Of a stretch of DNA of 37,172 nt, positions 1-37,172 are shown piece by piece; positions within the stretch are counted from its first letter, which is position 1; every line of letters begins with the position of its first letter. The position numbers and the translations under genes were made by a program. Source of the DNA: Candidatus Pacearchaeota archaeon (lineage in GTDB: Archaea; Nanobdellota; Nanobdellia; Pacearchaeales; GW2011-AR1); contig JAGVXK010000002.1 in NCBI GenBank assembly GCA_018303825.1, positions 1-37,172 of the forward strand, given 5' to 3'. Under the pieces are notes generated by a model. The model was given only the letters and a program-made list of their open reading frames with translations, was not told the DNA's origin and searched no databases.

Positions 1-432
1 TTTTTTGCATTGAAATTAAGGCATTATTCAATTTCAATACTGGATTATGGGAATAGATTAAAAGTATTTGGGTATGACGCAAAAGGCAAGGAGATAATTA
101 ATAGTGAGATGCTTCTTCTTGTTTTGGGAGAGCTAGAAAAAGAATATGGTAGTTTAGTTTATTCTGATTCGAGAGATAATGTAATCAAATATCTTGTTGG
201 AAGAGGGTTTATTGAAATAAGTCTTGATAGTCCGTTTGTTATTACAGGTCACTTCTCAAGAAATAAAGATGCCGTTGAGTTTAACAATGCTCTTGGAAAA
301 GTTTTGGGCAAGTTCAATGCTAGAAAAGTTAATATTATTAAAAATGTTGAAAGGGCAAGTATATTTGCGGTCTGGAGAGCTTGGAGAAGAGCAAAGAAAT
401 CAAGAAAGGAAATAAGGAGGTTGTTTAGATAA
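1..432 (+). CDS. Hypothetical protein, probably 5'-truncated by the window edge
   Basis: Frame is open from base 1 through TTG at 10 to stop at 432; no recognisable motif. Confidence 0.5.
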   Translation, partial: FFALKLRHYSISILDYGNRLKVFGYDAKGKEIINSEMLLLVLGELEKEYGSLVYSDSRDNVIKYLVGRGFIEISLDSPFVITGHFSRNKDAVEFNNALGKVLGKFNARKVNIIKNVERASIFAVWRAWRRAKKSRKEIRRLFR

Positions 433-482
433 TTAATATTTAGACCTTTCATAAGGTTTATATATCAATTGATATATTAAAA

Positions 483-761
483 ATGATGAAGCAAGAAGAA
501 AAAAATCCATTTGCGAGGAGTCCAACTTTGGATACAGTTATTATGATAGAGAAAGTTATCGAAGAACATTCTGGAGAAATGGGGAGAACACAGATTTGGA
601 AGAATTTGCCAAAGAAAGTAATGTGGCAGACATATCTCGTTGTTCTAGATTATCTTGAGACCAATAATAAAATTGTTATTGATAAAGATGGAGCAGTTGT
701 ATGGATATGGAATCCTGCTTTGATAAGGAGACTAGAAAAGGAGGGACTTTTCAAAAAATGA
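483..761 (+). CDS. Small winged-helix-like protein, putative antitoxin/regulator of the downstream RelE-like toxin
   Basis: 92 aa; ATGA overlap with next gene; clear homology to N-terminal domain of ORF 1213..1764. Confidence 0.65.
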   Translation: MMKQEEKNPFARSPTLDTVIMIEKVIEEHSGEMGRTQIWKNLPKKVMWQTYLVVLDYLETNNKIVIDKDGAVVWIWNPALIRRLEKEGLFKK

Positions 762-1081
762 TAAAAATTAAAGAGGTAGTGTTTGTCAGCAAAAAATTAA
801 AAGGTGATTATGAAAATTTGAAAGATGGAAAATTTGAAGATAAAGAGCTTTACAATTTTATCACAAGAGCAATAGAAGATTTGAAGAAGGATCCTTTATG
901 CGGGACAAGAATTCCAAAAAGATTAATTCCAAAAGAATATTCTGTTTCAGCATTGTGGAAATATGATTTGCCAAATGCCTGGAGATTGATATATACTGTT
1001 GTTGGAAATGATGTTAAAATAGTCAGCGTTATCCTTGAATGGATGACTCATAAAGAATATGAAAGGAGATTCAATTATTAA
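758..1081 (+). CDS. RelE/ParE-superfamily toxin
   Basis: Start re-called at ATG 758 (ATGA coupling); 107 aa basic protein with WKYDLPNAWRLIY and C-terminal THKEYERRF, typical of archaeal RelE-like RNases. Confidence 0.7.
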   Translation: MIKIKEVVFVSKKLKGDYENLKDGKFEDKELYNFITRAIEDLKKDPLCGTRIPKRLIPKEYSVSALWKYDLPNAWRLIYTVVGNDVKIVSVILEWMTHKEYERRFNY

Positions 1082-1212
1082 GATAATGGAGATGAAAAAA
1101 GAAGAAAAGATAATAGAAAAGCTTAAATATAAGAGGTATATAAGTATATATAATGTATAAACTTATACAATCAAATAAAATAAATAAGATAAATAAAATA
1201 GATGTAAAGAAA

Positions 1213-1764
1213 ATGGATGCAAAGAAAATAATACATTATCCAAGGTTGGATAGTGTGCTAATGGTAGAGAAATTGATTTACGAGCATAGTGGAGCGTATA
1301 TGAAAAAGCAACTGTGGGATAAACTTCCTAAAAAGATGATGTATCAGACCTTTTCAGTTATAATTAATTATCTTGTTTATTCAGGCAAAATCATTGTTAG
1401 TAATACAGGAAAGATTATTTGGGTGTCTGGCATGCAGTTAGATTATTCGAACAGGCAGGTAAGTAAGGAGATGAACAATGCAGTAGGAGAAATAAGTAGA
1501 AAGATTATAGATGTGTTAAAGAAGGCTGGGGTAAAAAGGGCAGGGATTTTTGGAAGTTATGCACGAGGGGAACAGAAAAGGAGCAGCGATGTCGATATTT
1601 TGATTGAGGTTGAAAAGGGAAGGAAATTTAGTTTATTTGATTTGGTTGGTTTAAAGATGGAAATTGAGAGCATATTGAAAAGAAAAGTCGATTTATTAAC
1701 TTATAATGGAATCAGTCATTTTATAAGAGAAAACGTATTAAAGGATGAGGTGAGAATAATGTGA
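1213..1764 (+). CDS. MNT (minimal nucleotidyltransferase) antitoxin with N-terminal wHTH-like fusion
   Basis: GSYARGEQKRSSDVD = GSX10DXD motif; ORF track start 1153, ATG 1213 more plausible. Confidence 0.85.
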   Translation: MDAKKIIHYPRLDSVLMVEKLIYEHSGAYMKKQLWDKLPKKMMYQTFSVIINYLVYSGKIIVSNTGKIIWVSGMQLDYSNRQVSKEMNNAVGEISRKIIDVLKKAGVKRAGIFGSYARGEQKRSSDVDILIEVEKGRKFSLFDLVGLKMEIESILKRKVDLLTYNGISHFIRENVLKDEVRIM

Positions 1765-2120
1765 AAAGCGGAGATAAAAAATATTTGGAGCACATTTTAG
1801 AAAATATAGGTAAGATAGAGTTATCTACCAAAGGGCTTTCTTTAGAAGATTTTAAGCATAATGATGATTTGATGGATGCTACAATAAGAAGAGTTGAAAT
1901 AATTGGAGAAGCCGTTAAAAATTTATCTAACGAAATTAGGGAGAAAAATATAGATATTGAATGGAAGAAGATTGCTGGAACGAGAGATGTTCTTATACAT
2001 GCTTATTTCGATGTTGAGGTAGATTTACTATGGGGTATAATCAAGGAAGATCTGTCAGAATTGAAAGGAAAAATCAAAGCTATTTTAAATGGTGAAAAAT
2101 CAAAAGAGATTAGAGAATAA
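1761..2120 (+). CDS. HepT-like HEPN RNase toxin (DUF86)
   Basis: RDVLIHAY = RX4HXY motif; DATIRRVEIIGEA; GTGA overlap with MNT gene. Confidence 0.88.
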   Translation: MKSGDKKYLEHILENIGKIELSTKGLSLEDFKHNDDLMDATIRRVEIIGEAVKNLSNEIREKNIDIEWKKIAGTRDVLIHAYFDVEVDLLWGIIKEDLSELKGKIKAILNGEKSKEIRE

Positions 2121-2122
2121 AA

Positions 2123-2599
2123 ATGGCGCAAGAAAAAAAAATGGAAAATAAAAAAATAAGTGAGATGGAAAGAGAAAAGGCCAGTTATTATTTGATGCTT
2201 GAGAGCGAGATACTTCCTTTTGTTGCTCACAATAGAAACTTGAAGAGCCTTGAAATTGCAAACGAAGTGCTGCAGAAGCTTGTGCGTTACATAGAAAAGA
2301 AGTTTGATGCAGTTTGGTACATAGGAACCGATGTATTTGGGGATGAAATTTATGAAAGATTTATGTTTCACCATGGGGGATTCATGGAAATATCTCTTGT
2401 TGGGAGAATAAGATGTTATTTTCCAGAAGATAAGATTGAAAAGATGAAAAAAGCCCTGGAATATGCTCTTTCAAAGACAACCACTTCAGGAAGCGCCAGT
2501 CATTTGATTCATCAGATTAAATCCGGGCAAAAGCTTATAAGTGTAAAAGACTCTATTCTCATTAATACTGAATTAAATAAGGGGATAAAGAAAAAATGA
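2123..2599 (+). CDS. Hypothetical protein
   Basis: 158-aa ORF tightly packed in same-strand run. Confidence 0.6.
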   Translation: MAQEKKMENKKISEMEREKASYYLMLESEILPFVAHNRNLKSLEIANEVLQKLVRYIEKKFDAVWYIGTDVFGDEIYERFMFHHGGFMEISLVGRIRCYFPEDKIEKMKKALEYALSKTTTSGSASHLIHQIKSGQKLISVKDSILINTELNKGIKKK

Positions 2600-2617
2600 A
2601 AAGAGGAAGTAGATAAA

Positions 2618-2902
2618 ATGGGTTGGAAGAAACGGAGTTATTGGTTTAAGGGGGGAATCGTATTGGGAATCTTAGATATTGTTGTTATCTTAATAGGATA
2701 TGTTATCTCTAGCTCTGAAAGTCTCGGATGGTTTTTGATGTTTACACAAATTCCTTTTAACGCTCTTGCTATTGCATTACGTTTGCCCATATATCAAAAT
2801 TATCAAGTCATTATCGGTGGATTGATTAGTTGGTTTGTTATCGGGGCAACAATAGGCTGGATATATGGAAAGATTAAAAATAAAAATGTGGGTAGGGAGT
2901 AA
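2618..2902 (+). CDS. Small membrane protein
   Basis: 94 aa, about 3 hydrophobic segments. Confidence 0.6.
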   Translation: MGWKKRSYWFKGGIVLGILDIVVILIGYVISSSESLGWFLMFTQIPFNALAIALRLPIYQNYQVIIGGLISWFVIGATIGWIYGKIKNKNVGRE

Positions 2903-3466
2903 ATGGCATTAAGCGCGATATTAAAAAAATTGCTTTTCGTTCGGCAGTTTGACATAGACAAGGGCAAGATAACAATATTGGGGGACAGGGAGATAATGCT
3001 TAGTGCCTCAGCTATCTTGGAATTGCAGGAAATAGATGAGACGAAGATATATGAGACTGCAAAGCAATCTAGCCTTAAGAATATCAGGGGAGCTGTTGAA
3101 CATGCGAAGGTTTATGGGAAGATGAGGGATGTTTTCATGGAGGAAATAGCGCATCTAGGGGATAAAATAGGGCAGAGTGATGAGGGAGTTATAAACACAT
3201 TGCAGGAATTGTTTAATATTTATGGCCTGGGAGAGATAAACATACAGGAATTGGATAATAAAGGGAAGACGGCGATTGTAATAATTAGAGATTCGGCGCT
3301 TGCCGAAGAATATCAAAAGAAAAGGGGGAAGTCTGGAAAAGTATGCGCCCTTACAGCAGGAGTTATTGCTGGTTTATTTAGTTATATATTTGGGAAGGAA
3401 GTTGATGCTGTGGAGGAAAAATGCAAGGCTCAGGGAAATTCTTATTGTCTCTTCAAAATAGGGTAG
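2903..3466 (+). CDS. V4R (4-vinyl reductase) domain protein
   Basis: YGLGEI, CALTAGVIAGLFS, AVEEKCKAQGNSYCLF pattern of V4R Cys ligands. Confidence 0.85.
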   Translation: MALSAILKKLLFVRQFDIDKGKITILGDREIMLSASAILELQEIDETKIYETAKQSSLKNIRGAVEHAKVYGKMRDVFMEEIAHLGDKIGQSDEGVINTLQELFNIYGLGEINIQELDNKGKTAIVIIRDSALAEEYQKKRGKSGKVCALTAGVIAGLFSYIFGKEVDAVEEKCKAQGNSYCLFKIG

Positions 3467-3470
3467 AAAA

Positions 3471-3785
3471 ATGGAGAATCTAACAATAATCATAATGGTG
3501 GTCGCGGGAGCTCTTGCGGCAATTGCTATAATTATTTATATTATAGTTTATTTCAGAAAAGGTAAGGGAAAGGCGGGGGGCACAAGCCAAGATGCGTTAT
3601 TTGATTATCTTGTAAAAGAGATTGAAGGAGATCTTAGGGAAGGAAAGGTAAAGGAGGCGTCATCTGTTTACAACAGATTGAACCATGTTTATATTTATGT
3701 GGAAAAGAGCAAAAAGGCATCAGCGAAGAAAAAGTTAGATTCATTATTTAATGAGATACAGGCAGAGAAGGGGGCTCTTAAATAA
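3471..3785 (+). CDS. Membrane-anchored hypothetical protein
   Basis: N-terminal TM helix followed by helical soluble domain. Confidence 0.6.
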   Translation: MENLTIIIMVVAGALAAIAIIIYIIVYFRKGKGKAGGTSQDALFDYLVKEIEGDLREGKVKEASSVYNRLNHVYIYVEKSKKASAKKKLDSLFNEIQAEKGALK

Positions 3786-3817
3786 ATTTATAAACTAGGA
3801 AATGTAGGCTAAAGAAT

Positions 3818-4549
3818 ATGGCTAAGAAAAAAGAGGAAACAAAAGATAAAACTGAAAGGTGCGCTACGGGAATACAAGGGTTTGATGTTCTATGCGAGGG
3901 AGGCTTGATAGCAGACAGCGCTAATCTTGTTGTTGGAAATGCTGGTGCGGGGAAGACAACATTCTTATTGCAATTCTTACACAATGGGGCTGTAAAATAT
4001 AATGAAAAAGGATTATATGTGAGTTTTGAGCCAGAAGTGGCCGAATTGTACAAGGCTGGAAGGAAGCAGGGAATGGATTTTGAGAAACTTGAGGAAGAAG
4101 GAAAGTGCTTTTTCTTGAAGTTAGCTGATAGGATGAATTTAGGGGAGATAGAAAAAACATTGACTAATTTTGTTGTCAAGAATGACATAAAGAGGATATG
4201 CTTTGACCCTATAAATGTGTTTGCCATAAGATTGAAGAAAGATTATGGGATCAGAGTTCAGATTTATAATCTTATTTCTCTTCTTAAAAAATTGGCTGTT
4301 TGCGTTGTTATTGCCGGAGAGGCAGAGGAGGAAAAGGCTACAGGGGAGGCTGAATTGGAGGAAGATGTTATATTTACAAAGTATTTGGTTGATGGGGTGA
4401 TAGAATTGTTCTCATCCGGGCTTGGGGGAGAAGGAGACAGAGCGGTAAGAATCTCAAAAATGAGAATGACAAATCACGTTCGCGGTCCAGTAGGTATGAA
4501 GATTGACAATTCAGGAATAAAAGTTCTTGGAAAAGCCAAGTTTCTTTAA
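3818..4549 (+). CDS. KaiC/RAD55-like RecA-fold ATPase (single domain)
   Basis: Walker A GNAGAGKT, Walker B RICFD, YLVDGVIEL, ISKMRMT motif. Confidence 0.88.
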   Translation: MAKKKEETKDKTERCATGIQGFDVLCEGGLIADSANLVVGNAGAGKTTFLLQFLHNGAVKYNEKGLYVSFEPEVAELYKAGRKQGMDFEKLEEEGKCFFLKLADRMNLGEIEKTLTNFVVKNDIKRICFDPINVFAIRLKKDYGIRVQIYNLISLLKKLAVCVVIAGEAEEEKATGEAELEEDVIFTKYLVDGVIELFSSGLGGEGDRAVRISKMRMTNHVRGPVGMKIDNSGIKVLGKAKFL

Positions 4550-4551
4550 AT

Positions 4552-4710
4552 TTAGCTAATTTTATAAGGTTTCTCTTTCGGATGTTTGTATAATCTTGTT
4601 TTTGGCAAGTAAGGTTTTAAAAAATTTAGCATTTCTTCAAATCTTCTAATTACTTCCGGAGCAGACTTTTGGGTTTCCGAACCCAAGAGCTTTTTTTCTA
4701 ACTCAACCAT
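4552..4710 (-). CDS. Possible 52-aa ORF not in track (MVELEKKLLGSETQKS...PYKIS)
   Basis: Manual translation; TTTATAAA box at about 4732-4739 on minus strand upstream. Confidence 0.3.
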   Translation of the reverse strand: MVELEKKLLGSETQKSAPEVIRRFEEMLNFLKPYLPKTRLYKHPKEKPYKIS

Positions 4711-4851
4711 ATTCTTTTTTACATGTCCTAGTTTATAAATTTACAGGTTTATTTTATTTAATCTATAATTATTTATAGGGCTTATAAGCCTAATTTATTG
4801 AAAAGTGTTACCACGCAAAAGTTTATATAGTTATGTTTTATTGGGAAATTT

Positions 4852-6291
4852 ATGAAAAACAGCAGGAAAATTGCGATTGTTCTTTCAATAATTTTAGTTG
4901 CCATCTCACTTTTATTAGTTGTTGGTGCTGTTAGCTCAGGGTTTATAGATATAACAGTTGGAAATGAGGGATTCCACGATTATTCTTGCAATAATCCTAT
5001 TTCGGGAGTGCAATTCCACGACAAAGGAGGAAGCGGAGATAATTATGTCTCAGGATTATATTGTTCTAATTCAAATCTTGATATTTCCAGTTCAAATAGG
5101 GTAGATTTGGATCCTTCTAGAAGTTCTTCAGGGTTTTATAATTATTCTTGCCAAGATTCTACAGTTATAGGCGTTAATTATCACGACAAAGGAGGAAGCG
5201 GAGATAATTATGTCAATCAGCTTATATGCGGACGGGGCAAATTTAGCTATAATAATGTAGAAGGAATAGATTTAACATTGAATGGGGGCGGATTTTATGA
5301 TTTTTACTGCGCAGGAGATAAAGTATTGGTGGGAGTGCAATTCCACGACAAAGGAGGAAGTGGAGATAATTATGTCAATAAAATATATTGTGCAAGCTTA
5401 AATGTTTCTGCACCCGAAGACAACGGGAACGGCACGGGTGAAAATAACGAGACAAATCAAACCCAGCAGTTAAATATTACAGTTAATTATCCATTGAATG
5501 GAATGGTTATAGATTCAAATGTATCTTCTTTGTTCTTGAATTACACAGTGCAGGGAATTCCTAATTCATGCTGGTATGATTTAGACAGCACCTTGAACAA
5601 TCTTCCTGGTTGTGTTGGCATGTCAATTTCAATGACAAATGGGACTCACGAATTGCGAGTATATGCAAATAATTCCCAAGGTCAGGTTTTCAACAGTTCG
5701 TTAATTAACTTTGTCTTTAATCTTTTTGCTTCAGACAATGAAGGAAATGGAACAGATGGAGGAAATAATCAAACGAATCAAACAGGCAATCCATACATAA
5801 AGATAATTTACCCTCTGAATAATTCAGTTTTAAATGTATCAAATATAAACTTAAAGTTTATAGCAGCTAATGTTTCGTCGTGCTGGTTTAATCTTAATTA
5901 CGGAAACAATGCCTCAATAGTGCAGTGCCAAAATACAAGCTTCAGTGCTGGAAACGGAAGTTATATATTACATTTGTATGCAAACAATTCCATTGGACAG
6001 ATTAGTTCAGATTCTATTTATTTCACAGTCAGTTTGCCGGGAAATTCTGGAAATGGTGGTGGCAATGGCGGGGACGGCGGAGGCAGAACAAGAAATGGAG
6101 CAAGAGTTATTAATGTGTCTGATCTGGACGATTCTGATAAAGTAACTTATTCAGTAGATGATTATCTCCCAGAGGAAAAACCAGCCGTTACAAATGAATC
6201 TGAATTAAATGTTCCTCTTTTGCTGTCTTTGATACTCCTTATTTTATTGATAATAATCGCTATTATACTTATTTATATTTTGAGAGCTTAA
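4852..6291 (+). CDS. Cell-surface protein: signal peptide, 3x Cys-bounded repeat domain, 2 Ig-like domains, C-terminal TM anchor
   Basis: GV(Q/N)(F/Y)HDKGGSGDNYV x3; two YPLN...CW...YANNS units; many NxS/T sequons; hydrophobic C-terminus. Confidence 0.8.
   Translation: MKNSRKIAIVLSIILVAISLLLVVGAVSSGFIDITVGNEGFHDYSCNNPISGVQFHDKGGSGDNYVSGLYCSNSNLDISSSNRVDLDPSRSSSGFYNYSCQDSTVIGVNYHDKGGSGDNYVNQLICGRGKFSYNNVEGIDLTLNGGGFYDFYCAGDKVLVGVQFHDKGGSGDNYVNKIYCASLNVSAPEDNGNGTGENNETNQTQQLNITVNYPLNGMVIDSNVSSLFLNYTVQGIPNSCWYDLDSTLNNLPGCVGMSISMTNGTHELRVYANNSQGQVFNSSLINFVFNLFASDNEGNGTDGGNNQTNQTGNPYIKIIYPLNNSVLNVSNINLKFIAANVSSCWFNLNYGNNASIVQCQNTSFSAGNGSYILHLYANNSIGQISSDSIYFTVSLPGNSGNGGGNGGDGGGRTRNGARVINVSDLDDSDKVTYSVDDYLPEEKPAVTNESELNVPLLLSLILLILLIIIAIILIYILRA
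5017..5376 (+). repeat. Three in-frame 33-bp near-identical repeats (5017-5049, 5182-5214, 5344-5376)
   Basis: cacgacaaaggaggaag(c/t)ggagataattatgtc; copies 1 and 3 extend to 45/46 identity. Confidence 0.95.
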
Positions 6292-6518
6292 ATTTGCGGA
6301 TATTTTTTTAATTTAAGAACTAATCATAATTCTGATAGCACTGTTATCGTAATATATAACTATAAGTTATACATATTATATCATTGGTAAAAAAATATTT
6401 CTTTTTTAGAAACATTTATATATTAATTATATGTATAATAGTTATACAATTGGTTAATTAATTGTATATTTTGAAAAAGGAGAAGGAATTAAATTGTAAG
6501 GGACAAAATAAAAGGAAA

Positions 6519-6740
6519 ATGCCTATAAATGTTAAGACAAAGCAATGGGGAAATTCTATAGGAATCATCATTCCTAGCGAGATAGTTAAGGGTTTGAGGA
6601 TAAAGGCAGATGAAGAAATAAGTGTTGATTTCAAAAATAAGGGAAATGTTTTGAAGGATTTATATGGAAGTTTAAAATTCAAGAGGAATACTTATGATGT
6701 TTTGAAAGAAGTCAGAAAAGAACTTGGAGGGCTGGGTTAA
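6519..6740 (+). CDS. AbrB/MazE-type antitoxin (VapB)
   Basis: KQWGNSIGIIIP swapped-hairpin motif; start re-called at ATG 6519. Confidence 0.85.
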   Translation: MPINVKTKQWGNSIGIIIPSEIVKGLRIKADEEISVDFKNKGNVLKDLYGSLKFKRNTYDVLKEVRKELGGLG

Positions 6741-7112
6741 ATGACTGGTAAAATATGCCTTGACACGCATTCTCTTTTGGAAATTGCTTCTGGAAATCCT
6801 AAATTTGCAGGTTTAATTAATTCAGATTTTGTTGTTACAGATCTTACATTGAGCGAGTTCTTTTCCTCTTTACTGAAAGAACATCCGGAAGAAACTGTGC
6901 AGCATTGGCATGATAAATTGGAGAAGCATTCCATGCCTGTTGACAGAAGAGTTTTGGTGAATGCCCAGAAATTCAAGCATTTTCATGGAAAAAAGAAAAT
7001 ATCTTTTTCAGATGCTGTTGCATACACTTATTCTTTATTGAATAATCATTCTTTTATAACGTCAGAAAAAGAATTTGAAGGTTTTGCCAACGTTGAGATC
7101 ATAAAAAAATAA
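6741..7112 (+). CDS. PIN-domain toxin (VapC)
   Basis: ICLDTHSLL, TLSEF, SFSDAVAY, FITSEKEF; abuts AbrB gene. Confidence 0.85.
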   Translation: MTGKICLDTHSLLEIASGNPKFAGLINSDFVVTDLTLSEFFSSLLKEHPEETVQHWHDKLEKHSMPVDRRVLVNAQKFKHFHGKKKISFSDAVAYTYSLLNNHSFITSEKEFEGFANVEIIKK

Positions 7113-7232
7113 AATTTTTGTGCAAAAAAGAAAAAGTTTATAATTTTTTAGTTACAATAAAGATTTAAAAGCATTAAATTACTTATTTATCTATAAAACT
7201 TCATTGAAGTTTTGCAAAAGGATTAGAGTAAT

Positions 7233-7979
7233 TTGAATTACGTTCCAAAAAAAATATTTTTAACGAAGGGAGTGGGCATTCACAAGGACAAATTAGCCAG
7301 TTTTGAGAGGGCTTTAAGGAGCGCCGGAATAGAAAAATGCAACCTTGTTTATGTTTCTTCCATATTTCCGCCAAATTGCGAAATAATTTCCAAGGAACAG
7401 GGAATTAGTCTGCTTCATCCTGGGCAGGTTGCTTTTTGCGTTATGGCAAAAAGCGAAACTAATGAACCAAATAGATTAATCAGCGCCGCGATAGGACTTG
7501 CTCTTCCTAAAGATAAAAACCAATATGGATATTTGAGCGAGCATCATGCATTCGGAGAAAAAGGAGAAAATTCAGGGGAATATGCGGAAGATCTTGCAGC
7601 TACAATGCTTGCAACAACTCTAGGAATAGAGTTTGATCCAGAACAGGCATGGGAAGAAAGGGAACAATTATTTAAGGCTTCCGGACAGGTGTTCAAGACA
7701 ACGAATATCTGCCAGAGTGCCGAGGGAAACAAAGACGGATTATGGACAACAGTTATTACTGCTGCTGTTTTTGTAGAAGACGATGGAACCAGCCACAATA
7801 ATCAGCAAGTTTTACATAATAAAAATAATTTAATTGTACCTATTAATAACGTTCAGAGCAATCAAGTTATTGGTGATGGCAGTCATAATTTAGACAAGAT
7901 TCCTTCTGCAGCTAAGATGCCAGAGGATGAAGAACCTCCGATGCCTCTTGTAAATCCTGTTCCATCACCTGCTAAATAA
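7233..7979 (+). CDS. pdaD: Pyruvoyl-dependent arginine decarboxylase with about 65-aa low-complexity C-terminal extension
   Basis: [17 protein letters not shown] (Ser-Ser self-cleavage site), [17 protein letters not shown]. Confidence 0.9.
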
Positions 7980-9298
7980 AGATTTGGCATGGAGACAGAT
8001 TCTAAATATGGGGTTGTTTTTATGTTAATTCCATGCATTTTTATTTCCGGACCATAAAGCAAAGTGGAATCCTGATTAAGTCCTTCCATTAATCCTGGGA
8101 CTGAAAGCCTGTCAATTGCATATCTTATGTCATCCATTATTCTTGAGTACATAGCTATTCTTACATCCCCAACCATGTATTCTTCTTCAGGAAGAGTTGG
8201 CTGGATTCTCCATTCCTTAACTTTATTTGGTTTGCTACTTCTTTGCATCTTCAAATCTCCGTATCTTTGGAGGACTATTCTTTGAACTCCTGCTTCCTTG
8301 TATGCTTCAGCGAGTTTTCTCCCCCAGGCAGCGTTATCTCCTTCTTCTCTCAATGGCATTCTTACTAATAAGGCAAAATTAGTGTTATTTGATTTATTTA
8401 CCGAATGAGATTCTCCATTTACCAAGCAGAAATCTAAACCTCCAAATTCTGGCTTCTTTCTTTCTTGGGTGACGAATCCGTATGGGCAGACGCAGAATGT
8501 CCTTATTTTATCGCCATTAGGATGTGTTAGTTCAAATTTGACATCTCTTTCGATATCTGTTAGATGTTTTATGACTGCTGCATCAGTTTCTATTCTAAAA
8601 CCTATATCTATTGGCCTAGATGAATGAGCTATCTTTTTTTCATCAAGTTTCTGATGCAACCAGGTGGAGCCGTCTCTGCCTGGAGCGAGAAGAAGGAAAT
8701 CATAATTGTAACTCTCTTCTTTTCCACTATTGGCATCTTTTCTCATATCTTTTGTATAAACCTTTTTGTTATCAAAATCTATCACTCTCTGCTCGGTGAT
8801 TATTCTTATTCCTCTTCTTTCCAAATCATCCTGGATAGTTTTCATAAATGCCGGAAGCTTGTCAGTTCCTATATGATAATCATTGGCAACTATGTAATCT
8901 ATGTCATGAATGCCTGCTATTCTTGATATTTCCTTTGCTTTGACTAACCTTTCTTCGGAAATTCTTTCTATTTTACCGATTGTTTTTTCGTAATAGCCTC
9001 TGAAGAATTCTTTGGCTTTCATTAAATATTCTCTATCTCTTGCTCCAATAAGGTCTCCTAGATTTGTGCCTATCTGCCTTTTTCCAAGTTCAGTTTCAAA
9101 GATAAATTTTCCGTCAGAAAAAGCTCCAACACCGCTTACTCCATAAGCCTTGTCAGTGTCCCCATTTGTCCTATCTTCGACTCTTTTTCCCTGATCTATT
9201 AAGGTTACTTCTAGTTCGTGTCTTTTTTCAGCATTTGACAAGGTGTATGCTGCGGCCATTCCTGCAGGTCCAGCACCAACTATTACAACTCTTATCAT
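7883..9298 (-). CDS. FAD-dependent oxidoreductase (COG2509-like)
   Basis: IVGAGPAG Rossmann motif, [41 protein letters not shown]. Confidence 0.85.
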
Positions 9299-10353
9299 AT
9301 TAATTTTACATCTTTTAATTCAGGACCATAAGAACCTAGATATAATTTAGGATTTTCATATGTTTTCTTGCAGTCATTAGCTATTCTATTAAGAAAATCA
9401 GATTGATTTTTGAAACCACAAAAGTCCCAGGTTCTTTCTGATAAATCAAGATGAGAAATATCTATCTTTGAAGCTCCAGACATCCTAATGTTGTGGATAA
9501 ATCTTTCTGAATCAAACTGTGCTGCTCTTCTTGGCCTTCCACTAACACTTCCTGTTTCCCCACCGTGTCTGATTAATTCCTCTAGAACTTTTTTATTTGT
9601 TATTTCATTTGCCATTGGAGCTTTTTTAGCAACAGCCGTTATATATGGCTTTATTATAAGATGAACATCTCTTACATATCTTAGAGACATCCCTATTTCT
9701 CCCAAATAGGCTGAAGTGTTTATTGTTCTTGCAGTAGTATATGGAAAGAATCCAAAGTGCTGACAGAGATCTATTCCATGGTCTGTTTCGAATAAAATAT
9801 GTTTGCCTTTTTCCAGTGCATCATACATCTCTTTTATTGTGTCTGTTTTGTAAGGAAGCAAATTAGAATCTGAAGTCATGAATACTGCTTCTTTGTCAAC
9901 CAAATCGTGCTTAGCCATGTTAACTCCGCTGCCGATGCTTCCAAGTTTCATTAACCTTGGATTTGCCCTTTCTCCATCTATGTGATTTTGAGTTACAAGC
10001 TTTGCTCTGAAATCTATTCCTAGTCTTTCAGGAGTTAATCCTAAAGTTGGGATTTCTGGGATGATTGTTATTGTTTCTCCTGTATGGGGTCTGAAATCTT
10101 GGCCTCCGTAAAGTAATTTTCTTGTATCGATGAAACTTCCACCACCTATGAGAATTCTCAGATTTGGATTGACTGCAGCGCAGGGCATGTGAACAAGACC
10201 AACTCTTTTTCCATCGATGTAAATGCTATGTCCTGCTTGAGGTGAAGCAGACCTGACCGATAAAGAATAATCTCCATTTAACCCAAGGTATTGGCAGAAT
10301 AAACCTTTGCCTTCATCTCCTCTTTGACCTCCAATTATTATATCTACGCTCAT
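9295..10353 (-). CDS. purA: Adenylosuccinate synthetase family protein, short archaeal type, divergent
   Basis: GGQRGDEGKG, AGHS, FPYTT, GSVSGRPRR; several IMP-pocket residues appear changed. Confidence 0.75.
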   Translation of the reverse strand: MSVDIIIGGQRGDEGKGLFCQYLGLNGDYSLSVRSASPQAGHSIYIDGKRVGLVHMPCAAVNPNLRILIGGGSFIDTRKLLYGGQDFRPHTGETITIIPEIPTLGLTPERLGIDFRAKLVTQNHIDGERANPRLMKLGSIGSGVNMAKHDLVDKEAVFMTSDSNLLPYKTDTIKEMYDALEKGKHILFETDHGIDLCQHFGFFPYTTARTINTSAYLGEIGMSLRYVRDVHLIIKPYITAVAKKAPMANEITNKKVLEELIRHGGETGSVSGRPRRAAQFDSERFIHNIRMSGASKIDISHLDLSERTWDFCGFKNQSDFLNRIANDCKKTYENPKLYLGSYGPELKDVKLI

Positions 10354-10502
10354 TTCTTTTCCAGAATTCCCTGTTGAAATGCTTTTATAAACACTTGTCC
10401 ATTTTAATATAATGTTTGGAAAATAATGGTTTTTTACTTTGAGAAAGTGTTTTTTGATTAATTATGTAAAAACTTAAATAGTTCTTTCATTATTTTTTAT
10501 AT

Positions 10503-10889
10503 ATGGGGAAAGTAATAAGAGGAGCTCTTTTTGGCGCAGTTCTTGGGGGTTTTTTTGCACTTGTGACTTTGCCGTGGAGTAAAAGTTATCAAACTCAAAA
10601 TTTAGAAAGAGAAATAGTAGCTTATAAATTAGGGAATTATGAAAATGCTGATAGATACAATGAGCTACAGGCTGAATTAATGGAAAGCAAACGAACAAGT
10701 GCTATTAGTTATTGTTTGGTGATGGGTAGTCTTGGCGCATTGGTTGGGGCAGGAGTAAGTTATAAGACTAAAAAGAAATCTATTTGTTTAAACTGTTCAG
10801 CAGCATCTTGTGTTTCCAGGGAAGCTTTCCATGCACAAAATAAAAAAACTCTTGAAAATAAAATTCGCGGTTTAACTTTCGGAAAATAA
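10503..10889 (+). CDS. Small membrane protein
   Basis: Two hydrophobic segments; TATA-like aacttaaata upstream. Confidence 0.55.
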   Translation: MGKVIRGALFGAVLGGFFALVTLPWSKSYQTQNLEREIVAYKLGNYENADRYNELQAELMESKRTSAISYCLVMGSLGALVGAGVSYKTKKKSICLNCSAASCVSREAFHAQNKKTLENKIRGLTFGK

Positions 10890-10984
10890 TAGCTTTAGTA
10901 GTAAATGAGGCGCGTTAGCGCCGATTGCGCCCGACATCATTATCTTATACACTGACATTTGTGAGGTTTTATTGGCTAAATGTT

Positions 10985-11004
10985 CGCTTAAGATTGATTA
11001 AACG
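10985..11004 (-). repeat. Core site S1: cgcttaa-gattga-ttaaacg (spacer inverted relative to other cores)
   Basis: 7-bp inverted arms, 6-bp spacer whose reverse complement starts TC like the other cores. Confidence 0.7.
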
Positions 11005-11067
11005 TAGCCAGAAATCTGTCCTGCGGATTTTATTTTCAATAAAACTCTCAATCTGCTTCCTCAGCTC

Positions 11068-11127
11068 CGCTTAAACCTTTTTCCAAACAACAGACGCGCT
11101 TTGCGCCTAATCTAGTTTAAACGAAAT
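11068..11127. repeat. Fold-back unit B1 (third arm 11068; core cgcctaa-tctagt-ttaaacg 11104-11123)
   Basis: Part of 135-bp repeat 10996-11130 matching 14439-14573 with 4 mismatches. Confidence 0.9.
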
Positions 11128-11250
11128 TGCCCTTTTCAAAATAGTGCGTCAGATACCAAAGGGGGTCGGCTCGAGGTCGCTTTCAGCGACAGATAGTTCT
11201 TCGCTGAGGCGAAGAGAAATAATCAAGATAATCGGAATTAGAAACAATAA

Positions 11251-11736
11251 TCATTTATATTTTTCAGAAACATTTTCTAAAGTGGAATCCAAGTTATTTC
11301 TCAATTTTTCAGATTCTAGCCTTAAAATTTCTTTTTTTGGCAAAAAGACTTTTCCAACATTATTTGTCCCATATTCATATAGGGGTCTTTCGCTGTCTTT
11401 TGACTGCAAGACAATACTTTCAACATTATTTGTTCCAGCAGAAGGCATTATAGCACTTCTAACTTCGTTAGTATTTCTTCCTAAGTAATTTCCACCAAAA
11501 ACTAAAGCAGAAGATAATATTCCATATGTTAACATTCTTTTAGCAAACCTACTAGGTTCTTTAATTAATTCAGCACAACCACCACCACCAATAACACCAC
11601 CAACAACACCACCAACAACGATATATGGAATAAATTCAGGATTATAACAACTTAATGCAGTTAATCCCGCGCCCGCTAGAATTCCAGATGCTGTAGCAAT
11701 TCTACTTTCTAATTTTAATCTTTGCTCATTTTCCAT
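11251..11736 (-). CDS. Membrane-anchored hypothetical protein (cargo)
   Basis: 161 aa, Gly-rich hydrophobic N-terminal half; own promoter at about 11758-11772. Confidence 0.6.
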   Translation of the reverse strand: MENEQRLKLESRIATASGILAGAGLTALSCYNPEFIPYIVVGGVVGGVIGGGGCAELIKEPSRFAKRMLTYGILSSALVFGGNYLGRNTNEVRSAIMPSAGTNNVESIVLQSKDSERPLYEYGTNNVGKVFLPKKEILRLESEKLRNNLDSTLENVSEKYK

Positions 11737-11926
11737 AGTTTTTAATTAAAAAAGGAGTATATAAAACTTTCTATTGTTACTACTAACTAAAGACACTGTA
11801 AACTTCTCGCCGACCCCCATAAACAATAGTACGCAGATACAAAGAGCAATTACGCTTCGGAAGCATCTTTTCAAGCAGATTTTGGTCCACGAGGCTTTTT
11901 ATGCGCACCCGTGCCTCTAAAGAGGA

Positions 11927-12065
11927 CGCTTAATCTCTGCTAAAAGGCACATTCCTTGATTTATCCTAAATCACTTTTCTCGTAAAAGACGGAATATGAC
12001 CTAACTTTCAATAATTCTAAGTTAAAAATAGCTTTGAAAGTTCTTTTAGCCTGAACGATTAACCG
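11927..12065. repeat. Fold-back unit AC2 (cgcttaa-tctctg-ctaaaag ... cttttag-cctgaacga-ttaaccg)
   Basis: 11929-12010 is 81/82 identical to 14308-14389; 12034-12062 is identical to 14416-14444. Confidence 0.9.
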
Positions 12066-12129
12066 CAGTTTATCTGTGCGGAGTTTTTGCAAAAATCAGG
12101 AAAAATTCTCAAGCCCAATTCCCTCGTTC

Positions 12130-12187
12130 CGCTTAAGCAATTTCAGAAACAAAACGCTATTCGCGTCTAATCGCGCTTAAGCGAAAT
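12130..12187. repeat. Fold-back unit B2 (core cgtctaa-tcgcgc-ttaagcg 12164-12183)
   Basis: Perfect cgcttaagc/gcttaagcg terminal stem; homologous to B1, B3, B4. Confidence 0.8.
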
Positions 12188-12233
12188 TTCTAACAAATTC
12201 AAAGATATCGGAAGTTGTTCACCCACCCAATAG

Positions 12234-12247
12234 GAAAGGTTTTTAAA
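12234..12247 (+). promoter_or_regulatory. Archaeal BRE-TATA promoter
   Basis: gaaaggtttttaaa about 30 bp upstream of ATG 12277. Confidence 0.6.
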
Positions 12248-12276
12248 GAACTTCCCCCTCGAGGAAATAACTTAAG

Positions 12277-13092
12277 ATGGGAAAGAAAATAATTCTACCG
12301 ATTGCTTTCGCTTTAATTCTTTTGGGCGCTGTTTTTGTTTCGGCATTGAATCTGCAAGATTTTACTAATTTACAACTCGGCAACAATCAGGGTATTGTGG
12401 AAAGTCCGAATGGACACGTTACTATTAATGTAGTAAAGGGATGGAATGTTCTACCTCTTAAGTTTATTTCTGAGGCATCGGGGAGATATTGGGGCAACTA
12501 TAAAGAAGGACAAACATGCAGTCAAGATGTTTTTCAGAATGTTTGGTATTATTCTCCTGAAAGGGCAAGTTATTATCACATCCCAGTAATAGATGATTGG
12601 AGTGCTCCTAAAACTAGAGATAACGCCTTTCTTTTGGGCGAACTTCAAGGGAAGTATTATCATGTCTTTGCAGGAAGCGCTTGGATGTATTCGCCGAAGA
12701 ATTGTACATTAGAAGGCGACAATGGTGTTGATTTAGTCTCTCGCAGTTATGGAAGCGAAGATCAAGATATATCTTATTCGTATGGCGATCTAATTTTGAA
12801 GGCTGGATGGAATTTTGTTCCAGTCGATTATCTTTGGTCGGCTATGGATAAGTCTTTTGCAGAAGTGTTCGCTGGGTGTAATGTAGAAAAGTTTAATATT
12901 TGGGATAGTCAAAAACAAAAATGGTTATTTTCTATATCTCAAAACGTGACGAGTGCTTCTTTTGCTTGGAATGAAGAAATAGCACCTCCTATGATTTTTA
13001 CAACGTTAGTCGTTAAAACTGGAAATGATTGTGCTCTGGCTAAAAATGTTATTGATGGTCAGACAGACTCAAACCCTCCAGCATTACCGTAA
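12277..13092 (+). CDS. Secreted/surface protein with two GWN motifs, ends in PPALP
   Basis: Signal peptide; VKGWNVLP and LKAGWNFVP; 4 Cys. Confidence 0.7.
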   Translation: MGKKIILPIAFALILLGAVFVSALNLQDFTNLQLGNNQGIVESPNGHVTINVVKGWNVLPLKFISEASGRYWGNYKEGQTCSQDVFQNVWYYSPERASYYHIPVIDDWSAPKTRDNAFLLGELQGKYYHVFAGSAWMYSPKNCTLEGDNGVDLVSRSYGSEDQDISYSYGDLILKAGWNFVPVDYLWSAMDKSFAEVFAGCNVEKFNIWDSQKQKWLFSISQNVTSASFAWNEEIAPPMIFTTLVVKTGNDCALAKNVIDGQTDSNPPALP

Positions 13093-13093
13093 A

Positions 13094-13264
13094 ATGGAAG
13101 AACAGACAACAGAAAAAAAAAGTAAGGCATGGATTTGGATTTTAATAATTATAATCTTAATAGCAATCGGAGTTGGAGTCTACTTCTGGCTAACAAGCGG
13201 AAGCGGGGGAAGTTCTATAATTGGGGGAAGTTCAATACCTCAACCACCAGCCCTACCAAACTGA
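13094..13264 (+). CDS. Small single-TM protein ending IPQPPALPN
   Basis: Start re-called at ATG 13094, 1 bp after upstream stop; 56 aa. Confidence 0.7.
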   Translation: MEEQTTEKKSKAWIWILIIIILIAIGVGVYFWLTSGSGGSSIIGGSSIPQPPALPN

Positions 13265-13388
13265 AAAACCTTTCTGATTAAAGTTCCCACCCACAACTTC
13301 CTCAAATAGTTAGAAATTACACTCGGGAAGGCTTTTCGAACACAGATAAACACTCGAGGATTTTCGTAATCAGCTCGAGCCAAAGGCA

Positions 13389-13531
13389 CGGTTAATCTCA
13401 CATAAGAGATAAATTCCTTAATTATTCCATAATTGTTTTTCTTCGTGAAAAAACGGAATTTAGTCTTAGTTTTAGCTTATATGATTTAGATATTAATGGC
13501 TAAAACCACTTTTATTACGAACGATTAAATG
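13389..13531. repeat. Fold-back unit AC3 (diverged copy)
   Basis: Same stems as AC2/AC4 with compensatory changes, conserved TCC loop and acgaacgattaa end. Confidence 0.75.
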
Positions 13532-13616
13532 AACTTGAAATTTGCTTCTTAATATTATAAACTAAATAGGAAGTTATTTTCAGAATGAAAATAATTCTCA
13601 ATCTCTCTTCTCGTTA

Positions 13617-13672
13617 CGCTTAAGCCTTTTTCAAAATCAGACACAAACCGTTTAATCTCGCTTAAACGTAAT
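13617..13672. repeat. Fold-back unit B3 (core cgtttaa-tctcgc-ttaaacg 13649-13668)
   Basis: tacgcttaagc/gcttaaacgta terminal stem. Confidence 0.8.
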
Positions 13673-13810
13673 TGACGGGAATACTAAACAAATTTATGAT
13701 TTGCATTCCCCCGACCACCCGCCCCTAAATAGTCGCCTTCGGCGATTATACAAAATAATTATCAGAAAACAAACGGGAAGGTGCGCCAAACAAAGTAACT
13801 AAGAAAATAA

Positions 13811-14104
13811 TTAGGGGTGCGGAACTGATGATATTGATTCAGTTTCAAATCTCTTTTTGAATTCTGGATTGGTCACAAGAAGTTTTTCCATCTCAGACCT
13901 TTCCCTAGTCCTTCTCTCATTAATTTTATCGTTAATTATTCTACCCCCAGCATAAAGTGCAATTCCAATCCAAGATTCTGATTTGTCAAGAGCAAGGACT
14001 CCAATTCCACCAACCTCTAAAGCATAACAAGTTATTTTTACAAAACCTAAGTCACGAAATGTTCTTCTGTGAAAGCTGTAGTCATCATATAGTTCATCTG
14101 CCAT
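13811..14104 (-). CDS. Small membrane protein (cargo)
   Basis: 97 aa, two hydrophobic segments; promoter agaaagctttaaata upstream. Confidence 0.6.
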   Translation of the reverse strand: MADELYDDYSFHRRTFRDLGFVKITCYALEVGGIGVLALDKSESWIGIALYAGGRIINDKINERRTRERSEMEKLLVTNPEFKKRFETESISSVPHP

Positions 14105-14305
14105 GAAATTTTATGAAAAAACTAATATTTAAAGCTTTCTATTTGTTACTATTATCAAGTTAAATCAGAAACAAAATGCACCTTCCCACCACCGCAAATC
14201 ATAAATCCAAACTCAAAATAGCCGTCAATTCCACTCGAAGAGAGATTCACGAACAAATATTCAAGACACGAGGGGCTTTAGTATCCCACTCGTGCCCATT
14301 CGGGT

Positions 14306-14447
14306 CACTTAATCTCTGCTAAAAGGCATATTCCTTGATTTATCCTAAATCACTTTTCTCGTAAAAGACGGAATATGACCTAACTTTCACCTTATACTAA
14401 CAATTCAATAACGGGTTGAAAGTTCTTTTAGCCTGAACGATTAAACG
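14306..14447. repeat. Fold-back unit AC4
   Basis: Near-identical to AC2; shares 21 bp and 31 bp exact blocks with AC5. Confidence 0.9.
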
Positions 14448-14510
14448 TAGCCAGAAATCTGTCCTCCGGATTTTATTTGAAATAAAACTTTCAATCTGCT
14501 TCCTCAGCTC

Positions 14511-14570
14511 CGCTTAAACCTTTTTCCAAACAACAGACGCGCTTTGCGCCTAATCTAGTTTAAACGAAAT
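14511..14570. repeat. Fold-back unit B4 (core 14547-14566)
   Basis: Identical to B1. Confidence 0.9.
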
Positions 14571-14682
14571 TGCTGATTGTGGGCATTTCAGTCAGACAGA
14601 GACACGTCGGGGGCTTGGGTGCTATCGCACAGAGAGCTTCGGCTCACGCCGAAGGAAATACCATTATCTCTTTGCGATTAAA

Positions 14683-15648
14683 TCACTGAGTTGGAATAGT
14701 TTCTATTTTGTGATATTTTGAAAAAGTAATGATCTCTATTTTCTTAAAAATAGGGAATTTAGTCTTAAGACTTTTAACAAATTCTACTAATTTTTGTTTA
14801 TTTTCTACCTCCAAATCTAATTCAAAATCCCAATCAGATATGGTATAATCTATAAAGATAACATTGCGATTTTGCTTACAATATGCCTCAAGCTCTTTGA
14901 TCTGATTAGTATTACTTAATTTAATGTTCAGTTTAAAATATTGATAACTGATTTTATTTAAGTTTATATTTACCCTATACCCTAAGATAATTCTCTTCTT
15001 TTCTAGTTGTTTAATCTTGTGTATTACTGTTCTGGGGGGAATTTGAGTTTTCGCAGATATTTCTAGAGCAGACATCCGACTATTTTTAACGAGAAAGGAA
15101 AGGATTTTTTTATCTCCCTCGTCTATCTTGATTTGATTGGATTGCCCAACAGATTCGGCACCCTTTCTGGGAATATCTGATAAATAATTTCTTTTGAAAT
15201 GGTCAACCCTTGAAATAATGCTTATCTGCTCATTTTCAATAAACTTCCGATATTTAGATTTGAATTGATTCCAGAAATGATAAAATTCTTGAATATTTTT
15301 AACGGTAGCCATAAACATCGCGTCATAATTTGCTTCGAGTTCAGCTACAATAGTACATATATTTTCTTTTATTAATTCATTTAGGATCTTCTCTTCTTCT
15401 AATGGATCGGTATTAATAAAATTAAAATAAACTCGAAATGCGATGTATCCTAATTTAGATACATCGATTGAAGGGTAAAATCCAAGAATAACTTTCTCCT
15501 CAATCAATCGTTTTAATCTAAATTGGAGAGTGTTTTGGTTAATTCTTAATCTTCTTGCTATTCTTGATATTGGCTGCCTAGAATTCTCGTCTAGCTCGGC
15601 TATGAGCCTCAAGTCTGTTTTGTCAGGGAGAGTGTATTCTTTAATCAT
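14683..15648 (-). CDS. Tandem-duplicated Lrp/AsnC-family transcriptional regulator
   Basis: Two HTH-RAM repeats (DKTDLRLIAELDENSRQP; DEGDKKILSFLVKNSRMS). Confidence 0.88.
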   Translation of the reverse strand: MIKEYTLPDKTDLRLIAELDENSRQPISRIARRLRINQNTLQFRLKRLIEEKVILGFYPSIDVSKLGYIAFRVYFNFINTDPLEEEKILNELIKENICTIVAELEANYDAMFMATVKNIQEFYHFWNQFKSKYRKFIENEQISIISRVDHFKRNYLSDIPRKGAESVGQSNQIKIDEGDKKILSFLVKNSRMSALEISAKTQIPPRTVIHKIKQLEKKRIILGYRVNINLNKISYQYFKLNIKLSNTNQIKELEAYCKQNRNVIFIDYTISDWDFELDLEVENKQKLVEFVKSLKTKFPIFKKIEIITFSKYHKIETIPTQ

Positions 15649-15739
15649 GTTGTTATAATGGCATTAGTATATATAAATATTGCTTTTTTAACAATAAATA
15701 GACAATAAAGTAAATATACTTTACAAATATGCATATCTT

Positions 15740-16648
15740 ATGTTATCGAGAGAATTGCCTCTTTTAGAGAGGCATATAAACTTTGAGAATGAGCAACTGC
15801 ATGTGCTTACGGCTCTTTATGGAGCAGTCGTGGGTGCGGTTAGCGAAGCAGACATAGAGTTATGCAAAAGCATTGAACTAATGAAATCTTCAACTCTAAT
15901 TTTAGACGATTTCCTAGATGAATCTCCAAAAAGAAACGGTATTGCTTCTATATATGCCGAGCAAGGGGCAAAGACAGCAGTTCTTACTGCTGAGCTTCTG
16001 AAGGGGGTGGCTTCTTCTAAACTAATAGAAATATTAAGGACTGATGCTCGTAATTATGATAAGCTTGCATTTTTGCATGTTTTTGAGGATACTTATGCAA
16101 CTATCTGCAGGGGACAGATGAGAGACATTTCGTTAGCAAAAATACCAATCTTAGAATATGTTCCTTCTGAGAAAGATTATTTTGATCTTATTGGAGACAC
16201 TTCTGCATGCTATATCCGAGCACCACTGCTGATGGGGGGAATAGTTATGAACTTACCTAAAGATGTGCTTACATCTCTTGGCGACTTTGGAATAAATATA
16301 GGACTTGCTTATCAGATAAGAGATGATGTGTTAGATCTTGTTGGAGATCCAGAGAATATGGGCAAACCCTTTGCTGGCGATATCAGAGAAAAGAAAAAGA
16401 GGTTGCCGCTCATACATCATCTTTCTGTTGAACCAAGGGGGCTTGTAAGAAAGATTATGACTAAACCTTGCTTAAATGACGAAGATGTTATAAAAGTAGT
16501 TGAAGAGCTAAGGCGCACAAGATCTTTGCAGTATTGTGTGGATAAGATCTTTTATTTCAAAGAAGAGGCAATGGATTCTTTATCATATAAAAATAATGAA
16601 TTGGCAGCAATAGCAGAATTAATCACTAATTTTCAAGGAGGTATATAA
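15740..16648 (+). CDS. Polyprenyl-diphosphate-synthase-fold protein (atypical)
   Basis: DDFLD and YQIRDDVLD Asp-rich motifs, GQMRD, MGKPFAGDIREKK; GKxxR motif absent. Confidence 0.8.
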   Translation: MLSRELPLLERHINFENEQLHVLTALYGAVVGAVSEADIELCKSIELMKSSTLILDDFLDESPKRNGIASIYAEQGAKTAVLTAELLKGVASSKLIEILRTDARNYDKLAFLHVFEDTYATICRGQMRDISLAKIPILEYVPSEKDYFDLIGDTSACYIRAPLLMGGIVMNLPKDVLTSLGDFGINIGLAYQIRDDVLDLVGDPENMGKPFAGDIREKKKRLPLIHHLSVEPRGLVRKIMTKPCLNDEDVIKVVEELRRTRSLQYCVDKIFYFKEEAMDSLSYKNNELAAIAELITNFQGGI

Positions 16649-16649
16649 A

Positions 16650-16838
16650 ATGGGAGAACTAATCCTATCCTATATAGGCAAGGAAAGAGTTCAGCTGCCA
16701 GATAGCTTGCAACCTTTGCAACCTTATTTATCTGCATGCTTTCAAGCAGATGAGGTAAGAAGATTGTTTGATGGGGCAGGCGATCTTCAGAGAATCTTGA
16801 ACTCTTATAAACCTGTAGAATCTAGAGGATCTAAATAG
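16650..16838 (+). CDS. 62-aa hypothetical peptide coupled to the prenyltransferase-like gene
   Basis: 1-bp gap; GGAGG Shine-Dalgarno upstream. Confidence 0.55.
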   Translation: MGELILSYIGKERVQLPDSLQPLQPYLSACFQADEVRRLFDGAGDLQRILNSYKPVESRGSK

Positions 16839-16849
16839 AAGGCAAGAAG

Positions 16850-16984
16850 ATGAATCAATTCACCATAACAAAGAAAATAGCAAAGCATGGAAAACAAGCA
16901 ATAATTGTAGTTCCAAAGCTATTAGAGGAACAGCTTAAACCAGGCACAATAGTTGAACTGAAAATAGAGATAATTAATCAATAA
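16850..16984 (+). CDS. 44-aa AbrB-like (DUF2080-like) protein, not in ORF track
   Basis: MNQFTITKKIAKHGKQAIIVVPKLLEEQLKPGTIVELKIEIINQ. Confidence 0.65.
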   Translation: MNQFTITKKIAKHGKQAIIVVPKLLEEQLKPGTIVELKIEIINQ

Positions 16985-17040
16985 CAGAGTGGGAAATTGA
17001 CTTCCAGAAAGCTTAAAAACTTCGCTTATTTGGAATATTT

Positions 17041-17175
17041 ATGGAAATGGTAAAGATACCAAAGGACGAATATGAGAAGCTGAAAATGCAAGCAAATGTA
17101 GACATGGATTTATTAAAACAATTAGTTAGAAGTGTGAAAGACATCAAAGAAGGTAGAGTAATTAGGGTTAAATAA
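17041..17175 (+). CDS. 44-aa putative antitoxin, not in ORF track
   Basis: MEMVKIPKDEYEKLK...SVKDIKEGRVIRVK, resembles small archaeal RelB-type partners; gaaagcttaaaa promoter upstream. Confidence 0.6.
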   Translation: MEMVKIPKDEYEKLKMQANVDMDLLKQLVRSVKDIKEGRVIRVK

Positions 17176-17179
17176 AAGA

Positions 17180-17521
17180 CTACGATTCTTCATCTTGTGA
17201 TTTGTTTTCTCTGACCAATTTTTCTATTTCATCTCTAAAAAATTCTAAGAAAAGTCTAATTGCGTTGATTGTTTTTTGCTGATCTTTTTTGCCACTTATC
17301 GCAACAAGATAAACTGCCTGCAAATCTTCATAGACTAAGTAATAAATTCTGTAATTTTCAAATCTTGATTCTCTGAACCATTTAGTTCCAAGAGGATTTC
17401 CATATTCAGGATTGTCTACTAATTTATCTTCTATTTTGTCAACCCTATCCTGAATTGATTTGTCATATTTAGCTATCTCCTCTTGAAAACCGACAGAACG
17501 AAACACCTTATACTTTTTCAT
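17180..17521 (-). CDS. RelE/ParE-superfamily toxin
   Basis: Start re-called at ATG 17521; NPEYGNPLG, FRESRFENYRIYYLVY, KKDQQKTIN. Confidence 0.72.
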   Translation of the reverse strand: MKKYKVFRSVGFQEEIAKYDKSIQDRVDKIEDKLVDNPEYGNPLGTKWFRESRFENYRIYYLVYEDLQAVYLVAISGKKDQQKTINAIRLFLEFFRDEIEKLVRENKSQDEES

Positions 17522-17818
17522 GTGAATTATAGGAAACACCAGATTAAAAATCTTCTTTTTCAGAAAAAGAAGCAAAAACGCGCCCCCGACAGATACAAAT
17601 GAAATGCCCCAGAGACATAAGATTCTCAGCAATTACGCAAAGAGCCCATTCTCGTGAGGTTTAGCTTACTCGAGACTCTTAGTTCGTAGCTCGAGGTCTT
17701 TCAGACTCGCCTAATCTCTGCTAAAAGGTAAATCTCTCAATTACTCCGTAATTGTTCTCTTAGTTCGAAACGAGATTTAATCTAACTTTCACCTTATACT
17801 AATTAGCTTTAGAAAAAT

Positions 17819-18022
17819 TTAATTTGCCACAAGTGACTTAAGTGCAGAGGATGGCAAATGCTCGCTTGCATCAAGTATCTCAATGCCCAAAACTTTTCCA
17901 CTTTTGTCCAAATCTACGTTAACAGAATCATTTAGAGAGATTGTCTCCGCTACTTCTCCATTTCCTATTTCTTTGAAATAGACATAGGCTGCATCAGCTT
18001 CTTTATCAAATTCAGTTCTCAT
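17819..18022 (-). CDS. DUF2283 family putative antitoxin
   Basis: FDKEADAAYVYF...VDLDKSGKVLGIEILDAS. Confidence 0.88.
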   Translation of the reverse strand: MRTEFDKEADAAYVYFKEIGNGEVAETISLNDSVNVDLDKSGKVLGIEILDASEHLPSSALKSLVAN

Positions 18023-18024
18023 CT

Positions 18025-18231
18025 TTACATGACACTGACCACCTTTATATATTTATCTTTACCAGCGTAGACAACTTTTACCCTCTTTTCAGGATACTTC
18101 TTAATTGCTTCTGTTTTCTTGCCTTTTTGGACAGTATAATCAGGCATTTCGATAGTTTCTTGAACCTGCTTGAAAGTTATTGCCCTTTCAGCCATTCTCT
18201 TTTTTGCGTGGTCTGTTAGTATGATAGTCAC
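18025..18231 (-). CDS. DUF4258 family putative toxin (BrnT/RelE-like fold)
   Basis: LTDHAKKRMAERAIT; canonical pairing with DUF2283; non-ATG start. Confidence 0.8.
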   Translation of the reverse strand: MTIILTDHAKKRMAERAITFKQVQETIEMPDYTVQKGKKTEAIKKYPEKRVKVVYAGKDKYIKVVSVM

Positions 18232-18351
18232 TTGCTTAATAGTTTTGTTTAGATTATAAATTTTTCTTCGCTTTCGTTTTACGATTGGGTTGAAAGTTCT
18301 TTTAGCCTGAACGATTAGACGAAAAGTAAACCTCTTTAGGGATTTGATAAA

Positions 18352-19274
18352 TTATAAATGCAATATCTTTTCAGCATCGATTACCATAGAAAGTGCTGTT
18401 GGACCTGGACCAGCTCCAGGACCAATTAAGACATAACTACCATCTTTCCCAAACTCTCCCTCTGAAGTTAGAACTGCATTATTTACTCCGCTCGGAACCA
18501 ATTCTCTGAATAGAGGATTACCCTCTATGTTTCTTCTCTTGTAATTGAAACAATATATCTCCTGTTTGAAGCTTCTCGAACTAACCTTCTCAATTGATTC
18601 AATTCAATTGGCTCGACAATAATATCTTTAGCCCTTATTCTTTCTCGAGTTAGATTACAGACATTGAACAAAATAGAAGTTTTCATCGGAACATCGCCGG
18701 TTGCTTCTTTGTTTATAACCTCTAAGGGATGTTTCGCACCAGGTTCTGCATAACCAAGCCTCTTTGTTTCTTCGACCACCTCGCCGAGGCTTCTTCCTCT
18801 AGATAATCCCTCAAAAATGTAGTTTAATGTGCCATTGATGACCGCATGAATTTCTTGAACTTGTGGTCCAATTCTTTCTTGTAAATATCTTAATAATCTT
18901 GAACCACCACCAACAGTGGCACTATATCCTATCCTGTGACTTCTTACGGCTTCCTCAAGCTGTGAAAAGTAATTAGATAATGCCCCTTTCTCGCATGTTA
19001 TAATCGGAACACCCGCTTCTAAGGTTGAAGTTATGTATCTAAGCGCAATTTCTCCAGTATCTAAGGTAGGTATAGCAAGAAAAACCGCATCCAGCCCTCT
19101 GACATGCAATGCGTAATCCTCTATCTCTGCTAATTTTGTCTCGCCAGATAAATCTTGGAAGATTCCTTTTGAACCAGCAACCCACTCTACACCCCACCCT
19201 CTAGACTTAGCCTTGTGATAAACCTCTGAACCAATCGTCCTCTTACCTACTATTCCTACATTAACTTTTGCCAT
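18352..19274 (-). pseudogene. hom: Homoserine dehydrogenase, frameshifted
   Basis: 19274-18525 has TCEKGAL, SATVGGG, NGTLNY, LGYAEP; after TAG at 18525 a second frame continues SGVNNAV...GPGAGPGPTA to TAA at 18352. Confidence 0.75.
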
Positions 19275-19279
19275 TAAAA

Positions 19280-19337
19280 TTAAGCTACATCTGCAGTTTA
19301 AAAACCTATCAGAAGCATGTCTAATCTCGCTTAGTAC
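19280..19337. repeat. Degenerate fold-back unit B5 (core tgtctaa-tctcgc-ttagtac 19318-19337)
   Basis: Spacer identical to B3; left arm ttaagc lies 5 bp from the hom start codon. Confidence 0.55.
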
Positions 19338-19390
19338 TATTATAATATATATACACTAGTAAGAATTTTAAAACAAGCAAAGAGTTAGCT

Positions 19391-19771
19391 TTAACTCTTG
19401 GCAATTGAGAAAACAGTCTTTACAGCCACAACAATTGTGGCGGGTATAAATAAGAACATCAATCCTCCTAGGACATTAGTAAGAAACTTGCTGACATTAA
19501 CAAAACCAAGGATGGCGGCGCTTAGTACTCCGCCTTGCAAGCCAGCGAAACTAACAAGGACTACAGCCGTAGATACCATTAAGAAGGTTTTGGAGTCCTT
19601 CTCAGCAACAAAGAAGCCAACAATTAGTCCTAGAAGGCTAAGAATACCCAGAATGATCGGATTTATGTTGCTTCCAGCCACCATCGCCACTAATCCGAAT
19701 ATAATTGCTATAATGACTCCTATCAAGAAAGACCAAGCACCTATAACATTCTCTTGTGAGCGGACAGCCAT
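19391..19771 (-). CDS. 4-TM membrane protein
   Basis: 126 aa hydrophobic; GAWSFLIGVIIAII. Confidence 0.7.
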   Translation of the reverse strand: MAVRSQENVIGAWSFLIGVIIAIIFGLVAMVAGSNINPIILGILSLLGLIVGFFVAEKDSKTFLMVSTAVVLVSFAGLQGGVLSAAILGFVNVSKFLTNVLGGLMFLFIPATIVVAVKTVFSIAKS

Positions 19772-20014
19772 TTGCTACCCAGAAAGGGTATGCTTTTTTT
19801 AGAGCGCCCTCTTTTTCAGCGAAAACTTCTCCTAATTCTCTCCCGCTAGATTTATGCCCAAACACCCTTAATGAACGAGTGTAATCTTTTCCAACTTTGT
19901 CCAAATACGCTTGGTGCATTATCGCACTTCTGCCAACCATTCCTGAAGGAGCTAATATACCTAATTCAATCATCTTTTTTGTTTTTCATTCAAATATATA
20001 AACATTTGTTTGCT

Positions 20015-22423
20015 TTAGAACAACTTAGCTTGTTTGCCCTGTTGGATAATTTCATCGAAATCCTTATTGAAAAGAACTAGGACTTGATTGGCGATTGGCT
20101 TTATTTGTTTATCAATATAATGCTCATAATCTGGTCTGTGCTTTAATTTTTGTATTGGTTCTGGGCCGTGGGTTGTTACAATATACTCAATTACATTGGA
20201 ATCCAGCTTGTCGAGCTGTCTTGCTGCTTTCACATGAGGAGGAGTTGTTTTTGTATATTCATCAAGGTCTTTTCTTATTGATTTTCTATAGATTAATTGC
20301 TTATCTAGCTTTCCAGATGTTATTTTTTTTATATAATCCTTGATAAATTTAGTTATTTCTTCTTTATGGAATACTTTCATTAATATTTCTTTTTGGAATT
20401 CTCCTGCTGCTTCTGTCCAGTCTCCTCTTATTGCTTCTAAACCTGTTATTTCTAATTCTTCTTTGCCGTTCTTTTCTAGAAGGCCAGCGTATCTTTTTTT
20501 TGCAGCTATGCCTTCTTGTTTCTCTTCAGGCTTCAACTTCCCTTTGTTTTCTTCTGCCTTGGCTTTTGCCTTTTTACTTAATTTCATTCTTATCATTGGA
20601 ATCATCATTGAAAGATATTGCTTTTGGAATTGCAATTCAAGATAAGATTCTCTGTTGTGATTCTTTTTAACATAGTCTTTGTAGAAATGATTTATGAAAT
20701 CTTGCAGCTCTGTTCCAAGTTGATTAGCTTTTTGTTTTTCTAAGTTTGATGCAACAAAACAAGAATCTGTGTCCATATAAATTACTTTATATCCCTTCTT
20801 TTCTATTTCGCTTGCTGTAAGTTGGATTACATTGCGGGCGAAAGAGGTTATAGCAGAAGCCATATCGAAATCGAAGAATCTGCAATTTTGACTTGCCAAA
20901 ACTCCCCAGAAAGAGTTCATTATTATTTTTAATGCGTAATTGGAGAATTCACGTTTTTCTTTCTTTGCCTTTTCTCTTGCACTATGCAAATTTCCTATCA
21001 TCTCTGGAAGGATTCCATTTGTGTTTTTGAAATAAACTTTGTTTGGAGATTCTATTGCGTCTTTCTCTTTTCCTTTGCTCTTTCCTAAATAGGAACTTGG
21101 GTCTATGTTGAATGTTTTAATAACGCTTGGGTATAGTGATTTGAAGTCAAATACAAGAACATTATTGTATATTCCTGGTTTTGAAGAGAAAACATAACCT
21201 CCTTTAAGCCTTTCTTCTTTTCTGCCATAGACGGTTGTTGGGCAAACTAAATTTCTTTTTCTTGCCTCTCTAAGATAAAGGGAGTCAAAAGCAGCTATAG
21301 AAGCAGTTAGTTTGTCGAACTGCAAACCAGTTAGCATAGTTCTTTCAATTGCCAATGGAATCATCTTTGTCTTTTCCAGTATTTCATAAACAAGTTGGGC
21401 GTCAATAAGATTGTAATCAGCTAGTTTTTGCAAGCTTTCCCTTGTTCCTGTTTTGTAAAGATGCTCGAGTTCGTCATGTCTATTTTTTCCCTTTATCACT
21501 TTGCCTTTTCCCAGAATCACTTGGGAAACGTCTTCCAAAGTGTAGGATTCAAACTCTGCGTTTTTTATTGATGGGGCTTCCTGAATGAATGGATCCTGAA
21601 TTAAATTCATGGCATCTAATACTTGTCTTCCGGTTATGTCTGCGCTTGATGAACGGAAGAATGAAGATTCTATTCTTAAACTTGAAGGTTCATTTGTTCT
21701 TCCTAGGTCAAATGGAATTTTATGCTTGTTGAACATACCCTGCAGGATTTTTAAATCAAAGTCAATCAAATTCCAGCCAGTTATTATATCTGGGTCTAAT
21801 TTTAGCAGTTCTTGTTTGAATTTTTCAAGGCATTCTGCTTCATTCTTGCATGAAACCGCATGTTCAACCTTTTTATCTGTTATAATAAAGTTCTTTTTGT
21901 AATTTTTAGAATAAAGACCTATGCAAAATAAATTATTTGTTGTTTTATCAGATTCAATATCTATTGAAACAATTTTCAATTCAGGGATGAATGAAGATGG
22001 CTTTACTTTGGGATTTTTATAAACCCTGTCTATTTTCTCGCTTGGCTCATATTCCCCTGATATTTCTACCGAATTATATAAGTCATTATCTATTATGAAT
22101 CTTTGGGCTGGCTTGATGTCTGCTTCGAATGTGTTTATTTTGTTTCTTTGTAGTTCTGAAGATATCTTGTTGAGCTCGGTTTGATTTTCTGCTGTTATTT
22201 TTATCACAGACTCATTTTTGAATGTTGAAAGTTTGGTTTCCTCTATCTGTTTGCTTTCCAGGGTTTTTGGAAGGTGTTTTTTATCTTCTTTTCTTATGTA
22301 GAAATAAGGTTCTAATGTATGCAGAGTGCAGAATGATTTTCCATCTTCAAGCTTTCCAAACAGCCTTACGGTCGTCTTTTCGTTTTGATTGATATAGTCC
22401 GTATAAATGATAAAACCTTTCAT
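20015..22423 (-). CDS. polB: Family B DNA polymerase, E. coli Pol II-like, with 3'-5' exonuclease and C-terminal clamp-binding motif
   Basis: DIESD, GWNLIDFD, YNLID; DFKSLYPS, KIIMNSFWG, YMDTDS, KKRYAG; QAKLF C-terminus. Confidence 0.95.
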   Translation of the reverse strand: MKGFIIYTDYINQNEKTTVRLFGKLEDGKSFCTLHTLEPYFYIRKEDKKHLPKTLESKQIEETKLSTFKNESVIKITAENQTELNKISSELQRNKINTFEADIKPAQRFIIDNDLYNSVEISGEYEPSEKIDRVYKNPKVKPSSFIPELKIVSIDIESDKTTNNLFCIGLYSKNYKKNFIITDKKVEHAVSCKNEAECLEKFKQELLKLDPDIITGWNLIDFDLKILQGMFNKHKIPFDLGRTNEPSSLRIESSFFRSSSADITGRQVLDAMNLIQDPFIQEAPSIKNAEFESYTLEDVSQVILGKGKVIKGKNRHDELEHLYKTGTRESLQKLADYNLIDAQLVYEILEKTKMIPLAIERTMLTGLQFDKLTASIAAFDSLYLREARKRNLVCPTTVYGRKEERLKGGYVFSSKPGIYNNVLVFDFKSLYPSVIKTFNIDPSSYLGKSKGKEKDAIESPNKVYFKNTNGILPEMIGNLHSAREKAKKEKREFSNYALKIIMNSFWGVLASQNCRFFDFDMASAITSFARNVIQLTASEIEKKGYKVIYMDTDSCFVASNLEKQKANQLGTELQDFINHFYKDYVKKNHNRESYLELQFQKQYLSMMIPMIRMKLSKKAKAKAEENKGKLKPEEKQEGIAAKKRYAGLLEKNGKEELEITGLEAIRGDWTEAAGEFQKEILMKVFHKEEITKFIKDYIKKITSGKLDKQLIYRKSIRKDLDEYTKTTPPHVKAARQLDKLDSNVIEYIVTTHGPEPIQKLKHRPDYEHYIDKQIKPIANQVLVLFNKDFDEIIQQGKQAKLF

Positions 22424-22550
22424 TTTTTTAGGAAGAATTGATATTATATAAGGCTGTTTATGCCGTTGTCCCAGTATATTGTGATATAGTATGTTACTAT
22501 ATAGTGGTTACAAATGGAAAGGTTTAAATAGCTAAAAGGGCTATGGGATT

Positions 22551-23042
22551 ATGCATGCAAAAGATGAGGACAGGATGCGGAATGTCTATAGAAGGACAGA
22601 AGCAAACAGATTATTGGCTAATATTTATCCTAGAGATCCTGAAAAACAGGAGACGGCAATAAGAGAAATGGCTCTAGTGGCAAACGCTTATTTTGATTCT
22701 GTTGGAGCCGCTCCTTCACAGCCCGACTTACAAGCATTCGGAGAGGTATTTGATTCTTTAGATTCTCATTTAGTTCCAAGGAAAGGGTATTTCACTCAGG
22801 CTAGAGGCAGGCACCCGAGCAAACTTAGTATTCTTAGACTTGAGGCTGCAGTAGCAATTGTTGACAGGAAATATGGTGGATTCCAGAGAACTAGGCCATC
22901 GGGAACTGATTTGGTCTATCCTATGGCTGAAAATGTAATAATGCCTGAAGATCCCGGATTTGAGGCAACAAGAGTTGTTCCTGAAAATTCTACAATTGAG
23001 GGATATATGGAAGCTTTTGAAAGAGCTCTTCTTAATGGTTAA
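22551..23042 (+). CDS. Hypothetical protein
   Basis: 163 aa; gaaaggtttaaata promoter upstream. Confidence 0.6.
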   Translation: MHAKDEDRMRNVYRRTEANRLLANIYPRDPEKQETAIREMALVANAYFDSVGAAPSQPDLQAFGEVFDSLDSHLVPRKGYFTQARGRHPSKLSILRLEAAVAIVDRKYGGFQRTRPSGTDLVYPMAENVIMPEDPGFEATRVVPENSTIEGYMEAFERALLNG

Positions 23043-23235
23043 TTAAGGATTAATCTATAATCTTGATTGGGGCTTTGTTAAATTTAAAGGCATAGATAAT
23101 TTCATGGTCAATATTTTATGATAATATCTTAATGAATTTTGATATTTTATCGCTGTAATTCCAATATTTATTACCCATTGGCTTAACAATGCCTAAATTA
23201 GTTAGGTATTTAATATAGATATTCTATTGTTTTCG

Positions 23236-24249
23236 ATGGGCTTGCAGATAGGGGACATTGTTCCAAGAAAACAGCTTAAGTTTGAGGAACTGAAGGGAAA
23301 GGTAGTTGCAGTAGATGCTTTTAATGCTATTTATCAGTTCTTAAGTTCAATAAGGCAGCCGGATGGTACTCCCTTAATGGATTCCCAAAGGAGAGTTACT
23401 TCACATTTATCAGGGTTATTCTATAGAAATATTGCTTTGCTTTCGGAGGGAATGAAGCTCATTTATGTTTTTGATGGGGAATATCATGAATTAAAGGGAA
23501 AGACACATGACATAAGAGATGAAGCAAAGGAAGAAATGAAGGCAAAATATGAGGAAGCTAAAGATGAGGAAGATATTGAAGGAATGAGAAAATATTCTTC
23601 AGGATTTAATAAATTAACAAAGGAAATGATAGAGGAAAGCAAGGAACTTTTGCAGGCAATGGGCATTGCTGTTGTGCAGGCTCCTGGAGAGGGGGAGATG
23701 CAGGCTGCTGAACTTGTTAAGCAAGGAATAGCATATGCTGTTGGAAGCCAGGATTATGATGCACTTGTTGTCGGCGCAGATAGATTAATACAAAACTTGA
23801 CATTGGCAAGGCAGAGGAAGACAAGAAGCGGAATGATTTACATTTCTCCGGAGATGGTTGAGCATAATAGGGTTTTGAATGAGCTTGGAATTGACCATGA
23901 CCAGCTTATATCATTGGCGATTTTAGTTGGAAGCGATTTTAATCCGGGAGGAGTTAGAGGGATAGGTCCAAAAAAAGCCATTATTCTTGTGAAACAGAAA
24001 AAATATCCTGTTGAAATATTCAGGGAATTGCAGGAGCAGGGAAGGCTTGATTTCAACTGGCAGGAAGTATTTGAAATATTCAAAAAGCCAAATGTTTCAA
24101 AGGAAAAAGTTTCTTTTCCTAAGTTCAATAAGGAAAGAATAATTGATCTTCTTGTCAAGAGGCATGAATTTTCCCTTGAAAGGGTGAATAAGCAGTTTGG
24201 CAAATTAAATGAAGCCAAGAAGAGCTCCGGACAGAGCAAGCTGTTTTGA
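23236..24249 (+). CDS. fen: Flap endonuclease 1
   Basis: MGLQI, AVDAFNAIYQFLSSIRQPDG, APGEGEMQAA, SQDYDAL, GSDFNPGGVRGIGPKKA, QSKLF PIP box. Confidence 0.97.
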   Translation: MGLQIGDIVPRKQLKFEELKGKVVAVDAFNAIYQFLSSIRQPDGTPLMDSQRRVTSHLSGLFYRNIALLSEGMKLIYVFDGEYHELKGKTHDIRDEAKEEMKAKYEEAKDEEDIEGMRKYSSGFNKLTKEMIEESKELLQAMGIAVVQAPGEGEMQAAELVKQGIAYAVGSQDYDALVVGADRLIQNLTLARQRKTRSGMIYISPEMVEHNRVLNELGIDHDQLISLAILVGSDFNPGGVRGIGPKKAIILVKQKKYPVEIFRELQEQGRLDFNWQEVFEIFKKPNVSKEKVSFPKFNKERIIDLLVKRHEFSLERVNKQFGKLNEAKKSSGQSKLF

Positions 24250-24250
24250 T
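24215..24250 (+). repeat. 36-bp direct repeat, copy 1 (fen1 3' end)
   Basis: ccaagaagagctccggacagagcaagctgttttgat; 35/36 identical to 25384-25419. Confidence 0.95.
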
Positions 24251-24263
24251 ATGTGCTTTTAGA

Positions 24264-24365
24264 TTAAAGACAAACGTCTTAATTAAAATAAGTCAAATGT
24301 CTTAATAATAAATAGGAAAGTATTTAAAGACAAACGTCTTAATTAAAATAAGTCAAATGTCTTAA
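24264..24365 (+). promoter_or_regulatory. Two 42-bp direct repeats (24264-24305, 24324-24365) with AAGAC-N4-GTCTT palindromes around a BRE-TATA
   Basis: Exact duplication with period 60; gaaagtatttaaa at 24316-24328. Confidence 0.7.
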
Positions 24366-24367
24366 CG

Positions 24368-24778
24368 ATGGAGAAGGAAGAATTAAACGAGAAGGATGAG
24401 GTTATGGATGAGATAGAATCTTCCTTAAAGGATCCGAGAGGTTTGGCAAGTCATCAAAAGAGGCTGGCTTTTTGCCTCTCTCTTGGTATAACTAACTTGA
24501 TTGAAGAATATCTAAAAAAGAAAAATGTGCTGAAGCAAGGGCACAGAATAGACCATCAATGGTTTAAGAGGAAAAAGGATAGGGTTAGGGAGATTTTGTC
24601 GAAAAAGATAACTTCTTCTTTAGAATCCTTAGATAAATTAGACTTGTTGTTTGAAGTTGCTTTTAAAATTGAATCTAAAAGAAATGATTTAGCATATGGG
24701 GGATCGGTTAATGAGGAAATTTTGAAAAATTTGATTGATGAATTTTTAAATGCAAAGAAAAGGATTGAAAATGAATGA
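24368..24778 (+). CDS. HEPN-like protein (putative toxin)
   Basis: Helical; RNDLAYG RX4(H>Y) variant; overlaps MNT start. Confidence 0.6.
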   Translation: MEKEELNEKDEVMDEIESSLKDPRGLASHQKRLAFCLSLGITNLIEEYLKKKNVLKQGHRIDHQWFKRKKDRVREILSKKITSSLESLDKLDLLFEVAFKIESKRNDLAYGGSVNEEILKNLIDEFLNAKKRIENE

Positions 24779-25373
24779 AAAAATAATTGCCTACTCAAGC
24801 TATTTTATTTCTTATCTTCTGGATGAGTTAAAAGATTTATCTAAAATAAGAGAAATAATTTTGTTTGGCAGTGTTGCCAGAAGAGATGCAACAAAGGAAA
24901 GTGACGTAGATATATTTATTAGAACTATGAAAAAGGATAGAAATCTTGAAAGGCAGATTGGAGATATTATTGAAAAATTTTACAAAACTCGGGAGGCCTT
25001 GTTATTCAAATCTAAGGGCATAGATAATAAAATCAACATTATCATTGGAAAGTTAGAAGAATGGCCTAAATTAAAAGATAGCATAGAGGGTTCAGGTGTT
25101 GTTTTATATGGACCATTTATATCAAGCAACACTAGTGGAAAGAAGCAAGTTATTATCTCCTGGAACAAAATAGCCATTAATAGAGGGGCATTCTTAAATA
25201 AATTGTACGGCTATAAAGTTGGAGATAGAGCTTACATTGGTTTAATTGAATTGTTAAAAGGAAAGAAACTGGGAAAAAGCACTATCATGATTCCTGTTGA
25301 GCATAGGGAAGAAATATTTAAGCTCCTGAAAAAATATAAAGTCGATGCAAAAATCTTGGAAGTTTATATTTGA
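24771..25373 (+). CDS. MNT nucleotidyltransferase with C-terminal extra domain
   Basis: ILFGSVARRDATKESDVDIFI; start re-called at ATG 24771. Confidence 0.85.
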   Translation: MNEKIIAYSSYFISYLLDELKDLSKIREIILFGSVARRDATKESDVDIFIRTMKKDRNLERQIGDIIEKFYKTREALLFKSKGIDNKINIIIGKLEEWPKLKDSIEGSGVVLYGPFISSNTSGKKQVIISWNKIAINRGAFLNKLYGYKVGDRAYIGLIELLKGKKLGKSTIMIPVEHREEIFKLLKKYKVDAKILEVYI

Positions 25374-25383
25374 ATTTTAAAAT

Positions 25384-25419
25384 CCAAGAAGAGCTCCGGA
25401 CAAAGCAAGCTGTTTTGAT
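25384..25419 (+). repeat. 36-bp direct repeat, copy 2
   Basis: ccaagaagagctccggacaaagcaagctgttttgat. Confidence 0.95.
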
Positions 25420-26103
25420 TTATGATTTATCTTTATATGATTCTAGGTCTTTTTTTGTTACTTTTGCATCAGTGCGCAGGATTTGCCTGTCCCTTTCTGC
25501 CTGTTCTTTTGTAGCGGCTTCCTTTGACTGCTTTATTTTTTGCTCAAATGATATTCCCAATCTATGAAGTATGATCGTGATTACTATTGCCACAACTACA
25601 CTTATCCATAGAATCCAAGTATTATTTATCACAAATGTGAGCATATCTACTGCTCTTTTTATAGTTCCAGAAAGACCTATCAATGAAGCAACTATAAATG
25701 CTCCTAGGATTCCAAATAATTTTCCTTTAAATAATACTTCTGCTATTGGCTGGAGGAAGACAAAGAGGGAAATCCATATCACTATTGCAAAGAAGAACGC
25801 CCAGGAAAGAGCATATTCAACTCCTAGAACTGCTTTGAGGAAAGGGTTTATTGAAATCAGGAATCTTTGGATTGGTTCGGCAATTGCATTTTTATCTATT
25901 ATCTGATTCCATTCCCTTTGGAGGTATTTTGTTTTTATATCTTCAATGTTTGTGGGATTTGGGATGTTTTCAGGGTTGAATCCTGTCTGAGTTTGGATTG
26001 CATCATCCACTGTTTCTGCTATTGCCAAATGAGAGAAATAAGTTATTGAAAATATAGAAAATACTAAAAGTATTAGGAATAGAATCTCTTTTTTCATTAA
26101 CAT
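25420..26103 (-). CDS. Multi-pass membrane protein (distant member of cluster family)
   Basis: Signal peptide, about 3 TMs, charged coiled-coil-like C-terminus. Confidence 0.75.
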   Translation of the reverse strand: MLMKKEILFLILLVFSIFSITYFSHLAIAETVDDAIQTQTGFNPENIPNPTNIEDIKTKYLQREWNQIIDKNAIAEPIQRFLISINPFLKAVLGVEYALSWAFFFAIVIWISLFVFLQPIAEVLFKGKLFGILGAFIVASLIGLSGTIKRAVDMLTFVINNTWILWISVVVAIVITIILHRLGISFEQKIKQSKEAATKEQAERDRQILRTDAKVTKKDLESYKDKS

Positions 26104-26206
26104 AAGAGCAATGTGGACTTTTTAAAATTGTTGATGCTATCCTTTTATTATTACAATTGTATATTTATTAGAACAGCAACCATGGTAGAAGATTCTTTTG
26201 CGCAAA

Positions 26207-26917
26207 TTAACCTGTTTTTAGTCTTGCCTTTGTTTCTTCTCTCTCAAGCTTCCTTCCTAAGCCTCTGAACTCTATATCTTTCTCTACTGTTTCTTTCATG
26301 GCTCCAAGCTCCCCATGGAAGATTAATTTTCTTATTGGTCCCACTGCAAATATTATCACAACTCCTGCTATTGCTGCACCAAGATAAACAAAACTATCTG
26401 CAGAAAGATTAACGAATGCCCTGTATAAGTAGACTCCTAAGTAATAGAATGTCCAGAATATCCATAAACCTTGGGCTATCAATTTGTTTTCTATTTTAAC
26501 AGTGAAGAGAACCATAATTGCAAATGGAATAATTGATAGGATTGAAGCGCCCATCACCCCATATTGGTCTCTGATTGTTGTTATCAATGATGCTGGCATG
26601 AACCATACGGCCAAAACCGATATCAATCCAGAAATTACAAATGTTGTTACTGCACTTCGTTTGAATAAACTTTGGACTAAAGAATATATAATCATCCAGA
26701 CAAGAATGATAAAGAACAGCTTTGTGAACAATTCTTTGCTGTTAAATAGGGGGCTTATGAATGAACCTCCTGCATTGATAATTCCCCTTACGATTCCTAC
26801 AGTAACTTGCTCAGCTGTATCTGCTGCAGCCGCAAGGACAAAAAATGAGAAGAATGAAACTACAAACAATGACAAAATCGAAAAAACAAAAATCTTTTTA
26901 GATATCTCTCTTTTCAT
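26207..26917 (-). CDS. Multi-pass membrane protein, paralog 1
   Basis: Start re-called at ATG 26917; FTKLFFIIL, SVLAVWFMP, QYGVMG, IIPFAI. Confidence 0.8.
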   Translation of the reverse strand: MKREISKKIFVFSILSLFVVSFFSFFVLAAAADTAEQVTVGIVRGIINAGGSFISPLFNSKELFTKLFFIILVWMIIYSLVQSLFKRSAVTTFVISGLISVLAVWFMPASLITTIRDQYGVMGASILSIIPFAIMVLFTVKIENKLIAQGLWIFWTFYYLGVYLYRAFVNLSADSFVYLGAAIAGVVIIFAVGPIRKLIFHGELGAMKETVEKDIEFRGLGRKLEREETKARLKTG

Positions 26918-26990
26918 CTTCTTTAAAGAAACTCCTTGTTTATAAATATTATGCTGATAAAATGGATTTATTATTTGTTTAAATGCTCGT

Positions 26991-27248
26991 TTATCTGCCC
27001 TTGAGTGTTGCATACATTACACTTGTTCTCCACATGTATTGTTCAGCAATATAACTGATAAATGTGCATATTAAAAATGCTCCCCCGATTACTTTTAGAA
27101 CAAGAGTGTCATAAGTTACTGCAAAACTCAGTATTATTAATGAAATTACTAGACATATGATTGCAAATAAGTGTGTTGCCCACATCTTTATTATTGACGC
27201 TCCCTTCTTATTCATTAAAATATTGAACATCATTTTTACGAAATCCAT
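26991..27248 (-). CDS. Small 2-TM protein
   Basis: 85 aa; alternative start MNKKG at 27215. Confidence 0.5.
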   Translation of the reverse strand: MDFVKMMFNILMNKKGASIIKMWATHLFAIICLVISLIILSFAVTYDTLVLKVIGGAFLICTFISYIAEQYMWRTSVMYATLKGR

Positions 27249-27319
27249 CTATTAACTTTTGGCTTACCATAATCTCTGAAATACTCGTTCGCAGAACCAA
27301 TGAAAATGATTGCTCCAGA

Positions 27320-27493
27320 TTAGCTATCCCCATTTGGCTTAACAATAACTACAAGTGCGAGTATTGCAACTATTATAAATGCTCCGCCAACAAGGAGATA
27401 TAAGATATTCCCAGTTGCCAGGCTTATTCCAAGCACCAACAAAAATATACCTATAAGAATAACAACCACATGATCGACGCCAATTCGTGCCAT
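27320..27493 (-). CDS. 57-aa 2-TM protein, not in ORF track
   Basis: MARIGVDHVVVILIGIFLLVLGISLATGNILYLLVGGAFIIVAILALVVIVKPNGDS; starts 1 bp after upstream stop. Confidence 0.65.
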   Translation of the reverse strand: MARIGVDHVVVILIGIFLLVLGISLATGNILYLLVGGAFIIVAILALVVIVKPNGDS

Positions 27494-27494
27494 T

Positions 27495-28244
27495 TTACCT
27501 GGTAGGAAGCCCTCGTGATACCGCTTCCTGTTCTTCTATGACATCCAGGGCTTTCCTTCTGCCCATTTTTTCTTCATGCCCTTTCAGTACTGTTTCCAAC
27601 TTTCCGTGCCATATCGCCTTGTCTATTGCTTTGTTGAAGAATAACATTACTATTGCAAGAACGCTGACTGCCCCATATATCCAAGACATCCAGAGTCCAT
27701 TGAATCCTGCCCCCTTATTTGCAATTACACCAACAGTGTTTGTTATTGATGTATAAATCATAAATACAACCATCATTACAGCAAAGAACAACCATGCTAC
27801 TTTTTTCAGAAATGTGTTAGTTAAAAAATATCTTGTGAATACAACCATAATAACAAAAGGGACAACTGAAATCATTGCCACTCCCAATGCGGTGTATGGG
27901 TTTAGCATTGCACTTACTATTCCTTTAGGAATGAAATAGACTGCAAGAATTGATACTACCAACCCGAAAACAAATGAAAGGAATCTCCTTTCTTTAAATA
28001 AAGGTATCAAAGCTGTTATTGAACTGACTAAAATCAATACTAACAGGAAGAACAATGTTTTAACAAAGACAGGTTCATTTGCAATAAAGTTCTGCAAATC
28101 AGGACCAAAAGGCTTTACGAGATTGTCCGAAATCACAGTTTTTAATGTCTCTCCCAAACTGACAGCAGAGACAAGGGAAATCATTGACAGCAACAATATG
28201 CATGATATGAAAACTAATAAGAACCTGTTTGCCACCTTTTTCAT
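27495..28244 (-). CDS. Multi-pass membrane protein, paralog 2
   Basis: Start re-called at ATG 28244; FVKTLFFLL, SILAVYFIP, PYTALG, VVPFVI. Confidence 0.8.
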   Translation of the reverse strand: MKKVANRFLLVFISCILLLSMISLVSAVSLGETLKTVISDNLVKPFGPDLQNFIANEPVFVKTLFFLLVLILVSSITALIPLFKERRFLSFVFGLVVSILAVYFIPKGIVSAMLNPYTALGVAMISVVPFVIMVVFTRYFLTNTFLKKVAWLFFAVMMVVFMIYTSITNTVGVIANKGAGFNGLWMSWIYGAVSVLAIVMLFFNKAIDKAIWHGKLETVLKGHEEKMGRRKALDVIEEQEAVSRGLPTR

Positions 28245-28345
28245 GTTTTTGTTCTTTGTCTCTTTCAGGTTTATCGATAAGAAGTAATGAAAATTATCCT
28301 GAAAAAAAGAAAAAAGTTTAAATACTAAATTACTATGGTTAGGAT

Positions 28346-29167
28346 ATGAAAAAGAGCGTAGTTCTGCTGGTGTTATTATCTTTAGTTTTTGTCTTTGCCA
28401 TTTCAACAGTCAGTGCTGCAGGCGCCGGCGACGCTTTCAGGCCATTGGTTGATATGGTTTCCGGATTGATTAATACTATCATTGACACTGCTAAACCATT
28501 TCTAGAGGCAATTGTTGGTGATGTAAATGCTCCTGCAGGGGCTTCAGGAGTAAGTTCAGGAGATATTTTCTTTGCTAAGGTTTTGCTTCTTATTTTGATA
28601 GTTTCTGTAGTTTTTGCAGTTCTTGAAAATGTTAGTTTTTTCAGTTCAAATAGTTTGGTTTTGTGGATTGTTTCTATTATCGTTTCAATATTAGGAGTCA
28701 GGTTTTTGAGCGCCGAATTAGTTTGGACAATTATCCTTCCTTATTCTGTATTCGGTGTTGCAGTCAGCGCTGGAATTCCATTTGCAATATATTTCATATT
28801 CGTTGAAAAGGGATTAGCCGGACCAGGACACCATGTTTCCAGAAGGGCTGCCTGGGTGTTTTTCATAGTTGTATTTTTGGCGATTTATTTCTTAAGATTT
28901 GATGAAATTCCTAATTACGCCTGGATTTATCCTGGAACGGCTGTGCTTGCATTTTTGGTTCTTTGGTTTGATGGCACTATTCAGAAATTCTTTTTGAATA
29001 TACAGATGCAGAAGGTTGGAGCTCAAAATAAGCAGGAGTTGATAGACAAGTACAAGTTGAAAGTAGCTGAGTTGCCACAGCTCGTTGCTGCTGGAGCTAT
29101 TACCACAGCAGATGCGGACAAGAGAAAGAGAGAGTATCAAAAGAAGATTGCACATTGGATGAAATAA
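28346..29167 (+). CDS. Multi-pass membrane protein, paralog 3
   Basis: FAKVLLLIL, SILGVRFL, PYSVFG, GIPFAI, RRAAWVFF. Confidence 0.8.
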   Translation: MKKSVVLLVLLSLVFVFAISTVSAAGAGDAFRPLVDMVSGLINTIIDTAKPFLEAIVGDVNAPAGASGVSSGDIFFAKVLLLILIVSVVFAVLENVSFFSSNSLVLWIVSIIVSILGVRFLSAELVWTIILPYSVFGVAVSAGIPFAIYFIFVEKGLAGPGHHVSRRAAWVFFIVVFLAIYFLRFDEIPNYAWIYPGTAVLAFLVLWFDGTIQKFFLNIQMQKVGAQNKQELIDKYKLKVAELPQLVAAGAITTADADKRKREYQKKIAHWMK

Positions 29168-29223
29168 TCTTTCGGTAAGAAAAACATAGAATTATTTATA
29201 AACTAAGCCTTTCTTTAACTTTG

Positions 29224-30024
29224 ATGGTGAAAAAGAGGGTTTTGATATTTCTTATTTTTGGCTTAATGGCCAGTTTAGTTGCTTCTTTGATTTCCAGTGT
29301 TTCGGCAGCGGGTTTTTATGTAAGTTCCAGAGATATTTCACAGAGTGTTATTAATTCGTGGGTTAATTTTCTTGAACCAATCTTGCAGGCATTGTTTGGA
29401 GGTTACGGCTGGAGCGGAATGTTTTTGTTCGAAAGACTTTTGCTTTTCATATTGTTAATCGCTGTTATTTCTGTTGCCTTGACAAAAGTTCCTTTGTTTG
29501 GCGATGATGACAGGAAGGCTGTAAGATGGGTCATCACAATAATAGTTCCTCTGATTGGAATGAGATATATTAATTTTGAGTGGCTCAGCGCAATTATACT
29601 ACAATATAGAGCTCTTGCAATTATATTGACTGCAGTCATACCATTCATTATCTACTTTTATTTCTTATATAATGTAGATTCTGATTATGGTGCTTTAAGA
29701 AAAGTCGGGTGGCTGTTGTTTATAGGCATATATGCTGGTTTGTGGTCTACTACTGAAAATGATGCGAATGCAACCATTTATATCTGGACAGTTGTCGCAG
29801 CCATTCTTTGCCTGGTATTTGATAATTTAATAATGAGAAGGATGAGAATCAGAAAGCTGATGAATCAGGATACTTATTTCAAGACAAGGGAAATAGGGAA
29901 CACCAATATGGAGATTCAGAAAATACAGCAGCAGATGGCAGCAGGGGCGATTGACAGAAAGTCTGGAGAGAAAGCTGTGAAGGATTTGAATAAGCACAAG
30001 AGATGGCTTATCAGGCAGAATTAA
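29224..30024 (+). CDS. Multi-pass membrane protein, paralog 4
   Basis: FERLLLFIL, PLIGMRYI, QYRALA, VIPFII, RKVGWLLF. Confidence 0.8.
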   Translation: MVKKRVLIFLIFGLMASLVASLISSVSAAGFYVSSRDISQSVINSWVNFLEPILQALFGGYGWSGMFLFERLLLFILLIAVISVALTKVPLFGDDDRKAVRWVITIIVPLIGMRYINFEWLSAIILQYRALAIILTAVIPFIIYFYFLYNVDSDYGALRKVGWLLFIGIYAGLWSTTENDANATIYIWTVVAAILCLVFDNLIMRRMRIRKLMNQDTYFKTREIGNTNMEIQKIQQQMAAGAIDRKSGEKAVKDLNKHKRWLIRQN

Positions 30025-30073
30025 AAAAGTTTATATATCGTAATCATCTTGTCACTAAGAGGAAAAGAGGAAA

Positions 30074-30325
30074 ATGAACAAGTCAATTGGATATGTTTTA
30101 ATTGCTGTCGGGTTTATAGTATTTTTGCTTAGCTTTCCGCAGGTTAGCAATGCAGTAAAGCTGCCAATTCCTGCCGGGATAACAAGCAATATCATAATGA
30201 TAATAGGTATAGTTGTTCTTGCAATTGGAGCGTTCTTTGTCTCAAAGTCAGGAAGCGGGAGGGTGAAGGAAGTTCCTATTTATCATGGAAAGGAAGTTGT
30301 TGGTTTCAGAAGAGTCGGAAAATAA
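30074..30325 (+). CDS. Small 2-TM protein
   Basis: 83 aa; C-terminal EVPIYHGKEVVGFRR. Confidence 0.7.
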   Translation: MNKSIGYVLIAVGFIVFLLSFPQVSNAVKLPIPAGITSNIIMIIGIVVLAIGAFFVSKSGSGRVKEVPIYHGKEVVGFRRVGK

Positions 30326-30477
30326 ATCTAAAATTGAAGAGATACATTATATAGAAAATAATTGTTATCTAATGTCCGCTCTTGATGTGATTTGGTAGAT
30401 ATTAGGATGTTATTGTATAAAGGAATGATGGTTTTTTAAACTATAAATGTTAAACTTATTCATGGCTAATAAGATTT

Positions 30478-31308
30478 ATGAAACCTCAAGAAAGAAAAGA
30501 TTTACCGGAGGTAAATATGGCTAATTATGATATTCTTGGAAACATCTCAATTGTCAAATTTGACAGGAAAGCTGGAAAGAAAGAAAAGAAGAGATTTGCA
30601 GAAAAATTAATGAGACAATATCCTGGAGTGAAAATTGTTCTTGAAAAATCTGGAAAGTTTTCTGGAAGATTGAGAACTCCGGAAACAAGATTTGTCCTTG
30701 GAGAGAAGACGAAAGAGGGTTTGTACAAAGAGAATGACTGTTCATTTAGGTTCAATGTTGACAGCTGTTATTTTTCTTCGAGGCTGGCAAGCGAGAGGAA
30801 GGAAATTGCCTCTTATGCCAAAAAGGGAGAAAAAGTCCTGGTCATGTTCGGGGGAGTTGCCCCCTTTGCAATTGTTATTGCAAAGCATTCAAGTGCGGAA
30901 AAAGTCATTAGCATAGAGTTGGGAAGAGAATGCAACAGATATGCTCTTGATAACATAAAAAGAAATAAATTAATTGACAAAGTGGAAATAATTCAGGGAG
31001 ATGTCAGGAAGATTTGCCCAAAGTTAAGGAAGAAAATGAAAACCGAAAAGGATAAATTTGAAAGGATAGTCATGGCAAGGCCGAATTTGAAAGATTCTTT
31101 TCTTGATGTTGCTTTGCCTTTGGCAAAAAAGAATGGAATTATACATTATTATGGATTTTATGAAGAAAATAAAGTTAATGATTTAAGAACATTGATAATG
31201 GATGAAGCTGGGAAAGCTGGAAAGAGGATTAAGATAATTAGGATAAAGAAAGCAGGGGATATTGGTGTAAGGAAGTTCCGGTATAGGGCTGATATAAAGA
31301 TATTATAG
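30478..31308 (+). CDS. Trm5/Taw2-family SAM-dependent tRNA-modifying transferase (lacks N-terminal D1 domain)
   Basis: YDILGNI, YFSSRLASER, MFGGVAPFAI, RIVMARP; alternative start 30517 has GGAGG. Confidence 0.85.
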   Translation: MKPQERKDLPEVNMANYDILGNISIVKFDRKAGKKEKKRFAEKLMRQYPGVKIVLEKSGKFSGRLRTPETRFVLGEKTKEGLYKENDCSFRFNVDSCYFSSRLASERKEIASYAKKGEKVLVMFGGVAPFAIVIAKHSSAEKVISIELGRECNRYALDNIKRNKLIDKVEIIQGDVRKICPKLRKKMKTEKDKFERIVMARPNLKDSFLDVALPLAKKNGIIHYYGFYEENKVNDLRTLIMDEAGKAGKRIKIIRIKKAGDIGVRKFRYRADIKIL

Positions 31309-31393
31309 TGAAAGACATAAGTCTTTCCCTATCTAGTCAACGACAAATTGGAGAATTATTAATGTCCTTGACTATAAACTGAAAATTGATAAA

Positions 31394-31657
31394 TTAAATT
31401 AAGAAATCATAGGTAAATCTATGGAATAATGATGGGTCTCCAATAACCGGAAATTCTATCGGCATCAATGCTTTCGCATAATCTAATTTTTCCTCATGGC
31501 TTTCATTGTCAAGATTTCTGGCTTCCAAAATTAGATATCTTAAGTCTGTTTGCTCAATTGCATTATAACCCTTAATTGCCGTTCTTCCGAGCAAATCTAA
31601 GGTATTTGGGCCCAATGTGTAATCTTCATCTTTTTGATTTGCTTCGCTTCTATTCAT
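31394..31657 (-). CDS. Hypothetical protein
   Basis: 87-aa ORF. Confidence 0.5.
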   Translation of the reverse strand: MNRSEANQKDEDYTLGPNTLDLLGRTAIKGYNAIEQTDLRYLILEARNLDNESHEEKLDYAKALMPIEFPVIGDPSLFHRFTYDFLI

Positions 31658-31681
31658 TTTATTGGCAACTAGAATTGGTTT

Positions 31682-32131
31682 TTAAAGCTTTGTTTTTCTT
31701 ATTTTCTTGAATTTTGCAATATCTTCTGATTCTATTAAAATGTCTCCTCTAAGATAATCTGGAATTTCGGAAGACACTTTTCTCACAGCTTCTTTGGTTT
31801 CATTATTATCTGTTAGAACATATATATTTGTCTTTAATGGTGCAGGATCTTTATGGTCATAAATTGTCTGGACACTAAAATATATAGAAACAAGAGGCCT
31901 TTGGCTTCTTCCCTTCCCTTTAACTATTTCATATCCATCTTGGCTTATTGGCACAGCATCAATCAAAGTAGGTATTAGTTCCAACTCTAATTCTTTTTTA
32001 GAATTCATTATCCTGGTTTGGTTTATCTGCCTTAAAATCCAGTTTGCGATTGTCTCTGTTCTTGTTAATGCTCCGTCATATCTTAGATTAAACATGAAGT
32101 GCTCTAAATCACTGATTTCTTTTCTTTCCAT
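31682..32131 (-). CDS. Hypothetical protein
   Basis: ATG 32131 preferred because aaagcttataaaa promoter lies about 22 bp upstream. Confidence 0.55.
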   Translation of the reverse strand: MERKEISDLEHFMFNLRYDGALTRTETIANWILRQINQTRIMNSKKELELELIPTLIDAVPISQDGYEIVKGKGRSQRPLVSIYFSVQTIYDHKDPAPLKTNIYVLTDNNETKEAVRKVSSEIPDYLRGDILIESEDIAKFKKIRKTKL

Positions 32132-32285
32132 GGTAAAATGCGAGGTCTTGGTTTTATAAGCTTTATTATACAAAGCTTATCATTATATTATAAAGGACAG
32201 AGGCATGTTAATTCTAAGTTCTATAACATCTAAATATAATATTTATTGACTTTTAATTATTATTAATATGTTATATGGAAATGAT

Positions 32286-33593
32286 TTATATCTTCATCTC
32301 TGCCTTGACTGCAGAAGGAGCTTCACCGCCGTGCCAGGTAAATTTAGGTCTTACACGAATCGGATAAATCCTCTCAGAATTATCATCTAAGACTATAGCA
32401 GAACCTTTCAAAGATGGGAGGTCATCCATCTGCTTCTTTATACTTTCCAACAAATATGTCTGCATTATTTCATTCAATGCTTCTATATCTGGTTTTGCAG
32501 TTATTCTGTGGGAGATGACAATATCTGACTGTGATAGGGCATCTGAATGGAGTTTTCCTGGCTGCTGTGTGGCCATTACTAATGAAATGCCTGGCTGTCT
32601 ACCTTCTCTCAATAATTGAATTAATGCATCACTGGCTGGCGTTTTTTCATCTTTACTTAAAAATTCATGAATCTCATCTACGAAAATCCAAACAAGGGGC
32701 TCCTTTCTATTTGAATAAGAGAGGTATTGCTGCCCATGTTGAATTGATTCAAGCTCTTCTTTTTTTCTTGAGTCCATTCTACTTTTGAATATTTTTCTAG
32801 AAATTAAGGAGATTACCAGTGCCCTAATGTTAAATGCTCCTATCGAGCTGTATATTGATGTGTCTAATATGGTTGTTATACCTGGATTTATAATGTCTTT
32901 TATTTCTGTGCCTTCTTTTCCTTTTGAAAATATTCCCCATGAATTGGCTGCTCTGAATAAAGCCAGTGCAATGTCTTTTGTTTCTTTGCCTGCTCTTTTA
33001 TCATTTTCTATTTCTTTTTGTATATCTTCTATGGTAAAGTTACTTAATTTTTCTTTTAAATCTGTTATAGATGTTTCTATTAAAACGCCGGGGAGGCTTG
33101 TAAGATTTATATTGAAAAGAGTTATCCAATCTTCTGCTTCTAACTCGCTTGCTTTAAGGGCGAATGTTTCATCAAATGGAATCATGTTTTTCTTGTAATC
33201 TTCAATTTTTCCGAAAGGAATGAAAACTTTTACTGGAAGCTTTTTTGTTTTCAACTGCCATTCATCCAGAAGAGCAGAGTCTTTCTCATTTTCGTATTTC
33301 ATTGTCCAAAAAATCCCCATTGTATCAAAAATAACTGATGCTATATTTTTTGAAACATCAAAAGGTAGGTCAGAAAGCCCTTCTGCAATTGCTGATAATG
33401 TATAACTTTTGCCCGCACCCCTCTTCCCACAAATTAAAATTACGTGGCTTCTTGCAATGTCCATCCAAATTTTATTTGAAAGAGATGTGTAGTTGCCCAT
33501 CTTCACATAGCCCTTTCCTATGTAAATCAGTCCCTTGTCGCCGAACTTTTCTTTATCAGCAGAATCTCTTCCTATTATTATATCGTATGCCAT
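32286..33593 (-). CDS. HerA/FtsK-superfamily ATPase (DUF87-type)
   Basis: CGKRGAGKS, FDTMGIF, WIFVDEIH, LREGRQPGISLVMATQQP. Confidence 0.88.
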   Translation of the reverse strand: MAYDIIIGRDSADKEKFGDKGLIYIGKGYVKMGNYTSLSNKIWMDIARSHVILICGKRGAGKSYTLSAIAEGLSDLPFDVSKNIASVIFDTMGIFWTMKYENEKDSALLDEWQLKTKKLPVKVFIPFGKIEDYKKNMIPFDETFALKASELEAEDWITLFNINLTSLPGVLIETSITDLKEKLSNFTIEDIQKEIENDKRAGKETKDIALALFRAANSWGIFSKGKEGTEIKDIINPGITTILDTSIYSSIGAFNIRALVISLISRKIFKSRMDSRKKEELESIQHGQQYLSYSNRKEPLVWIFVDEIHEFLSKDEKTPASDALIQLLREGRQPGISLVMATQQPGKLHSDALSQSDIVISHRITAKPDIEALNEIMQTYLLESIKKQMDDLPSLKGSAIVLDDNSERIYPIRVRPKFTWHGGEAPSAVKAEMKI

Positions 33594-33908
33594 TTTGTTC
33601 TTTTATTTAGTTTTTTGTTGATATTTTAGGATTTTGTTTATTAATATATCTTATTGTTTGTGCTTTTCTTGCGTTAAATAAGGGTGACTAGATTTACCAT
33701 GGACAAAATTATAGATTATTAATGATTTGTTTAATTATTATATCTTAAATATTGGCTGATTTATCTTTCCTTGTTATAGCGGAACCCCGTTTATCGATAT
33801 GGCCTAAATCCAAGATTATTTCTTTCATTTTGATTTCTGAAATTTTATTATTTTCTAATATGATAAATCTTTCAAAAGGTTTTTAAATGGTGTTTCTCTT
33901 GTTGCGGG

Positions 33909-34934
33909 ATGAAAGAAGAGAAGAAAGAGGAGAAAGAATCTAATTCTGGGCGTCAGTCGAAGAAAAATGATTTTATTGCACAGGCAAAGAAAAACCCATG
34001 GATGCCGGCTGCGATTGTTCTTGCAATTGTTCTTGTTGTTGTCTTGTTTACTGGAGGGTTTTCAACAGGAGAAGTCAGTAAAACAGCCGCTTCAAATAAT
34101 CTGGCTGGCCTTGTGGAATCGCAAACTGGTAGTGCGCCCATAATAAATTCTGTCAAGGAACAGAGCGGCATGTATCTGGTTGATGCGAATATAGGCGGCC
34201 AGAATGTTCCGGTTTATGTAACCAAGGATGGGAAGTATGCATTTGTCCAGCCGATTCCTCTAACTGTCAGTGCAGCCAACACAAATTCCAATGCCAACAC
34301 AAATCCCAGCACTAACACAAACCCTAATTCTAATGCTCCTACAGAAGTTCCTAAATCAGACAAGCCAAAAGTGGAGCTATTTATTATGTCATATTGCCCA
34401 TATGGCACCCAGATGGAAAAAGCAATTCTTCCGGTAATATCTGCTTTGAAAGATAAGGCGGATATAAAGGTAAGATTTACTCACTTTACATTGCATGGAG
34501 AAAAAGAAGATACTGAAAACTTCAGGCAGTTATGTATAAGGGAACAGCAGGGAGCAAAGTTCCTCCCATATCTGCAATGCATATTAAATTCGACTGATGC
34601 TTACAATCCAGCTGATCAAACAGCCTGCATGCAAAAGCTCGGCATAAACAAGGCAAGTGTTGACAGTTGCGTGAACACAAAGGCAAAAGATTATTTCGCA
34701 GCTGATTCCCAATTGAGCCAGGGATACGGCGTTCAGGGAAGCCCTACTTTGGTAATCAATGGTGTTGAAGTGCAGAGTTCAAGGAGTCCCGCCGCAGTTC
34801 TTTCAACGATATGCTCTGCATTTAGCACTGCTCCGGCAGAATGCAGCACACAGTTGCCAACTTCCCAGACAAGCCCGGGGTTTGGCTATAGCTCAAGCTC
34901 ATCAGACTCTGCTGCAATTCAATGCGGGTTTTAA
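33909..34934 (+). CDS. Membrane-anchored DsbA/thioredoxin-fold protein
   Basis: TM anchor, VYVTKDGKY, N/T/P linker, FIMSYCPYG, GVQGSPT cis-Pro loop. Confidence 0.8.
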   Translation: MKEEKKEEKESNSGRQSKKNDFIAQAKKNPWMPAAIVLAIVLVVVLFTGGFSTGEVSKTAASNNLAGLVESQTGSAPIINSVKEQSGMYLVDANIGGQNVPVYVTKDGKYAFVQPIPLTVSAANTNSNANTNPSTNTNPNSNAPTEVPKSDKPKVELFIMSYCPYGTQMEKAILPVISALKDKADIKVRFTHFTLHGEKEDTENFRQLCIREQQGAKFLPYLQCILNSTDAYNPADQTACMQKLGINKASVDSCVNTKAKDYFAADSQLSQGYGVQGSPTLVINGVEVQSSRSPAAVLSTICSAFSTAPAECSTQLPTSQTSPGFGYSSSSSDSAAIQCGF

Positions 34935-35076
34935 TGGTTAGAATGATATGTTTTAATCTAATTGATACACCTTGTCCTGCAAATATATTTATAAAGGGTG
35001 GAAAATTAAAGCATATATAAAATGAAAATAAAGATGACCTTTAAGAAAGCTCATGGAAAGATGAGGTTCATATAAA

Positions 35077-35385
35077 ATGAAAATAAAAGAATTGAAAGCC
35101 GGGCAGGGCAAGGTGGATGTCGAGGGAGTTATAAAGTCTATGGGAGAAGTTAGGATAATTAATAAGTATGGAAAGGACCTGAAATTATGCAATGCTGTTG
35201 TTGGCGATGATTCTGGAGAGATAAGCTTGACATTGTGGAACGATGATACTGATAAAGTAAAGCAGGGAAACAAGGTAAAAATAACGAATGGTTATGTTTC
35301 TGAGTTTAATGGAAAGCTACAGCTGACTTCAGGAAAGTTCGGAAAGCTTGAAGTTGTTGATGCTGAAGCCGAAGCAGCTATGTGA
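35077..35385 (+). CDS. Single OB-fold ssDNA-binding protein (SSB/RPA)
   Basis: VGDDSGEISLTLWND, NGYVSEFNGKLQLTSGKFG. Confidence 0.9.
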   Translation: MKIKELKAGQGKVDVEGVIKSMGEVRIINKYGKDLKLCNAVVGDDSGEISLTLWNDDTDKVKQGNKVKITNGYVSEFNGKLQLTSGKFGKLEVVDAEAEAAM

Positions 35386-35446
35386 TTATTTGATTCATGT
35401 TTTCCAGGCGCAAAATGTTTTTAATCTTTGATTTCTTACAATATAC

Positions 35447-36070
35447 ATGTTGCTTCGGCTCCACGATATAAAAAGAATGCATGCATCTCTTGTTGGTCCG
35501 GAGAATCTTACTGCATCTACAATAGATTGTTCAAATACTATATTATATGGAAGAAGCATTTCTCTTTATGACCCTCTGAAGAGGCTGGAGTTCTCATTCG
35601 AGAAAGATGAGGATAAATACAATGCAATTGTGGAGATTTTTTCTTTGCGTAGGGAAGCTTTCAAGGGGCTATCAAAGGTATTTTCTGACAATCTCTTCAA
35701 AGAGGAATATTTGAAAAATATCGGTTTTTTCAACCCAATCGATAAAAATGGTATTGGATATATTGTGGATGACCATAACCGGGCCCTGTTCGCTTTTAAT
35801 CGGGCAGTACGTACCGACGAAGAGGATGATTTAAAATATATGGTGCTACAGATAATGATGGGCGACGGCGGAGCCATATCGAGGCAATTTAATCCAGATT
35901 CCTCGGAGCAGTTTGTAAAGGAAACATCTCTTTTTAGAGATATCGCGAATTTATATCTCCATTCTATTTACTCTCTTTGTAAAATGAAACATCCAAAGTT
36001 CTTCTATGATCCTGTCAAAAGAGTTGTTTTAACACCTTATTTTCCATCTAAACCATTTGTAAGGCAGTGA
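35447..36070 (+). CDS. Hypothetical protein
   Basis: 207-aa ORF, no motif recognised. Confidence 0.55.
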   Translation: MLLRLHDIKRMHASLVGPENLTASTIDCSNTILYGRSISLYDPLKRLEFSFEKDEDKYNAIVEIFSLRREAFKGLSKVFSDNLFKEEYLKNIGFFNPIDKNGIGYIVDDHNRALFAFNRAVRTDEEDDLKYMVLQIMMGDGGAISRQFNPDSSEQFVKETSLFRDIANLYLHSIYSLCKMKHPKFFYDPVKRVVLTPYFPSKPFVRQ

Positions 36071-36138
36071 TTTTTCAGATTAAGATTCTAAGAATTATCT
36101 TTAATAATGTTTAAATAACTAAGCCAGTTTACGCCATA

Positions 36139-36753
36139 ATGACTTTTATATTGATGAAATTACCCTACGCATATGATGCATTGGAGCCGTTCATAGATGC
36201 GAAAACAATGGAGATACATCATTCCAAGCATCATCAGGCATATGTTGATAATTTGAACAAGGCAGTTGCAGGAAAGACAGATTTAGAGAGCAAGAAAGTA
36301 GGGGAATTATTGATGGATTTAAATAAAGTTCCTGAAGATATCCGAATTCAGGTAAGAAATAATGGCGGAGGAGTGTTCAATCATAACTTTTTCTGGGAAG
36401 TAATGACTGATAATGTTAAACCCCGAGAGTTTACAGGAAAAATAGCAGAGGCAATAAAGAAAGATTTCGGAAGTTTTGAAAAATTCAAGGAATTGTTTTC
36501 GGATGTTGCGATGAAAAGATTTGGTTCTGGATGGGCGTGGCTTGTTTTAAATAAGGGCAAGTTGGAAATTTACAGCACGGCAAATCAGGATTCTCCGATA
36601 AGCGAGGGAAAATATCCTTTGCTATGCATTGATGTCTGGGAGCATTCATATTATCTCAAATGGCAAAATAAAAGGAAAGATTACGTTGATTCATGGTTTA
36701 ATATCATAAATTGGAAGAAGGTTGAAGAGAATTATGAGAATTCTCTGAAGTAA
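36139..36753 (+). CDS. sodA: Fe/Mn superoxide dismutase (Mn-like signature)
   Basis: [38 protein letters not shown]. Confidence 0.95.
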
Positions 36754-37045
36754 ATCCGTAATTATATAGAGAACTAATTCCTGCTACAAGCATTCCCGTG
36801 GCAGCTTCTGCTTGGTTGTTAGTTGCAAATCCGCTAATTGCCCAATAAATTCCCCCAGCATACATCATATCTCCAAGAGGATATGTCAAGTCATCAATTA
36901 CCTTTCCAATAGTTTCTACTGTATTTGGATGCCTTATCAGCCATTCTTCTAATCTACCTTCCATGCTTTTTTCTTCTAACCAGTTGTTCAGCTTTTCTCC
37001 AAACCTTTGCTCAAGAGGCAGTTTTGGTATGTATATCTTTCCCAT
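36704..37045 (-). CDS. Small membrane-associated hypothetical protein
   Basis: 113 aa; 50-bp convergent overlap with SOD. Confidence 0.5.
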
Positions 37046-37172
37046 TTTAATCTCCCCTTCATTGAAATTTCAGTATTTAAATGTTAGCAAGAAATCCGTT
37101 AAGCTTTAGCTAACGGATGAATTGCGTACTTATTTATTCTAAAAAATATTACTTTCAGGGAGAGTTTGTTGC

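Follow-up and report, generated by a model that had tools for sequence, protein, structure and literature searches.

A candidate integron-like array of accessory-gene cassettes with folded, non-canonical sites in a Candidatus Pacearchaeota genome

What kind of system, if any, has assembled a run of unrelated accessory genes separated by recurring short sites in a Candidatus Pacearchaeota archaeon? The window analyzed here is the whole 37,172-nt stretch of contig JAGVXK010000002.1 (C18), in which the initial annotation had recognized ten 20-bp sites, each with two arms around a 6-bp spacer, and read them as Xer/dif-like cores of an integron/pdif-like platform. All ten 20-mers are present on the + strand at the positions assigned to them, all are intergenic, and the right arms of B1 to B4 do extend to TTAARCGWAAT; the site at 19318 lies 44 nt upstream of the hom start (19274). 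The 0.8-Mb genome contains five matches to the strict pattern CGNYTAA-N6-TTAARCG, all of them inside the window. YTAATC-N4-HTAA occurs nine times in the window compared with 2.0 ± 1.5 in shuffles, all nine matches falling within 10988-17724 and eight of them on the + strand; seven further matches on the − strand of contig C22 (26008-32418) correspond to a second array, located after gyrA. The 12-mer TAATCTCGCTTA, common to 13653 and 19322, has one other copy in the genome, located by inspection in the C22 array. The extended site motif is well beyond chance and confined to the arrays. TAA-N6-TTA, previously taken as the link to dif, is not enriched in this AT-rich DNA: 42 were found compared with 32.5 ± 6.2 in 100 shuffles, eight of which reach 42.

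The sites are parts of larger folds. In a Y-shaped fold of ~145 nt, each of the four C sites supplies the 5′ strand and the 32-nt D4 box GTTGAAAGTTCTTTTAGCCTGAACGATTAAAC the 3′ strand; D4 is the most conserved box of the repeat and was absent from the initial list of sites. At the base of the fold, the C site (CGCTTAATC-TCT-GCTAAAAG) is paired with D4 (CTTTTAGC-CTGAAC-GATTAAACG) to form two short duplex arms flanking an unpaired center. The B sites belong to a second, small fold, in which the right arm pairs with an upstream box, CGNTTAARC, and CGYY of the left arm closes a small GC hairpin as its 3′ strand. With both C-site arms paired to D4 and the B-site right arm paired to its box, neither kind of site is an independent duplex core. 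RNAalifold applied to five in-genome copies gave 47 pairs, 18 of them with double changes. Among 35 copies from 16 genomes aligned with a covariance model, 90.7% of cells are paired compared with 38 to 51% when partners were slid by 1 to 3 columns, compensatory changes are found in 44 of the 47 pairs, and none of 500 shuffles reached any of these measures. Helix mismatches comprise 42 G·T plus T·G and 55 A·C plus C·A, whereas the tRNA acceptor stems of the same genome, used as a control, have 10 and 0, respectively. Since there is no G·U excess, the fold behaves as folded DNA and not as RNA; the two strands fold almost equally well, with a slight advantage for the minus strand. A search of the array folds against Rfam gave no match even at E ≤ 1, so that the site family is captured by no existing Rfam model, an outcome on which the initial claim of novelty partly depended.

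Comparison of the copies shows a single cassette order (Table 1): GATTAA, a c-unit with its B site, a 5′ flank, one or more genes with their own promoter, a 3′ flank with small hairpins, and a C-D4 unit ending in GATTAA. The description of accessory-gene cassettes that are co-oriented and divided by one conserved site family is upheld. Cargo genes lie on both strands without orientation bias, and each of eight cassettes has its own complementary flanks. Pairing across 0.3 to 3 kb of single-stranded DNA is hard to envisage in archaea.

Table 1. Features of the array (window coordinates)
Feature	Position	Strand	Observations
Array left end, simple site AATGTTCGCTTAAGATT abutting GATTAAACG (site 10985 of the initial annotation)	10979..11004	+	Homology to internal modules begins at GATTAA (10996)
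c-unit, type alpha: box CCGCTTAAAC and B1 (11104-11123), ends AAATTG	10996..11130	+	Box/right-arm pairing; 97% identity to 14439-14573
Cassette 1: 5′ flank, 161-aa ORF, 3′ flank with hairpins	11118..11926		ORF 11251-11736 (−), glycine-rich, membrane-like, no Pfam match; flanks AAATTGCCC..GGGGGTCGGC and GCCGACCCCC..GCAATTA mutually pair, duplex cassette-specific
C-D4 unit 1 (C site 11927; D4 12031-12065)	11924..12066	+	Y-shaped fold, covariation; R1 152.5 bits
c-unit, type delta: box and B2 (12164-12183)	12067..12190	+	Continuous with next flank in metagenome contigs L113 and L125
Cassette 2: two ORFs within own inverted flanks	12178..13388		271-aa secreted/membrane ORF 12277-13092 (+); small ORF to 13264 (+)
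C-D4 unit 2 (C site 13389; D4 13497-13531), sequence type II	13386..13532	+	Compensatory changes relative to unit 1
c-unit, type beta: box and B3 (13649-13668)	13533..13675	+	89% identity to C22 26155-25894
Cassette 3: 97-aa ORF 13811-14104 (−) inside nested stems	13663..14305		Stems AATTGACGG/CCGTCAATT, TTTATGATTTGC/GCAAATCATAAA, GGGAAGGTGC/GCACCTTCCC; flanks enclose other cargo on C22 and metagenome contig L109; in G135, flank related to the 5′ flank, then TrmB-like gene
C-D4 unit 3 (C site 14306; D4 14413-14447)	14303..14448	+	
c-unit, type alpha: box and B4 (14547-14566)	14449..14575	+	
Cassette 4, composite; closed by AATTGCTGA // TCAGCAATT	14561..17707		Lrp/AsnC-like regulator 14683-15648 (−); polyprenyl synthase 15740-16648 (+); 62-aa and two 44-aa ORFs (+); ParE-like toxin 17180-17521 (−); in G135 and G069 the ParE part (16994-17567) stands as a cassette by itself
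C-D4 unit 4 (C site 17708; D4 18287-18321)	17705..18321	+	DUF4258/DUF2283 pair (17819-18231, −) interrupts loop of AACTTTCA/TGAAAGTT hairpin; entire unit 81% identical to G135 L061 5646-6251, homology running exactly from TAATCTC to GATTAG
Right end: 24 nt of type-gamma c-unit (start), hom, B remnant	18322..19337		Homoserine dehydrogenase gene 18352-19274 (−), truncated in this assembly; 19318-19337 is a degenerate B remnant

The fold is widespread, co-oriented within arrays, and part of a modular mosaic with a common array start. R1, the covariance model of the C-D4 fold, matched 24 of 151 sampled genera of the family, and the scan of relatives that the initial annotation had called for thus placed the site family in arrays of many related genera, with cassettes that recur beside different neighbors. 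R1 hits share one strand within each array, + in the window and − in C22, and likewise in G069 (C7, C1, and C3), G135 (C25), and G093 (C10). C-D4 type and c-unit type assort independently: module M3 has the C-D4 type of M1 and the c type of M0, N3 has the C-D4 type of M4 and the c type of M2, and N1 the C-D4 type of M2 and the c type of M4. Identity between copies changes mainly at the GATTAA end of D4, which is the commonest boundary instead of the 6-bp spacer at which exchange had been expected, and some similarity switches instead at the B end (AAATTG) and the C start. Metagenome contigs show uninterrupted D4-to-flank and flank-to-D4 blocks. The ParE cassette and the unit with toxin–antitoxin genes in its loop are found in G135 and G069 beside other neighbors, identical flanks enclose three unrelated cargos (a related 5′ flank in G135 accompanies a fourth), and the unrelated coding sequences within identical flanks share a promoter motif. 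Both the window and C22 arrays open with AATGTTCGYTTAAG..GATTAA. The start AATGTTCGNTTAA plus 4 to 8 nt plus GATTA is found in C18, C22, and one G093 array, adjoining unrelated chromosomal genes, and these are the only three matches in 401 genomes, the reversed pattern used as a control likewise giving three hits.

No recombinase gene was detected within 10 kb of either array. Two Xer-type genes lie on other contigs (C4 and C5); their products have 273 and 279 aa, and no unit adjoins either gene. In four other genera, an Xer-type gene lies 0.3 to 2.3 kb away from sister-subtype units (AGCAACA...GATGTTAG), in divergent orientation to them. These four array-adjacent Xers form one clade (support 88/97) that includes neither Xer-type gene of this genome, and G069, the genome richest in units, is also without the clade. 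By analogy with the related arrays elsewhere, an Xer-type tyrosine recombinase would be the leading candidate for the cassette-moving enzyme. Cargo turnover, implied by the initial model, is not demonstrable in the organism's own population: all public assemblies are 100% identical over both arrays, and therefore no excision, insertion, or reordering is seen. The arrays of this genome may be sedentary relics.

At a probability of roughly 0.47, just short of even, we interpret 10979-19337 as an integron-like array of four to five accessory-gene cassettes with non-canonical folded sites. We infer single-strand recombination, in which a site-specific enzyme would act on folded, single-stranded C-D4 DNA. 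Strand exchange would take place at or beside the GATTAA box and would thereby leave the cassettes stacked, all facing the same way, behind a simple primary site (AATGTTCGCTTAAGATT abutting GATTAA). Pairing between the complementary 5′ and 3′ flanks would close the gene into a loop, and the B unit would thereby meet the C-D4 unit.

It is unlikely that the modules are instead a passive scaffold of palindromic repeats, that is, structured intergenic DNA (insulator, terminator, or protein-binding cruciforms; compare REP/BIME and Correia-type repeats) spread by duplication, with cargo swapped by ordinary homologous recombination between conserved boxes, promoters, and flanks and with no dedicated site-specific enzyme. 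The lack of a linked recombinase, arrays that are static in every assembly, and identical flanks with a shared promoter motif around unrelated coding sequences are consistent with such a scaffold. The switch points at C, D4, and B are the longest conserved words, and because they necessarily coincide with the best-conserved boxes, the same mosaic could arise by homologous recombination between repeats. However, strict co-orientation of every array, compensatory change that keeps an elaborate structure over 24 genera, a shared short start site next to unrelated genes, transferred-unit homology that stops exactly at TAATC and GATTA, and a dedicated Xer clade beside sister-subtype arrays all argue against it.

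Hairpins, co-orientation, a fixed target word, and the lack of terminal inverted repeats or target duplications would also be covered by IS200/IS605-type "peel and paste" (PATE-like) or REP/RAYT-like movement, in which an HUH Y1 transposase inserts 3′ of GATTAA; every element, itself ending in GATTAA, would supply a new target, producing co-oriented tandem arrays. The genome does encode a stand-alone 145-aa Y1 transposase (C17:12254-12691), whose gene has the left flank TTGATTAATCGTT and is flanked by the hairpins CCCTATGG-tcttg-CCATAGGG and CCACGAGG-tcttg-CCTCGTGG, the latter resembling the CACGAGG..CTCGTG hairpins 5′ of C-D4 units, although this likeness is confined to a 7-nt word. Of the 24 genomes with R1 hits, 13 carry Y1 genes, compared with 34 of the 127 without such hits, a weak association among genomes that are not independent. 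No Y1 gene was detected in or beside any array fetched, nor in the genomes G069 (8 units, 91% complete), G093, and G111, and cleavage sites of IS200/IS605 elements lie outside simple hairpins, whereas GATTAA is here a strand of a large branched stem. We consider such movement quite improbable as the origin of the arrays.

The initial model taken literally, ten duplex Xer/dif-like sites bounding pdif-type modules with XerA acting on double-stranded DNA, has little likelihood, even though 7-bp inverted arms with a 6-bp spacer are seen in the B sites and at the array start, the strict pattern is unique to the array, some switches fall at the B end and C start, and Xer-type genes are present. Covariation links the arms to distant partners and not to one another, the C-site right arms (CTAAAAG, ATAAGAG) are not inverted left arms, the main boundary, D4, is a half-site only, and the core geometry is not enriched. 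All sites are direct, whereas pdif modules need inverted pairs, and a pdif-like reading fails for that reason; the likeness to integrons stands, and the initial interpretation is to that extent partly supported. Slightly less probable still is a structured noncoding RNA, a + strand transcript whose folds act as RNA with the genes looped out, which would suit the very strong covariation, the one orientation per array, and the long-range stems closing kilobase loops that are normal for RNA (rRNA processing stems) but not the mismatch spectrum, the cargo on both strands, the null Rfam search, or the near-equal folding of the two strands.

Among known systems, IS200/IS605 elements, PATEs, and REP/RAYT resemble the array in hairpin-dependent single-strand mobility, which would apply here too, in a fixed short target word and co-orientation, in lacking terminal inverted repeats and target duplications, and in the Y1 transposase carried by this genome; they differ in that the sites here are large branched folds, the arrays contain no transposase, and several array-bearing genomes have no Y1 gene. 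Acinetobacter plasmid pdif modules are likewise small accessory modules, often toxin–antitoxin, bounded by Xer-like sites. In pdif modules, however, the bounding sites are inverted XerC/D-XerD/C duplexes, whereas the sites here are all direct and parts of folds. Phage CTX attP consists of two inverted dif-like half-sites ~100 nt apart that form a forked hairpin with a mismatched center usable by Xer, and repeated integration of Xer-exploiting elements (IMEX) at one simple site, dif, produces tandem arrays. The folded two-arm site and the Xer-type genes adjoining sister-subtype arrays recall the Vibrio phage CTX attP and IMEX, but the cargo here is single genes and not phage genomes, no Xer is linked, and nothing points to integration at a chromosome-resolution site; since this one genome has arrays at two separate loci, there is no need for either to be dif.

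The likeness to integrons is the closest to any system that can be named, and it is partly supported. Integrons, including sedentary chromosomal arrays and CALINs, which are attC clusters without an integrase, share with this locus co-oriented, small, TA-rich accessory cassettes. In both, the recombination site, here a candidate one, is an imperfect hairpin with two paired boxes and an unpaired center, conserved in structure while sequence varies; units meet at the hairpin's 3′ box, the array starts at a simple site, and many arrays have no adjacent integrase. Unlike integrons, the genome has no IntI, its tyrosine recombinases being Xer-type and unlinked, and the R boxes, CTTAATC / GATTAAAC, depart from the integron consensus RYYYAAC / GTTRRRY. 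Extra hairpins precede the site, which is a branched fold, every cassette also has a second folded unit, made up of a box and a B site, along with flanks of its own that enclose the gene, genes can occupy hairpin loops of the site, and cargo is found on both strands with its own promoters. Flanks common to unrelated cargo are the reverse of the gene-plus-attC linkage of integrons. CALINs of two to three attCs are present in a few Pacearchaeales MAGs (Ghaly et al. 2022, PMC9668308). By standard criteria, integrons are found in 75 of 6718 archaeal genomes (PMC9668308), and the fold described here, in 24 of 151 genera, is far commoner.

The initial annotation had reported ten 20-nt cores, most of them called B or C sites below, and we recovered all ten where it had placed them, on the plus strand and between open reading frames (ORFs). 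The motif is specific to the array rather than uniformly scattered: CGNYTAA-N6-TTAARCG, its strict form, has five copies in the 0.8-Mb genome (35% G+C), 5/5 in the window. Of a looser form, YTAATC-N4-HTAA, the window has nine copies (expected, 2.0 ± 1.5), 9/9 within 10988–17724, and seven further copies lie on the minus strand of another contig of the genome, C22 (26008–32418), where a second array starts directly after the gyrA stop codon. The bare TAA-N6-TTA geometry, through which the cores had been linked to dif, shows no enrichment (42 vs. 32.5 ± 6.2). The sites are parts of a conserved noncoding module of ~270 nt, repeated between genes, that also contains D4, a box pairing with the C site, and a variable stretch between D4 and B, the c-unit. 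The observation of the ten sites is confirmed and extended.

Coordinates of the array, its module parts, cargo, and candidate enzymes (positions without a contig name are in the window)
Feature	Position	Sequence or content	Remark
Array	10979–19337
Module part 1, C site		RYTTAATCTCTGCTAAAAG	module start
Module part 2, small hairpins, then 32-nt D4 box	12031, 13497, 14413, 18287	GTTGAAAGTTCTTTTAGCCTGAACGATTAAAC	absent from the initial annotation
Module part 3, ~100 variable nt, then box		CCGCTTAARC
Module part 4, B site		CGYYTAATC-NNN-YTTAARCG-AAATTG	module end
D4 3′ end	13532	...GAACGATTAA	c-unit of that cassette begins at 12067
C-D4 units	11924, 13386, 14303, 17705		all plus strand; spacings 1462, 917, and 3402 nt
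Genes in C-D4 loop, window	17819–18231	DUF4258/DUF2283 pair
Gene in C-D4 loop, C22		NYN-domain gene
First 24 nt of c-unit before hom	18322–18345
Degenerate B remnant after hom	19318
ParE cassette	16994–17567
Cargo in shared flanks, window		97-aa ORF
Cargo in shared flanks, C22		different ORF
Cargo in shared flanks, metagenome contig L109		116-aa membrane protein
Motif upstream of several minus-strand cassette genes	11737–11790, 14105–14160	TTTAAAGCTTTCTATTTGTTACTA	elsewhere in genome at C17:13624, C19:38404
Xer-type recombinase	C4:19089–19910	273 aa
Xer-type recombinase	C5:17582–18421	279 aa	beside EF-1α
Y1 transposase	C17:12180–12730 with flanking hairpins (L141 2680–3230)	145 aa

Both halves of the C site pair with D4, TTAATC with GATTAA and GCTAAAAG with CTTTTAGC, leaving the center between the two paired boxes open (TCT opposite CTGAAC); the interior is branched and variable and includes a hairpin in which AACTTTCA pairs with TGAAAGTT. 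C reads CGCTTAA-TCTCTG-CTAAAAG, and D4, as its reverse complement, reads CGTTTAA-TCGTTCAGG-CTAAAAG; the two form an inverted pair ~110 nt apart. Using RNAalifold, the five complete in-genome copies of this ~145-nt C-D4 unit were folded into a Y shape of 47 pairs, 18 with compensatory double changes. BLAST searches with the module against 60 relatives gave almost no matches, so a covariance model of the unit, R1, was needed; it matches 24 of the 151 genera sampled from the same family, often in multiple copies per genome, and within any one array the units always occupy a single strand. Among 35 aligned copies, 90.7% of cells are paired vs. 38 to 51% when the partners are slid, a comparison favored by an alignment fitted to the model, with a very large margin; changes on both sides are found in 44 of the 47 pairs, and no shuffle reached any of the measures. 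A sister subtype with boxes GATGTTAGTT / GTTAAAT is found in other genera. In 11 B units from four genomes, the right arm of B, YTTAARCG, pairs with an upstream box, CGNTTAARC, with two covarying positions (one G-C/A-T, the other C-G/T-A/G-C), and in seven units the left-arm CGYY forms the 3′ strand of a small GC hairpin whose sequence varies. The cores had been read as Xer/dif-like; every arm appears instead to be a helix strand with a distant partner, so that probably no site is a self-contained duplex palindrome of the kind that dif is. At the B sites and the array start site, 7-bp inverted arms do surround a 6-bp spacer, their extended arms agreeing by inspection at 6 to 8 of 11 positions, and an inverted right arm is absent at the C sites.

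The C-D4 helices contain 42 G·T plus T·G against 55 A·C plus C·A oppositions, compared with 10 vs. 0 for 31 tRNA acceptor stems from this genome. Wobble is tolerated no more than its mirror image, which fits DNA hairpins, or a structure required on both strands, and does not fit an RNA. Rfam at the gathering threshold and at E ≤ 1, and ARAGORN, produced no match in the array, and no attC model of Rfam matched; the sites are not captured by existing Rfam models. A structured-RNA reading of the C-D4 units, those of the C22 array included, ranks low because there is no G·T excess, because cargo lies on both strands, with about half of the ORFs on each, and because Rfam has no match.

Among nine in-genome copies, the three module parts assort independently. 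Copy M3 joins the C-D4 type of M1 (89%) to the c-unit of M0 (97%), N3 joins the C-D4 type of M4 to the c-unit of M2 (89%), and N1 has the C-D4 type of M2 with the c-unit start of M4. In all three, identity changes over at the GATTA of D4, and such switches are rarer where C starts and where B ends in AAATTG. A toxin-antitoxin unit shared with G135, a genome of another genus, is 81% identical exactly from TAATCTC to GATTAG, and metagenome contigs fetched with a D4 21-mer contain contiguous blocks of D4-c-B-5′ flank and of 3′ flank-C-D4. Judged by the switches at D4, the cross-genus block ends, and the contiguous metagenome blocks, the commonest unit is GATTAA / c - B - flank - gene - flank - C-D4 GATTAA.

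In this genome both arrays, like one in the related genome G093, start with AATGTTCGNTTAA, 4 to 8 nt, GATTAA, and a c-unit, adjoining unrelated chromosomal genes. The start motif has three matches in 401 genomes, all at array starts, and a reversed-pattern control also has three; the weight lies in the position of all three matches, the count alone meaning little, and no further copies marking empty target sites were detected in those genomes. Right ends are ragged, with one C22 cassette lacking a C-D4 unit and the hom gene of the window lying in a truncated c/B unit. An 11-mer common to the two array starts, GTTCGYTTAAG, is also present in two conserved ~100-nt intergenic elements at C2:2706 and C11:9189, which lie in C2:2660–2790 and C11:9130–9260 (minus strand) and read GTGATAAA..CGAYGATAAAC..AAAGTTCGYTTAAG..TCATAAAATAYTGA..TTAGYCATCAC; they look like a different small element and may be a C/D-box–like small RNA or a protein-binding site. 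Array locations on the chromosome vary by genus. In the related genome G069 a C-D4 array directly follows the fen1 homolog, so insertions may recur at the 3′ end of fen1. Among other repeats of the window, a 48-nt direct repeat (24212–24259 / 25381–25428, 90%) lies on either side of a small island that follows fen1, a 60-nt tandem duplication is found at 24264–24383, and three copies of a 76-nt repeat ~165 nt apart (5004–5406) lie inside a 479-aa ORF (4852–6291) that encodes an internally repetitive protein.

Within the cassettes, the DNA that follows B (from AAATTG) is complementary, in interrupted segments, to the DNA that follows the gene (to CAATTA) in 8/8 cassettes of both arrays. An all-vs.-all matrix of flank pairs scored the cognate pair best in each row, barring homologous cassettes. 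Flank duplex energies on both strands, compared with gene orientation, gave no usable signal; the plus-strand flanks are C-rich, which gives the minus strand spurious G·T pairs. Genes occupy two further locations: one is the loop that the AACTTTCA/TGAAAGTT hairpin forms within the C-D4 unit, and the other, for hom, is the c-unit itself, where the gene separates the first 24 nt from a degenerate B remnant. At 18526–18530, hom lacks 69 nt relative to four other assemblies of the same population (L016 18029–18097), reducing a 331-aa ORF to 249 aa, whether through a real deletion or an error of assembly. The promoter-like motif TTTAAAGCTTTCTATTTGTTACTA is common to the minus-strand cassettes and is probably a common strong promoter or 5′ leader.

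Cassettes and their contents are encountered in different settings. The ParE cassette is inside a 3-kb composite cassette here and stands alone in G135, where a D4, a c-unit, and a B-like site of its own come before it; G069 and C22 have this cassette as well. One set of flanks, shared as far inward as the stem GGGAAGGTGC/GCACCTTCCC, surrounds three unrelated cargos, and a related 5′ flank precedes a TrmB-like gene in G135. In the metagenome copy (L109) the promoter-like motif beside the stem is kept, and the coding part alone differs. Cargo exchange inside such a constant vessel could equally be ordinary recombination between paralogous cassettes. Cassette order is identical in every public assembly with these proteins (look-ups by three proteins, 13 to 19 contigs each, several studies), and the assemblies compared base by base are 100% identical across both arrays. 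The public assemblies represent one clone, so a comparison of strain turnover is uninformative either way. A search of metagenomes for the syntenic locus by way of its PurA-like neighbor yielded no relative. The arrays in this genome may be sedentary.

A co-occurring tyrosine recombinase had been proposed. The genome contains only two PF00589 genes, both Xer-type with SAM-like N-terminal and catalytic domains and both too short for an IntI-specific domain; neither gene is near an array or unit, even when R1 was run with filters off. No recombinase was detected in the flanks of either array, both sides of both being known. In related genomes of four other genera, G011, G036, G093, and G111, an Xer-type gene is divergently oriented to, and 0.3 to 2.3 kb from, units of the sister subtype with boxes AGCAACA...GATGTTAG. 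In a tree of 21 proteins, these four array-adjacent Xers form one clade (support 88/97), the C4 Xer groups with an apparently one-per-genome housekeeping set (97/99), and the C5 Xer is a long branch outside the array-adjacent clade. Because this genome and G069, which has the most TTAATC-type units, both lack the array-adjacent clade, an Xer link to the window array is an analogy from the sister subtype, not a finding. Upstream of array-adjacent Xers are inverted repeats, AACGGATATT..AATATCCGTT (L085, G011:C52, 440–520) and ATGGATATG..CCATATCCAT (L087, G036:C7, 2300–2370), adjoining a conserved promoter-like box, TATATAAAGGTTACTATA; they are candidate primary array sites, distinct from the AATGTTCG start here.

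A second candidate enzyme is a stand-alone HUH Y1 (IS200-like) transposase on contig C17. Hairpins whose TCTTG loops are identical flank its gene; the flank on the left is TTGATTAATCGTT, and the hairpin at the right end, CCACGAGG-tcttg-CCTCGTGG, is similar to the CACGAGG..CTCGTG hairpins found ahead of C-D4 units in all subtypes. Beyond the right hairpin, the DNA includes TTGAAAGTTC, a 10-mer that the D4 box has too. A second IS200 fragment, on C14, has no DNA relatedness to the C17 copy, whose ends are not definable by that comparison. Of the genomes with units, 13 of 24 have a Y1 gene, a somewhat higher share than among those without (34 of 127), the related genomes not being independent samples; none was found in G069, G093, or G111. 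An IS6/IS240-type DDE transposase lies 1 kb downstream of the C17 Y1 gene.

Little is known about the ways in which DPANN archaea, host-dependent and with tiny genomes, acquire and trade accessory genes. The array region of the window reads as an integron-like cassette array built from noncanonical folded-DNA sites, whose recombination mechanism, crossover point, and enzyme are inferences. The broader reading, tentatively put at about 0.3, is that Pacearchaeota possess a distinct gene-capture system with sites not homologous to those of integrons: a branched folded site with TTAATC/GATTAA plus the B unit, genes in loops closed by cassette-specific stems, and a non-IntI enzyme, Xer-type or HUH Y1, acting on single-stranded DNA. 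A cassette platform in about one-sixth of the family's sampled genera would be a main route of gene flux there, with folded DNA sites mostly missed by standard integron searches and no integron integrase. If the arrays are only recombining palindromic repeats, they are a curiosity of genome structure.

Of the integron/pdif-like platform proposed initially, the integron-like cassette array stands, whereas the ten cores appear to be strands of helices within its sites and probably not duplex Xer sites. A pdif module needs inverted Xer site pairs, and the pdif-like reading fails because every B and C site has the same, direct orientation on the plus strand. Phage CTX has a single-stranded attP, used by XerCD, in which two inverted dif-like half-sites fold into a forked hairpin as C and D4 would; a CTX-type element integrates at one host dif, whereas this genome has arrays at two loci. 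Among known systems the integron comes closest, particularly the integrase-less attC clusters reported from 75 of 6718 genomes of archaea, a few Pacearchaeales metagenome-assembled genomes with two to three attCs among them (PMC9668308, Ghaly et al.). The R1 fold is far more prevalent than these archaeal clusters, which suggests that most R1 units are not already annotated as attC. Shared with integrons are a co-oriented array with at least two sites <4 kb apart separating cassettes, a simple site at the array start, toxin-antitoxin–rich cargo, and an attC-like site at the cassette 3′ end with the crossover geometry in its 3′ box; like attC, this site is an imperfect hairpin with two paired boxes and an unpaired center whose structure is kept while its sequence varies. 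Unlike integrons, neither the window array nor the C22 array has an adjacent IntI, the site is larger and branched, and an extra B unit is present. The attC boxes are RYYYAAC / GTTRRRY, whereas those here are (G/A)CTTAATC / GATTAA(A/C)C, and neither strand gives AAC...GTT. Integron cassettes are mostly promoterless and co-oriented, whereas gene orientation here is mixed and minus-strand cassettes have a promoter-like motif. Flanks enclose the genes, genes also lie within site loops, and the coding part is swapped inside constant flanks, again unlike integrons. We know of no described counterpart to this architecture of genes held in the loops of conserved stems. The cassette platform, if real, would amount to a second solution, of independent origin, to the problem solved by integrons in bacteria.

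Follow-up and report, generated by a model that had tools for sequence, protein, structure and literature searches.

A folded repeat in gene arrays of DPANN archaea is a probable structure-specific recombination site

The AC unit is a genuine, heavily base-paired repeated element located between small accessory genes of a DPANN archaeon. It was found in a 37,172-nt stretch of contig JAGVXK010000002.1 from a Candidatus Pacearchaeota genome (referred to as the window). Judging from sequence comparisons, AC is probably an attC-type, structure-specific recombination site, which would form the folded core of a cassette separator of about 450 nt in a DPANN (Pacearchaeota-type) integron-like array. 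The genes located between the units are small and mostly match no Pfam family or encode toxin-antitoxin components. A first-pass annotation had proposed that AC is recombined as folded single-stranded DNA by analogy with integron attC and the attP site of the CTX phage. The recombination-site reading gained support from the linkage of the arrays to a recombinase in relatives, from an attC-like basal helix, and from a TGTT motif common to AC and a recombinase-adjacent site. The simple analogy is weakened by the lack of a recombinase in the window, by the position of the two XerA-like proteins of the source genome (contigs C4 and C5) outside the relevant clade, and by AC arms that do not resemble the dif-like repeat.

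Fold and covariation of the AC unit

The + strand of the window carries three intact copies, c1 (11930-12062; 165.6 bits, R1), c2 (13382-13528; 135.7 bits), and c3 (14309-14445; 157.4 bits). In c1, the basal helix P1 pairs TAATC and TC with GA and GATTA, the last two motifs being separated by an AC bulge (outer arms ttaatc and gattaa at 11930-35 and 12057-62). Helix P1b pairs CTAAAAG with CTTTTAG, P2 (ATTCC/GGAAT) encloses the hairpins TGATTTA-TCC-TAAATCA and CTTTT-ctcgt-AAAAG, and P3 (AACTTTCA/TGAAAGTT) closes a loop of 24 nt. Copy c2, the most diverged in the window, displays compensatory changes in P1b, P2a, P2b, and P3. Copy c3 is 97% identical to c1 outside the P3 loop and both flanks. 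The fourth copy, c4, is split and extends from 17711 to 18318 on the + strand. Its 5' part (17711-17802; 60.4 bits) comprises P1, P1b, the P2 domain, the 5' strand of P3, and the common loop start ccttatactaa. Its 3' part (18288-18318) comprises the 3' strands of P3 (TGAAAGTT), P1b (CTTTTAG), and P1 (GATTAG), and the end of the array is reached about 22 nt later. The two parts are separated by a 485-nt toxin-antitoxin insert in the P3 loop (17803-18287, - strand), which is antisense to AC, encodes DUF2283 (17819-18022) and DUF4258 (18025-18231) proteins, and has its own TATA box beside the 3' strand of P3. The whole unit is 81% conserved in another genus.

The four copies reported by the first-pass annotation are present, with the correction that c4 lies outside the span it had given and that the P3 loop of this copy is interrupted. 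The variant arms that it quoted were all recovered, i.e. ttaatc/gattaa (c1) versus ctaatc/gattag (c4, 17711-16 and 18313-18), attcc/ggaat versus aaatctc/gagattt, the hairpins tgattta-TCC-taaatca, aattat-TCC-ataatt, and caattac-TCC-gtaattg (17738-54), and aactttca/tgaaagtt versus gttttagc/gctaaaac. An additional helix, gctaaaag/cttttagc, corresponds to P1b. The unequal spacers of 6 and 9 nt have to be revised, since the fold gives 2-3 and 5-7 nt, the longer spacer consisting of 2 bp and a 2-nt bulge.

The proposed multi-stem fold of about 140 nt with compensatory changes is real and far above chance, as established by shuffling, slid controls, and covariation. Minimum free energy folds of the three intact copies had the same architecture (z = -3.3, -2.4, and -5.3 versus dinucleotide shuffles), and RNAalifold identified 46 pairs in the four copies, including 17 with a compensatory change. 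Among 31 distinct homologues, 91.9% of the cells were paired versus 38-49% with slid partners, both sides had changed in 39 of the 46 pairs, and none of 500 shuffles attained any of the measures. For 42 further, more distant copies, the corresponding values were 88.4% paired versus 34-49% for slid partners. All seven helices covary although their sequences are not conserved. In every copy, an asymmetric internal loop lies between P1 and P1b, and the L'-R' arm carries the only conserved extra bases, a 2-nt bulge that reads AC here and GA in relatives. Homologues have a full P2 domain, a reduced one, or none, and the P3 loop is 23-29 nt in length, or 440-670 nt if it carries cargo. The TCC triloop of P2a is conserved. 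Within the family, 19 of 151 genera gave a match to the covariance model, as did 30 metagenome contigs. The largest number of AC copies, eight, was found in G069, a genome that is 91% complete.

Single-stranded DNA is the form in which AC is predicted to fold, as the bottom strand of attC does for recombination. The support is indirect and comes from helices that covary while their sequence is free, and from the types of base pair. G·U pairs accounted for 11 of 966 and 13 of 1223 cells of the inner helices, and A·C combinations for 23 and 21. The pairing is thus almost purely Watson-Crick, with about 1% G·U, which is no commoner than A·C, and G·U did not exceed A·C for either strand reading (18 versus 33; 13 versus 21). 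Structured RNAs normally contain several per cent of G·U pairs and far fewer A·C combinations. The pairing of AC is therefore unlike that of a typical RNA. Searches of the window against Rfam at the gathering score provided no match, and lowering the threshold to E≤1 for the region 10800-18500 left AC unmatched, with only two chance-level matches elsewhere. Inspection by eye revealed no archaeal BRE/TATA box consistently placed upstream of AC in the modules. These observations argue against the alternative that AC is a structured RNA, either a small non-coding RNA of each module or a cis-acting signal for the processing, stability, or termination of cassette transcripts, the linkage to a recombinase reflecting regulation or guidance. 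In addition, the orientation of AC relative to neighbouring genes is variable, and the invariant AAC/GTT core and the TGTT on the recombinase side (see below) have no obvious rationale for an RNA. An RNA would nonetheless be in keeping with the multi-helix fold, whose three-way junction, conserved triloop, and long-range helices have counterparts in many RNAs, and with the restriction of insertions to loops, which is also seen in introns and rRNA. Furthermore, the P3-loop cargo is antisense to AC in every case, so that its transcripts would cross the complement of the 5' half of AC. Self-splicing introns and other large ORF-bearing RNAs likewise have a conserved fold in which genes are restricted to hairpin loops, but AC displays no G·U enrichment, Rfam match, or catalytic-core motif, and its tandem arrays are tied to a recombinase. 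On balance, we consider an RNA function unlikely.

The inter-cassette module and its cargo

AC is the folded core of a module of about 450 nt that separates cassettes. The covarying hairpins H1 (CACGAGG..CCCGTG) and H2 (CCTCT/AGAGG) are located 5' of every AC copy (11888-11925, + strand, for c1). The downstream part of the module contains a hairpin, H3, and the box CGCTTAAGC...TAATC...GCTTAAGCG (12063-12190, + strand). It is present after each AC copy and, additionally, at 10996-11130. At the left end of the array (ATGTTCGCTTAAGATT|GATTAA, 10980-11001, + strand), similarity to the module begins at GATTAA, which is the 3' strand of P1. The second array of the genome, on contig C22, begins with the same motif, both arrays starting exactly at GATTAA.

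Long-range clamps are also found in the modules. The clamp formed by GGGAAGGTGCG (13775) and CGCACCTTCCC (14178) surrounds the cassette gene 13811-14104 (whole extent 13775-14188) and recurs on C22 around unrelated cargo. Further clamps have their stems at 11161/11809, 12210/13293, and 14606/17582. Cargo is swapped exactly within the clamp stems and within the P3 loop. The body of AC assorts independently of its left and right flanks, and the module hairpins are each exchanged as a block. Mosaic breakpoints did not decisively place a crossover at the 3' border of AC, since the body is also independent of the left flank and the hairpins are block-swapped. In a search for near-identical metagenome contigs differing by the presence or absence of cassettes, the best matches were only 80-88% identical, so that the excision junctions could not be located exactly. 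Interpretation of AC as a riboswitch or leader was ruled out, as neither its orientation nor its distance to adjacent genes is fixed. A scan for tRNA and tmRNA detected nothing.

Linkage to a XerA-family recombinase

In relatives, AC arrays are located immediately upstream of, and divergent from, a gene encoding a XerA-family tyrosine recombinase. A set of 34 DPANN loci retrieved via one recombinase contained 32 AC matches distributed in 16 loci. All 32 were upstream of the XerA-family gene and 31 were on the opposite strand, for 169 kb of DNA searched downstream of the recombinase genes versus 86 kb upstream. No AC was detected beside high-scoring XerA copies. The genomes carry two to four XerA-like genes, and only one clade is linked to arrays: phylogenetic analysis assigned 16 of the 18 AC-adjacent enzymes to it (support 98/94). 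These enzymes, of about 280 residues, scored above the cut-off for the XerA family NF040815 alone. The match to TIGR02249 was below the cut-off and in two pieces, profile positions 185-236 being missing, and the additional domain specific for IntI integrases is absent.

No recombinase was found in the window or on contig C22 of the source genome (assembly 85.7% complete). The two XerA-like genes of this genome (C4 and C5) are outside the array-linked clade, and searches with both models detected no AC beside them. As for other mobility enzymes near the arrays, TnpB was limited to a 16.7-bit match, no serine recombinase or resolvase was found, and the reverse transcriptase gene was on another contig. 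Our literature search found no description of XerA-linked cassette arrays in DPANN, which is not proof that none exists.

The linkage also bears on an alternative in which AC would be a MITE-, REP-, or insulator-like repeat of selfish or structural nature, propagated by homologous recombination or by a hairpin-specific enzyme such as the Y1 transposase of the IS200/RAYT type, and would not serve as a site for a tyrosine recombinase. A Y1 transposase is encoded on C17 of the source genome, Y1 genes are present in 10 of 19 AC-positive versus 37 of 132 AC-negative genomes, and the block swaps of every module hairpin suggest frequent homologous exchange. However, AC copies are confined to ordered, co-oriented arrays, none being dispersed, and in 16 loci they always have the same position and strand with respect to the recombinase gene. 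In addition, G069, with its eight copies, has no Y1 match. We consider this alternative very improbable. Co-occurrence with a Y1 transposase, a feature of REP/RAYT and IS200/IS605 systems, was rejected as a weak link.

The R boxes of attC sites are inverted 7-nt motifs, RYYYAAC (R'') and GTTRRRY (R') (PMC2727003). In 39 of the 42 distant AC copies, the basal helix extends to an AACA/TGTT core, which is invariant there (37-39 of 39). The consensus of these copies, R (83%) Y (59%) Y (61%) Y (73%) AAC ... GTT R (82%) R (61%) R (51%) Y (88%), matches the R-box pattern at the majority level. The window copies have RYYYAAT/ATTRRRY (GCTTAAT...ATTAAAC and GCCTAAT...ATTAGAC) and therefore deviate from the strict R boxes, their basal helix being one compensatory pair away from RYYYAAC/GTTRRRY.

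TGTT, the invariant 3' basal strand of AC in relatives, also flanks an inverted repeat adjacent to the recombinase gene. In at least 18 of 27 loci, this repeat is located 47-103 nt upstream of the gene, and [ATG]TGTT comes after it at a distance of 0-4 nt. In three loci (L094, L106, and L037), the sequence past this TGTT is the sequence found past an AC unit. These sites raise the possibility that the arrays are piled small integrative elements using XerA/dif, like the Vibrio IMEX, the inverted repeat being dif and AC a folded attP integrated as single-stranded DNA, as for the CTX phage. Several observations fit: the recombinase is classified as archaeal XerA, about 10 loci have repeats with 9-13-nt arms and a 6-nt spacer, as in the 11+6+11 design of dif (PMC8371274), weak binding of XerA to unrelated stem-loops has been reported (PMC8371274), and the arrays extend from the recombinase-adjacent site. 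However, AC is not a mimic of dif since its arms (TTAAGAGG, AACAGC) are conserved across loci whereas those of the inverted repeat are entirely different between loci. The repeat is intact, with the common TGTT outside it rather than at the edges of the spacer. Finally, the linked enzyme belongs to a single clade among the XerA-like proteins of each genome, and the cargo consists of single small genes rather than phage genomes. We therefore regard this scenario as improbable.

Proposed mechanism and relation to known systems

If AC is an attC-like recombination site, a free DNA strand would fold with P1 as one recombinase arm and P1b as the second, the asymmetric internal loop with its fixed 2-nt bulge lying between them. 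The P2 three-way domain and P3 would form a variable terminal structure, the P3 loop accommodating whole genes. A XerA-family tyrosine recombinase devoid of the IntI domain would cut P1 in its 3' strand, at A|TT in the window copies and at G|TT in relatives, and the cut strand would be exchanged with another AC unit or with the inverted repeat and TGTT beside the recombinase gene. We infer that DNA rather than RNA folds, as well as the folding strand, the cleavage point, and the enzyme serving the two recombinase-less arrays of the source genome. Several features speak against this reading. A single crossover at P1 does not account for the exchange of cargo within clamps and the P3 loop, the assortment of AC bodies and flanks does not single out the 3' edge, the conserved 2-nt bulge is on the L'-R' arm, the enzyme lacks the IntI domain, no recombinase was found beside the arrays of the source genome, and the model assigns no role to the conserved TCC triloop of P2a.

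The closest likeness is to large branched attC sites, such as the Vibrio VCR, and to integrase-less attC clusters (CALINs), including archaeal ones (PMC9668308, PMC2727003). In both cases, the arrays are co-oriented with a single site for each cassette, an unpaired and asymmetric spacer lies between two short helices, the terminal structure varies and may be branched, and structure is kept while sequence is free, with the R-box pattern at the majority level in AC relatives. Further likenesses are the toxin-antitoxin cargo and, in 16 related loci, arrays divergent from a tyrosine recombinase gene with an adjacent site sharing the GTT core. The array of the window and that of C22, co-oriented with no recombinase nearby, resemble CALINs. 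AC differs from attC by AAT/ATT instead of AAC/GTT in the window copies, by its status as the mere core of a module of about 450 nt containing additional covarying hairpins and cargo-spanning clamps, by the presence of genes with their own promoters in a hairpin loop of the site, and by its link to a XerA-like enzyme of about 280 residues without the IntI domain. The extrahelical bases of attC sites, two or three in number, are on the R''-L'' arm (PMC2727003), whereas the fixed 2-nt bulge of AC is on the opposite arm. CTX attP(+) and IMEX, which use XerCD/dif, share with AC a Xer-family enzyme, a proposed folded single-stranded substrate, and tandem build-up beside a dif-like inverted repeat, but AC does not imitate the adjacent repeat, its cargo consists of single genes, and the linked enzyme belongs to a dedicated paralogue clade rather than being the housekeeping one. 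Archaeal XerA/dif dimer resolution (PMC8371274) involves the same family, NF040815, and an 11+6+11-type repeat is found beside the gene in several relatives. XerA/dif is however a single site without a cassette array, whereas AC loci contain dozens of structured sites after the repeat.

Integron integrases are thought to derive from Xer recombinases through the gain of a domain that reads the extrahelical bases of attC. We know of no natural intermediate between these enzymes. We tentatively suggest, as possible rather than probable, that DPANN archaea harbor a second, Xer-based kind of integron, in which a XerA paralogue without the IntI domain would act on large folded sites built on an attC-like base, the cassette genes being carried in the site's own hairpin loops (P3 and clamp), which would act as landing pads for cargo swaps. 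Such a system might represent an ancestor-like state of integrons, or else single-strand, structure-guided gene capture may have been invented independently. With a widespread archaeal array system, the transition from Xer to integron would be testable if the sites keep the attC R box and two-helix geometry, have their bulge elsewhere, and are tied to a plain XerA-type enzyme. If confirmed, this system would account for the way in which genome-reduced, host-dependent DPANN archaea maintain a flexible gene pool, both accessory and toxin-antitoxin. The archaeal attC clusters published as lacking an integrase, among which are clusters from Pacearchaeales and Woesearchaeales genomes (PMC9668308 supplement), may have a recombinase after all. 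Finally, the compensatory change from C-G to T-A beside the predicted cleavage point would be a natural specificity variant.

Fold and covariation of the AC unit

Folding predicted the same shape for every intact copy of the AC unit in the window. The basal helix P1 (TAATC+TC paired with GA-[AC bulge]-GATTA) is separated by an asymmetric internal loop from helix P1b (CTAAAAG/CTTTTAG). A junction carries P2, which holds two small hairpins, one of them closed by a TCC triloop that is invariant, and the fold also includes the hairpin P3. The compensatory pairs quoted in the first-pass annotation were all present in the sequence, and the multi-stem fold with extensive compensatory change that it described was borne out by a covariance model with slid and shuffled controls. 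In 31 distinct sequences, standard pairs occupied 91.9% of the pair cells, versus 38–49% with partners slid, double-sided change was detected in 39 of the 46 pairs, and no shuffle attained any measure. A second model of the distant form (42 sequences) gave the same covariation picture. Since pairing and covariation outdo the controls in both sequence sets, the AC fold is real and chance is excluded. A covariance model built from four AC copies detected the unit in 19 of the 151 sampled genera of the family, but not in any of the 24 sister-family genomes. The exact 26-nt 3' motif of AC was present on 30 metagenome contigs, predominantly from groundwater.

Functional RNA is normally far more tolerant of G·U than of A·C. 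Pairing in AC was almost all Watson-Crick, with G·U in 18 versus A·C in 33 of 1057 cells for clean copies, and 11 versus 23 of 966 and 13 versus 21 of 1223 cells for the inner helices. A bias of G·U over A·C was absent on both strands, and no Rfam family matched AC. Duplex DNA binding sites do not account for the covariation of seven helices without sequence conservation. Together, Watson-Crick-only pairing, the lack of an Rfam family, and covariation unfit for duplex sites make a fold of single-stranded DNA the simplest reading of AC, as we infer from the sequences.

Array organization and cargo exchange

The window comes from the chromosome of a small archaeon (assembly of 806 kb, 85.7% complete) and contains genes for a family-B polymerase, FEN1, HerA, and Lrp. 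Its closest public relatives are MAGs labelled Pacearchaeota or Woesearchaeota. In the array region (10.9–18.3 kb), short genes, most of them without a Pfam family or toxin-antitoxin-like, alternate with five intergenic modules that are homologous and mosaic and measure ~360–580 nt each, AC being their central 135–147 nt. Intact copies are located at 11930–12062, 13382–13528, and 14309–14445 (all +). The copy c4 (17711–17802 plus 18288–18318, +) is split by a putative toxin-antitoxin module, a DUF2283 and DUF4258 gene pair (17819–18231, −) lying inside its P3 loop; including this cargo, c4 is 81% conserved across 615 nt in another genus (L039/L057). Three further copies belong to a second array of the same genome, on contig C22, and one of them is split in its P3 loop, as c4 is, but in this case by a 182-aa ORF. 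P3 loops with inserts of 440–670 nt were found in at least 10 copies. Wherever the 3' junction was readable (at least 9 distinct junctions), P3 cargo was antisense, with a BRE/TATA motif adjoining the P3 3' strand.

Both arrays start with ATGTTCGYTTAAG-nnn-GATTAA (window 10980–11001; C22 ~33090–33070, −) and adjoin unrelated housekeeping-type genes. In each case GATTAA is homologous to the AC 3' basal strand region and is preceded by the common ATGTTCGYTTAAG motif, which together may be a remnant entry site.

The clamps, long-range inverted stems enclosing cassette cargo, at window 13775–14188 (C18) and C22 25441–25908 have identical 11-nt arms and flanks and enclose unrelated genes, the exchange occurring exactly at the stem inner ends. 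Cargo was replaced exactly inside stems, module hairpins each swapped as a block, and the AC body assorted independently of its left and right flanks. This behavior does not fit the reading of AC as an integron attC site.

Other features of the genome were recorded. At 13676–13740, an 'empty' clamp (GGGAAT-22 nt-ATTCCC) precedes a C-rich box, CCCCCGACCACCCGCCCCTAAATAG, whose sequence is conserved near letter-for-letter in other genera (L017, L018, L023, L096). A ParE-like toxin gene (17180–17632, −) is the final gene of a large cassette; ~240 nt adjoining it are 80% common with the C22 array, the remaining cargo being different. A GGT/GTT codon run with 12-nt periodicity (11560–11620, −) makes part of the cassette protein at 11251–11736 rich in glycine and valine. 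The genome also carries a Y1 (IS200-type) transposase (C17, 12284–12649), as well as a reverse transcriptase gene that contains a TGA in frame (C20, 55852–56473).

Linkage to XerA-like recombinase genes

No recombinase gene is present in the window. The genome as a whole contains two XerA-like genes, one on contig C4 and the other on C5. Two relatives had a weak AC match at a distance of 325–815 nt from, and divergent to, a tyrosine recombinase gene. With that recombinase as the query, 34 DPANN loci were obtained, and the distant-form model detected 32 AC units in 16 of them, all upstream of the recombinase gene and 31 on the opposite strand (DNA searched, ~169 kb downstream versus ~86 kb upstream). 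Many MAG contigs stop less than 200 nt upstream of the array-linked gene (L089, L095, L098, L101, L103, L108, L113, L115), the pattern to be expected if repeats interrupt the assembly at this position, which suggests that arrays are systematically lost from assemblies.

The array-linked enzymes score as archaeal XerA and match the integron-integrase model in two pieces only, the IntI-specific insert being missing. Genomes contain 2–4 XerA-like genes, and AC units were found solely beside the lower-scoring paralogues. In a tree, one clade (support 98/94) holds 16 of the 18 AC-adjacent enzymes and leaves out both XerA-like genes of the window's genome. In a 'Parvarchaeum'-titled MAG (L094, 5457–5775 and 1834–2196), tandem cassettes that carry no cargo and repeat every 213 nt are located directly beside the recombinase gene.

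Comparison with attC and dif sites

Of the 42 distant copies, 39 have a basal helix that extends to an AACA/TGTT core; in these the core is invariant (37–39 of 39) and the majority pattern around it is RYYYAAC ... GTTRRRY. The R boxes of attC are defined as RYYYAAC and GTTRRRY (PMC2727003). GCCTAAC-like sequences occur in several loci. In the window subgroup, TAATC/GATTA occupies the aligned positions, corresponding to two compensatory pair changes and to AAT/ATT in place of AAC/GTT. Beside the recombinase gene, an inverted repeat is followed within 0–4 nt by [ATG]TGTT in at least 18 of 27 loci (~22 if imperfect repeats are counted). Because the sequence after this TGTT equals that after the AC unit in three loci, the comparison places at TGTT a putative junction between the site-specific and the cassette sequence, the position that GTT has in attI and attC.

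Arrays exploiting the Xer/dif machinery are also possible, since the recombinase-side inverted repeat has dif-like geometry in ~10 loci (PMC8371274), but this repeat is not imitated by the AC arms. The proposal that AC is a recombination site is partly sustained: XerA linkage and an attC-type core in relatives favor it, whereas the window lacks a recombinase and the extrahelical bases of attC are on the arm opposite to the conserved AC bulge. Our literature search found no account of XerA-linked arrays, of the AAT/ATT variant, or of a site that is large and branched and carries genes in its loops. There is a substantial chance that AC arrays represent a separate gene-capture system based on Xer. 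Previous work has reported archaeal integrons with canonical attC and IntI, and also attC clusters lacking an integrase, which occur in six genomes of Pacearchaeales and six of Woesearchaeales (PMC9668308); the latter clusters may be the same elements as the AC arrays.
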